The notes beneath the pieces were generated by a model that made no database searches, was not told where the DNA came from, and saw only the letters and a program-made list of their open reading frames with translations. Positions 1-32,000 of a DNA stretch of 32,000 bases are shown piece by piece. The position numbers and the translations under genes were made by a program. Source of the DNA: Fibrobacter succinogenes subsp. succinogenes S85. Its GTDB lineage: Bacteria; Fibrobacterota; Fibrobacteria; Fibrobacterales; Fibrobacteraceae. Each line of letters begins with the position of its first letter. Within the stretch, counting starts at the first letter, position 1. The DNA is taken from contig NC_017448.1 of NCBI RefSeq assembly GCF_000146505.1, positions 450,001 through 482,000 on the forward strand. The letters run 5' to 3'.

Positions 1-159
1 AAACAGGTGAACGGCTACTGGACCACGCTCAAGCAGACAATGACTAACGTCCAGACAAACCACAAGACCATCTACGAAGTCAAGAACCTCAAATACGATG
101 AAAAGGTCAACGAGAGCTACTTCACTGTAAGCGCTCTTGAACGTGAACAGATTAAGTAG
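1..159 (+). CDS. 3' end of a gene cut by the window edge; possibly a LolA-like outer-membrane lipoprotein-sorting protein
   Basis: Frame 1 is open from nt 1 to TAG at 157-159 (...KTIYEVKNLKYDEKVNESYFTVSALEREQIK*). It ends 20 nt upstream of the RND gene. The family call rests on only 52 residues plus context next to an MMPL/RND exporter. Confidence 0.4.
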   Translation, partial: KQVNGYWTTLKQTMTNVQTNHKTIYEVKNLKYDEKVNESYFTVSALEREQIK

Positions 160-179
160 ATAGAAAAGGACAGCAAAAT

Positions 180-2579
180 ATGAAAGTCGAAAAATTCAAC
201 AAATTTTTCGGCAAGATCGGACAGGCGCAAATTCGCAACCGCTGGAAGATTCTTGCCGGATTGCTTATTGTCACGGTCATTTGCTGTTTAGGCTTGAGCA
301 ATTTTTCGCTAGCGCTTGGCGAAGAAGGCTGGTTCGGCAACTCCGATGAAATAACCATCAACACTAAGAAATATGAAGAAACCTTCGGAAACCTGAACGG
401 GATTGGCGTCCTTGTCGTAAAGCAAGGCGAAGGCGATGTCTTTAGCGAAGACATGCTGAAGGTCATCGAAAAAATCGGCAACCGCATGCGTGATGAAATT
501 CCGTTTGCAGACCGATTGACCTCCATCGTCGAAGTCGATATTCCAGTCGGCAATGACGAAGGATTTTCGATTGTAAAGCCCTATGAAAACGGCATTCCTT
601 CGGATTCCGAAGGGCTTGCCAAAGCGCGTGCTCTCGTGATGCGCGGGAGCGAAAAGACGAACGCACTCATCAATTCGCTTGTCAGCGATGATGGCAAAGA
701 AACGTGGATTTCCCTTTCACTCCATCCATTCACAGGAAAAGAGCTCGAAGAAAAGTACGGTGGGGACAACACCGAAGTTTCAACAGACATCGGCTACAAG
801 CTGATGAACATCATCGAAAGCGAAGAATTCCAGAACAAAGGATTCAAGCTTTACGGTGGTGGTATGCCATACGACAGCGCCAACGAAGACCGTTACGAAG
901 TTCCCGAATACGGTGTAAGAGTCCTCTGCAGCATTGTCGTGATGCTCTTGTTCTTGGCAATTTGCCTGCGCAACGTCTTTGGCGTGATTGTTCCAGCAGT
1001 GGCAACAATCAGCGCTATCGCCACAGTTTTTGGAGCGATGTCGTTTTTTGGAGAAAAAGCAGACTCCGCTCTTGTGACTTTACCGGTTGTCCTTGGCATG
1101 GCACTTGCCGTCGGCTATTCCGTACACTACATCAAGATGTTCAAGTTGCATTTTAGACGCACGGGCAAGCGCAAGGAATCTGCCATCAAGTGCGTCGAGG
1201 AATGTGGATGGCCAGTACTGTTCACGGTTCTTACGACCATGGCATCATTTATCAGCTTCCTGTTCGTGAACATGAAGCCCCTAGAATGGATGGGTAAGAC
1301 ATCCGCGTTTATCGTGCTCGCGATTTACATCTACGTTACCGTGCTCATCCCGATTCTGCTCTCGTTCGGCAAGGACCGCGCGCCCAGAGCTACTCAAGTG
1401 AACGGAGCTACAAAACTGGATCTCTCTTTTTCGAGATGGTCTAAGTTTGTCCACGACAGAAAGAAATCGTTCATTGTCATTAGCGCATTGGTTATCGCCG
1501 CATTCATTCCAGGGATGTTCAAAATCACGGCACAGCTCGATTACCTGACCATCACGGGCGACAAAATGCCATACATTCAAGAAGTCAAAAAAATGTTGGC
1601 ACAAAAACTCGGCAATCAGTACAGCTACACAGTCATGATTTCTTATGATGAAGAAGGTGCATTCAAGAAGCCCGAAAACATGAAAGCGCTCGTGCAGCTC
1701 GAAGATTATCTCGGCACGCTCTCGCTCACCAAATGGTCGGGCGGAAAGGCCCGCATTACCTCGGCGACAAGCATCCTGAAAGAAATGAACCGCGCCCTCA
1801 ACGAGGGCAAGGATTCAATGTACACCGTCCCTGAAGACGAATACGTACTTGCACAGCTGATGGAACTTTCTTCTATCGAAATGCACAACGACTTCAGCGA
1901 TGTCATGGATGACGATTTTAAGACAACCGTTGTCAGCGTGGACATGACGCAGTTCGCCACAGAAGAAGCGCTTGCCAACATGGACGCTTTGAAGGCAAAA
2001 CTTGCCGAACTTTTCCCAGGCGCCAAATGCACCTTGCTTGGCGACATGATCCGCTATTCCGAAATGAGCAACCGCATTATCTTTGGTGGCCTGAAATCCT
2101 TTGGTTTCTCACTTGTCATCATCGCCATCATGCTCGTTTTCGCATTCTCTAGCCTTAAGCTCGGCCTTATCGGCATGATTCCGAACGTGGCTCCGGTCAT
2201 TCTCGTGGGTGGAGTCATGGGGTATTTCAATTATGCCCTTGACTTCAGCACCATTACCGTGATGCCCATGATTTTGGGTATTGCCGTTGACGACACCATC
2301 CATTTGACGACACACCTGAAAATGAAACATGAACAAATGGGTTCTAGCGAAAAGGCCATGGAAGCGACCTTCCGCGAAATTGGAGCCACCATGTTCCTGA
2401 CAACCATTATTCTGTGTTCCATGTTCAGCGTTTATCTGTTCAGCCCCATGCACTTCTTGGAAGTTCTCGGAGTCCTCATTATCGTCGGCCTTTCAAGTGC
2501 ATTGATTGCCGACTACACGATTACCCCCGCCCTTTTACATGTGGCAAAACCCTTTGGCAAAGAAAAGGAGGAAGTATGA
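180..2579 (+). CDS. MMPL/RND-superfamily exporter (HpnN-like 'predicted exporter')
   Basis: 799-aa ORF with ATG at 180 preceded by AAAAGGA. An N-terminal TM helix is followed by a large soluble loop and a TM cluster (about aa 250-400). A second soluble loop and second TM cluster (about aa 640-790) follow, giving the duplicated RND/MMPL topology. Confidence 0.85.
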   Translation: MKVEKFNKFFGKIGQAQIRNRWKILAGLLIVTVICCLGLSNFSLALGEEGWFGNSDEITINTKKYEETFGNLNGIGVLVVKQGEGDVFSEDMLKVIEKIGNRMRDEIPFADRLTSIVEVDIPVGNDEGFSIVKPYENGIPSDSEGLAKARALVMRGSEKTNALINSLVSDDGKETWISLSLHPFTGKELEEKYGGDNTEVSTDIGYKLMNIIESEEFQNKGFKLYGGGMPYDSANEDRYEVPEYGVRVLCSIVVMLLFLAICLRNVFGVIVPAVATISAIATVFGAMSFFGEKADSALVTLPVVLGMALAVGYSVHYIKMFKLHFRRTGKRKESAIKCVEECGWPVLFTVLTTMASFISFLFVNMKPLEWMGKTSAFIVLAIYIYVTVLIPILLSFGKDRAPRATQVNGATKLDLSFSRWSKFVHDRKKSFIVISALVIAAFIPGMFKITAQLDYLTITGDKMPYIQEVKKMLAQKLGNQYSYTVMISYDEEGAFKKPENMKALVQLEDYLGTLSLTKWSGGKARITSATSILKEMNRALNEGKDSMYTVPEDEYVLAQLMELSSIEMHNDFSDVMDDDFKTTVVSVDMTQFATEEALANMDALKAKLAELFPGAKCTLLGDMIRYSEMSNRIIFGGLKSFGFSLVIIAIMLVFAFSSLKLGLIGMIPNVAPVILVGGVMGYFNYALDFSTITVMPMILGIAVDDTIHLTTHLKMKHEQMGSSEKAMEATFREIGATMFLTTIILCSMFSVYLFSPMHFLEVLGVLIIVGLSSALIADYTITPALLHVAKPFGKEKEEV

Positions 2580-3979
2580 ATAAGCATTCTTTTTTAACGG
2601 CGATCACCCCCGCTATTGCATTAGCGGCAATCACCCTCTTTTCCGCACCTACGCTTTATGCGCAAGAAACCACATTTAACGGAAGCCTTACGACCAAAGC
2701 AGGCGTAAGCCTTGCCAATTCACACGATCTGAAACACGATTTTGTGCTAGGCCAGACGATTTTCGACGGTACCATCAAAACGTTCTTTGACGAAGGCATG
2801 GTTTACGTGAACGGTCAATTGGTCCACGATGCCATCGGTACCCAAGCTTCAAACGGCATGTCCGGATTCGTCGCCGATGACGGTTCCTTCGCCTTGAAGC
2901 TGAGAGAAGCCTACATCGACTGGAAAACCGGAATATTTGCGCTCCGTATCGGTCGCCAGATTGTCTCGTGGGGTAAAGCCGACGACATCCAGATTACAGA
3001 TGTCGTGAGTCCCTTTGATGAATCAAGCGTCGTCGCAAATGACTACAACGAATCCAAGCTCGGAGTCGATGCTGTCCGCCTGTCTGTTTTGACAGACAAA
3101 GCACAAGTTGATGCGTATTACATTCCGTTCTTTACACCGAGTATTCTCCCGATAGCATCGAAGAACCCTCTCCGCTCGCGCGTATTCCCGAGTAACGTAG
3201 ATGGACTTGATGTTTACAGTCCGTATTACTACGACAATTTTGATTTACCCAAGAAGCGTCTTTCCAACAGCGAATACGCGCTCCGCGCAAGCCTCTACAC
3301 TTCTGTGATGGACTTGTCGCTGTACGGATTCTACGGTTGGGACGACACGCCGTTCTTCAAATACAGCCCTCTGATGTACGAAGATGCCAATGACGATCCA
3401 AACCTTGAAGGATTCACCGTTTCAGGGAAATACAGACGTATGGCTATGGTCGGTGCCGATGCGGCAATCCCCGTTGGTGACTTCGTATTCCGTCTGGAAA
3501 CAGCTTACTTCCCTAAGCGCCATATCCAGACATCTGCCGATTACCAGATTGAAAAAAGCCTCAATGAAGAACATAGCTACACAAGCAGGCGCAGGGACCA
3601 GCTCTTAAGCCTTGTCGGTGTCGACTGGACTTACTCCTTCCCGATTATTGGTAGTTTGACCATTACGGCACAGTATATTTCGGACTACGTTTTCAACTAC
3701 AAGAACTATTTGGACCGCAAGCGATACGAACATCAGGTAACACTCAGCGTCGAAAAGTCGTTCTTGAACGAAACGCTTACCGTTTCTGGCTCTGGAGCAC
3801 TTGAATTTTGCGCTTGCTCTGCAGCAGGCGAAGTTGAAGTCGATTACCAGCTCAATGACGCCATTACACTCAGTATGATTGGCGACATTTATATTAAAGG
3901 AACCCAAGGCAGGGATGGCACGTACGGTCTATACCGAGACTTCAGCAGCTTGACTCTCAAGGGCAAAGTTTCGTTTTAA
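2576..3979 (+). CDS. DUF1302-like outer-membrane beta-barrel protein
   Basis: The true start is taken as ATG 2576, with AAGGAGGA 5 nt upstream and an ATGA overlap with the RND stop. Signal peptide MNKHSFLTAITPAIALAAITLFSAPTLYA/QE. The motif LREAYIDW...LRIGRQIVSWGKADD is typical of DUF1302. The protein has alternating beta-strand character and a C-terminal Phe (KGKVSF). The ORF-track extension 2414-2575 lies inside the RND gene and was discarded. Confidence 0.7.
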   Translation: MNKHSFLTAITPAIALAAITLFSAPTLYAQETTFNGSLTTKAGVSLANSHDLKHDFVLGQTIFDGTIKTFFDEGMVYVNGQLVHDAIGTQASNGMSGFVADDGSFALKLREAYIDWKTGIFALRIGRQIVSWGKADDIQITDVVSPFDESSVVANDYNESKLGVDAVRLSVLTDKAQVDAYYIPFFTPSILPIASKNPLRSRVFPSNVDGLDVYSPYYYDNFDLPKKRLSNSEYALRASLYTSVMDLSLYGFYGWDDTPFFKYSPLMYEDANDDPNLEGFTVSGKYRRMAMVGADAAIPVGDFVFRLETAYFPKRHIQTSADYQIEKSLNEEHSYTSRRRDQLLSLVGVDWTYSFPIIGSLTITAQYISDYVFNYKNYLDRKRYEHQVTLSVEKSFLNETLTVSGSGALEFCACSAAGEVEVDYQLNDAITLSMIGDIYIKGTQGRDGTYGLYRDFSSLTLKGKVSF

Positions 3980-3993
3980 CTAATTTATTATTA

Positions 3994-4008
3994 CCCCCGC
4001 AAGGGGGG
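3994..4008 (+). other. GC-rich hairpin with GNRA tetraloop between the two barrel genes
   Basis: CCCCC-GCAA-GGGGG(G). No clean U-tract follows (ACTATTTGG), so it is more likely an intra-operon stabiliser or attenuator than a full terminator. Confidence 0.4.
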
Positions 4009-4025
4009 ACTATTTGGATTAAAGA

Positions 4026-5010
4026 ATGTTTTGTATGAATAAGTTTATTTCAATCTTATTAATGACCGTTTGCAGTACTGCACTTTTTGCCGAAGAAACA
4101 TCGTCAAAAGAGAAATCGCCATTAAATTATTCATTGTTGACATCGCTAGGATATTATCCAGAGACAACCCCCAAAACGGGTTCATCGCACTTCTCAGGAA
4201 TCAGCGGTATTTACGACGGCATTGAATTCGTTACTGAATTTGATGCCACCTACACCATGCCGTTTTTAAATGGTTCCGATGAACTTACCGCAGACAACCA
4301 TTTAACATTTAACCTCGGGGTAGAACTCTCCCCTGTCACCGTTGCACCTTTAGCGTCTGTAACATTCTCACCGATTGCATTCCTCGAATTCGCTATCGGC
4401 GGAATCATAGGCACAGGTTGGGGACTCACCGATGACATACAAGGTCTCGCCAAGCTTAACGAATCCAAGCCCAAATACGAGGACTTGACTCCATTTGCCC
4501 ACTGGTATTTTTATACCTGGGCAAGCGGTTGCTTTATGTTCGACTTGGCTGCTGTTTGGGAAGGCGATTGGCACCACGTCGTCGCAACAGCCTCATACAA
4601 AGTCGGTTACCAAAAAATGACGGGAACAAAATCATCCGTCTGGACATGGAGAAACACCTACGGCCAGGCTAGCGGATGGGTGTACGAACAGGAATATTTC
4701 CTGGGCTACCAGATGCCGCTCAAGGTCTCAACGGTTGGTGTCGGTACAACAACTTTGGGGAAATTACCAAGCAAGCGATTACGGCAACTTCTCGCGCAAT
4801 TACGAAGGCGACTTTATGACCATAGACATTTGGCCCATGGTAGAAGTAAAGCTCAGCGAAAAAGACATGTTATATGCGCTAGCCGACTTTAGAGGCCGTC
4901 GCAGTTTCCTTGAAAAATACAAAGACGATGCGCACGAACCCTTCATGACCAAGACAGGTCGAGAATGGTACTTCTACGCCCTTGGCTTCCAGTGGAAGCA
5001 CACGTTCTAA
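4026..5010 (+). pseudogene. Second outer-membrane barrel/lipoprotein-like gene interrupted by a +1 frameshift near 4731-4746
   Basis: ORF 4026-4892 has a signal peptide (MNKFISILLMTVCSTALFA/EE) and barrel-like sequence up to ...YQMPLKVSTVGV. It then turns into Arg-rich junk (KRLRQLLAQLRRRLYDHRH...). ORF 4735-5010, in the frame shifted by +1 and with only a TTG 'start', continues barrel-like (SVQQLWGNYQASDYGNF...) and ends with an OMP-type C-terminus (YALGFQWKHTF). Confidence 0.6.
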
Positions 5011-5013
5011 AAA

Positions 5014-5448
5014 CTAAATTCCAGTAGAGCCAAAGCCACCGCGGTCGGCGCCATCAAGCGCGCCTTCCACGAACGTGAGCGTTGGCTGTATTTCCATAAT
5101 GCGGAACTGCGCTATGCGGCTCCCTTTTTCAATGATGACATCACGGGTCGCATACACGGGCATTTTCCACCAGTCATTTGCGCCGCAGTAGCTAGAATCG
5201 ACAACGCCCACAGAATTCGCCTGCAAAATGCCGTAGTTCTTGAACGTAGAACTGCGAGGAGCGATATGAGCCTCGTAGCCTTCGGGCAATTTCATCGCAA
5301 CCCCCAAGTGAATCAGGCGAAACTCCCCCGCCTTGAGCGTTACGGTCTCTGCCGCCGCCAAGTCAATCCAGTCAGACTTGCCGCCGACATAGGTAAGTTT
5401 CGGAATTGATTCGTCGAGATACTGAATTTTAATTGTCTGTGACGCCAT
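5014..5448 (-). CDS. dut: dUTP diphosphatase
   Basis: 144 aa with trimeric dUTPase motifs (AGEFRLIHLGV, IAPRSS, GVVDSSYCG, RIAQ) and a C-terminal RGGFGSTG motif. Confidence 0.95.
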   Translation of the reverse strand: MASQTIKIQYLDESIPKLTYVGGKSDWIDLAAAETVTLKAGEFRLIHLGVAMKLPEGYEAHIAPRSSTFKNYGILQANSVGVVDSSYCGANDWWKMPVYATRDVIIEKGSRIAQFRIMEIQPTLTFVEGALDGADRGGFGSTGI

Positions 5449-5463
5449 ATCGCAATTATCAAA

Positions 5464-6336
5464 TTACTTCTTTTTCTTGGCAGGCTTTTTCTTTTTATCG
5501 CCCATCTTGACGCGGCGAGAACCCGAACGGATACGGTCCCACGGTGCAAAAGAGAGCGTACTGAAAGTAAAGCCAAAGAACCATACGTTAAAAGCCACCC
5601 AAAGAAAGGCAGCGCAGCCGATTCTCTTTGCATCCACGACAACGCTCATGTCGACCACAAGAGCAGAAATGGCAAGCAGCGAAGAAATGAGGACTGGAAC
5701 CAACAGTTTTTTGCCCGCCTTAACAAGAGCGCCCGCCTTCGGAGAGCCATCTCCAAGTTCCTTGCCAGCGACTAGCGCACAAGCCATTACTCCAGAAAAC
5801 GCAATAGCGCTAAGGACAGCCCACATCAGCCAAGCCTTGCCAATCATCATAGGGAACCAGCTTACAAAGCCCGTGAGCAACAGCCACGAAAGGACAAACG
5901 GGAACAAAGCACAGGCGACGCTCCACTTTACAAAGGCGACGAACAAGAGTGCAAGCCCTGCAATCACGGCAAAGAACATGAGAAGCATGTCTTCGTCTCC
6001 GCCCAAGGCATAAAGAGCGCCCAAAAAGGCAACCAATGCAATCAGGCCGGCAAAGCCACCACGCACTCCGCCAAAGACAAAGTAGAGGACGAGCATTGAG
6101 AGACCGGCAACAAAGAGGTACTGCGTTGAATGCCAAGCCGAAACGACATTCGTGAACTTTGCAATCCACATGCCAAGCGCTTCAGATGCACCCAACGGAA
6201 GTGATGCCATCTGCTGCCACCCAGTCACAAGGAAAGCGGCAGCAAAACCAATCATCAGCAGTACAAAAATCAAGCGAAAGCGGAGGGAAAGCTCCAAAAG
6301 CTTTTGCACTTTGCCCGGTTTTTCACGTAATTCCAT
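5464..6336 (-). CDS. Polytopic inner-membrane protein of unknown function with a poly-Lys C-terminus
   Basis: 290 aa with about 7-8 hydrophobic helices and the tail ...RRVKMGDKKKKPAKKKK. Its ATG (6334-6336) lies 4 nt after the stop of the C25 gene (TAA 6341-6343), implying co-transcription. Confidence 0.75.
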   Translation of the reverse strand: MELREKPGKVQKLLELSLRFRLIFVLLMIGFAAAFLVTGWQQMASLPLGASEALGMWIAKFTNVVSAWHSTQYLFVAGLSMLVLYFVFGGVRGGFAGLIALVAFLGALYALGGDEDMLLMFFAVIAGLALLFVAFVKWSVACALFPFVLSWLLLTGFVSWFPMMIGKAWLMWAVLSAIAFSGVMACALVAGKELGDGSPKAGALVKAGKKLLVPVLISSLLAISALVVDMSVVVDAKRIGCAAFLWVAFNVWFFGFTFSTLSFAPWDRIRSGSRRVKMGDKKKKPAKKKK

Positions 6337-6340
6337 TATT

Positions 6341-9300
6341 TTACCTCGATATCAATAGCTTTTGTTTTTTGGTCCAAGTTTGAGTTTTGCTCTTCATTTT
6401 TGTGTCCGATGAGCTGTTCACTATTCTAGTCTTGCTACGGACAACATAGTGATACAAACCATTTGCGAGCAGACGTCCATAATTGTCACGTCCATCCCAT
6501 TGCGTTACACCGGATTTGGCATTCTTGATAACCTTGACAAGTCTGCCATGCTGGTTGTAAATAAAGATATTCACATCCGATTCAACACCGACTGCAAGAT
6601 TCTTGAAGTAGAACGTGGTACCCTTCTTGCCCATCGGATTCGGAACGTTAAACACGTCGGCAAGCCCGGCCTGCATCGCTTCCGTAATTTCGATATTCAA
6701 AATCTTTATTGACACATTGCCAAGGACATCCATCGCACGAACCTTGAACGTGTAATTGCCAGGCGGATAAGTTTCCGTCGTAAAGGACTTACGTACAACA
6801 GCTCGCTTGGAGGATTGTTCCAGGAATAGCGTCGGGTGATACGAATTTTCAAGGCCGAACATTTCAAACGTGATTCCTTCATCAGCCTGTTCGCGATAAT
6901 CCAAAGCCGTTTCGTCTTCAACGACTACCTGCAAGCATGCCGGAGTCAAAAGCTTGACAAACTGGTTATCGGCAAAAGAAGTTGACTCGTTTGCATTGCA
7001 CAGCTGGATCTTGATTGTCGGCGGAGCCTTGTCATTCAAGGAATCCGCATAATTCGAGATTCCGGTTATCTTGATGTTCTTTTCAAAGTATCGACCAACG
7101 GCAACATCATTCGAGGAATAGGCCCAGCCACGCAATTCAGCCAGTGAATCACCGATGTTCAACTTTTTCGGGGTCACAAATTCTGTTTCAAAACGTCCAC
7201 CGACAACAGGAACAACTTCGGAATAAATAAGCGGCCCATCGTACTTGACATCGGCATAATTTGACGTTGAAATCATGTCGAGGCGCTTGGTAAAGCGGCC
7301 TTCCCTAAGCGTCAAGGCGATATTTCCAGACGACATGCCAGATACCTTTCCAGACAATTTAATCTTTTCCAGAGCCTTGATCGAATCCAACGGAGAATCC
7401 ATCGAGACCTTCAATTCGGCAAGAGGCATGCGGATGACCGGTTCACCCATATAGACATAGTGTTCCGAGTTGTAGACGTTATTCGTATATGTCGGCACAC
7501 TCTTTGAATGCAGGAATACGTTATCCTTAGCCTGCATATAGGCAACACCAAGATAGTTGCCATCCTTGAGCAAAGCAGGGCCGATAAAGTTCTTTGCAAA
7601 GACTTCATTGGGTTTCGCATATGTTTCACGGGCAGCACCGACAGCGGCAATAGCACCCGCATTAGGCAAAAGCACAAAAGCTTCTGTCATCGATTTTGAA
7701 CCGCCCTCGTCAAAGCGGCCCACCGTGCATGAGAACGAGTTCAGCACCGTATAGCGTTTTTCATTCGAAAGCTTCGGGAGGTACGAAAGTTTCATCAACC
7801 CTTCAGATGCCCAGGCCACCTTGGAACCATGCCCGTAGAAGACAGTCATCAACGCACCCTGGTTCAACATATTCAAAAAGTCATTGGCGGCTTCCTGCTT
7901 CTGTTCGGCGGCATCGGCCTCGTAATTCAGGAGATAGACCTTCTTCATGTTCATGCGGAATCCCTGAGATTCTGCAGTCGTATCAATCAAGTTCGCAAGG
8001 TTTTCCTGATAAATAGTATGGTCCATCGGGTCTGCCGAACCAGCGTTCCTATCGTCATCGGCAGCAAGCAACAAGGTAGACTTCCATTCACCGTGGTCAA
8101 AGCGACCAATATAATCGTAGTCCTTGGCCTTGTCTATGTAATCCTCAAATTCCTGAACAGTTGTCACTGGCAAGCGTCCCAAAGCAAGGTCAACGTCATA
8201 CGTCTTGCCGCTACGGACAACTTCGCCAGAATCAAGAACCGCAAAGAAGTCTTCCGTTACAGAGGCTTCCTTTTCAAAGGGAGGTATGTAGTTTTCACCA
8301 ATATTCGCCTTGCCACGGTAATCGTAATTGCCACCGCCGGCAAGCAACACAAAACGCAAATCCGGGCAAACACTGCGAGCATAAGCGATATAGTTTCTAA
8401 TCGCAATCGGAGAAAGCGCACCACCCGTATAATGCCTATAAATATTTTCAGCAGAGACAACAGCAGTCACAAGCTGGCTTGCAGACTTTTCACTTGAACG
8501 GAACACAGCCAAAGACTCAGCCTGTGCAAGGAATACATCAGGCGTTATAATGAGGTACTCCGTCTTCGACGAAATCTGCGAGAGTTTCTGGACGGCATTT
8601 TTAGAAGGAGCGGCAACACCCTTCAGGCTCAGCGCTTTACGTCGATTGCCATTGTTGAACAGCAAATAGCGGACGTCCTCATTTGCGCCGATGCTGTCTA
8701 TAGCCTCGCCATCAGTAATCTTCAAAAGCCCAACAGGAGCGAAGTCCTTAAACTTCATCACGCGAAGATCAGAATCTGTCCCCACCGGAATGCGGATAAC
8801 GCCAGTTGCAAAGCCAGGCAAGAGCCATTCAGATGAATCAATGGAGACCTTAGCCGGCTCCCACTGGTACGCCACAGAATAACCGTCAAAGCGGTCATGC
8901 TGGTACGAATTATCGTAAATCGTCAGTTCAAATTTGTTACCGTCCGATTTCAAGTCACTTGTCGGAATGCCAAAATTACCGCCCGGCAAAATATCACCCG
9001 AAGCCCAGTAGAAAGAATCCGATTTCAATTTTGAATACGATATTCCGTTCACCTTCAAGTTAAAGACAATGGGATTTATACGCTTCTCGTACGTGCTATC
9101 CGAAAACATCATGCTGGCACTCTGCGAGCGAAGCGGGAAGAACGAGAGAGCGACAAAGCCCTTGCCACCGGAAACAAGTCCAGGCAACCGGGTCGTCGTC
9201 TTAAAATCCAGATCAGCGGAGGAAAGGGATAGCGTATCGCCAAATTCGCGCCACTTCCAAAAATATTCCTTACCGGTTGTCTTTTCCCAGTCAACGACTC

Positions 9301-10453
9301 TGCCGTAATAGCCGTCGCGCAGAAGTTCATCTTTTTCAGCACGAACATACCTAAGCCATTCGATGCTCTTGGCCGTAGACTTCGGCGGTTCAATCGTTTT
9401 TAAGCGAAGACCACTCCCCGTTTGCTTATAGCCCAAAATAAAGTGCTGGTAGAAGGAATAGGGCGAATAAGAATGGAAATATCCCATGTTCGTTTTAGGA
9501 ACATCCGGCACCTGAGTCGGTTCCGAATCCGTGCGTTTCCAGAACGCATTGCCGTAGCCGACAAAAAACAGAGAGTCGCCATCGTCAAAAATGCCATTGG
9601 AATTGCGGTCGTCAACTTTGATAGGCAGTTCAAAAAGCTGGTTCGGATTACGCAATTTTTCCCCCGGTCCCATATCAGGGAGTGTATCCGGCGATGCACC
9701 ATAAACGCAAACCTTTTCAACAGGAACGCCATGCAAAAGTGTATCTTCGCGACCCACCTTGCGGAGCGCCGTGCGAAGCATCTCGTAGCTGACCGCATAC
9801 ATGCCATCTTCGCTAAAAGTCGCGATGTTCTCGTCACCCACAACCAGTTCGACAAGTTGAGCGACATCATCAATTTCGGCACTGGCCGAGCGACGCAAAG
9901 ACTTACGTGATGCAGCAGAACCAAACTTAGCTGCCGACTTGGCATTCACCACCTGCATAAGCGCACGGGCGCCCGGATTCCTGCCACCCGACGTTGCAGC
10001 ACCAAAATCAACACTCAAGCGGAAGTTCTTGCGAAGTGCAATAGAACCGCCTTCCTTGACGTAAAGCGGGACAAACACATCGACCATCCACAAGTTGTCC
10101 TTGAAAAACGGACTAGAGACATCGATAGACTGAATCTTTGCCGGAATTGATTTACAGGGAGACGCTCCAAGCGAAACAAGCTTGCTATTCGTCACCGAGA
10201 CCGATGGTTTTACGTTAGACGGAAGCGCCAAACGGTAATGGCGAACAGGAACGTCGCCTTCATCCACATAAAAAGCGTTTTCGGGAGCAAAGCGCATCCC
10301 CAAGCCGTCTTCACAGGATCTCGTCGACGAATCCAGGACCTCGTCATCTAAGACAAATCGCTTATTGGAATCCTCTATGACAGAAGATGCCCAGCTAGAT
10401 ACAGTTGCACAGGCAACTAGAAGAATTTGAAATTTTTTGATGATAGAATTCAC
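6341..10453 (-). CDS. Peptidase C25 (gingipain-type) family protein with a T9SS-type C-terminal sorting domain; PorU-like architecture
   Basis: 1370 aa with a GTG start and signal peptide (MNSIIKKFQILLVACATVSSWA/SS). The central domain carries a catalytic-dyad context: FYGHGSKVAW (His875, nt 7829-7831) and NSFSCTVGRFDE (Cys909, nt 7727-7729). The C-terminal roughly 100 aa read VPNPMGKKGTTFYF...IYNQHGRLVKVI...WDGRDNYGRLLANGLYHYVV...KKQKLLISR, a FlgD-Ig/T9SS CTD pattern (nt about 6344-6652). Confidence 0.85.
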   Translation of the reverse strand: MNSIIKKFQILLVACATVSSWASSVIEDSNKRFVLDDEVLDSSTRSCEDGLGMRFAPENAFYVDEGDVPVRHYRLALPSNVKPSVSVTNSKLVSLGASPCKSIPAKIQSIDVSSPFFKDNLWMVDVFVPLYVKEGGSIALRKNFRLSVDFGAATSGGRNPGARALMQVVNAKSAAKFGSAASRKSLRRSASAEIDDVAQLVELVVGDENIATFSEDGMYAVSYEMLRTALRKVGREDTLLHGVPVEKVCVYGASPDTLPDMGPGEKLRNPNQLFELPIKVDDRNSNGIFDDGDSLFFVGYGNAFWKRTDSEPTQVPDVPKTNMGYFHSYSPYSFYQHFILGYKQTGSGLRLKTIEPPKSTAKSIEWLRYVRAEKDELLRDGYYGRVVDWEKTTGKEYFWKWREFGDTLSLSSADLDFKTTTRLPGLVSGGKGFVALSFFPLRSQSASMMFSDSTYEKRINPIVFNLKVNGISYSKLKSDSFYWASGDILPGGNFGIPTSDLKSDGNKFELTIYDNSYQHDRFDGYSVAYQWEPAKVSIDSSEWLLPGFATGVIRIPVGTDSDLRVMKFKDFAPVGLLKITDGEAIDSIGANEDVRYLLFNNGNRRKALSLKGVAAPSKNAVQKLSQISSKTEYLIITPDVFLAQAESLAVFRSSEKSASQLVTAVVSAENIYRHYTGGALSPIAIRNYIAYARSVCPDLRFVLLAGGGNYDYRGKANIGENYIPPFEKEASVTEDFFAVLDSGEVVRSGKTYDVDLALGRLPVTTVQEFEDYIDKAKDYDYIGRFDHGEWKSTLLLAADDDRNAGSADPMDHTIYQENLANLIDTTAESQGFRMNMKKVYLLNYEADAAEQKQEAANDFLNMLNQGALMTVFYGHGSKVAWASEGLMKLSYLPKLSNEKRYTVLNSFSCTVGRFDEGGSKSMTEAFVLLPNAGAIAAVGAARETYAKPNEVFAKNFIGPALLKDGNYLGVAYMQAKDNVFLHSKSVPTYTNNVYNSEHYVYMGEPVIRMPLAELKVSMDSPLDSIKALEKIKLSGKVSGMSSGNIALTLREGRFTKRLDMISTSNYADVKYDGPLIYSEVVPVVGGRFETEFVTPKKLNIGDSLAELRGWAYSSNDVAVGRYFEKNIKITGISNYADSLNDKAPPTIKIQLCNANESTSFADNQFVKLLTPACLQVVVEDETALDYREQADEGITFEMFGLENSYHPTLFLEQSSKRAVVRKSFTTETYPPGNYTFKVRAMDVLGNVSIKILNIEITEAMQAGLADVFNVPNPMGKKGTTFYFKNLAVGVESDVNIFIYNQHGRLVKVIKNAKSGVTQWDGRDNYGRLLANGLYHYVVRSKTRIVNSSSDTKMKSKTQTWTKKQKLLISR

Positions 10454-10493
10454 GAACTTTAAAATAGAAAACTATCAACCTTTAGATGTATAG

Positions 10494-11375
10494 CTAGGGC
10501 CTTGTAATGACCATTTCAAGGAATCCGTTGCCCGTTGTACGCATTTCAATCTTTTCGCCTCCCTGCGCCTTGGCTTTAAAGACCGTTATGTATTCTGGAG
10601 GGATGCCTTTTGAAAGAATCATCTCGATTTCCTTCGCCGAAATCATGTATTTCGAGGTCCATTTATCCATGTACCAGTGCCATGGCTGCCAGTTGAAAAT
10701 ACCACGGGTGGACTGGACGAAAGCCCGGAGCATCATGGAGTATTCGTACTTCAGGAATCCAAGATAGTCATTCACTTCGGCATGCTTATCGACGAGCGTT
10801 TTCGTCGCAAAATCAGGGTCATAGCGAAGCGGAGTCTTGTCGGGGTTATCGTAGGTAAAACGGATTAATTTATCCAGCACAGATATTTTGAGATTTGAAC
10901 GGTCCAAATGCACAAATTCCTTTTCAGAAACTTGTTTGTAATCCCTAAATACAACATCCGGAGTCAAGACCTTGTTGAGCTTGAGCGGGACAGGTTTCGC
11001 ATCAAGGGATCCCAGTTCGTAAAAGACGAGGACCTCGCCCGCCCCCTTTGACAGAAGGACCGAAAGCAAAGGTTTTTCGCGTTCGGTAATTGCCCAAATC
11101 ATCTTCGGCTTGTTCGCAGAATTCAGAATCGGATCCAGCACCTTCATCACAGACGGATCACGTACGCCATTCACATCCCACTCCATCCACGTACCCGTCC
11201 CACCAACGGAATCGAGCACGTCAAAAAGTCGGCCACCGACAAAGCCATCCTTTGCTTCGACAGCTCCGTAAATTTTAGTCGAGCCAGCCGGTTTTGCCTT
11301 CGAAGAAGCAGGGGCTGCCAACGCCGAAGTTGCAAAAATGGAAAAAAGAGCACAAGCCGCAAGAAACTTACGCAT
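10494..11375 (-). CDS. Secreted hypothetical protein
   Basis: 293 aa, ATG start, signal peptide MRKFLAACALFSIFATSALA/AP. No family recognised. Confidence 0.75.
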   Translation of the reverse strand: MRKFLAACALFSIFATSALAAPASSKAKPAGSTKIYGAVEAKDGFVGGRLFDVLDSVGGTGTWMEWDVNGVRDPSVMKVLDPILNSANKPKMIWAITEREKPLLSVLLSKGAGEVLVFYELGSLDAKPVPLKLNKVLTPDVVFRDYKQVSEKEFVHLDRSNLKISVLDKLIRFTYDNPDKTPLRYDPDFATKTLVDKHAEVNDYLGFLKYEYSMMLRAFVQSTRGIFNWQPWHWYMDKWTSKYMISAKEIEMILSKGIPPEYITVFKAKAQGGEKIEMRTTGNGFLEMVITRP

Positions 11376-11402
11376 AAATTCTAGACCTTGATATTAAGAC
11401 TG

Positions 11403-12122
11403 TTAAAAACCGATCGGTTCCAAAAGCGATTCATCCAGGCGTGAATACTGCAAGTGGTACTTTTTGTCGAGCCAGTAGAGGGCAAGCTTGGCTCCAGTCC
11501 AGTTTTTCTTGGCAGCAGTCGCTTCAACACCCTTCGTAATAAGCGGGAGCGTTTCAATCAAGTCGAGTTTCCACTTGGTATCGTCCCAGTTAAAGAGCAT
11601 AATAGGCACCTTGGGGCTTGATGCAAGACCAACACTTCCACGATCGTTCTTGACTTCGAACGGACCCATTTTCACGTGGTTTGCCAAATCCAGGAATCCA
11701 CTATCATAAAGGAGCAGGTAAAGCATGCGGTAATCCGGCACTGTCCAGAGGTGTTCGCGCTCGTAGAGCCTGTAAAGCACGATGGCATAAGCTTCGTAAA
11801 ACTGGCACGTGTCCATGGCGGTAGCATCGTAAGACTTGGCATGGCTTTCAAGTTCATCAAGCCATGCTTCCGAAGGATCCGTCAAGAAATCGAGCAAGAT
11901 ATCGGACGGAGCCCGGTTTTCAACCGATTTTTTGAAAAGGTCGTACATCTCTTCGAGCATAGCGAGCTTTTGGGATTCCTGGGCTTTGACCTTCGCATCA
12001 CGGACGGCAGCAGTCTCGGCAGGTTCATTGGTAGAACCATTAGAAGACCCGGCACAGCCAGCCATAATTGCAAATACGCTCACCAAAAGCGCTAGAACTA
12101 TTTTATTTTTCAGAACATGCAT
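11403..12122 (-). CDS. Hypothetical lipoprotein
   Basis: 239 aa with a lipobox (LLVSVFAIMAG-C-AGSS). No family recognised. Confidence 0.75.
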   Translation of the reverse strand: MHVLKNKIVLALLVSVFAIMAGCAGSSNGSTNEPAETAAVRDAKVKAQESQKLAMLEEMYDLFKKSVENRAPSDILLDFLTDPSEAWLDELESHAKSYDATAMDTCQFYEAYAIVLYRLYEREHLWTVPDYRMLYLLLYDSGFLDLANHVKMGPFEVKNDRGSVGLASSPKVPIMLFNWDDTKWKLDLIETLPLITKGVEATAAKKNWTGAKLALYWLDKKYHLQYSRLDESLLEPIGF

Positions 12123-12140
12123 CGCGATACCTACCTGAAA

Positions 12141-12608
12141 ATGAATTTGGACGAACTTTTACGCGCCTGTACCCTGAAAGGATACCAAGGCAGCGGTCCC
12201 GGCGGTCAACATAGGAACAAGACCAACACCGGCGTTCATCTTTCGTTACAACAATATAATTTAGAAATCAAGTCTTCCGAAAGTAGGAGTGCAAAAGAAA
12301 ATAAAATTCATGCGCTCCACCACATGCAAATGGCACTTGCGTTGAACGTACGCGAAGAACCGCCCGCCGTCGAGATGAAATTTCCGGGTAGCAACGGGCA
12401 TATCCAGCCGAGCAACCCGCAGTTTCCGCTGTTCGTCGCCCATGTCTTTGACATCATGGCGACCAAGAATGGCGATACAAAGGCCGCAGCGGCGGCATTT
12501 GGCCTTAGCCCGAGCGCACTCGTGAAGATTTTACGGCAAGACAAATCCTGTGCCGCAAAGTTGCAAGGAAACCGAGTCGAGAACGGAAAGAGCAAATTAC
12601 ACCTGTAA
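12141..12608 (+). CDS. RF-1-domain (GGQ) protein, ArfB/peptidyl-tRNA-hydrolase-like
   Basis: GSGPGGQHRNKTNTGV contains the GGQ motif at nt 12201-12209, followed by ESRSAKENKIHAL. The ATG at 12141 (MNLDELL) is preferred over ATG 12117, which overlaps the divergent lipoprotein start in an ATGCAT palindrome. Confidence 0.7.
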   Translation: MNLDELLRACTLKGYQGSGPGGQHRNKTNTGVHLSLQQYNLEIKSSESRSAKENKIHALHHMQMALALNVREEPPAVEMKFPGSNGHIQPSNPQFPLFVAHVFDIMATKNGDTKAAAAAFGLSPSALVKILRQDKSCAAKLQGNRVENGKSKLHL

Positions 12609-12723
12609 GCACAAACGCAATCACAAACGCCACGTTTATAAAATTTTACTAAAAATTTTTAGACCAAACGGCTGAAAAACGCGTGTTAAATAAATAGGAC
12701 CAACCCAAAAATCAGGAGGTTAC

Positions 12724-13965
12724 ATGAGTCCTACAACCAAAAAACACGTCTGCCGTTATGCGGCTACAGCCCTCACCGCCCTTGCGTTCTGGAACTGCTC
12801 TAGCGATTCCCGCGCAGAATCCCCCATTGATTCCATTCAGATCGGAGAAAGCGCCAACATCGCGCTCAACCTGGACTACACGGGAACGCCTCTGCTCGAC
12901 AGCCTCGTGCTGGACTGCTATGGCTCGGACACGCTCCACCTTGTCCATTCCATTGAAAAAAAGTCGTTCAACCTCGACCTTTTCCCTGGTGAAGAATGGA
13001 TTTTCAATGCCAAGCTCTACGCCAACGGAGCGCTGATGCAGGAAGGCGAAGTCACGACCTCGCTTGAAGCAGGTTCTGCCGTGAGCCTTAAAATTCCGAT
13101 GCATGCACTTGTCGGATTTGTCTATGTGAAAATTCCTATCGGGTTCGGCAATCCGGCGGGAATCAAGAAAGGCGAAATGAAGCTCACCAGTGGTGACGAA
13201 ACATTCACCTACCCCATGGAGTTCGATTCGGACAACGTCACGTTCACGAGCGATGACCTTAAGCTTGACCGCGAATACCACATCAGCATTTCCATGCAAG
13301 ACGAAAGCGAAAAGACAATTTTCAGCATGGAAGACGATTTCACGCTTGACGAAAACACGCCTATTCCAAGCTTTCAGATTGAATCGCTCCGTAGCAAGAT
13401 TGCACTCGCCATCGACCTTGCAAAAGACGTGAATCTGCAAGTGTCGCTGAGGCTCCCCGCCATGAAGCGCGCCCCCGCAGCAAATGACATCGTAGTCAGC
13501 GAATTCTTTGTGCAGCCTAAGGATTCTACACAATTCACGTTCGTGGAATTCTACAACGGCAGCACAGACACTCTCGTTTTGGACAAATGTACGCTCGGAA
13601 AGACATCAAACGTAAGCGGTGCGGCTGAAATTTCCACCGTAACGCTCCCGCCAAACGAAGTGCTTGTCGTAGGCACCAGTGAAACCGCTGACATCGCAGG
13701 CATTTACAAGTACGCCGAAAGCATGCCGCAATTTGGCAAGACTTCGGGCTCAATTGTTTTGCAGTGCAACGGAAACGTTCTAGATTCGCTCTACTACGGC
13801 AAGGCGGATACGCTCCACGTGACACCGCTCCCCATCGGGTCTTCATCGGCTGCAGTTCGCAAGAGTACTCAGCTCAATATCGGGCTGTGGAACAAGCGTA
13901 GTGAGCCGGATTCCTGGTGTACGGACACGCCTACGCCAGGCATGATTTCCGCCTGCGGGAATTAA
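12724..13965 (+). CDS. Lipoprotein with a C-terminal lamin-tail-domain (LTD)-like region
   Basis: ATG preceded by AGGAGG. Lipobox-like LTALAFWN-C-SSDS. The C-terminal region from nt about 13486 (DIVVSEFFVQPKDSTQFTFVEFYNGSTDTLVLDKCTLGK...GSIVLQ) matches the LTD pattern (ISE..., EFVELYN). Confidence 0.7.
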   Translation: MSPTTKKHVCRYAATALTALAFWNCSSDSRAESPIDSIQIGESANIALNLDYTGTPLLDSLVLDCYGSDTLHLVHSIEKKSFNLDLFPGEEWIFNAKLYANGALMQEGEVTTSLEAGSAVSLKIPMHALVGFVYVKIPIGFGNPAGIKKGEMKLTSGDETFTYPMEFDSDNVTFTSDDLKLDREYHISISMQDESEKTIFSMEDDFTLDENTPIPSFQIESLRSKIALAIDLAKDVNLQVSLRLPAMKRAPAANDIVVSEFFVQPKDSTQFTFVEFYNGSTDTLVLDKCTLGKTSNVSGAAEISTVTLPPNEVLVVGTSETADIAGIYKYAESMPQFGKTSGSIVLQCNGNVLDSLYYGKADTLHVTPLPIGSSSAAVRKSTQLNIGLWNKRSEPDSWCTDTPTPGMISACGN

Positions 13966-13989
13966 AAGGAACCCATCGGCGTAGTGATG

Positions 13990-14025
13990 TGAACCCCGAT
14001 AGTTGAGTCCAACTTTTGGGGTTCA
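13990..14025 (+). terminator. Possible terminator hairpin after the LTD lipoprotein gene
   Basis: 8-bp stem TGAACCCC/GGGGTTCA with a long (20-nt) loop. A T-rich tract follows at about 14037-14050. Weak. Confidence 0.35.
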
Positions 14026-14061
14026 GTTCATAGCTGGTATTTTTCTTTTATACAAAATAAG

Positions 14062-14118
14062 CCCGCACAATGGCGGGATTGACAAGGTTGTAGACGGCGG
14101 GTACATCCTACCGTCTAC
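14062..14118 (-). terminator. Hairpins downstream of the REC-like gene
   Basis: GTAGACGG...CCGTCTAC (14090-14118, 8-bp stem) lies just after the stop codon. CCCGC/GCGGG (14062-14077) is followed on the minus strand by CTTATTTTGTAT. Confidence 0.45.
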
Positions 14119-14128
14119 GGTCTGCTAT

Positions 14129-14587
14129 TTAAGCGTGGATTTGGGAGCTGGCGCGTTCGATGTCGAACAGGCGGCGCAAGTTTTCTGCCTTAGCCGGTTC
14201 GCGTTCTTCGGGGAGAGTCAGCGGACCCATGTTGATAGCCACGAGGATAGAACCCGGATAGTTGTTCACGCGCTTGATGAAATCGCTGACGGAAACACCT
14301 TCGGTGTAGAAGTCCACGACGAACGTATCCCAGTCGTCTTCTTCGAGCTGCTGCAGAGCTTCTTCTTCGGTCTTCACGGCCTTGAAGTAGGCGCCCACGA
14401 GCAAGTCCGAAAGGACTTCGAGGCAGGCTTCACGGCGGACATCATCTTCTTCCCAAATCAGGATGCGACGGTCGCTGTAGTCACGGACTTGCGGGACAAA
14501 GTTTTCTTCGGCGTTCAATGCGTCAAGCATCGCACCGTTGGCTTCGTCCATTTCTTCATCATCAAAATTATCGATTTCTTTAGCCAT
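14129..14587 (-). CDS. Single-domain response-regulator receiver (REC)-like protein with an acidic N-terminal extension
   Basis: Start taken at ATG 14587 (MAKEIDNFDDEEMDE...). The REC-like pattern is RILIWEEDD (beta1 acidic pair), DTFVVDF (candidate phospho-acceptor Asp) and ILVAIN. The conserved Thr/Lys positions look degenerate. The upstream part of the ORF-track entry (to 14665) runs through a repeat-rich intergenic region. Confidence 0.55.
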   Translation of the reverse strand: MAKEIDNFDDEEMDEANGAMLDALNAEENFVPQVRDYSDRRILIWEEDDVRREACLEVLSDLLVGAYFKAVKTEEEALQQLEEDDWDTFVVDFYTEGVSVSDFIKRVNNYPGSILVAINMGPLTLPEEREPAKAENLRRLFDIERASSQIHA

Positions 14588-14604
14588 GTTGTAAATATAG
14601 TAAT

Positions 14605-14717
14605 TAGACGAAAGACGAGAGACGAAAGACGAAAGATTTTTCACAGAATCCGTGCGAAGCACCATTATACCACTCTCGTCTCTAGCCTGTAGGCTCGTAG
14701 AGCCGTTCTTTCGTCTA
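14605..14717. repeat. Heptamer array GACGARA (4 tandem copies plus 2 inverted copies) forming nested inverted repeats
   Basis: Tandem GACGAAA-GACGAGA-GACGAAA-GACGAAA at 14607-14634. Inverted copies TCTCGTC (14674-14680) and TTTCGTC (14709-14715). An 11-bp inverted repeat pairs 14605-14615 with 14707-14717, and a 9-bp inverted repeat pairs 14613-14621 with 14673-14681. A central imperfect palindrome lies at about 14679-14703. Confidence 0.6.
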
Positions 14718-14725
14718 TGCGGGGC

Positions 14726-15139
14726 TTAGCCACGCTCGTCGAACCAGCGCTGGAGTATTATCGCGGCGGCGGTACGGTCAATTATAGCCTTGTTCTTCTG
14801 CTTTTTCTTTTTGCTCATGTACGAGGTGAACTCCTGCGCCTGCACGCTGGAGTACGATTCATCCTGCGTATGGATTTTCATTCCCGGGAATCGCAGTGTC
14901 AAATCCTTGATGAAAGCCTCCACCACCACGTTTTTGCCATCCTTGCGGCCATCCGGGTGGTAAGGCATCCCGACGACAAATTCGTCAATCTTGTTGAGGC
15001 GCACGAGCTGGTCCAGACGTTCGAACAGGTTCGTCGTCTTCTGGTCAATCGTCTCGCGCGAAAACGCCATCTTGAGCTCGGAATCGCCAAAAGCGACCCC
15101 AACGCGATGCTCTCCGTAATCCAAAGCCAAGTAATTCAC
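14726..15139 (-). CDS. ruvX: Holliday-junction-resolvase-like pre-16S rRNA nuclease YqgF/RuvX
   Basis: 137 aa, GTG start. (M)NYLALDYGEHRVGVAFGD matches the YqgF N-terminal motif, and the remainder is RNase H-like. Confidence 0.88.
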   Translation of the reverse strand: MNYLALDYGEHRVGVAFGDSELKMAFSRETIDQKTTNLFERLDQLVRLNKIDEFVVGMPYHPDGRKDGKNVVVEAFIKDLTLRFPGMKIHTQDESYSSVQAQEFTSYMSKKKKQKNKAIIDRTAAAIILQRWFDERG

Positions 15140-15230
15140 GCCTCTAAATATAGAATACGAGCACTAAATATTGCAATTTTCCACTCATTTTTCTATCTTT
15201 GCGCCGAAAATTAAAGCCAAACGGTAAAAT

Positions 15231-17066
15231 ATGGATCAATCAAAAATCAGAAACGTTGCCATCATCGCCCACGTTGACCACGGTAAAACAACCCTGGTGA
15301 ACCAGCTCCTCAAACAGTGCGGAACCTTCCATGAAGGTGAAGAAATCGTGGACCGAGTGATGGACTCCGACAACCTCGAACGCGAACGCGGCATTACCAT
15401 CCTCTCCAAGAACACGAGCGTGATGTACAAGGGATACCGCGTGAACATCGTCGATACCCCGGGGCATGCTGACTTCGGTGGCCAGGTGGAACGCGTTTTG
15501 GGTACAGTCGATGGCGTTCTTCTGGTCGTTGACGCTTTCGAAGGCCCCATGGCCCAGACCCGCTTCGTGACGAAGAAGGCTTTGGAACTCGGACTTACCC
15601 CGATTATCGTCGTGAACAAAATCGACCGCGACGGCTGCAACCCGCTCCTCGCTCTCGACAAGGTCTTTGACTTGTTCTGCGAACTCGATGCTACCGAAGA
15701 ACAGCTCGATTTCGACAGAGTTTTTGGCAGTGGCCGTAAGGGCATTTGCCGCGCCGAACTTGAAGACCCGGATGGCGACTTCAGCATCTTGATGGACAAG
15801 ATTATCGAACGTATTCCGGCTCCGAAGGGCGATCCGAATGCAGAACCGCTCCTCCAGATTGCCTCCCTCGAATACTCCAGCTTCTTGGGTCGTTTGGCTG
15901 TGGGTCGCGTGCAGCAGGGCGTGTTCAAGCCGAACCAGACCTACGCTCAGGCATTCCCCGACGGAACCGTCAAGAACGTCCGTCCGCAAAAGCTCCTCCG
16001 CTACGAAGGCCTTACCCCGAAGCCGATTGAAGAAGCGGGTCCGGGCGAAATCATCCTCATCGCAGGTCTTGACTACTTCGATATCGGTGATACGCTTTCT
16101 TCTACGAACAATCCAGTTCACTTGCCGCGTATTCACATTGACCCGCCGACAATTTCTATGCTCTTCACCGTGAACACTTCGCCGCTCGCCGGCAAATACG
16201 GTGGAAAGTTCATGACGGGTAACCAGCTCCAGGAACGTTTGGAACGCGCCCACATGGCTGACCCCGCCCTCCTCGTCGAAAAGGCCGAAGGTGCATCTAC
16301 GTTCAAGGTTTCTGGCCGTGGCATTTTGCACCTCACGATTCTCGTCGAAAACATGCGCCGTGAACTTTATGAATTCACCATCGGTTCTCCGCAGGTCATT
16401 TTCCAGAAAGACGAAAGCGGTAAGCTTTTGGAACCAGTCGAAGACTTCAAGGTCGAAGTTCCGAACGAATTCAGCGGCGCCTGCATCCAGGAAATCCAGC
16501 AGCGCAAGGGCGAAATGGTCAACATGACCACCGACGAAAACGACCGCGTTTCTCTCGAATTTATCGTTCCCTCCCGTGGCCTTATCGGTATCCGTCCGAA
16601 GCTCCTCTCCCTTTCCAAGGGTTACGCTGTGACGCAGTCCTTCTTCAAGGAATACCAGCCGTACAAGGGAGAAATTCCGTCTCGTATCAACGGTGTACTC
16701 ATCGCCAAGGAACCGGGCGAAGCTGCAAGCTACGCTCTCTCTAACTTGGAAGATCGTGGCTACCTCATCATCGGTCCGGGTGCCGAAGTTTATCCGGGCA
16801 TGATCGTGGGTGAACACAACCGCGACGTCGATATCACCGTGAACGTCACGAAGGGCAAGCACCTCACCAACATGCGTTCGAAGTCCGCAGACGACATGAT
16901 CCAGCTCACGCCGTACCGCCGCATGACTTTGGAAGAATGCGTCACCTTCATCAACGAAGACGAATGCATCGAAGTCACTCCGGAAGTGCTCCGCATCCGC
17001 AAGACCGAGCTTGACCCGATCAAGCGTAAGCAGATGTCCAAGAAGCCGGCTGAAGACGACGATTAA
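15231..17066 (+). CDS. typA: Translational GTPase TypA/BipA
   Basis: 611 aa. [22 protein letters not shown] (G1), [10 protein letters not shown] (G3), NKID (G4), with a BipA-specific C-terminal domain. Confidence 0.97.
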
Positions 17067-17086
17067 TTCGCGTTTCGCGCAGTTTG

Positions 17087-17121
17087 CAAAAATCCCGACC
17101 ATCACGGCCGGGATTTTTTTT
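17087..17121. terminator. Bidirectional rho-independent terminator (typA and thiD converge)
   Basis: AAAAA-ATCCCGACC-atcac-GGCCGGGAT-TTTTTTT. The 9-bp stem has one mismatch, with an A-tract on the left and a T-tract on the right. Confidence 0.75.
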
Positions 17122-17126
17122 ACAAC

Positions 17127-17879
17127 TTAAAAGTCTTTAGCCAATCGCCCCTCGCCACTTTGCAATAGCTCGGTGAGGTAATTCTTCGCTATTTGGCAGG
17201 ATTCCGGGAGCGTATGCCCAAGCGCCAGATTTGCAAGAATTGCCGAGGACAAATGGCACCCAGTACCATGTTTGCCGTTACCCGGGATTCGCGGACTTGT
17301 GAACTTGTACTGTTTACCGTCCCTATCCCACAAAGTATCAACGGCTTCGTCATCCGTTGAATGGCCGCCCTTCAAAAGCAGGGCGAAATCCTTCCCGAAT
17401 TCAAACTTTCCGCGAGAAGCAGCCTGTTCAAATCCCAAGAATCCGAACTCGTCCAGATTTGGAGTGACCAAATCAATCTGCTTCATCACCGGCATAAATT
17501 CATCGCGTTCTGCCGAGCGCATAAAGTGGAAACCCGCCGATGCACTTGCAATCGGATCCCAGACAATGTAAGCATCCGGAGACTTTTCACGGACAAATTC
17601 AACAATTCGCTGTAAAACTTTAGCCTTTTCAACAAGCCCGATTTTCACGAACTTGAACTGGCGCTTGGCAAACAACGTTTCAAGTTGCGCTTCGATGCGT
17701 TCCCAGATTACCCAGCCAGGCGCCACAAATTCATCTTCGTTCTGTTGCGTGAGTGCGGTACATACAGATTCACAGAACACGCCAAAATGCGCCATCGTCT
17801 TAACATCCGCTAAAATTCCAGCGCCCGCAGAGCCATCGAAGCCTGCGATAGTCAATGCAAAATTCATTTTTTCAGACAT
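17127..17879 (-). CDS. thiD: Hydroxymethylpyrimidine/phosphomethylpyrimidine kinase
   Basis: ALTIAGFDGSAGAGILADVKT plus a ribokinase-like C-terminus (GKHGTGCHLSSAI). The ATG at 17879 (MSEKMNF) is preferred because the longer ORF-track start at 17903 would overlap the upstream gene, whose stop is at 17881-17883. Confidence 0.9.
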   Translation of the reverse strand: MSEKMNFALTIAGFDGSAGAGILADVKTMAHFGVFCESVCTALTQQNEDEFVAPGWVIWERIEAQLETLFAKRQFKFVKIGLVEKAKVLQRIVEFVREKSPDAYIVWDPIASASAGFHFMRSAERDEFMPVMKQIDLVTPNLDEFGFLGFEQAASRGKFEFGKDFALLLKGGHSTDDEAVDTLWDRDGKQYKFTSPRIPGNGKHGTGCHLSSAILANLALGHTLPESCQIAKNYLTELLQSGEGRLAKDF

Positions 17880-17880
17880 T

Positions 17881-19167
17881 TTATACCACCGAATAAATTC
17901 CAATCATCACTACGGACACGCCGCAGATAAGCCCCACCGCCGGAAGAATCGGGCGACGCATGGACTTTGCCCCAAGGAAATACACCATGCAGCCCTTGGT
18001 AAGCGTATTGGCAAGGCTCGCAAAAAGGAGCGCCAAAATCAGGTTGTGGTGTTCAAGAGTCGCCTTTCGGCACATGTCAATGAGCGAGAACGCCACCGCA
18101 TCCATTTCAGCAGCACCGCCCAAGAAGCTACAAATCATCAACGCGCCCGAGCCAAAGTACGCATGAGCCGCATTCGCGATGAACATGACCACCGTAAAGA
18201 CCAAGCCAAACTTAATTGCCGGCAACAACTTGAACGGGTTGTTAAAATCAGTTGTTTTCTGACGATGATCCTTGGATTCACGAAGCTTCAAGTACCCCGC
18301 ATAGCCAAGCCCCGGCACCACAGGCACAAGGAGAGGAGCCAAAAGCGGGAGCGCAAGTGACGGCATCAGGAATATGCAAATGAGGTAGAGTCGCGCATAC
18401 ATCACCGACCAGCTGAGCACAATACCAAGCGTGAAGTCCGCCGCATACTGTTCATTATCAACGCTACGCCCAGCCAAGTTCAGCGTGAGTGCGGTACTGC
18501 TCGCAAGCCCGCCCAAAAGTCCCGTGAGCCAAATGCCCTTGCCCGGCCCGACAAGTTTGATGAGCACATAGCCCACAAAGCCAATGCCGCAAATGAACAC
18601 GACAAAGAGCCAAATCGTATGCGGATTCAAGACCTCAAGCCCCGGCGGGCCAAACGAGCGATTCGGCAAGAAGGGCAAAATCATAAGAGAAATCACCGCA
18701 AACTTGACAGTCGCGATAATGTCTTCGGTCGAAATCTTTTTTGCAAAATCGTGAAGCTGACGCTTGACCGCCAACAGCCACAAAAGCACAATCATGAGGA
18801 TACACGCTTCCAAAAGCCGGTTGTACCAGCAAAGCGCCCCCAAGAAATAAATCATGATAAGTGCAGCACTCGTCGTGACGCCCGCAGGCCCTCCATTATT
18901 CTGGTTCGAAAGGCCGTACGCAATATGGCTTGCCACAAGCAAAAGCCCGACAATCACAAGGCCAACGACAAAGGGAACAATTGAACCCATCAGGTCGCCC
19001 AAATAGCAAGACAAGGCGCCACAAAGGCTCACAATCGAAAACGAGCACAGCCCAGCGGGGTGCCTTGAATTATTGCGGGAATACGAGTTTTCACGCTGCA
19101 TACCGATAATAAAACCGATACCCAGCGCAGCCGCAAGCTTATAAAAGATATTGAACTCAATCATCAT
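17881..19167 (-). CDS. MgtC/SapB-family membrane protein with a DUF4010-like C-terminal half
   Basis: 428 aa, polytopic. The N-terminus LAAALGIGFIIGMQRE resembles the MgtC signature. Confidence 0.75.
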   Translation of the reverse strand: MMIEFNIFYKLAAALGIGFIIGMQRENSYSRNNSRHPAGLCSFSIVSLCGALSCYLGDLMGSIVPFVVGLVIVGLLLVASHIAYGLSNQNNGGPAGVTTSAALIMIYFLGALCWYNRLLEACILMIVLLWLLAVKRQLHDFAKKISTEDIIATVKFAVISLMILPFLPNRSFGPPGLEVLNPHTIWLFVVFICGIGFVGYVLIKLVGPGKGIWLTGLLGGLASSTALTLNLAGRSVDNEQYAADFTLGIVLSWSVMYARLYLICIFLMPSLALPLLAPLLVPVVPGLGYAGYLKLRESKDHRQKTTDFNNPFKLLPAIKFGLVFTVVMFIANAAHAYFGSGALMICSFLGGAAEMDAVAFSLIDMCRKATLEHHNLILALLFASLANTLTKGCMVYFLGAKSMRRPILPAVGLICGVSVVMIGIYSVV

Positions 19168-19212
19168 TCAAAATCTAATCAAAAAAATGTGCGAAAGAAA
19201 AGTTTTATAGAA

Positions 19213-19239
19213 CTTAGTTGGCAGAGCTTAGTTGGCAGA
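19213..19239. repeat. Tandem direct repeat CTTAGTTGGCAGA x2 (14-nt period)
   Basis: Copies at 19213-19225 and 19227-19239, in the 94-nt spacer upstream of the MgtC-like gene and downstream of the GGDEF gene. Confidence 0.7.
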
Positions 19240-19261
19240 TTTTCAAAGATCTAGGTTCTAA

Positions 19262-20953
19262 TTATGCCATTCGCTGTTGCTTAGAGGCTAGCTTCATAGC
19301 ATACATGTTTGCATCAGCCATGCGGTAAACGTCCATTGCCGTCACGGCATCACCGCGACGGCGCACAGAATAGCCATAAGCGACATTCAATTCAATCGGC
19401 AACTTGGCATCTTTTTCCAAGAGCACCATCGTCTTCAAAGCGGTATTCAAATCCGAGAGGTGTTCTGCACGGACAATCGCCACAAACTCGTCACCGCCCA
19501 TGCGGATTGTAGTCCCGATGCCGTTAAACGCGTTCTTGAACACATCGGCAAAGGCGCACAAAAGCTTATCACCAGTTGAATGCCCAAAGTGGTCATTCAC
19601 ATACTTGAGGCCATTCACGTCAATACTCACGATAGCATAGTCGCTATCATCGCGGTTGAGCACTTCAAAAATGTGTTCGCACTTTGCGCGGTTATAAATG
19701 CCAGTCAAGGCATCGCGATAAGCAATCTGGCGGAGCACTTCCTTTTCAGTCTTGTCCATGAGTTCCTCGTACATGTAGACGAGATAACCCACCATCAAAA
19801 ACAAGATGAACAATAAAGTTCCGACCGGGAGGCAAGTCGCATCCAAGAAGGATTTTTCCAAGCCGAACAAGTTCTGCACATTATAGCGGAACAAATCGGC
19901 AATGCCAAACAGCACAAACACCACCGTTCCCGACGCAAGAATTTTCTCTTGCATTCCGGCACCGCGGTCATAAAGGACCTTGAAGAACACCATGAACAGG
20001 AACGAAACAAAGATATAGCTATGGTAAATGAGCAAGAACGTCGGGTAATGCGCAATATCGGTCACATGCAAAATCGTCGTCACCAAGAAGAACAGCACAC
20101 CAAAGCCGACAATGACTTTCAGCACGTTCAACTTCCAGGTCGAAATCTTGCCCGCACGCATATTGATAATCAAAAGGCCAAACGGGATTGCTGCAAGGTA
20201 AAGCGAAACGTATTCCAACGTCGTATCCAGCGCATAGTTCGTGGAAACAATCTGGATACCCTTCGCGTAATTCAGCGTCCAAAGTCCCATCAAACCAGCA
20301 AACAAGCCAATCAGAACAAGGCGGTAATAAGCCCTGTCAAAGCCGACGGCACAGCAGCCTGTAATAAAGGCAATCATCCCGAAAAACATTAGGAATATGC
20401 CAATGGTAATGGAATCAGAATTTTGCGAAAAATAGTCTGTCATGCTATTTGAACGCAAAAGTTCAATCTGCGTCACAGATTTTGCGGCCGCTTTTTCAGT
20501 CACAATCGTCACCACGCGGATGACATGGTCGTCAAGAAATTCCGGCATATTTACAAGGTGGATGCCGCTACCGACCAGTTTTCCCGCTTTAAAGCGCTCA
20601 AAGCCATAACGATAATAGCAAACGCTATCGACATAGACAGCTACAGCAACGTGATACGCATGGAAACGGAGCGTTGTCGGCAAGGGAATCGAATCATTCC
20701 GCATGTCGCGCTCGTAGATGATCGTATCGCCGGGCTGAATATTTGAGGGAACTCGGAAATCAGAGACATGTTCCATCGGCGGGAGATGAATGCCGCCAAA
20801 AGAAATGGACCAGCCATCGTTAAGAGCGATGACATTGTTGCACGAACCATGACGGCACATGCCGTTAAAACTGACTACAAATAGAACAACAATTACAGCG
20901 GCAACCACTGCAATGAGAAGTCTAAGTATTTTCTTTCCATTCCTCAACAACAT
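19262..20953 (-). CDS. Diguanylate cyclase with a 7TMR-DISM-type sensor/membrane module
   Basis: 563 aa. An N-terminal TM helix and periplasmic domain are followed by about 7 TM helices, then a GGDEF domain (RDALTGIYNR...HSTGDKLL...RMGGDEFVAIV). Confidence 0.9.
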   Translation of the reverse strand: MLLRNGKKILRLLIAVVAAVIVVLFVVSFNGMCRHGSCNNVIALNDGWSISFGGIHLPPMEHVSDFRVPSNIQPGDTIIYERDMRNDSIPLPTTLRFHAYHVAVAVYVDSVCYYRYGFERFKAGKLVGSGIHLVNMPEFLDDHVIRVVTIVTEKAAAKSVTQIELLRSNSMTDYFSQNSDSITIGIFLMFFGMIAFITGCCAVGFDRAYYRLVLIGLFAGLMGLWTLNYAKGIQIVSTNYALDTTLEYVSLYLAAIPFGLLIINMRAGKISTWKLNVLKVIVGFGVLFFLVTTILHVTDIAHYPTFLLIYHSYIFVSFLFMVFFKVLYDRGAGMQEKILASGTVVFVLFGIADLFRYNVQNLFGLEKSFLDATCLPVGTLLFILFLMVGYLVYMYEELMDKTEKEVLRQIAYRDALTGIYNRAKCEHIFEVLNRDDSDYAIVSIDVNGLKYVNDHFGHSTGDKLLCAFADVFKNAFNGIGTTIRMGGDEFVAIVRAEHLSDLNTALKTMVLLEKDAKLPIELNVAYGYSVRRRGDAVTAMDVYRMADANMYAMKLASKQQRMA

Positions 20954-20992
20954 CTCTAGTATATAATAAGTTATTCTAAGGGCGATAGAACC

Positions 20993-21496
20993 TTATTTTT
21001 TTCGTACCCAAATTTCAAAGGTTGTCGGGAAGTCGTTTTTTTCGTCTGCCGGGAAGGATTCTGCGCTCTCTTTCTGGAACTTATCGTTCCACTCCGGGAA
21101 GAATACATCGCCTTCCACGTGCGACAAAACTCTCGTCAAATAGAGCTTTTCAACCAGCGGCATCGCTTCGCGGTACACGGCAGCACCACCGATAATGAAA
21201 CATTCCGTCTCACCAGCAGCGCGGGCGGCCTCGATAGCCTCACCGAGCGAAGAGCAGACAATGCAGCCCGGGGCCTGGAAATCCTTGTTGCGGGTGAGCA
21301 CGTAGTTCGTGCGGTTCGGAAGCGGGCGGCCGATATCGTCGTAGTTCTTGCGACCGAGGATGATAGCATGCCCCGTAGTAATCGCCTTGAAGCGCTTGAG
21401 GTCAGCAGAAAGGTGCCACGGCAAGTGACCGTCACGCCCGATGACATTGTTTTCAGAAACAGCAACAATTGCAGAAATTAACATCTCTCGTCTCAT
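20993..21496 (-). CDS. folA: Dihydrofolate reductase
   Basis: ISAIVAVSENNVIGRDGHLPWHLSADLKRFKAITTGHAIILGRKNY...PLPNRTNYVLTR. ATG 21496 overlaps the rlmH stop (ATGA). The alternative ATG is at 21484 (MLISAIV). Confidence 0.92.
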   Translation of the reverse strand: MRREMLISAIVAVSENNVIGRDGHLPWHLSADLKRFKAITTGHAIILGRKNYDDIGRPLPNRTNYVLTRNKDFQAPGCIVCSSLGEAIEAARAAGETECFIIGGAAVYREAMPLVEKLYLTRVLSHVEGDVFFPEWNDKFQKESAESFPADEKNDFPTTFEIWVRKK

Positions 21497-21954
21497 CGGT
21501 GATGATATGGGTGGTTTTGCATGACCATCTGGACGCGGTAGAGCTGTTCCACCGTAATAATCCTGGCGTGGTCGTGGGTAAAAGTCAACGGAGAAAGGCT
21601 CAAGAGCAAGTCGGCGGACTTTTTCAAGTTCTCGTCGATGCCGTACGCGGAGCCAATCAAAAACACAATATTTCCCGTAAAGCGGGCCTGTAACGTATCG
21701 GCAAGCTTTACCGTCGTCATGAGCTTGCCCTCTTCGGAGAGGATCACTCGGCGGAACTCGTTACGCGGGAATTTTTTTTCGAAAAGAGCGGCTTCTTGGG
21801 CAAGCGCCTGGGCATGGTCGTCAATTTTCGATTCCTTGAGCTCCACCACTTCCAGTGGCATCGCGGAACCGCGCAAACGCTTCACATACTTTTCCACCTC
21901 GTCCGCAATGAACGGGGAACCTGCCTTACCAAACACCGCCAACACCCACTTCAT
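21493..21954 (-). CDS. rlmH: 23S rRNA (pseudouridine1915-N3)-methyltransferase
   Basis: 153 aa SPOUT fold: IVFLIGSAYGID...[23 protein letters not shown]...HPYHHR. Confidence 0.92.
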   Translation of the reverse strand: MKWVLAVFGKAGSPFIADEVEKYVKRLRGSAMPLEVVELKESKIDDHAQALAQEAALFEKKFPRNEFRRVILSEEGKLMTTVKLADTLQARFTGNIVFLIGSAYGIDENLKKSADLLLSLSPLTFTHDHARIITVEQLYRVQMVMQNHPYHHR

Positions 21955-22683
21955 CTAACGCCCCACCGATAGTCGGTCAATCAAAAACGAGGGCATCCCC
22001 TGCTTTTTCATGCGGTTCTGCGTCTCACGAATGTCGTATTCCACTCGAATGAGCCGCACGCACTTGGTCTCGGTATCGAGCAGACACCAGCAGGCTCTCG
22101 GGTCGCGGTCGCGGGGTTGACCCACACTGCCGACGTTCACCAGCAAACGTTCGGTATTCGCAATCACGTACTCGTACTCGTCCAGAATCTTCGGGATCGC
22201 CAAGGGGCGGCTAGCAATGATGACCGGGCTATGCGTATGCCCCACAAAGCAGTAGCGCTCCGAGAAATGGTCAAAAGCGTTCAGCGCATCCTCGAGATCG
22301 GTCACATAGACCCAATCTGCCGGAGACAAGGGCGACGCATGCACAAAGCAGATATCGTTTTCTTCCTGGATGTACGGGAGCGAGCGGATATACGTCACGG
22401 ACTCCTTGGAAAGGTTCTTCTGGGTCCATTCAATCGCCTGCTTCGCGTACGGGTTGAACCCGGCGCTGGATTCGTACCGGACCGCCACGCTGTCGTGGTT
22501 CCCGATCAGGCACACATCCATGTTCTCTTTAACCAAATTGACGCACTCATCGGTATCGACGCCATATCCCACAATATCACCAAGGCATACTCTCCGTTCC
22601 ACGCCATTTTCGCGCATGGACTGGAGCACAGCCTCAAATGCGGTGGCATTGGAATGGATATCTGAACAAATACCGTAAAGCAT
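21955..22683 (-). CDS. Metallophosphoesterase (calcineurin-like)
   Basis: Motifs SDIHSN (DxH), GDIVGYG (GD), GNHD and GHTH. Its stop abuts the rlmH start with 0 nt between them. Confidence 0.85.
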   Translation of the reverse strand: MLYGICSDIHSNATAFEAVLQSMRENGVERRVCLGDIVGYGVDTDECVNLVKENMDVCLIGNHDSVAVRYESSAGFNPYAKQAIEWTQKNLSKESVTYIRSLPYIQEENDICFVHASPLSPADWVYVTDLEDALNAFDHFSERYCFVGHTHSPVIIASRPLAIPKILDEYEYVIANTERLLVNVGSVGQPRDRDPRACWCLLDTETKCVRLIRVEYDIRETQNRMKKQGMPSFLIDRLSVGR

Positions 22684-22752
22684 GTCCGTAATTTAGAAAA
22701 ACAATTTAATATAAGTGGCGAAATTGACCAATTTTACTACATTTGGGCATGT

Positions 22753-23385
22753 ATGGTAGTCATTCAAGACAAGATGAAGGTGAGCATAGCCTACACCCTC
22801 AGAGAAGGCAAGCGAATTCTTGAAGAAGTTCCCGCCTCCCAACCGTTCGTGTACATCCACGGATACAACAATATCATTCCCGGACTCGAAGACGCATTGA
22901 CGGGGCGTCGTCTGGGCGAAAAGTTTACGGTGAGCATTCCGGCAAATCTCGGTTATGGAGAATATCGCAAGGACCTTATCCTCACGGTCCCGAAAGAAGA
23001 ACTCCGCGACGTCGGAGAGCTCTGGCTCGGCATGGAACTCGAAATGTACCAGGATAACGACATGCGCGAATTCCAGTTGCCGGACACCGCCGAGGAATTT
23101 GTAAACGACTTGAACCTGGATGGCGATGACGACCAGTGCGACGGCATTTACACCATCAAGGAAATTCTCGAAGACACCGTGATTGTGGACGGGAACCACC
23201 CGTTTGCAGGCAAGGACTTGATTTTTAACGTCGAAGTTGTAGACATTGTCGAAGCAAGTTTCACCGAACAGGAGTCCGGCTTCCCGGATGAAGACGAATT
23301 TAACGACGGATACGATAACTACGACAGTTACGACAATCGCATGGGCGACGACAATTTTGATTCAAACGAAAGGAGATGGCGCTAA
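22753..23385 (+). CDS. slyD: FKBP-type peptidyl-prolyl isomerase, SlyD-like, with an Asp/Asn/Tyr-rich tail
   Basis: MKVSIAYTLREG...YIHGYNNIIPGLEDALTGRRLGEKFTVSIPANLGYGEY, then an insert-in-flap region, then HPFAGKDLIFNVEVVDI. The start may be ATG 22774 (MKVSIAY) rather than 22753. Confidence 0.8.
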   Translation: MVVIQDKMKVSIAYTLREGKRILEEVPASQPFVYIHGYNNIIPGLEDALTGRRLGEKFTVSIPANLGYGEYRKDLILTVPKEELRDVGELWLGMELEMYQDNDMREFQLPDTAEEFVNDLNLDGDDDQCDGIYTIKEILEDTVIVDGNHPFAGKDLIFNVEVVDIVEASFTEQESGFPDEDEFNDGYDNYDSYDNRMGDDNFDSNERRWR

Positions 23386-24074
23386 TGGCATCGATGGACG
23401 AACTCAAGAAGGCTGCAGGCGTTCGCGCCGCAGACATGATCAAGGACGGAATGATTGTCGGTCTCGGCACTGGCAGCACGGCAGCTCACATGGTGAACCG
23501 CCTCGCTGAACGCATCAAGACCGAAGGCATCCACGTGACGGGCGTTTCGACCAGCTGGAGCACGACGCTCCAATGCCGTAGCCTCGGCATCCCGCTCAAG
23601 GAAATGGGCGAAGTCAGCCACCTCGACATGGTGATTGACGGTGCAGACGAAATCGACCCGAACCGCAACCTCATCAAGGGACGTGGAGCAGCACACCTCC
23701 TCGAAAAGATTGTAGCCTCCATGACGGACAACTATGTGATTATTGCAGACTCCGGCAAGGCTGTGCAGCAGCTCGGCACCAAGTTCGCCGTCCCTCTCGA
23801 AATCATCCCGGGCGCTATCGCCGTCGTCACAGAACGCGTGAAAAAGCTCGGTGGCGAAGTCAAGGTTCGCATGGGCGCTCCTGGCAAGGACGGTCCGGTG
23901 ATTAGCGACAGCGGTAACCTCATCGCCGACGCGAAGTTCGCCCCCATCGCAGACCCGGACAAGCTAGCCCGTGATCTGGAACACATCGTGGGTATCGTCG
24001 GACACGGCCTGTTCATCAACATGGCAACGAAAGTCATCCTCGCTGACGAAGCCAAGGGCCTGATTGAATTTTAG
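23385..24074 (+). CDS. rpiA: Ribose-5-phosphate isomerase A
   Basis: GLGTGSTAAHMV, DGADEID, LIKGRGAAHLLEKIV. ATG 23385 lies 9 nt after AGGAG and overlaps the slyD stop (TAATG). ATG 23376 directly abuts the SD sequence and is less likely. Confidence 0.92.
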   Translation: MASMDELKKAAGVRAADMIKDGMIVGLGTGSTAAHMVNRLAERIKTEGIHVTGVSTSWSTTLQCRSLGIPLKEMGEVSHLDMVIDGADEIDPNRNLIKGRGAAHLLEKIVASMTDNYVIIADSGKAVQQLGTKFAVPLEIIPGAIAVVTERVKKLGGEVKVRMGAPGKDGPVISDSGNLIADAKFAPIADPDKLARDLEHIVGIVGHGLFINMATKVILADEAKGLIEF

Positions 24075-24118
24075 CGCCTTTGGCACAGTTACTAGTCAAT
24101 AGTTACTAGAATTGTCGC

Positions 24119-24152
24119 CCCGCACACTGTTGCGGGGTCTTCTTTTTTTTTA
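24119..24152 (+). terminator. Rho-independent terminator after rpiA
   Basis: CCCCGCA-cactgt-TGCGGGG followed by TCTTCTTTTTTTTT. Confidence 0.8.
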
Positions 24153-24212
24153 CTTGAGTTTACACGACAGAAAAAGTATATTGTCGAGAACTCTGGTGTA
24201 ATTGCCCCTCGT

Positions 24213-25067
24213 ATGAAATTTGCAAAGATATTCTTGCCCTGTTTACTGCTCGCGCTCGTAGCGATTGTCTCTTTGGTGAGCGTCGACAAGCGCCCCGTAA
24301 AAGAATACCAGATCAAGGGCATGCACGTTTACGAGATGGCGGCCGCAGACGAAACCAAGCCCGTCATCCTCTACCTCCACGGAGGTGGCTACAGGCAAGG
24401 CATAACGCCATCCCACTGGAAAATTCTTTCTGAAATATCAAAGGCAACAGGTTGCGGTTTTGTCATGCCGGACTACCCCCTTTTGCCGGAACATACGGCG
24501 CTCGAAGCCCATACACTCGTATTAAAGCTCTACAGCGAACTCTTGAAACGCTTCCCCGCAAGCAAAATCATCATCATGGGAGACAGTGCCGGTGGCGGAT
24601 TCTCGCTTGCGCTCGCCGAAGAAATCCTAGAGCAATCGCTCCCCTCGCCCATGCACCTCATCTTAATTTCACCCTGGGTCGACATCACTGGTGGCGACGA
24701 ATCCATAGCAGAATACGACAACTGGCTTCATATCGACGAACTACATCAATTTGGTCTATCTTGGGCTAACGGCATGGATGCGCACGCACCGATGGTATCG
24801 CCAATCTACGGCAACATGCAAGGGCTCCCGCCCACCGACATTTTCGTCGGCACTTGGGAAATTTTCTACCCCGACATCATCAATTGCAGTGAAAAAATGA
24901 AGGCCGCAGGCGTATCCGTCACGCTCCACGTTGGCGAAGAACTGGGACACGTGTTCCCCCTCTACCCCGCACCCGAAGGCGAAGAAGCCCGCCAAACGAT
25001 TGCAGACATTGTCAAGAGCAGCACCGAAAGAACGACGGCGCTCTCCCTGACAAGCCTTATGCAATAA
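24213..25067 (+). CDS. Alpha/beta-hydrolase fold-3 (HSL-type) esterase/lipase, membrane-anchored or secreted
   Basis: N-terminal hydrophobic segment. HGGGY oxyanion-hole motif, GDSAGG nucleophile elbow and a C-terminal GHVF (His). Confidence 0.85.
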   Translation: MKFAKIFLPCLLLALVAIVSLVSVDKRPVKEYQIKGMHVYEMAAADETKPVILYLHGGGYRQGITPSHWKILSEISKATGCGFVMPDYPLLPEHTALEAHTLVLKLYSELLKRFPASKIIIMGDSAGGGFSLALAEEILEQSLPSPMHLILISPWVDITGGDESIAEYDNWLHIDELHQFGLSWANGMDAHAPMVSPIYGNMQGLPPTDIFVGTWEIFYPDIINCSEKMKAAGVSVTLHVGEELGHVFPLYPAPEGEEARQTIADIVKSSTERTTALSLTSLMQ

Positions 25068-25104
25068 CTATATTTGTTTGCATAAACTAAAGAAGGAAAA
25101 AACA

Positions 25105-26424
25105 ATGGAAACAGAATCCAAATTACAGCCCAAAGTGCAACCCAAATTTCAGCTTCCCAAAAAGAATTACACAAAAGCAATCATTGTCGCGGTCATCGTT
25201 GTTATCGCTCTTATTTTGCTCAAGTGCAATATCGGTTACAACAGTGCAACGCAGCTTCTCGTGAAACAGTCTCCGTTCGGAACACTCTCCTGCATCGACC
25301 ACGCCGGTTTTTACTTCAAGGGATTTGCAAGCATCTACTCTTACGACAGAACCAAGGACTTCTACTTCAACTCCTCTACCGATAAGGTAAAGGGCGAAGG
25401 CTGGGAAGGCGGCGACGATGACGAAGACGATATTTCCGTTACCTTGTCCCGAAACGCAAACGCCGAAATCAGCGGCTACCTCAAATACCAGCTCCCGACG
25501 GACTGCGAAGACCTCGTGAAAATCCATCGCGAACAGCGCTCCGACAAAAAACTCAAGCATGACCTTGTCCGTAACTCCGTGCTCTCGGCTGTTAGAAAGA
25601 CCGCACCGCTTTTCACTGCTGAAGAAGCCAAGGTGACAAAGATTGCCGAATTCAGAAGAATCGCCGAAGACCAGCTCACCGAAGGCGAATACCTCACCAC
25701 AATCGAAGTGCTCACCGAAAAGGCCGGCGAAGACGATTACGATTCTGAAGGCAAAATCATCAAGAAAGCCGAAACGCAAGAATACAAGGTCACAAAGCTG
25801 AAACTCGATAAGAACGGCAACCGCATCTTGACAAAGCCCTCGGCACTCCGTCTCTACGGCATCAGAGTGGTGCAATTTGAAATCCAAAACGTTCGCCTCG
25901 ATCAGAAAGCTCAACAGCAGCTCGACATCGTGAAGGACCGCGAAATGAAGCGCGTGTCTAACGCAACGGCTGCAGAAACGGCAAAGCAGGCCGCCATCAC
26001 CGCCGAAGCCGAAGGTAAGGCTCGCATCGCCCAGGCCAAGGCCGACCAGGAAGTGGAAAAAATCAAGGCTGTGACGCAGGCTGAAAAGGAACGCGACGTG
26101 GCCGTTCTCCAAGCTCAGAAGGAACAGGAAGTCGCTCGCCTCGAAGCTCTAAGAGCTCTCGAAGTCGCTAAGAAAATCAAGGCCGAAAAAGAAGCTGAAG
26201 CTGCAGCAAACAGAGCACTCGTCAGCGCCGGTTTGACTCCGCAAGAACGCGCCGAATGGGATTACAAGACCAAGGTCGGTGTTGCTGAGGCTCTCGCCAA
26301 GTCCGCACATCCGCTCGTCCCGGAAATCATGATGACCGGCGACTCCAAGGGTGGCGCAAGCACTGCCATGGACGCAGTAGGCTTGAACATGCTCATGGGA
26401 CTTACCGAAAAACTGTCGAAGTAA
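25105..26424 (+). CDS. Membrane-anchored SPFH/flotillin-like protein with an Ala/Glu/Lys-rich coiled coil
   Basis: The ORF-track start at 25078 is TTG. ATG 25105 (METESKL) follows AAGGAA. One TM helix (AIIVAVIVVIALILL) and a long coiled coil (AEAEGKARIAQAKADQEVEKIKAVTQAEKERDVAVLQAQKEQEVARLEA...), as in flotillin/YqiK-type proteins. The core-domain assignment is tentative. Confidence 0.55.
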   Translation: METESKLQPKVQPKFQLPKKNYTKAIIVAVIVVIALILLKCNIGYNSATQLLVKQSPFGTLSCIDHAGFYFKGFASIYSYDRTKDFYFNSSTDKVKGEGWEGGDDDEDDISVTLSRNANAEISGYLKYQLPTDCEDLVKIHREQRSDKKLKHDLVRNSVLSAVRKTAPLFTAEEAKVTKIAEFRRIAEDQLTEGEYLTTIEVLTEKAGEDDYDSEGKIIKKAETQEYKVTKLKLDKNGNRILTKPSALRLYGIRVVQFEIQNVRLDQKAQQQLDIVKDREMKRVSNATAAETAKQAAITAEAEGKARIAQAKADQEVEKIKAVTQAEKERDVAVLQAQKEQEVARLEALRALEVAKKIKAEKEAEAAANRALVSAGLTPQERAEWDYKTKVGVAEALAKSAHPLVPEIMMTGDSKGGASTAMDAVGLNMLMGLTEKLSK

Positions 26425-26466
26425 GTGCTAGTTAGTTAAGATAGGCGGCTTCGCCGCGAAGAACGT

Positions 26467-26503
26467 CACCCCGGCCAGTTGAACTGCACCGGGGGTGTTT
26501 TTT
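26467..26503 (+). terminator. Rho-independent terminator; left border of the AT-rich island
   Basis: CACCCCGG-(14 nt)-CCGGGGGTG followed by TTTTTT. Confidence 0.7.
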
Positions 26504-26555
26504 GAGGGGCTGTTTTTCTGTCTGTTTTTTTTGGCTATTTTTACACAAATGACGA

Positions 26556-27209
26556 CTATTTCACATACAGAATCGTCGGGTTATCCTTATGGATGTCAAA
26601 ACGCGGCAAATTGATGTTATTTTCCGAGCAAAATGATTGCCAAAGTTCATCCATTCTTGATGTATTGAACGGCTTCGCAATCAAGTGAAACCCGTTTTTC
26701 GTCTGGATTTCTACAATATCATTTGCCGACTGAAAAGGTTCACACTTTTCAATCATTTCACGAACCGCCTGCTTATATGGAACAAATTCCGCATCTACAT
26801 CGACAATCCAGGTTTTTGATTTTCCCGCAGCATTTGCACGACCAGCAGCTCGTGCCACCAAATGAAGCGGCGGAGCAAACGTTTCACCAGAGCAGATTTC
26901 TTCGGTGATGTGCTTAAAAATGATCATCGAAATATCCTTGAACGTCCGCTTGTTCAAACGGATGTATGCCCGCACATTGAACACTTCGCAAATCGTCTTG
27001 ATTTCCTTTTCGACATCGTCAAAATGTGCTAACGACGAAATAAAGTAGTCCTTGATAGAGCGACTATGCATATTGCCGTGATACGCCGGATCTGGAACGC
27101 CTCCAATTTTTGGATCGTCACTTTGCCTACGGAGCAGTTGAACGTAATAACAATCGCCAGGACTTTCGAACTTGAGCATCGAACGGATAATTTTGAAGTT
27201 ATCAACCAT
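26556..27209 (-). CDS. Hypothetical protein (217 aa), translationally coupled to the HD gene
   Basis: ATG 27207-27209 overlaps the HD gene stop (TGA 27202-27204) by 8 nt. No family recognised. Acidic/His positions appear in the order WIVDVD (D137/D139), NGFHLI (H175), FDIHKD (D205). Confidence 0.7.
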   Translation of the reverse strand: MVDNFKIIRSMLKFESPGDCYYVQLLRRQSDDPKIGGVPDPAYHGNMHSRSIKDYFISSLAHFDDVEKEIKTICEVFNVRAYIRLNKRTFKDISMIIFKHITEEICSGETFAPPLHLVARAAGRANAAGKSKTWIVDVDAEFVPYKQAVREMIEKCEPFQSANDIVEIQTKNGFHLIAKPFNTSRMDELWQSFCSENNINLPRFDIHKDNPTILYVK

Positions 27210-27951
27210 TTGAACCTCCTATAGTTTTGATGGCGGCACGAATTAAACTTTCTTTGGAGAGGACTCCCCCATTGATTTGCATTTTATGGCAAAAAACGAG
27301 AGCATTTTCCACGCGAATATCATCCCACTTTTGCGAAGCAAAATCATCCGCTTCGACAATGGCGACAGGCATTTCATTTTCAAGACACTCTGCAACAATA
27401 GGGCGTTTCAAGATTTCTTCAAAGTCATCATGAGGCTTGCCCTCAGCGTCCAAAGTCGCTTTGCAATCGGCACAAGCAAGGTGTCGCAGCCGCCCGAACA
27501 ACGGATGCTTTACCAACTGCCAAATATCATACTTAGAACGCATCACCTTTAAATCCAAAGCTTTCATGTGATTGCAAATAAGCCAAAGAACCTGTTCACG
27601 GATTTTTCGGTCAAAATTCATCTTCACAAGCCATTCCAAAGCAATGCGAGCACCTTCAATTTCGTGCCCTTGCATATTCTTACCGTTGTTGCGTTGTAAA
27701 GCATCTTTCTTCCCTACGTCATGAAGCAAAGCAACAAGCACATCCATCCAATCATGTTCTTCAGCAACAACATTCTGTATCACAAGTTTCGTATGTTCCC
27801 AGACATCGCCTTCACTATGGAAATTCTTGTGTTCGCAACCAACCATATAGCGATCGATAAATTCAAAAAATTCATCCTTATGCAATTGGATTTCCGCAAT
27901 GGGATTGGACGAGGAGAGGATATTTTCTATTTGGCGAAAATTATTCTGCAT
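27202..27951 (-). CDS. HD-domain phosphohydrolase resembling the HD domain of class-II CCA-adding enzymes
   Basis: FHSEGDVWEHT...ALLHDVGK...GHEIEGA (nt 27709-27819) is the H...HD...H pattern, with the HxEGDVWxHT context typical of Cca-type HD domains. The ORF-track start at 27987 is TTG, so ATG 27951 (MQNNF) is used. No nucleotidyltransferase head domain is present. Confidence 0.8.
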   Translation of the reverse strand: MQNNFRQIENILSSSNPIAEIQLHKDEFFEFIDRYMVGCEHKNFHSEGDVWEHTKLVIQNVVAEEHDWMDVLVALLHDVGKKDALQRNNGKNMQGHEIEGARIALEWLVKMNFDRKIREQVLWLICNHMKALDLKVMRSKYDIWQLVKHPLFGRLRHLACADCKATLDAEGKPHDDFEEILKRPIVAECLENEMPVAIVEADDFASQKWDDIRVENALVFCHKMQINGGVLSKESLIRAAIKTIGGSNG

Positions 27952-28019
27952 AACAATCCATTCACAATCTAAAACAAACTGGTACAACGTTTATTTTCAA
28001 AAATTGAGTAATCAAGAAA

Positions 28020-29303
28020 TCACCATTCATCATATTCATTTGGAACATCCCAATGCGAGATATCTCCTGTGAATTTTGAATTTTTAAACATGTCTATATT
28101 ATATTCTAAGCTTGCAATATCCCATGATGACAAATCTCCGTCAAAACAAGAGCCACTGAACATTTCAACCATGTTGGTAACATTTGCAACATTCCACCGA
28201 GAAATATCTCCGTTGAATTTGGAATTGCTAAACATTCCGCTCATATCCGTCACATGAGAAACATTCCATGATGACAAATCTCCATCAAAGCAGGATCCGC
28301 TAAACATTTCTGCCATATTAGTGACGTTTCCGACATTCCACTGAGAAATGTCTCCAGTGAATTTTGAATCCTGGAACATTTTGCTCATGTCCGTCACATG
28401 AGAAACATCCCATGATGACAAATTTCCATCAAAGTAGGAACCGCAGAACATTTCGAACATATTTGTAACATTGGCAACATTCCACTGAGAAATGTCTCCG
28501 TCGAATTTAGATTTATAAAACATCCGCCTCATGTTTGTAACGCGAGAAACATTCCAATTAGAAATATCGCCATTAAAACAAGATCCACAAAACATGGCAT
28601 ACATGTTTTGAACATTGGATACATCCCAATTGGAGATTGATGTATTAAAGGTAGTGCCAGAAAACATACCACTCATATCCGTCACATGAGAAACATCCCA
28701 ATTGGAGATATCACCATTAAAAGGAGAACATGAAAACATCTCACTCATTTTTTTCACATTTGAGACATTCCATCGCGATAAATCATCGTTGAAAGCAGAG
28801 TCTTCAAACATATGACTCATATCTTCCACATTTGAAACATTCCAACAAGAAATGTCGCCTATGAATTGAGATTTGAAAAACATATAGCCCATGTCTTTCA
28901 CATTTGAGACATTCCAGTGAGAAATATCACCATTAAAGTCACATTTCCAAAACATTCCCCTCATATTCGTGACGTTAGATATATCCCAGTTGGAGATATT
29001 CCCGTTAAATGACGAATAAAGAAACATATCTTTCATATCGGTCACATGAGATACGTCCCAGTTAGAAATATCGGCATTAAAATCAGCTTCCCAAAACATA
29101 CCCCTCATGTTCGTCACTTTTGAAACATCCCACTGAGATATATCGCCTTTGAACGAAAGGTTCATAAAAAGATAACTCATATCCGTCACATTAGACACAT
29201 CAATAAAATTAAGGCTGCATTTATCACCTTCTTGATTGATGGTTTGGATGATAATATTTTGCAGTTCATGTTTATTGCGGACAATGATTTTAGCAGCCAT
29301 CAT
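28020..29303 (-). CDS. DUF285/BspA-like leucine-rich-repeat protein, no signal peptide
   Basis: 427 aa with AGGAG before ATGATG. It has 16 tandem 24-aa repeats of consensus (N/S)W(D/N)VS(N/H)VT(N/D)MxxMFxxSxF(N/D)GD(I/L)S. The N-terminus (MMAAKIIVRNKHELQNIIIQ) is hydrophilic. Confidence 0.85.
   Translation of the reverse strand: MMAAKIIVRNKHELQNIIIQTINQEGDKCSLNFIDVSNVTDMSYLFMNLSFKGDISQWDVSKVTNMRGMFWEADFNADISNWDVSHVTDMKDMFLYSSFNGNISNWDISNVTNMRGMFWKCDFNGDISHWNVSNVKDMGYMFFKSQFIGDISCWNVSNVEDMSHMFEDSAFNDDLSRWNVSNVKKMSEMFSCSPFNGDISNWDVSHVTDMSGMFSGTTFNTSISNWDVSNVQNMYAMFCGSCFNGDISNWNVSRVTNMRRMFYKSKFDGDISQWNVANVTNMFEMFCGSYFDGNLSSWDVSHVTDMSKMFQDSKFTGDISQWNVGNVTNMAEMFSGSCFDGDLSSWNVSHVTDMSGMFSNSKFNGDISRWNVANVTNMVEMFSGSCFDGDLSSWDIASLEYNIDMFKNSKFTGDISHWDVPNEYDEW
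28023..29213 (-). repeat. Intragenic tandem repeat, 72-nt unit x16, with a younger 144-nt super-repeat at the 3' end
   Basis: The string CCGTCACATG recurs at 28247, 28391 and 28679, offsets of 144 and 288 nt. Repeats 12-13 and 14-15 are about 83% identical at the protein level (40 of 48 residues). Confidence 0.9.
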
Positions 29304-29408
29304 TTACTCCTGATAACAGTCTCTTTAGATTTTTGATTAAAAATATAGATTTCGACAATGACATATTATGACATCTCATTTTATTAATTTTTAAGAAAAG
29401 GAGCCATT

Positions 29409-30725
29409 ATGATTGAACGCATACAAGATTTATCAGAGGTTATTGCGGGGCAAGGAAGTTACCCCCGTAAGCCATTTTTATCTTGCCAAAACATTTCGTA
29501 CGACGAACTCGTCGCTATTTTGGATGATGCCCCAGAATCGCATTCCGCTAATTTTATTTTTCAGCCTAAAAATTTGACCTTCGCCTTTCCGTACAATCGA
29601 GGCAAACAATGGCTCCGTGAAATCAAAGATATTTTACTATTGAATTCCGCAGAAGTCGGGCAAAGTCTTTTTCCTAAACTTTACCGTTTTGTCAAAGGCT
29701 CCGAAGTTAAAATCCGAGGAAAAATTTTTATCAAGACAAAATGCGCAAACCGTTTTTCTCTCGAGGAATTGACAGAAATATCACGCAAGATTTTAAGCAA
29801 CTATATCATTCTCCCACAAAAATTCTGTTCGCTAGATATTAGTTGTAAAAGAAATGAAGATATAACCGTCGAAATCGGCAGAATACAGATTCCAAATTAT
29901 TCGGGGATTGGTTTCTACATTCATTTTAGTCTTTCTTGTCAATTACACCGAGTTCAAACAGCTAAACCTTTAGAATATTTTTCAGAAATGCACGAAATCC
30001 GCATAGGAGGCTTTGGTCACAATACTTGCGGTAGAAACGGCATTTTCTTTGTACTTGTACAACTGTTTGAATACGGGAACACGCTTACAGAGATTCCAAA
30101 AGACATTGAAAATTCATTACTCGGATCTGAAAATCCTTGCGAAAACTATTGGAGTAAATTTCACAAGCAATATATTGCTACAGATTTTTTACCTGCATTT
30201 ATAAAACAAAAATCAAAGATTTTTTCAGCAAGACAATCAAACGAAACAAGTACTTCTGGAGATTTCATTTACCATGACAAATTCGGCTATGGTCAAATTC
30301 TAAAGAAATACGAAGAAAAAGGAGATAAAAGAATTGATGTTCTTTTCAGCGACACTATTACTAGAACATTAATCTTGAAATATGCTAACGAACATCTCAA
30401 ATTCACAACCAATCAATACCATAATCAAGAATTCAATGAAGATGTTCACATTTCATCAGAAAATCCAATTTATGTGAATTGCACATTCAACAACGGCGTT
30501 TTTATTGAAGGAAATGTATACCCTATTTTTATATCTTGCTCATTTTATGGTTATGACAGCGCAGGCGTGCAACTTTTAAATGGTTCTCAAGGATTTTTTT
30601 ACAATTGCAGGTTCAACCATACATTCCCCTATATTTCGCCAAATATGAAAAATTGTTCTTTCGAACCTAACGCAACGAAAGATGAATTTAGAATCGGTGG
30701 ATGCAATATAGACACCAACAAATAA
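29409..30725 (+). CDS. Hypothetical multidomain protein: unknown N-terminal domain, UvrD/PcrA-type Tudor-like motif, beta-helix-like C-terminus
   Basis: 438 aa with AAAAGGAG before the ATG; very AT-rich. Residues 284-332 (nt 30258-30404) read GDFIYHDKFGYGQILKKYEEKGDKRIDVLFSDTITRTLILKYANEHLKF. This matches the GDxVxHxxFGxGxV...VxF...KxL...A.L pattern of the UvrD/PcrA/Rep C-terminal domain. The C-terminus has four (N/S)Cx F repeats (NCTF, SCSF, NCRF, NCSF; nt 30477-30662). Confidence 0.75.
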   Translation: MIERIQDLSEVIAGQGSYPRKPFLSCQNISYDELVAILDDAPESHSANFIFQPKNLTFAFPYNRGKQWLREIKDILLLNSAEVGQSLFPKLYRFVKGSEVKIRGKIFIKTKCANRFSLEELTEISRKILSNYIILPQKFCSLDISCKRNEDITVEIGRIQIPNYSGIGFYIHFSLSCQLHRVQTAKPLEYFSEMHEIRIGGFGHNTCGRNGIFFVLVQLFEYGNTLTEIPKDIENSLLGSENPCENYWSKFHKQYIATDFLPAFIKQKSKIFSARQSNETSTSGDFIYHDKFGYGQILKKYEEKGDKRIDVLFSDTITRTLILKYANEHLKFTTNQYHNQEFNEDVHISSENPIYVNCTFNNGVFIEGNVYPIFISCSFYGYDSAGVQLLNGSQGFFYNCRFNHTFPYISPNMKNCSFEPNATKDEFRIGGCNIDTNK

Positions 30726-30838
30726 TTCAAAACACTGCTAAATTACGCAATTTGCACGATTTCGCACATATTAGAATTCAATCTATTGCATTCTGCATTA
30801 CATTTTTATACATTAAATAGTATAGAAAGGAGCGTCTT

Positions 30839-31120
30839 ATGGCACAGGCAACAGTTTCTGCACGAATCGACAGCAAAGACAAAGAACGTTTTGACGAATT
30901 CTGCAATAACGTTGGTTTGTCCGCATCCGCAGCCATCAACATGTTCATCAAGAGCGTCATCAATGAACATCGCATTCCCTTTGAAGTCCGCGAACCCATA
31001 GCCCGTTACAACGCAAAAGCAAATGACATCGAGGCCCTCAAAAAAGGCATCGAACAGCTCAATGCCGGGAAAGGTATTGTGAAAACACTAGAAGAACTAG
31101 AGGCAATGGAAAATGGCTAA
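30839..31120 (+). CDS. RelB/DinJ-family type II antitoxin (ribbon-helix-helix)
   Basis: MAQATVSARIDSKDKERFDEFCNNVGLSASAAINMFIKSVINEHRIPFEV aligns with the DinJ N-terminal RHH. AAAGGAG precedes the ATG, and the gene overlaps the toxin gene by 8 nt. Confidence 0.85.
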   Translation: MAQATVSARIDSKDKERFDEFCNNVGLSASAAINMFIKSVINEHRIPFEVREPIARYNAKANDIEALKKGIEQLNAGKGIVKTLEELEAMENG

Positions 31121-31379
31121 AATCGCATTTTCCGAACAAGCGTGGCAAGAATATCTCTACTGGCAACTACAAGATAAGAAAACACTCAAAAGAGTCAACC
31201 AACTGCTTAAAGACATCGAGCGAAACCATTTCGAAGGCTTAGGCAAGCCTGAAGCATTGAAAGGAAACCTCAGCGGATTTTGGAGTCGACGAATTGACGA
31301 TGGCAATCGGCTAATCTACAGAATTAATGGTGAATTTATCGACATTCTTTCTTGCAAAGGTCACTACGAAAACGTTTAG
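31113..31379 (+). CDS. yoeB: YoeB/Txe-family type II toxin (ribosome-dependent mRNA interferase)
   Basis: IAFSEQAWQEYLYWQLQDKKTLKRVNQLLKDIERNHFEGLGKPEALKGNLSGFWSRRIDDGNRLIYR...CKGHYE is near-collinear with E. coli YoeB. The Glu, Arg and C-terminal His-Tyr catalytic positions are present. Confidence 0.92.
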   Translation: MAKIAFSEQAWQEYLYWQLQDKKTLKRVNQLLKDIERNHFEGLGKPEALKGNLSGFWSRRIDDGNRLIYRINGEFIDILSCKGHYENV

Positions 31380-31384
31380 CATAC

Positions 31385-31419
31385 AAAAAAATCCCAGTCC
31401 GGTTGGACTGGGATTTTTT
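31385..31419. terminator. Bidirectional rho-independent terminator; right border of the AT-rich island
   Basis: AAAAAA-ATCCCAGTCC-ggtt-GGACTGGGAT-TTTTT. Perfect 10-bp stem, flanked by A and T tracts, between convergent genes. Confidence 0.85.
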
Positions 31420-31436
31420 GCAAATTCTCGTGAGAA

Positions 31437-32000
31437 TTAAGCTTCTTCGGAGAGTTCCGGAGCCTTCTTGATCACGTTGCGGCGACCATAGCGGACCTTG
31501 GACGGATCAAAAGCGGTTTCTGCAGCAGCTTCTGCCGGGGCTTCAGCAACCGGAGCGACCGGGGCAGCTTCGACAGCCGGAGCGGCCGGAGTTTCAACCG
31601 GAATGCGCGGAGCGAGCGGGCGACGAGCTTCGGCGACCGGAGCTTCAGCAGCCGGTGCAACCGGAGCGGCCTGTTCTGCAGCAGCAACAGGAGCTTCAGC
31701 GTTAGCTTCACGATGCGGGCGTTCCGGGCGGCGTTCGCGGCGCGGGCCACGTTCCGGACGCTGTTGTTGTTCATTGCGATCACGCGTTGCAGGGGCATGA
31801 GCCTGAGCCTGCTGCTGATTGCGGTTGTCCTTATTATTGTTGTTCGGACGTTCCTTGTTCTGGCGATTTTCCTTATTGTTGCCACCACGCTGAGCCATTT
31901 CCTGTGCGCTGATCGGGCGACGGGCGGACGGCTTCAAGTTCATGTCCGGGGTGAGCTTCTTGAAAATCGGGGTACGAAGCATCGTGAGAAGCTTATTAAC
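31437..32000 (-). CDS. 3' part of a gene continuing beyond the window; low-complexity basic and Ala/Pro/Glu-rich C-terminal tail
   Basis: The frame stays open upstream of the track's Met (31983-32000 encodes VNKLLT). The tail is rich in R/N/Q/E (NNKENRQNKERPNNNNKDNRNQQQ; RPERGPRRERRPERPHRE) and in (A/E)APVA repeats. Such tails occur on RNA-binding proteins and helicases, but the family cannot be determined from this fragment. Confidence 0.55.
   Translation of the reverse strand, partial: VNKLLTMLRTPIFKKLTPDMNLKPSARRPISAQEMAQRGGNNKENRQNKERPNNNNKDNRNQQQAQAHAPATRDRNEQQQRPERGPRRERRPERPHREANAEAPVAAAEQAAPVAPAAEAPVAEARRPLAPRIPVETPAAPAVEAAPVAPVAEAPAEAAAETAFDPSKVRYGRRNVIKKAPELSEEA

Follow-up and report, generated by a model that had tools for sequence, protein, structure and literature searches.

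Two overlapping genes of Fibrobacter succinogenes S85 point to an RNA-repair polymerase of a new kind, and their function is most likely the mending of damaged RNA ends, those of tRNA in particular. The RNA-repair systems of phages and bacteria are a front line in the struggle over defences and toxins that cleave tRNA. To our knowledge, how the nucleotides removed by such toxins are restored is largely unknown, and RlaP (2025 preprint) is the only candidate nucleotidyltransferase with biochemical data. One of the two proteins, of 217 residues and here called X217, belongs to a family hosted by Lak megaphages, crAss-like phages, marine Bacteroidota phages and rumen Fibrobacter. Should X217 act as a polymerase on RNA ends, archaeo-eukaryotic primase-polymerases (AEPs) would become a fourth enzyme class in RNA repair. 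X217 would then also be the smallest known AEP catalytic core, at about 200 aa, of use for mechanism and engineering, and a recurrent unannotated gene of gut and rumen phage genomes would be explained.

Gene layout and the partner HD protein

The window is the whole stretch analysed, 32,000 nucleotides of contig NC_017448.1. Both open reading frames picked out in it by an earlier sequence-only reading are genes and not chance frames, and their positions and 8-nt overlap are as that reading gave them. The gene for X217 (FSU_0420, annotated as hypothetical) lies at 26556..27209 on the minus strand and starts with ATG. The gene for its partner, the HD protein (Fisuc_0028), lies at 27202..27951 on the same strand and encodes 249 aa from an ATG at 27951, the start chosen by other gene callers and found in most homologues; the alternative is a TTG at 27987, which would give 261 aa (27202-27987, minus strand). 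At the junction (27202..27220, minus strand) the overlap, ATGGTTGA at 27202-27209, is accompanied by the Shine-Dalgarno sequence AGGAGG at 27215-27220, 5 nt upstream of the X217 ATG and within the 3' end of the HD gene. This arrangement of the sequence suggests translational coupling, and the order HD then X217 is common to all Fibrobacter copies.

The pair sits in an AT-rich island at about 26.5-31.4 kb, where GC is 35-43% against about 50% in the flanks, next to a TA module (RelB/YoeB, 30839-31379), again as the earlier reading described. Upstream of the HD gene is a gene for a DUF285 protein, the end of which is 32-68 nt away. Convergent with X217 is a gene for an SPFH/Band-7 protein (25078..26424, plus strand; Pfam Band_7, E=3e-8), 63-77% identical to the products of X217-adjacent SPFH genes at the Bacilli/Coprovivens MAG loci L023 and L025. 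In 7 of 64 loci, X217 homologues have an SPFH gene no more than 1.3 kb away; none is present at locus L017. Burroughs and Aravind are said to have proposed SPFH/Band-7 proteins as scaffolds, and the one in the window may serve the module as an accessory or a scaffold, although its membership is uncertain. No tRNA-like or other structured RNA was found near the SPFH and X217 genes in the window by ARAGORN or Rfam, and no RNA ligase (ATP-grasp Rnl or RtcB) or 5'-kinase was identified among the annotated genes, which cover about 16.5-32 kb of it.

To judge from its sequence and model, the HD protein is a "headless" class-II tRNA nucleotidyltransferase, with body, tail and an intact HD site. It matches Pfam HD with E=2.8e-6 (28 bits against a cutoff of 22), NCBIfam TIGR02692 over positions 249-345 of the 466 in the model and PRK10885 over 210-351 of 409, while against the full-length NCBIfam CCA models it scores 36 and 20 bits, the cutoffs being 439 and 451. 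No PolyA_pol match to the Pol-beta head (PF01743) was found in the protein, and the NCBIfam models were matched at positions 210 and above only; it is therefore not a CCA-adding enzyme. Its distant homologues are full CCA enzymes (PF01743, PF12627, PF01966 and PF13735), with which it aligns as far as the C-terminal tail. The AF2 model (pLDDT 94.2) finds the A-adding enzyme structures 3WFP, 3WFR and 3WFO as its best Foldseek matches (TMq 0.57-0.66), followed by 5HC9, and the top 18 are all A-adding or CCA-adding enzymes, with TMq no higher than 0.66. The modelled protein superposes whole on the neck, body and tail of 3WFP/3WFR and 5HC9, its structural likenesses being the A. aeolicus A-adding and T. 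maritima CCA-adding enzymes. The body/tail architecture of class-II tRNA nucleotidyltransferases is present, and the protein may keep these tRNA-binding domains.

The HD site is that of the class-II CCA enzymes, an H...HD...H...H...D arrangement with a flanking HxEGDVxxHT signature, and the strings FHSEGDVWEHT, LLHDVGK and GH noticed at first sight are all there. The metal-site residues (27718..27819, minus strand) comprise H45, E47, G48, D49 and H53 at 27793-27819 and H77-D78 at 27718-27723, with H96 and H128 farther downstream. Across 22 aligned homologues, full CCA enzymes included, H45, H53, H77, D78, H96 and H128 are invariant, as are E47, G48 and D49, and D162 is nearly so. The sequence-only reading, which had called this a stand-alone Cca-type HD protein, is borne out by the C-terminal model matches, the homologues, the fold search and the invariant metal site. 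Unlike the class-II CCA enzymes, the HD protein is a separate protein beside an unrelated nucleotidyltransferase candidate. This headless partner is a natural experiment in the re-use of tRNA-binding modules.

Yakunin and colleagues reportedly found in 2004 that the HD domain of E. coli Cca has 2',3'-cyclic phosphodiesterase, 2'-nucleotidase and phosphatase activities. By analogy, the HD protein is predicted to be a 2',3'-cyclic phosphodiesterase/phosphatase. A weak match of its C-terminus to archaeosine TGT (E=0.011) was treated as chance and was not reproduced in the fold search. Two more distant stand-alone HD homologues, P0293 and P0294, have no X217 adjacent; P0294 adjoins an AAA_33 kinase.

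X217 and the primase-polymerases

X217 is a member of PHROG 14949 (phrog_14949, E=1.8e-30), and its family is labelled 'hypothetical' in every database examined. It has 490 word-indexed homologues, and the family spans 1,788 or more clusters at 50% identity (E<=1e-3), mostly phage-borne: viral contigs and Lak, crAss-like, Cellulophaga and Tenacibaculum phages. The single protein has no match in Pfam, NCBIfam or PADLOC, nor in the PDB by sequence, and a 66-sequence family profile likewise found none in the sequence libraries. Longer family members have apparent N- or C-terminal extensions, in which no known domain was found.

The AF2 model (pLDDT 92.5) gives the C-terminal half a predicted beta-alpha-beta-beta-alpha-beta order, with a DxD closing the first strand and a histidine on the third. 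AEP motif I is defined as hhhDhD/E (PMC5862659). The candidate for it in X217 is W134-I-V-D137-V-D139 (hhhDhD; 26793..26810, minus strand), at the end of the predicted strand 134-138, and that for motif II is T170-K-N-G173-F-H175 (sxH; 26685..26702, minus strand), which aligns to SPSGxGLH of PrimPols. D137, G173, H175 and T/S170 are each kept in 137 of the 138 family representatives and D139 in all 138. A possible motif III, D205-I-H-K-D209-N-P-T (26574..26597, minus strand), lies just before the last strand, with an acid at position 205 in 113 of the 138, at 209 in 93 and at one or both in 130. The codon positions first given for D137-V-D139 (26793-26801), H175 (26685-26687) and D205 (26595-26597) are correct. 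HAD (DxDxT) and TOPRIM (E...DxD) were considered for WIVDVD and rejected: the family lacks an invariant Glu, shows no pattern of motifs II-IV and matches no Pfam model, and the 41 decoy clusters described below scored at background.

We compared X217 by hhalign with a 42-sequence profile of NrS-1-type PrimPols, which it matched with Prob 77%, P=1.9e-5 and a score of 41. Across NrS-1-type profiles Prob was 58-77% and P 1e-4 to 1.9e-5, the match spanning only about 45-49 columns; reversed controls gave P 0.12-0.16. The decoys were 41 neighbour-derived clusters, RNA-ligase, SPFH and HD families confirmed among them, and scored 13.8 on average (sd 2.5, maximum 19.2), which puts the PrimPol match about 11 sd above. 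It covers hhhDxD and [TS]KxGxH, with WIVDVD aligned to the PrimPol IDLD, and the alignment is unreliable past motif II. The cyanophage S-2L PrimPol, represented by two sequences only and tried as a second AEP test, had no power and was unable to match even the NrS-1-type profile. Weak BFVD matches of X217 were viral proteins of 640-940 aa, two of them named (VirE and AAA-domain). The evidence supports X217 as a miniature AEP or primase-polymerase-like protein, with motifs I-II supported at the sequence level, motif III not settled and the fold itself tentative. The early suggestion of a primase-polymerase resemblance has thereby gained ground, through the profile match over motifs I-II and the invariance of D137, D139, G173 and H175.

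In both X217 and the NrS-1-type PrimPols (AEP, Prim-Pol clade; 6A9W, 6K9A), hhhDxD is followed by P-[ST]-x-x-G-x-H-h-h-h, at a nearly equal spacing (36 residues in X217, 35 in NrS-1). A zinc finger is absent from both, and a Ser/Thr loop ahead of motif II is conserved in both; the P/T preceding motif II in X217 resembles the SPS loop of NrS-1 PrimPol, which binds the NTP gamma-phosphate (PMC8718748). Unlike these PrimPols, X217 has about 200 aa and no helix-bundle domain or helicase, and its N-terminal half (YYxQxLRR, RAYIRLN) and C-terminal DIHKDNPT have no detectable counterpart in them. The contexts also differ, RNA repair for X217 and a replication module for the PrimPols. The helix-bundle domain of PrimPol is required for priming and dispensable for extension (PMC8718748). 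As X217 lacks a helix-bundle, zinc or helicase module, it would therefore be expected to extend ends, not to prime.

RNA-repair neighbours and the proposed function

The Pfam families that lead among 146 + 55 proteins flanking X217 homologues are RNA_ligase, Metallophos, HAD_PNKP, AAA_33, PolyA_pol, HD, Rnl1, Thg1 and NADAR. Across 64 non-redundant loci the neighbours of X217 include RNA ligases, RtcB, Pnkp, Metallophos proteins, CCA-adding enzymes, Thg1 and RlaP. At 29 of the 64, a gene for a ligase, RtcB, Pnkp or a CCA enzyme is found within 5 kb of X217, and ligases are adjacent at 16 + 7 + 1 of them. RNA-repair genes number 2.36 per 10 kb in the first kilobase around X217 and thin out to 0.61 at 2.5-5 kb. 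In one phage (L159) a full CCA enzyme (head, RNAbd and HD) and the X217 homologue share 4 nt, and RtcB lies two genes upstream; in another (L167) the CCA enzyme ends 4 nt ahead of X217 and no RtcB was found. Both have the CCA enzyme and then X217, matching the Fibrobacter order, and in phage phi17:2 X217 is followed by a CCA head. At L226/227 an HD homologue of 61% identity adjoins an operon of X217 and RlaP. The sequence-only reading had proposed a tRNA/RNA-repair module and a search for the pair elsewhere. These phage neighbourhoods favour repair; the exact pair of stand-alone HD and X217 is confined to Fibrobacter-like lineages, and what recurs more widely is X217 beside CCA enzymes and other RNA-repair genes.

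Phage RNA-repair modules employ nucleotide-restoring nucleotidyltransferases, and RlaP has been proposed to restore nucleotides cut out by 'smart' ribotoxins such as RloC (PMC7824862; PMC12776372). A 2021 survey of jumbo phages by the group of Burroughs and Aravind gives only RlaP, CCA enzyme and Thg1 as nucleotide-restoring enzymes (PMC7824862). RlaP (PF10127, RNA-ligase-associated) is like X217 a small stand-alone nucleotidyltransferase candidate, linked to RNA ligase and Pnkp in phages and bacteria, but the folds, Pol-beta and, presumably, AEP-like, are unrelated, and X217 has no PF10127 match. The true RlaP at L226/227 is a separate gene neighbouring X217 in the same operon, and the two are therefore probably complementary and not interchangeable. 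Burroughs & Aravind (2016, NAR 44:8525), as reported in PMC5862659 and PMC8211822, predicted that divergent AEP domains work on RNA in RNA-repair systems. In the description of PMC5862659 these prim-pol domains occur within multidomain proteins, 'primarily in kinetoplastids', and it is by that description only that they are set apart from X217, a stand-alone phage family.

The genes of the healing-and-sealing systems (T4 Pnkp with Rnl1/Rnl2, RtcB, Pnkp-Hen1) are exactly those that adjoin X217 homologues. Such systems call for a phosphoesterase and/or kinase and a nucleotidyltransferase, activities that we infer for the HD protein and the AEP-like X217. By analogy with jumbo-phage systems, where HD and calcineurin-like domains provide it (PMC7824862), 3'-end healing is predicted for the HD protein. 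Unlike healing-and-sealing systems, the Fibrobacter cassette has no ligase or 5'-kinase identified in the annotated part of the window, which suggests terminal 3'-end repair and not the rejoining of broken anticodon loops.

It seems to us an evenly balanced case that the two genes form a phage-derived cassette for repairing the ends of RNA, most likely tRNA, retained at a variable chromosomal spot in Fibrobacter. The gene structure, the conservation, the family of the HD protein, the profile similarity of X217 to AEPs and the RNA-repair surroundings rest on the data; each catalytic activity, the substrate and any complex between the two proteins are predictions. The HD protein would convert the 2',3'-cyclic-phosphate or 3'-phosphate RNA ends left by ribotoxins to 3'-OH, as the analogy with E. 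coli Cca suggests, and might also hold the tRNA. X217, predicted to be an RNA 3'-end nucleotidyltransferase, would be a primase-polymerase-like enzyme reduced to its catalytic core, with DxD for metals and sxH for NTP, and would re-add the nucleotides missing from the healed 3' end. Completion would fall to the host CCA enzyme in Fibrobacter and to ligases, Pnkp or RtcB in phages.

A more specific proposal, possible but doubtful as a whole, is that X217 represents a new class of RNA-repair polymerase, a minimal AEP core that refills tRNA or tmRNA ends cut by 'smart' ribotoxins and acts in Fibrobacter as an AEP 'head' on its headless CCA partner. The Fibrobacter pair would then be a hybrid enzyme, with X217 as catalytic 'head' and the tRNA-binding body/tail and end-healing HD site coming from the CCA homologue, in a non-homologous swap of a Pol-beta head for an AEP. 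The refilling might proceed by copying a template to restore the 3' strand of an acceptor stem after its resection, which would mirror the 5'-end repair of Thg1-type enzymes.

Other explanations and selection on the Fibrobacter copies

X217 might belong to RNA-repair modules and yet be no polymerase, but an RNA-binding or scaffold subunit or another metal enzyme (phosphoesterase or transferase) whose DxD...H is mimicry. We consider this unlikely. Foldseek matched the X217 model to nothing in the PDB but ferredoxin-like fragments (E>0.1) and did not link it to NrS-1 PrimPol, N4, R28 and R80 are invariant and have no AEP counterpart, motif III is not fixed, and RlaP, an established nucleotidyltransferase candidate, may fill that role at L226/227. 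Against this, the PrimPol match is specific, standing as it does far above decoys that include the neighbouring RNA-ligase cluster, the other invariant residues occupy the AEP metal (DxD) and NTP (sxH and preceding Ser/Thr) positions, and neither X217 nor the 66 family members match HAD, TOPRIM, PF10127 or any Pfam family, even at E<=1. Rather less probable still is a phage DNA primase/polymerase for replication or DNA repair, with the Fibrobacter copy a leftover and the HD protein a hydrolase of dNTPs or nucleotides. The sole detectable relatives of X217 are replicative phage PrimPols, and genes for DNA pol A, SF1 helicase, ThyX and DNA ligase also recur nearby (PolA in 9 of 64 loci, an adjacent SF1 helicase in 4, DNA ligase in phi17:2 and L010). 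However, X217 has the catalytic core only, while priming needs the helix-bundle domain (PMC8718748). Within 1 kb of X217, the density of RNA-repair genes is about 3 times that of these DNA-metabolism genes, and the genes that directly overlap it encode CCA enzymes, RNA ligases and Pnkp. Strong purifying selection acts on the Fibrobacter copies in the chromosome, near which no replication module lies.

The sequence-only reading had also allowed for a defence module, and an anti-phage or toxin system that attacks or modifies nucleic acids upon infection would suit an AT-rich variable island beside RelB/YoeB. The pair is kept at the same chromosomal site in Fibrobacter and the flanking cargo varies between strains, as at defence hotspots. 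We think this reading very improbable: in PADLOC the HD protein has weak generic Cas3-HD-type matches alone (E 0.0035-0.04) and is specifically CCA-enzyme-like, X217 has no model there, its family is overwhelmingly viral, and in phages it is flanked by genes for repair and not by effectors. That Fibrobacter carries the pair as a functionless relic of a decayed prophage is barely credible, even though the CCA-enzyme head is missing, the HD protein is truncated at one MAG locus (L018), and a second Fibrobacter paralogue of the pair, at 66%/72% identity, has a shortened HD. The catalytic-site residues are all intact, the pair stays in place while its flanks change, and the identical protein occurs in 82 sample blocks. 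Among Fibrobacter copies, at dS up to about 1.3, dN/dS lies at 0.03-0.09 in X217 and at 0.17-0.18 in the HD gene, and both genes are under purifying selection.

The HD gene and its product

In the chromosome of Fibrobacter succinogenes S85 (CP001792.1, where the window spans roughly 5-37 kb) the two genes lie on the reverse strand and overlap. X217 is encoded at 26556-27209 (217 aa), and the HD reading frame at 27202-27987, with the ATG at 27951, preferred by most callers and homologues, giving 249 aa. They share 8 nt, ATGGTTGA, and an AGGAGG lies within the HD coding sequence, 5 nt 5' of the X217 ATG. Translationally coupled genes are commonly arranged in this way. The products appear in public records as 'hypothetical protein FSU_0420' (X217) and 'conserved domain / HD domain-containing protein'.

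The HD protein passes the Pfam HD cutoff (28 bits against 22). Its NCBIfam matches to CCA-adding enzymes cover only the C-terminal part of the models (TIGR02692, 249-345 of 466; PRK10885, 210-351 of 409), with scores far under the full-length cutoffs. The family is narrow and centred on Fibrobacter; its remotest detectable relatives are complete CCA-adding enzymes with PolyA_pol, RNA-binding, HD and tail domains, with which it aligns as far as the C-terminal tail. Among solved structures, the confident model (pLDDT 94.2) comes closest to the Aquifex A-adding enzyme (3WFP/3WFO/3WFR/3WFS, TMq 0.57-0.66), with the Thermotoga CCA-adding enzyme next. A Pol-beta head is absent and the upstream space is too small for one; membership of the CCA-adding enzymes fails on the head alone. 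The C-terminal matches, the structural relatives and the missing head together indicate that the protein is a 'headless' class-II tRNA nucleotidyltransferase with neck, body and tail and an apparently functional HD site. This bears out the sequence-only reading, which had described a stand-alone Cca-type HD protein lacking the nucleotidyltransferase head, and which variable HD-motif residues would have weakened: H45, E47, G48, D49, H53, H77, D78, H96 and H128 are invariant in the alignment. Yakunin is said to have found in 2004 that the HD domain of E. coli Cca acts on 2',3'-cyclic-phosphate or 3'-phosphate ends.

X217 and the primase-polymerases

X217 is unannotated in all the databases that we searched. 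We found no match in Pfam, NCBIfam, PADLOC or PDB sequences, and no unrelated characterised family of the kind that would have told against the earlier proposal; over its full length it matches PHROG 14949, a group labelled 'unknown function' (E=1.8e-30). The family comprises 490 word-indexed homologues, or 1,788 clusters at 50% identity (E<=1e-3). Members occur in Cellulophaga phage phi17:2, Tenacibaculum phage pT24, all Lak megaphages, one crAss-like phage and hundreds of IMG/VR contigs, mostly of 50-430 kb. About two thirds of the closest homologues (P0012, P0064 and P0066 among them) are 300-330 aa long; at alignment columns ~175-350 they have insertions between motifs I and II and a further insert of ~100 aa, without a Pfam match, between motif II and the DIHKDNPT motif.

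The AlphaFold2 model of X217 is confident (pLDDT 92.5), with an N-terminal beta/alpha unit followed by a beta-alpha-beta-beta-alpha-beta unit. [quoted passage not shown] In X217, WIVD137VD139 stands at a strand end and P-T-K-x-G173-x-H175 follows 36 residues on, on a hairpin strand; in the NrS-1 primase-polymerase (PrimPol), FIDLD is followed after 35 residues by SPSGDGLH. Aligned by hhalign with a profile of 42 NrS-1-type PrimPols, for which sequences were drawn from annotated phage primases as well as IMG/VR loci, the X217 family gave a probability of 77% (P=1.9e-5, score 41) over exactly motifs I and II. Reversed-sequence controls gave P values of 0.12-0.16, and 41 unrelated family alignments from the same loci scored 13.8 +/- 2.5 and never above 19.2. 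Near-invariant among 138 representatives are N4, Y21, R28, R80, G123, W134, D137, D139, G173, H175 and F181. The AEP-like DxD...H order first noticed in the sequence has held up, and X217 is probably an AEP-like nucleotidyltransferase.

The chain stops just past the last strand and carries no zinc finger, helicase or helix-bundle domain. As the helix bundle of ORF904 and NrS-1 is required for priming and not for extension (PMC8718748), we infer that X217 would extend existing ends or act as a terminal transferase, and would not be a primase. In NrS-1-type PrimPols (477 phage records; our loci L054-L059 and L051, 14895-15524) the catalytic domain itself has no Pfam-A match at E<0.01, the helix bundle (PF22763) being the sole part modelled there.

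Retention of the pair in Fibrobacter

The pair recurs across Fibrobacter, where its failure to co-occur would have counted against a joint role. It is 80-99% identical in the main lineage, and a second, diverged copy (L021, L022) has 66% (HD) and 72% (X217) identity. In a third lineage (L226/227) an HD protein of 61% identity faces an operon of X217 and RlaP, and remoter HD homologues have other partners, such as the AAA_33 kinase adjoining P0294. In F. succinogenes the pair keeps its place, with rpiA to one side and a conserved 181-aa gene to the other; a DUF285 gene, a 438-aa gene, RelBE, an SPFH gene and a hydrolase vary around it.

The low dN/dS of X217 (0.03-0.09) and of the HD gene (0.17-0.18) shows that the cassette is maintained, not decaying. 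Of the two partners, X217 seems the less dispensable: in one Fibrobacter MAG (L018, 5703-6008) the HD gene is truncated to ~100 aa beside an intact X217, and the second-copy HD proteins (L021, 907-1458; L022, 4326-4877) have ~184-191 aa and lack the C-terminal tail segment. In the MAG contig L016, X217 is 98.6% identical to that of the window (dS 0.16) and the adjacent HD protein 85% (dS 0.40), a mosaic that points to recombination with a breakpoint at the gene junction or close to it.

The pair lies at one end of an AT-rich stretch (~26.5-31.4 kb, GC 35-43% against ~50% in the flanks) that also holds RelB/YoeB, a DUF285/PARCEL protein (28020-29303, reverse strand; 427 aa, nearly all repeats, E=1e-158) and, divergent from it, a 438-aa protein (29409-30725, forward strand) with weak beta-helix and PcrA/UvrD-Tudor-like matches. 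The latter two genes are AT-rich, strain-variable cargo, missing between the 181-aa and HD genes in L016 and L017.

Genomic company and the repair proposal

We collected 131 X217 loci, 64 of them non-redundant. Although no neighbour is shared by all, those that recur form a strikingly coherent set. Of the Pfam families in 146 flanking proteins, RNA_ligase (8), Metallophos (6) and the PHA02142 ligase OB domain (5) came up most often, followed by HAD_PNKP, AAA_33, SF1 helicase and Band_7 (4 each) and PolyA_pol and HD (3 each); Rnl1, Thg1 and NADAR came from a second batch of proteins. By locally built HMMs, 29 of the 64 loci have an RNA ligase, Rnl1, RtcB, Pnkp or CCA-nucleotidyltransferase gene within 5 kb, or 36 with Metallophos included. 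At 2.5-5 kb from X217 the density of RNA-repair genes is 0.61 per 10 kb; within 1 kb it is 2.36, with 30 such genes observed where ~8 are expected at the distal rate.

Individual loci are telling. In L159 X217 overlaps by 4 nt a full CCA enzyme (head, RNA-binding and HD), which itself follows RtcB and a small ORF, and L167 has the same CCA enzyme-X217 pair. An RNA ligase overlaps X217 in L209, in L173 X217 comes after a CCA head and a T4-type Pnkp, and in phi17:2 X217 is followed by a CCA head, a PARP-like protein and DNA ligase. In L226 (852-2636 and 4115-4780, reverse strand) an X217 homologue and an RlaP (PF10127) gene stand side by side in a single operon. That cluster is a further RNA-repair-like one, including a 399-aa protein, with a DUF7788 protein close by; in L014, too, DUF7788 adjoins Rnl1 and a DUF2828 protein. 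A tmRNA gene passing the Rfam gathering score lies ~320 nt 3' of X217, and ahead of tRNA genes, in two large phage contigs (L161, 5902-6307; L199, 5909-6332); tmRNA, also CCA-ended, could be a substrate.

Phage RNA repair combines ligases, healing kinases and phosphatases (including HD and calcineurin-like enzymes) and the nucleotide-restoring RlaP, CCA enzyme and Thg1 (PMC7824862), and RlaP has been proposed to replace nucleotides lost to RloC-type 'smart' ribotoxins (PMC12776372). By analogy, the HD protein would heal 2',3'-cyclic-phosphate or 3'-phosphate ends, X217 would extend the healed 3'-OH to restore missing nucleotides, and completion would fall to the host CCA enzyme in Fibrobacter and to ligases in phages. 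The half of the window that is annotated yielded no ligase. The gene structure, conservation, homology and context of the pair are shown by these analyses; its chemistry, its substrate and any HD-X217 complex we infer, and we give RNA-end repair overall an even chance.

Four other explanations were considered. A non-polymerase partner of repair enzymes, whose DxD...H residues would merely resemble AEP motifs, would keep the same neighbours and seems unlikely. That X217 is a replicative or DNA-repair PrimPol agrees with the shared motifs, sits less easily with its minimal chain, and is rather unlikely. A defence module, which the RelB/YoeB genes nearby might favour and the lack of a PADLOC match for X217 does not, is very unlikely, and an inert remnant, to which the truncated HD gene might point, is scarcely credible beside the low dN/dS.

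According to papers citing them, Burroughs and Aravind (2016) found divergent AEP domains in predicted RNA-repair proteins, later described as parts of multidomain proteins 'primarily in kinetoplastids' (PMC5862659; PMC8211822). The 2021 jumbo-phage survey by the same group has no AEP among its nucleotide-restoring enzymes (PMC7824862). The module proposed here would be an RNA-repair one built on a minimal, free-standing AEP-like enzyme, in this case together with a headless homologue of CCA enzymes. A hybrid enzyme or templated tRNA repair would be of greater interest if true.

SPFH proteins had earlier been proposed as RNA-repair cofactors. The SPFH/Band-7 gene of the window (25078-26424, forward strand) is convergent with X217, and its product is 63% and 77% identical to X217-adjacent SPFH proteins in Bacilli and Coprovivens MAG contigs (L023, 4313-5566, and L025, 7477-8667), exceeding the X217 identities there (60% and 46%). 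SPFH genes lie within 1.3 kb of X217 in 7 of the 64 loci. The window gene has host-like GC and is missing from L017. This gene may spread together with X217, its product serving as a scaffold. The Metallophos phosphoesterase gene of the window (21955-22683, reverse strand), 3.9 kb from X217 amid the housekeeping genes rlmH, folA and FKBP, is likely unrelated to X217, although Metallophos is enriched beside phage X217 genes.

Follow-up and report, generated by a model that had tools for sequence, protein, structure and literature searches.

The locus examined here raises the question of what a protein that is not a helicase might do with a domain resembling the Tudor domain of PcrA and UvrD, which serves these repair helicases as their handle on RNA polymerase (RNAP) and UvrB. 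The gene lies in a stretch of 32,000 nucleotides from Fibrobacter succinogenes subsp. succinogenes S85 (NC_017448.1, positions 450,001 to 482,000), hereafter the window, and all coordinates are those of this window. A previous reading of the letters alone (the original prediction) had described an orphan 438-aa protein that combines such a Tudor motif with beta-helix repeats and might tether an activity to RNAP.

A three-module protein confined to Fibrobacter

The open reading frame was confirmed at exactly the coordinates originally given, on the forward strand and with an ATG start, and its product consists of three modules:

29409..30725, forward strand: coding sequence, 438 aa, stop codon included (ORF list; ATG start)
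29398..29403, forward strand: Shine-Dalgarno sequence AAGGAG, 5 nt 5' of the ATG (read from the sequence)
29409..30233, forward strand: orphan alpha/beta N-terminal domain (N-domain), aa 1-275, its last ~40 aa variable and running into the linker of aa 276-283 (AF2)
30258..30404, forward strand: domain very probably of the PcrA/UvrD Tudor type, aa 284-332 (Pfam, PDB profile, hhalign, Foldseek)
30411..30722, forward strand: aa 335-438, a probable right-handed beta-helix of the PF13229 type; it has four (N/S)CxF coils, and the cap at its C-terminus is conserved

Because a strong Shine-Dalgarno sequence precedes the open reading frame, purifying selection acts on it (dN/dS of 0.15-0.18 versus four homologues) and homologues with as little as 30% identity keep the core of N-domain and Tudor domain, the gene is real; it is specific to Fibrobacter and encodes a three-module cytoplasmic product. 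Reading the N-terminus of the protein by eye revealed no signal-peptide-like hydrophobic stretch, and a scan for promoters and terminators returned sites no commoner than in shuffled sequence. At 35.1% (0.351) the GC content of the gene is the lowest among the 28 ORFs checked, as the original prediction had it, compared to 0.365 for the neighboring DUF285 gene and 0.45-0.60 for chromosomal genes.

The family comprises about 30 (26-30) homologous clusters, most of the proteins being 566-571 aa in length, and is confined to Fibrobacter, which agrees with the description of the protein as an orphan; no full-length homologue belonged to a characterised family. Among the best 150 of 482 matches in a HMMER search of 1.84 billion representatives, which were mostly generic beta-helix proteins, the N-domain and Tudor core was present in only ~7 clusters, and N-domain matches at E values of 1e-9 to 1e-3 could lie beyond these 150. 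A second, word-seeded profile search for distant relatives yielded no new family. The modules also occur in other combinations, including proteins with N-domain and Tudor domain that have no beta-helix (P0027, P0031), stand-alone beta-helix proteins (P0030, P0034, P0035), and fusions of the beta-helix to DUF285 repeats (P0033) or to an HD phosphohydrolase (loci L024 and L030). Other short or rearranged versions are P0021 (410 aa), P0023 (374 aa), P0025 (458 aa) and the L014 protein with its RelB-like tail. The domain architecture of the 438-aa protein is new, even though it is built partly from known modules.

The domain at aa 284-332

Significant profile matches upheld the proposal that aa 284-332 carry the UvrD/PcrA Tudor signature. 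PF21196 (PcrA_UvrD_tudor) matched aa 284-326 with 16.0 bits (E=0.011) when the whole window protein was used and reached 20.5 bits (E=4.5e-4) with the isolated window Tudor segment, which is under the Pfam gathering score of 23.9 bits. All 11 distinct family segments matched this model (best E=1.3e-4), none of them being reported at or above the gathering score. NCBIfam UvrD/PcrA models matched the 438-aa protein with their last ~55 positions only. In a search of PDB sequences with the family profile, the top four entries were UvrD C-terminal domains (CTDs) or UvrD (7egs_B, 6yi2_A, 7egt_B and 4c2t_A; best E=7.6e-4), with 7egs_B and 6yi2_A, both E. coli UvrD CTD, at E values of about 8e-4; these two were followed by T. 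thermophilus and D. radiodurans UvrD and by the PcrA CTD 5dma_A (E=0.95). Alignment of the family to the Eco, Gst, Dra and Tth helicase Tudor domains with hhalign gave a Prob of 96.8% and E=2.6e-10.

The corresponding region is predicted to fold as a five-stranded Tudor/SH3-like barrel, with a pLDDT of 60-77 for the strands of aa 286-338 in the full-length AF2 model. Foldseek ranks 1-4 for the AF2 model were taken by the UvrD, PcrA and UvrD1 Tudor structures 7egs_B, 6yi2, 5dma and 9dqs. The three crystal structures matched with target-normalised TM scores of 0.73-0.76, rmsd of 2.3-2.8 A and probability 1.0, and the NMR model 6yi2 with a target-normalised TM score of 0.51 and an rmsd of 7.4 A. 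The next domain-sized match of high probability, the RNAP-interaction domain of CarD, followed at rank 11. It is the addition of homologues, by way of the 11 segments, the family profile, hhalign and Foldseek, that makes the assignment convincing, and the segment of aa 284-332 very probably belongs to the PcrA/UvrD type of Tudor domains.

The family-invariant residues H289, F292, F313, R319 and L321 align to PcrA H681, W684, F705, K712 and L714, and K708 of E. coli UvrD aligns with these contact residues as well. In PcrA, H681, W684, K712 and L714 are needed for RNAP binding (PMC5397179). The exchanges of tryptophan for phenylalanine and of lysine for arginine are conservative, E. coli UvrD likewise having F at the tryptophan position, and the critical PcrA lysine is thereby replaced by the invariant R319 throughout the Fibrobacter family. 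As in the helicases, a variable linker of low confidence (aa 276-283) precedes the domain. The protein is not a helicase and lacks the 1A/2A RecA-like domains, Walker A/B and the remaining motifs of a helicase core; no helicase, AAA or P-loop family matched anywhere in its 438 aa (Pfam/NCBIfam, E up to 10), in line with the statement that helicase motifs are missing.

The N-domain, a candidate new fold

The ~280 aa in front of the Tudor domain had been described as belonging to no recognisable family, and this held in all searches listed here. Pfam returned no match to the N-domain in the window protein or any of the 10 aligned members (E up to 10), whole-protein searches with NCBIfam, PHROGs and PADLOC gave nothing significant for it, and PDB sequences contained no match to the N-domain profile. 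The first full-length AF2 model (mean pLDDT 56) was unusable for this domain and served solely for the Tudor and beta-helix regions, while a separate model of the N-domain (mb0f519dadcdb) reached a pLDDT of 80.5 and a pTM of 0.77. The AlphaFold/Foldseek comparison suggested in the original prediction was carried out with this model and returned nothing significant in PDB and BFVD (best E 0.16-0.2). Small alpha/beta folds of the Alba, Rpp20, SpoVS, L23 and Cas6-like kind recurred among the matches at probabilities of no more than 0.13 and were not relied on. Since it is confidently predicted and has no structural neighbor, the N-domain is a candidate new fold as judged from its model. Few of its polar residues are invariant, and its appearance is that of a domain for binding or scaffolding rather than of a classical enzyme.

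The beta-helix and a natural deletion allele

The four (N/S)CxF repeats were located at aa 357-360, 376-379, 399-402 and 415-418, which correspond to nt 30477-30662 as originally reported. Over aa 349-418 the window copy matched PF13229 (Beta_helix) with 20.5 bits (E=3.9e-4), the gathering score being 25.9 bits, and homologues of 566-578 aa carry a precomputed PF13229 match that is labeled weak for some of them and unmarked for P0014/P0015. The family profile in turn matched PF13229 proteins by the hundred, with E values as low as 4e-61. In the AF2 model the beta-helix region has a pLDDT of 70-85.

The original prediction of a short right-handed beta-helix was supported with regard to the fold; the shortness is a property of this allele. 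The window copy is 129 aa (387 nt) shorter than the 567-aa proteins that represent the form of most homologues, and its beta-helix has four coils compared to nine in the full-length version. DNA comparison with the L001 gene, together with a protein alignment, placed the event as follows:

30591..30611, forward strand: junction of an in-frame 387-nt (129-codon) deletion

As a result of the deletion, coil 3 of the full-length beta-helix runs directly into coil 8, and a short direct repeat, ATTTTTT(C/A)CAA(C/T)TG, is found at the junction, with its copies at nt 1187 and 1573 of the L001 gene. Most homologues have the extra 129 aa, and the window copy therefore represents a natural allele of the 567-aa family that carries an in-frame deletion. 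The same allele is present on a different N-terminal background in P0017/18/19 (73-78% identical) and has therefore persisted and recombined. Compared to L001 the gene is a recombination mosaic, with dS values of 0.3, ~0 and 0.5 in successive segments.

A variable low-GC island with defense-type genes

The gene is part of an island of 35-42% GC in a chromosome of ~50% GC, which contains the following neighbors:

26556..27209, reverse strand: 217-aa protein (p217) of phage family phrog_14949 (PHROG E=1.8e-30), overlapping the HD gene by 8 nt
27202..27987, reverse strand: HD phosphohydrolase, 261 aa, CCA-enzyme-type HD domain (Pfam HD; NCBIfam CCA-enzyme HD region)
28020..29303, reverse strand: DUF285/PARCEL-repeat protein, 427 aa, divergent neighbor (Pfam DUF285 E=1e-158; NCBIfam PARCEL repeat)
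30839..31379, forward strand: RelB/YoeB toxin-antitoxin pair (Pfam RelB E=4e-14, YoeB E=4e-34), which marks the end of the low-GC island

The DUF285 gene, whose divergent orientation had been noted previously, is separated from the 438-aa gene by a spacer of 105 nt and forms part of its genomic context. The HD protein shares 54% identity with the C-terminal half of the 552-aa beta-helix-HD protein of L024, and in other loci a fusion unites the HD phosphohydrolase with a beta-helix of the type present in the 438-aa protein. An HD gene is adjacent to the family gene in the window, L001/L002, L011, L014, L024/25 and L030/31. The p217 gene belongs to the same low-GC island and has homologues in phages; in Cellulophaga phage phi17:2 the homologue adjoins a tRNA nucleotidyltransferase. 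Genes for beta-helix-HD and p217 proteins recur beside the family gene even in the distant locus L014. A strict two-gene system consisting of the family gene and the HD gene was considered and rejected, because the HD gene, found beside the family gene in five locus types, is missing from others and HD homologues (42-46% identity) that adjoin a CCA-enzyme gene and NAD-salvage genes occur without it.

The survey of distribution and neighborhood proposed in the original prediction placed the family in variable islands of Fibrobacter with defense-type genes. Neighbors across loci include PDC-S02/YhcG, AbiQ/ToxN, RhuM, a type II MTase-like 810-aa protein, RelB/YoeB and a HigA-type gene, of which PDC-S02, AbiQ and MTase_II were recognised by PADLOC in other loci. 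No model of PADLOC-DB v2 matched the window protein, P0006 or P0024 (E up to 1), and none matched the beta-helix-HD protein. The P0024 and P0025 loci contained no HD gene, methyltransferase-like gene or PADLOC-recognised defense neighbor, and no gene strictly co-conserved with the family gene was found in the loci compared.

Possible docking on RNAP or UvrB and alternative explanations

The known partner of this type of Tudor domain is the TGE beta-hairpin, which is present in both RpoB and UvrB, even though some bacterial RpoB proteins are without the TGE motif (PMC8318588). Because the hairpin also occurs in UvrB, RNAP is not the sole candidate partner. Like its counterparts in PcrA and UvrD, the Tudor domain would serve as a small module for docking on the exposed TGE beta-hairpin of the RNAP beta subunit or on its UvrB equivalent, with R319 standing in for the critical lysine. 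Docking could bring the N-domain and the beta-helix to complexes engaged in transcription or repair, or the protein could compete with UvrD/PcrA for the site. The invariance of the four contact residues and the position of the gene amid defense-type genes in several unrelated loci both speak for such a tether to RNAP. Given the low-GC variable islands with defense-type genes and the fusion of this type of beta-helix to HD or DUF285 in neighboring or related genes, the protein would most likely be accessory to a lineage-specific conflict (defense or addiction) module rather than a housekeeping repair factor. We consider the joint reading, a three-module protein that docks on RNAP or UvrB as an accessory part of a conflict module, the most likely one, at just short of an even chance. 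A bolder and rather unlikely extension would make it the RNAP- or UvrB-docking subunit of a previously undescribed conflict system specific to Fibrobacter, in which the shared Cys-rich beta-helix might be the sensing or assembly module, the Tudor domain might couple to stalled transcription or nucleotide-excision repair, and the heads would be the orphan-fold domain with the UvrD-type Tudor domain, a tRNA-repair-type HD domain or DUF285 repeats, the N-domain representing a new fold and activity.

Less probable than docking within a conflict module, and still to be taken seriously, is a scaffold unrelated to transcription whose Tudor-like domain binds a partner other than RNAP, be it UvrB only, another TGE-hairpin protein, a nucleic acid or an island-encoded protein such as beta-helix-HD. 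The PcrA Tudor domain takes several partners (UvrB, YxaL, YwhK and RpoB) by one motif (PMC8318588), the change from lysine to arginine could shift its specificity, and the recurrence of beta-helix-HD and p217 genes beside the family gene, even in L014, would suit a local partner. The residues that are invariant are nevertheless those that contact RNAP, no neighbor is strictly conserved, and neither the neighbors nor the protein itself hold a recurrent TGE-type motif: a search for [VIL]-D-x-x-T-G-E-[VIL]-[VILT] and relaxed forms in six frames of the window and nine related loci gave no recurrent match. Convergence or chance as the source of the similarity of aa 284-332 to the helicase Tudor domain, which would leave a generic SH3-like barrel of no shared ancestry or function, appears very unlikely. 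Every single-sequence Pfam score is below the curated cut-off, and the domain is short (~48 aa) and modeled with a confidence of only 60-77 in the full-length protein; yet four independent tests (the Pfam HMM, the PDB profile, hhalign with its 96.8% and the first four Foldseek ranks) agree on one top family, and the positions invariant in the family are the functional positions of the helicases.

The deletion allele could also be read as a decaying remnant that the loss of 129 aa has left without current function, in keeping with the 566-571 aa of most homologues and with the other truncated or rearranged versions (P0021, P0023, P0025 and L014). The deletion may impair function, but it is in frame and in register from coil to coil, recurs on the second N-terminal background, is flanked by segments in which dN/dS stays at 0.10-0.15, and affects neither the Shine-Dalgarno sequence nor the C-terminal cap, and we regard outright decay as improbable. 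By far the least likely explanation is a structural or surface protein left by a prophage, similar to a tailspike or adhesin. The beta-helix weakly matches tailspike 4ru5 (E=1.6), the neighboring p217 belongs to a phage family and the island is low in GC. Against such an origin, no relatives of the 438-aa protein were found in IMG/VR viral contigs, GenBank phages or plasmids, which also counts against the phage derivation considered in the original prediction; the best PHROGs match reached only E=0.21, no phage structural genes were found near the gene, no stretch resembling a signal peptide was seen by eye, and Tudor and N-domains are not tailspike features.

A Tudor domain with intact contact residues on a non-helicase suggests that other proteins use the docking site of the repair helicases, whether to bring in some other activity or to keep the helicase off. 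Should binding prove true, the protein would act at the TGE hairpin as a natural competitor or adaptor, and would offer a tool for studies of transcription-repair coupling and an entry point to the biology of the Fibrobacter accessory genome; if false, it would be one more lineage-restricted hypothetical protein of 438 aa. Fibrobacter is a major cellulose degrader of the rumen, and to our knowledge almost none of its defense systems have been characterised.

Comparison with known systems

The closest counterparts are the Tudor domains of the SF1 helicases PcrA, UvrD and UvrD1 (PF21196; PDB 5DMA, 6YI2, 7EGS, 9DQS), which share with the Fibrobacter domain the five-stranded barrel, as predicted for the latter, the signature H-x-x-(F/W)-G-x-G ... 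(I/V)-x-F ... (K/R)-x-L-x-x-K-(Y/F)-A and a flexible preceding linker. Their contact residues are kept or conservatively replaced in the Fibrobacter family, which has an invariant arginine where PcrA and UvrD have lysine. In the helicases the domain is C-terminal, whereas in the Fibrobacter protein it is internal and no helicase or ATPase core accompanies it.

A UvrD-type Tudor domain outside a helicase is not new in principle, since mycobacterial DinX carries a DUF3553 Tudor domain on a Y-family polymerase, with disordered linkers on both sides and a proposed docking on RNAP (PMC6511836). The architecture of the 438-aa protein is new nonetheless, as the partner domain in DinX is a catalytic DNA polymerase and here an orphan fold together with a beta-helix. 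DUF3553, which the original prediction had named for comparison, was not among the Pfam results for the protein (E up to 10) or the 11 segments (E up to 1).

CarD and Mfd (TRCF) contain an RNAP-interacting Tudor domain (PF02559) of a similar fold that binds the beta1 lobe by beta-sheet extension and not a TGE hairpin. It differs in its sequence signature, matches the Fibrobacter segments only weakly (Pfam E=0.077; Foldseek CarD 4kbm_B E=0.13, probability 1.0) and is clearly more distant than the UvrD/PcrA type.

The beta-helix is probably of the same type as in PbH1/PF13229 proteins, including kinase- or caspase-linked ones, with coils of ~16-32 residues. In contrast to these, it is cytoplasmic, Cys-rich, marked by the (N/S)CxF signature and joined to a Tudor domain, and a carbohydrate-active or NosD-like function is not indicated. 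The same type of beta-helix is shared by the Fibrobacter beta-helix-HD proteins (L024, 552 aa; L030, 556 aa) and P0033; P0032/P0033 matched the family profile with E values of 1e-36 to 1e-39 and the L024 protein was matched by BLASTP with E=1e-7. These beta-helix-HD and beta-helix-DUF285 proteins are encoded in the same islands as the family gene, often directly adjacent and divergent, and carry an HD phosphohydrolase or DUF285 repeats rather than the N-domain and the Tudor domain.

The Tudor domain

The gene under study and its ribosome-binding site lie within an island of low GC (35-46%, ~26.5-31.4 kb of the window, against ~50% for the chromosome). The genes on that chromosome are common bacterial ones, among them BipA, RpiA and MMPL, a gene for a GGDEF protein and one for a C25 peptidase of type IX secretion.

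Coding sequence and ribosome-binding site
29409..30725, + strand, CDS from the ORF list, 438 aa with an ATG start
29398-29403, + strand, Shine-Dalgarno AAGGAG, 5 nt 5' of the ATG

With 35.1% GC the gene was the most AT-rich among the 28 ORFs measured, and a 105-nt spacer separated it from the divergent DUF285/PARCEL-repeat gene. Re-measurement bore out all descriptive claims of the original prediction: the ORF, its AT-richness, its divergence from the DUF285 gene and the positions of its repeats. The DUF285/PARCEL-repeat protein itself (28020-29303, - strand) lacked an obvious signal peptide. An intact RelB/YoeB toxin-antitoxin pair (30839-31379, + strand) closed the island; in the syntenic loci L001 and L002 YoeB was reduced to its first ~22 codons. 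Immediately beyond the island, a 181-aa ORF (31437-31982, - strand) of 60.6% GC, rich in Pro, Ala, Glu, Arg and Asn, had no Pfam match and had 181-209-aa counterparts in L001 and L002.

The window protein matched the Tudor family PF21196 with E=0.011 (16 bits, below the cut-off of 23.9), and 11 of 11 distinct family segments matched it as well (best E=1.3e-4), with no other family consistently matched. NCBIfam UvrD/PcrA models aligned to the protein only through their last ~55 positions. When a profile of the segment was searched against 177,635 PDB sequences, the best matches were the isolated E. coli UvrD CTD (7egs_B, 6yi2_A; E ~8e-4), followed by UvrD of T. thermophilus and D. radiodurans, with the Tudor domains of PcrA and UvrD1 lower in the list. 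Alignment of the family segment with four helicase Tudor domains by hhalign gave 96.8% probability (E=2.6e-10, 45 columns). The AlphaFold model of the full-length protein was poor overall (pLDDT 56) and reached 60-77 across the Tudor region. The Tudor model retrieved 7egs_B, 6yi2, 5dma and 9dqs, all UvrD/PcrA/UvrD1 Tudor structures, at ranks 1-4 of the whole PDB, each with a probability of 1.0. Normalised to the target, TM was 0.73-0.76 for the three crystal structures (rmsd 2.3-2.8 A) and 0.51 for the NMR model 6yi2 (rmsd 7.4 A), while the next domain-sized high-probability match, the CarD RNAP-interaction domain, ranked 11. Because family matches, PDB profile search, hhalign and structure search all agreed, we accepted the segment as very probably a UvrD/PcrA-type Tudor domain. 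Pfam and NCBIfam searches detected no helicase core, which rules out a helicase, and the predicted Tudor motif without helicase motifs was thus upheld.

In G. stearothermophilus PcrA, H681, W684, K712 and L714, as well as K708 of E. coli UvrD, are required for RNAP binding or remodelling (Sanders et al., PMC5397179). These aligned with H289, F292, R319 and L321, and the aromatic-cage residue F705 with F313; all five positions were invariant in the family.

The N-terminal domain and the beta-helix

A confident AlphaFold model of aa 1-275, built from a 10-sequence alignment, showed a mixed alpha/beta fold (pLDDT 80.5, pTM 0.77). Foldseek returned nothing significant for it in PDB (best E=0.16, probability 0.13) or BFVD (best E=0.2), and sequence profiles found no match in PDB or Pfam, in agreement with the prediction that the ~280 N-terminal residues have no recognisable family. 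Judged against PDB and BFVD, the modelled domain is a candidate new fold. Invariant residues across the most divergent members were mostly hydrophobic or structural; D7, N63, T110 and K138 were the only strictly invariant polar ones, while C140 and H204 varied. From this scarcity we weakly infer a binding or scaffold domain rather than a classical enzyme.

The four (N/S)CxF repeats, taken originally as suggestive of a right-handed beta-helix, were located at aa 357, 376, 399 and 415 (nt 30477-30662), and this reading gained support from PF13229 matches in the family. PF13229 scored under its cut-off in the window copy (E=3.9e-4), full-length homologues carried a precomputed match, and the family profile matched hundreds of PF13229 proteins (best E=4e-61). 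AF2 confidence over the region was 70-85. The beta-helix module is mobile within Fibrobacter: P0030, P0034 and P0035 are stand-alone beta-helix proteins that start exactly at the Tudor's end, P0033 is a fusion with DUF285, proteins of 552 and 556 aa at loci L024 and L030 combine a beta-helix of this Cys-rich type with an HD domain, and P0027 and P0031 (30% identical) consist of N-terminal domain and Tudor without it.

In P0033 (L015 182-1429) the beta-helix, including its C-terminal cap, and DUF285 repeats share one Fibrobacter protein, followed by a Fib_succ_major+DUF285 gene. The beta-helix match list also held P0042 (802 aa), combining pectinesterase-like and PF13229 repeats with a C-terminal PF03118, the RNA polymerase alpha-subunit CTD, another unusual link between beta-helix and transcription machinery. 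A distant 374-aa member (L014 570-1694, + strand) has the N-terminal domain and Tudor, lacks the beta-helix and ends in a tail like the N-terminus of RelB/DinJ antitoxins (…ILEELDIPISDAIELFYKKIIEHRCVPL); it may have been fused to a downstream relB by deletion.

Distribution and genomic neighbourhoods

Among 5.8 billion proteins 26 family clusters were found, and 30 after a second, profile-based search, all derived from metagenomes or MAGs. The core of N-terminal domain and Tudor formed ~7 50%-identity clusters (HMMER run exhaustively over 1.84 billion representatives; best 150 of 482 matches). A search of 185,579 species-representative genomes matched no more than four contigs, each of them Fibrobacter: F. 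succinogenes and rumen/gut MAGs of Fibrobacter sp. Overall dN/dS was 0.15-0.18 (Nei-Gojobori, against four homologues), showing purifying selection on the reading frame; the gene is real, conserved and lineage-restricted.

Relatives at least 77% identical occupied the same site as in the window, with the gene order Band_7, the 217-aa phrog_14949 gene, HD, DUF285 or the beta-helix-HD fusion, the family member, RelB(/YoeB). Elsewhere the surroundings differed.

Gene orders at other loci (Tudor, the family member)
L024: RhuM, beta-helix-HD, Tudor, 109-aa membrane protein, ~810-aa NPPY methyltransferase-like protein
L017-20, L027-29: YhcG (PADLOC PDC-S02), Tudor, ~810-aa protein; RhuM in L017-19
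L032: DUF285, Tudor, RelB, two intervening genes, AbiQ/ToxN
L005-10: topo IV genes, Tudor, SEC-C protein
L021-23: topo IV genes, Tudor, one small ORF, HigA-type gene
L014: Tudor (~50% identical), gene like that of the 217-aa protein, RlaP nucleotidyltransferase, HD, split beta-helix

Overall, the gene turns up time and again in variable neighbourhoods that resemble defence islands, and repeatedly beside an HD/beta-helix gene. PADLOC models matched neither it nor the beta-helix-HD protein.

An obligate pairing with HD was ruled out, since HD homologues of 42-46% identity occur without the Tudor protein. These homologues (L034-L038) were divergent from NAD-salvage genes (NAPRTase, NMNAT-Nudix, isochorismatase/nicotinamidase and NAD synthase), with a PolyA_pol (CCA enzyme) gene, LemA and Band_7/flotillin on their 5' side and no Tudor protein. 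In the window the phrog_14949 and HD genes form a two-gene module with an 8-nt overlap (26556-27987, - strand). The former encodes a phage family protein with the motifs WIVDVD and NGFHLI and has homologues in phages of Cellulophaga and Tenacibaculum and in Prevotella Lak phages, the one in phi17:2 lying immediately 5' of a gene annotated as tRNA nucleotidyltransferase; the 261-aa HD protein is similar to the HD part of CCA-adding enzymes. The pair resembles a phage-type module for the repair of tRNA 3' ends. The ~810-aa protein (L024 9079-11520, - strand; L012/13, L017-20, L026-29) carries the NPPY motif LINPPYGE, had a weak PADLOC type II methyltransferase match and no Pfam family, and its gene was convergent with and downstream of the Tudor gene in four different locus types. 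The 109-aa membrane protein recurred at L024 8745-9074 and L014 5048-5377.

Proposed role and alternatives

The PcrA/UvrD Tudor binds the TGE-tipped beta-hairpin of RpoB and UvrB, with its critical lysine set against the hairpin glutamate in a docking model (PMC8318588); 7EGS is the complex of the UvrD CTD with the RNAP lobe. Since these contact residues are retained, the simplest hypothesis is that our protein would dock at the same site via R319. Docking could bring its N-terminal domain and beta-helix to complexes of transcription or repair, or could set it in competition with the helicase. The variable island context suggests an accessory, conflict-related role. We put this whole proposal forward tentatively, a little short of even chances; the domain architecture taken alone is very likely. 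A different partner for the Tudor is rather unlikely. That the Tudor similarity is convergent, as the sub-threshold score of the window copy might allow, is very improbable beside the concordant family-wide matches.

The window copy is a deletion allele. Most homologues have 566-571 aa, and the window protein lacks 129 residues within the beta-helix. The missing 387 nt are bounded by two copies of the direct repeat ATTTTTT(C/A)CAA(C/T)TG, located at nt 1187 and 1573 of the full-length L001 gene.

Deletion junction, from DNA comparison with L001
30591-30611, + strand, junction in the window copy

The deletion preserves both reading frame and coil register: coil 3 (NCHM) runs on into coil 8 (NCRF), and 4 of the 9 coils remain, as does the conserved C-terminal cap. 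The same deletion allele occurs in P0017/18/19 (73-78% identical) on a different N-terminal background, and has therefore persisted and recombined rather than being a private lesion. Against L001 8001-9704, dS was 0.31 (aa 1-175), ~0 (aa 176-332) and 0.51 (aa 333-395); this sharp unevenness indicates a recombination mosaic, with recent recombination between alleles inside the gene. That the window allele is a dead remnant is improbable. Least credible of all is a phage structural relic; searches of IMG/VR, GenBank phages and PLSDB plasmids returned no relatives.

Comparison with known systems

The Tudor domain very probably belongs to the PcrA/UvrD family and would work in a similar way, yet it falls below Pfam's curated cut-off, and the protein lacks the helicase core that PcrA and UvrD possess. 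A Tudor of the UvrD type outside a helicase has one described precedent, DUF3553 of mycobacterial DinX (PMC6511836), and the searches made found no description of a protein joining such a Tudor to both an orphan fold and a beta-helix. A Fibrobacter-specific conflict system, in which the shared beta-helix module would carry interchangeable heads, seems distinctly doubtful. The protein is a new domain architecture built around a known docking module.
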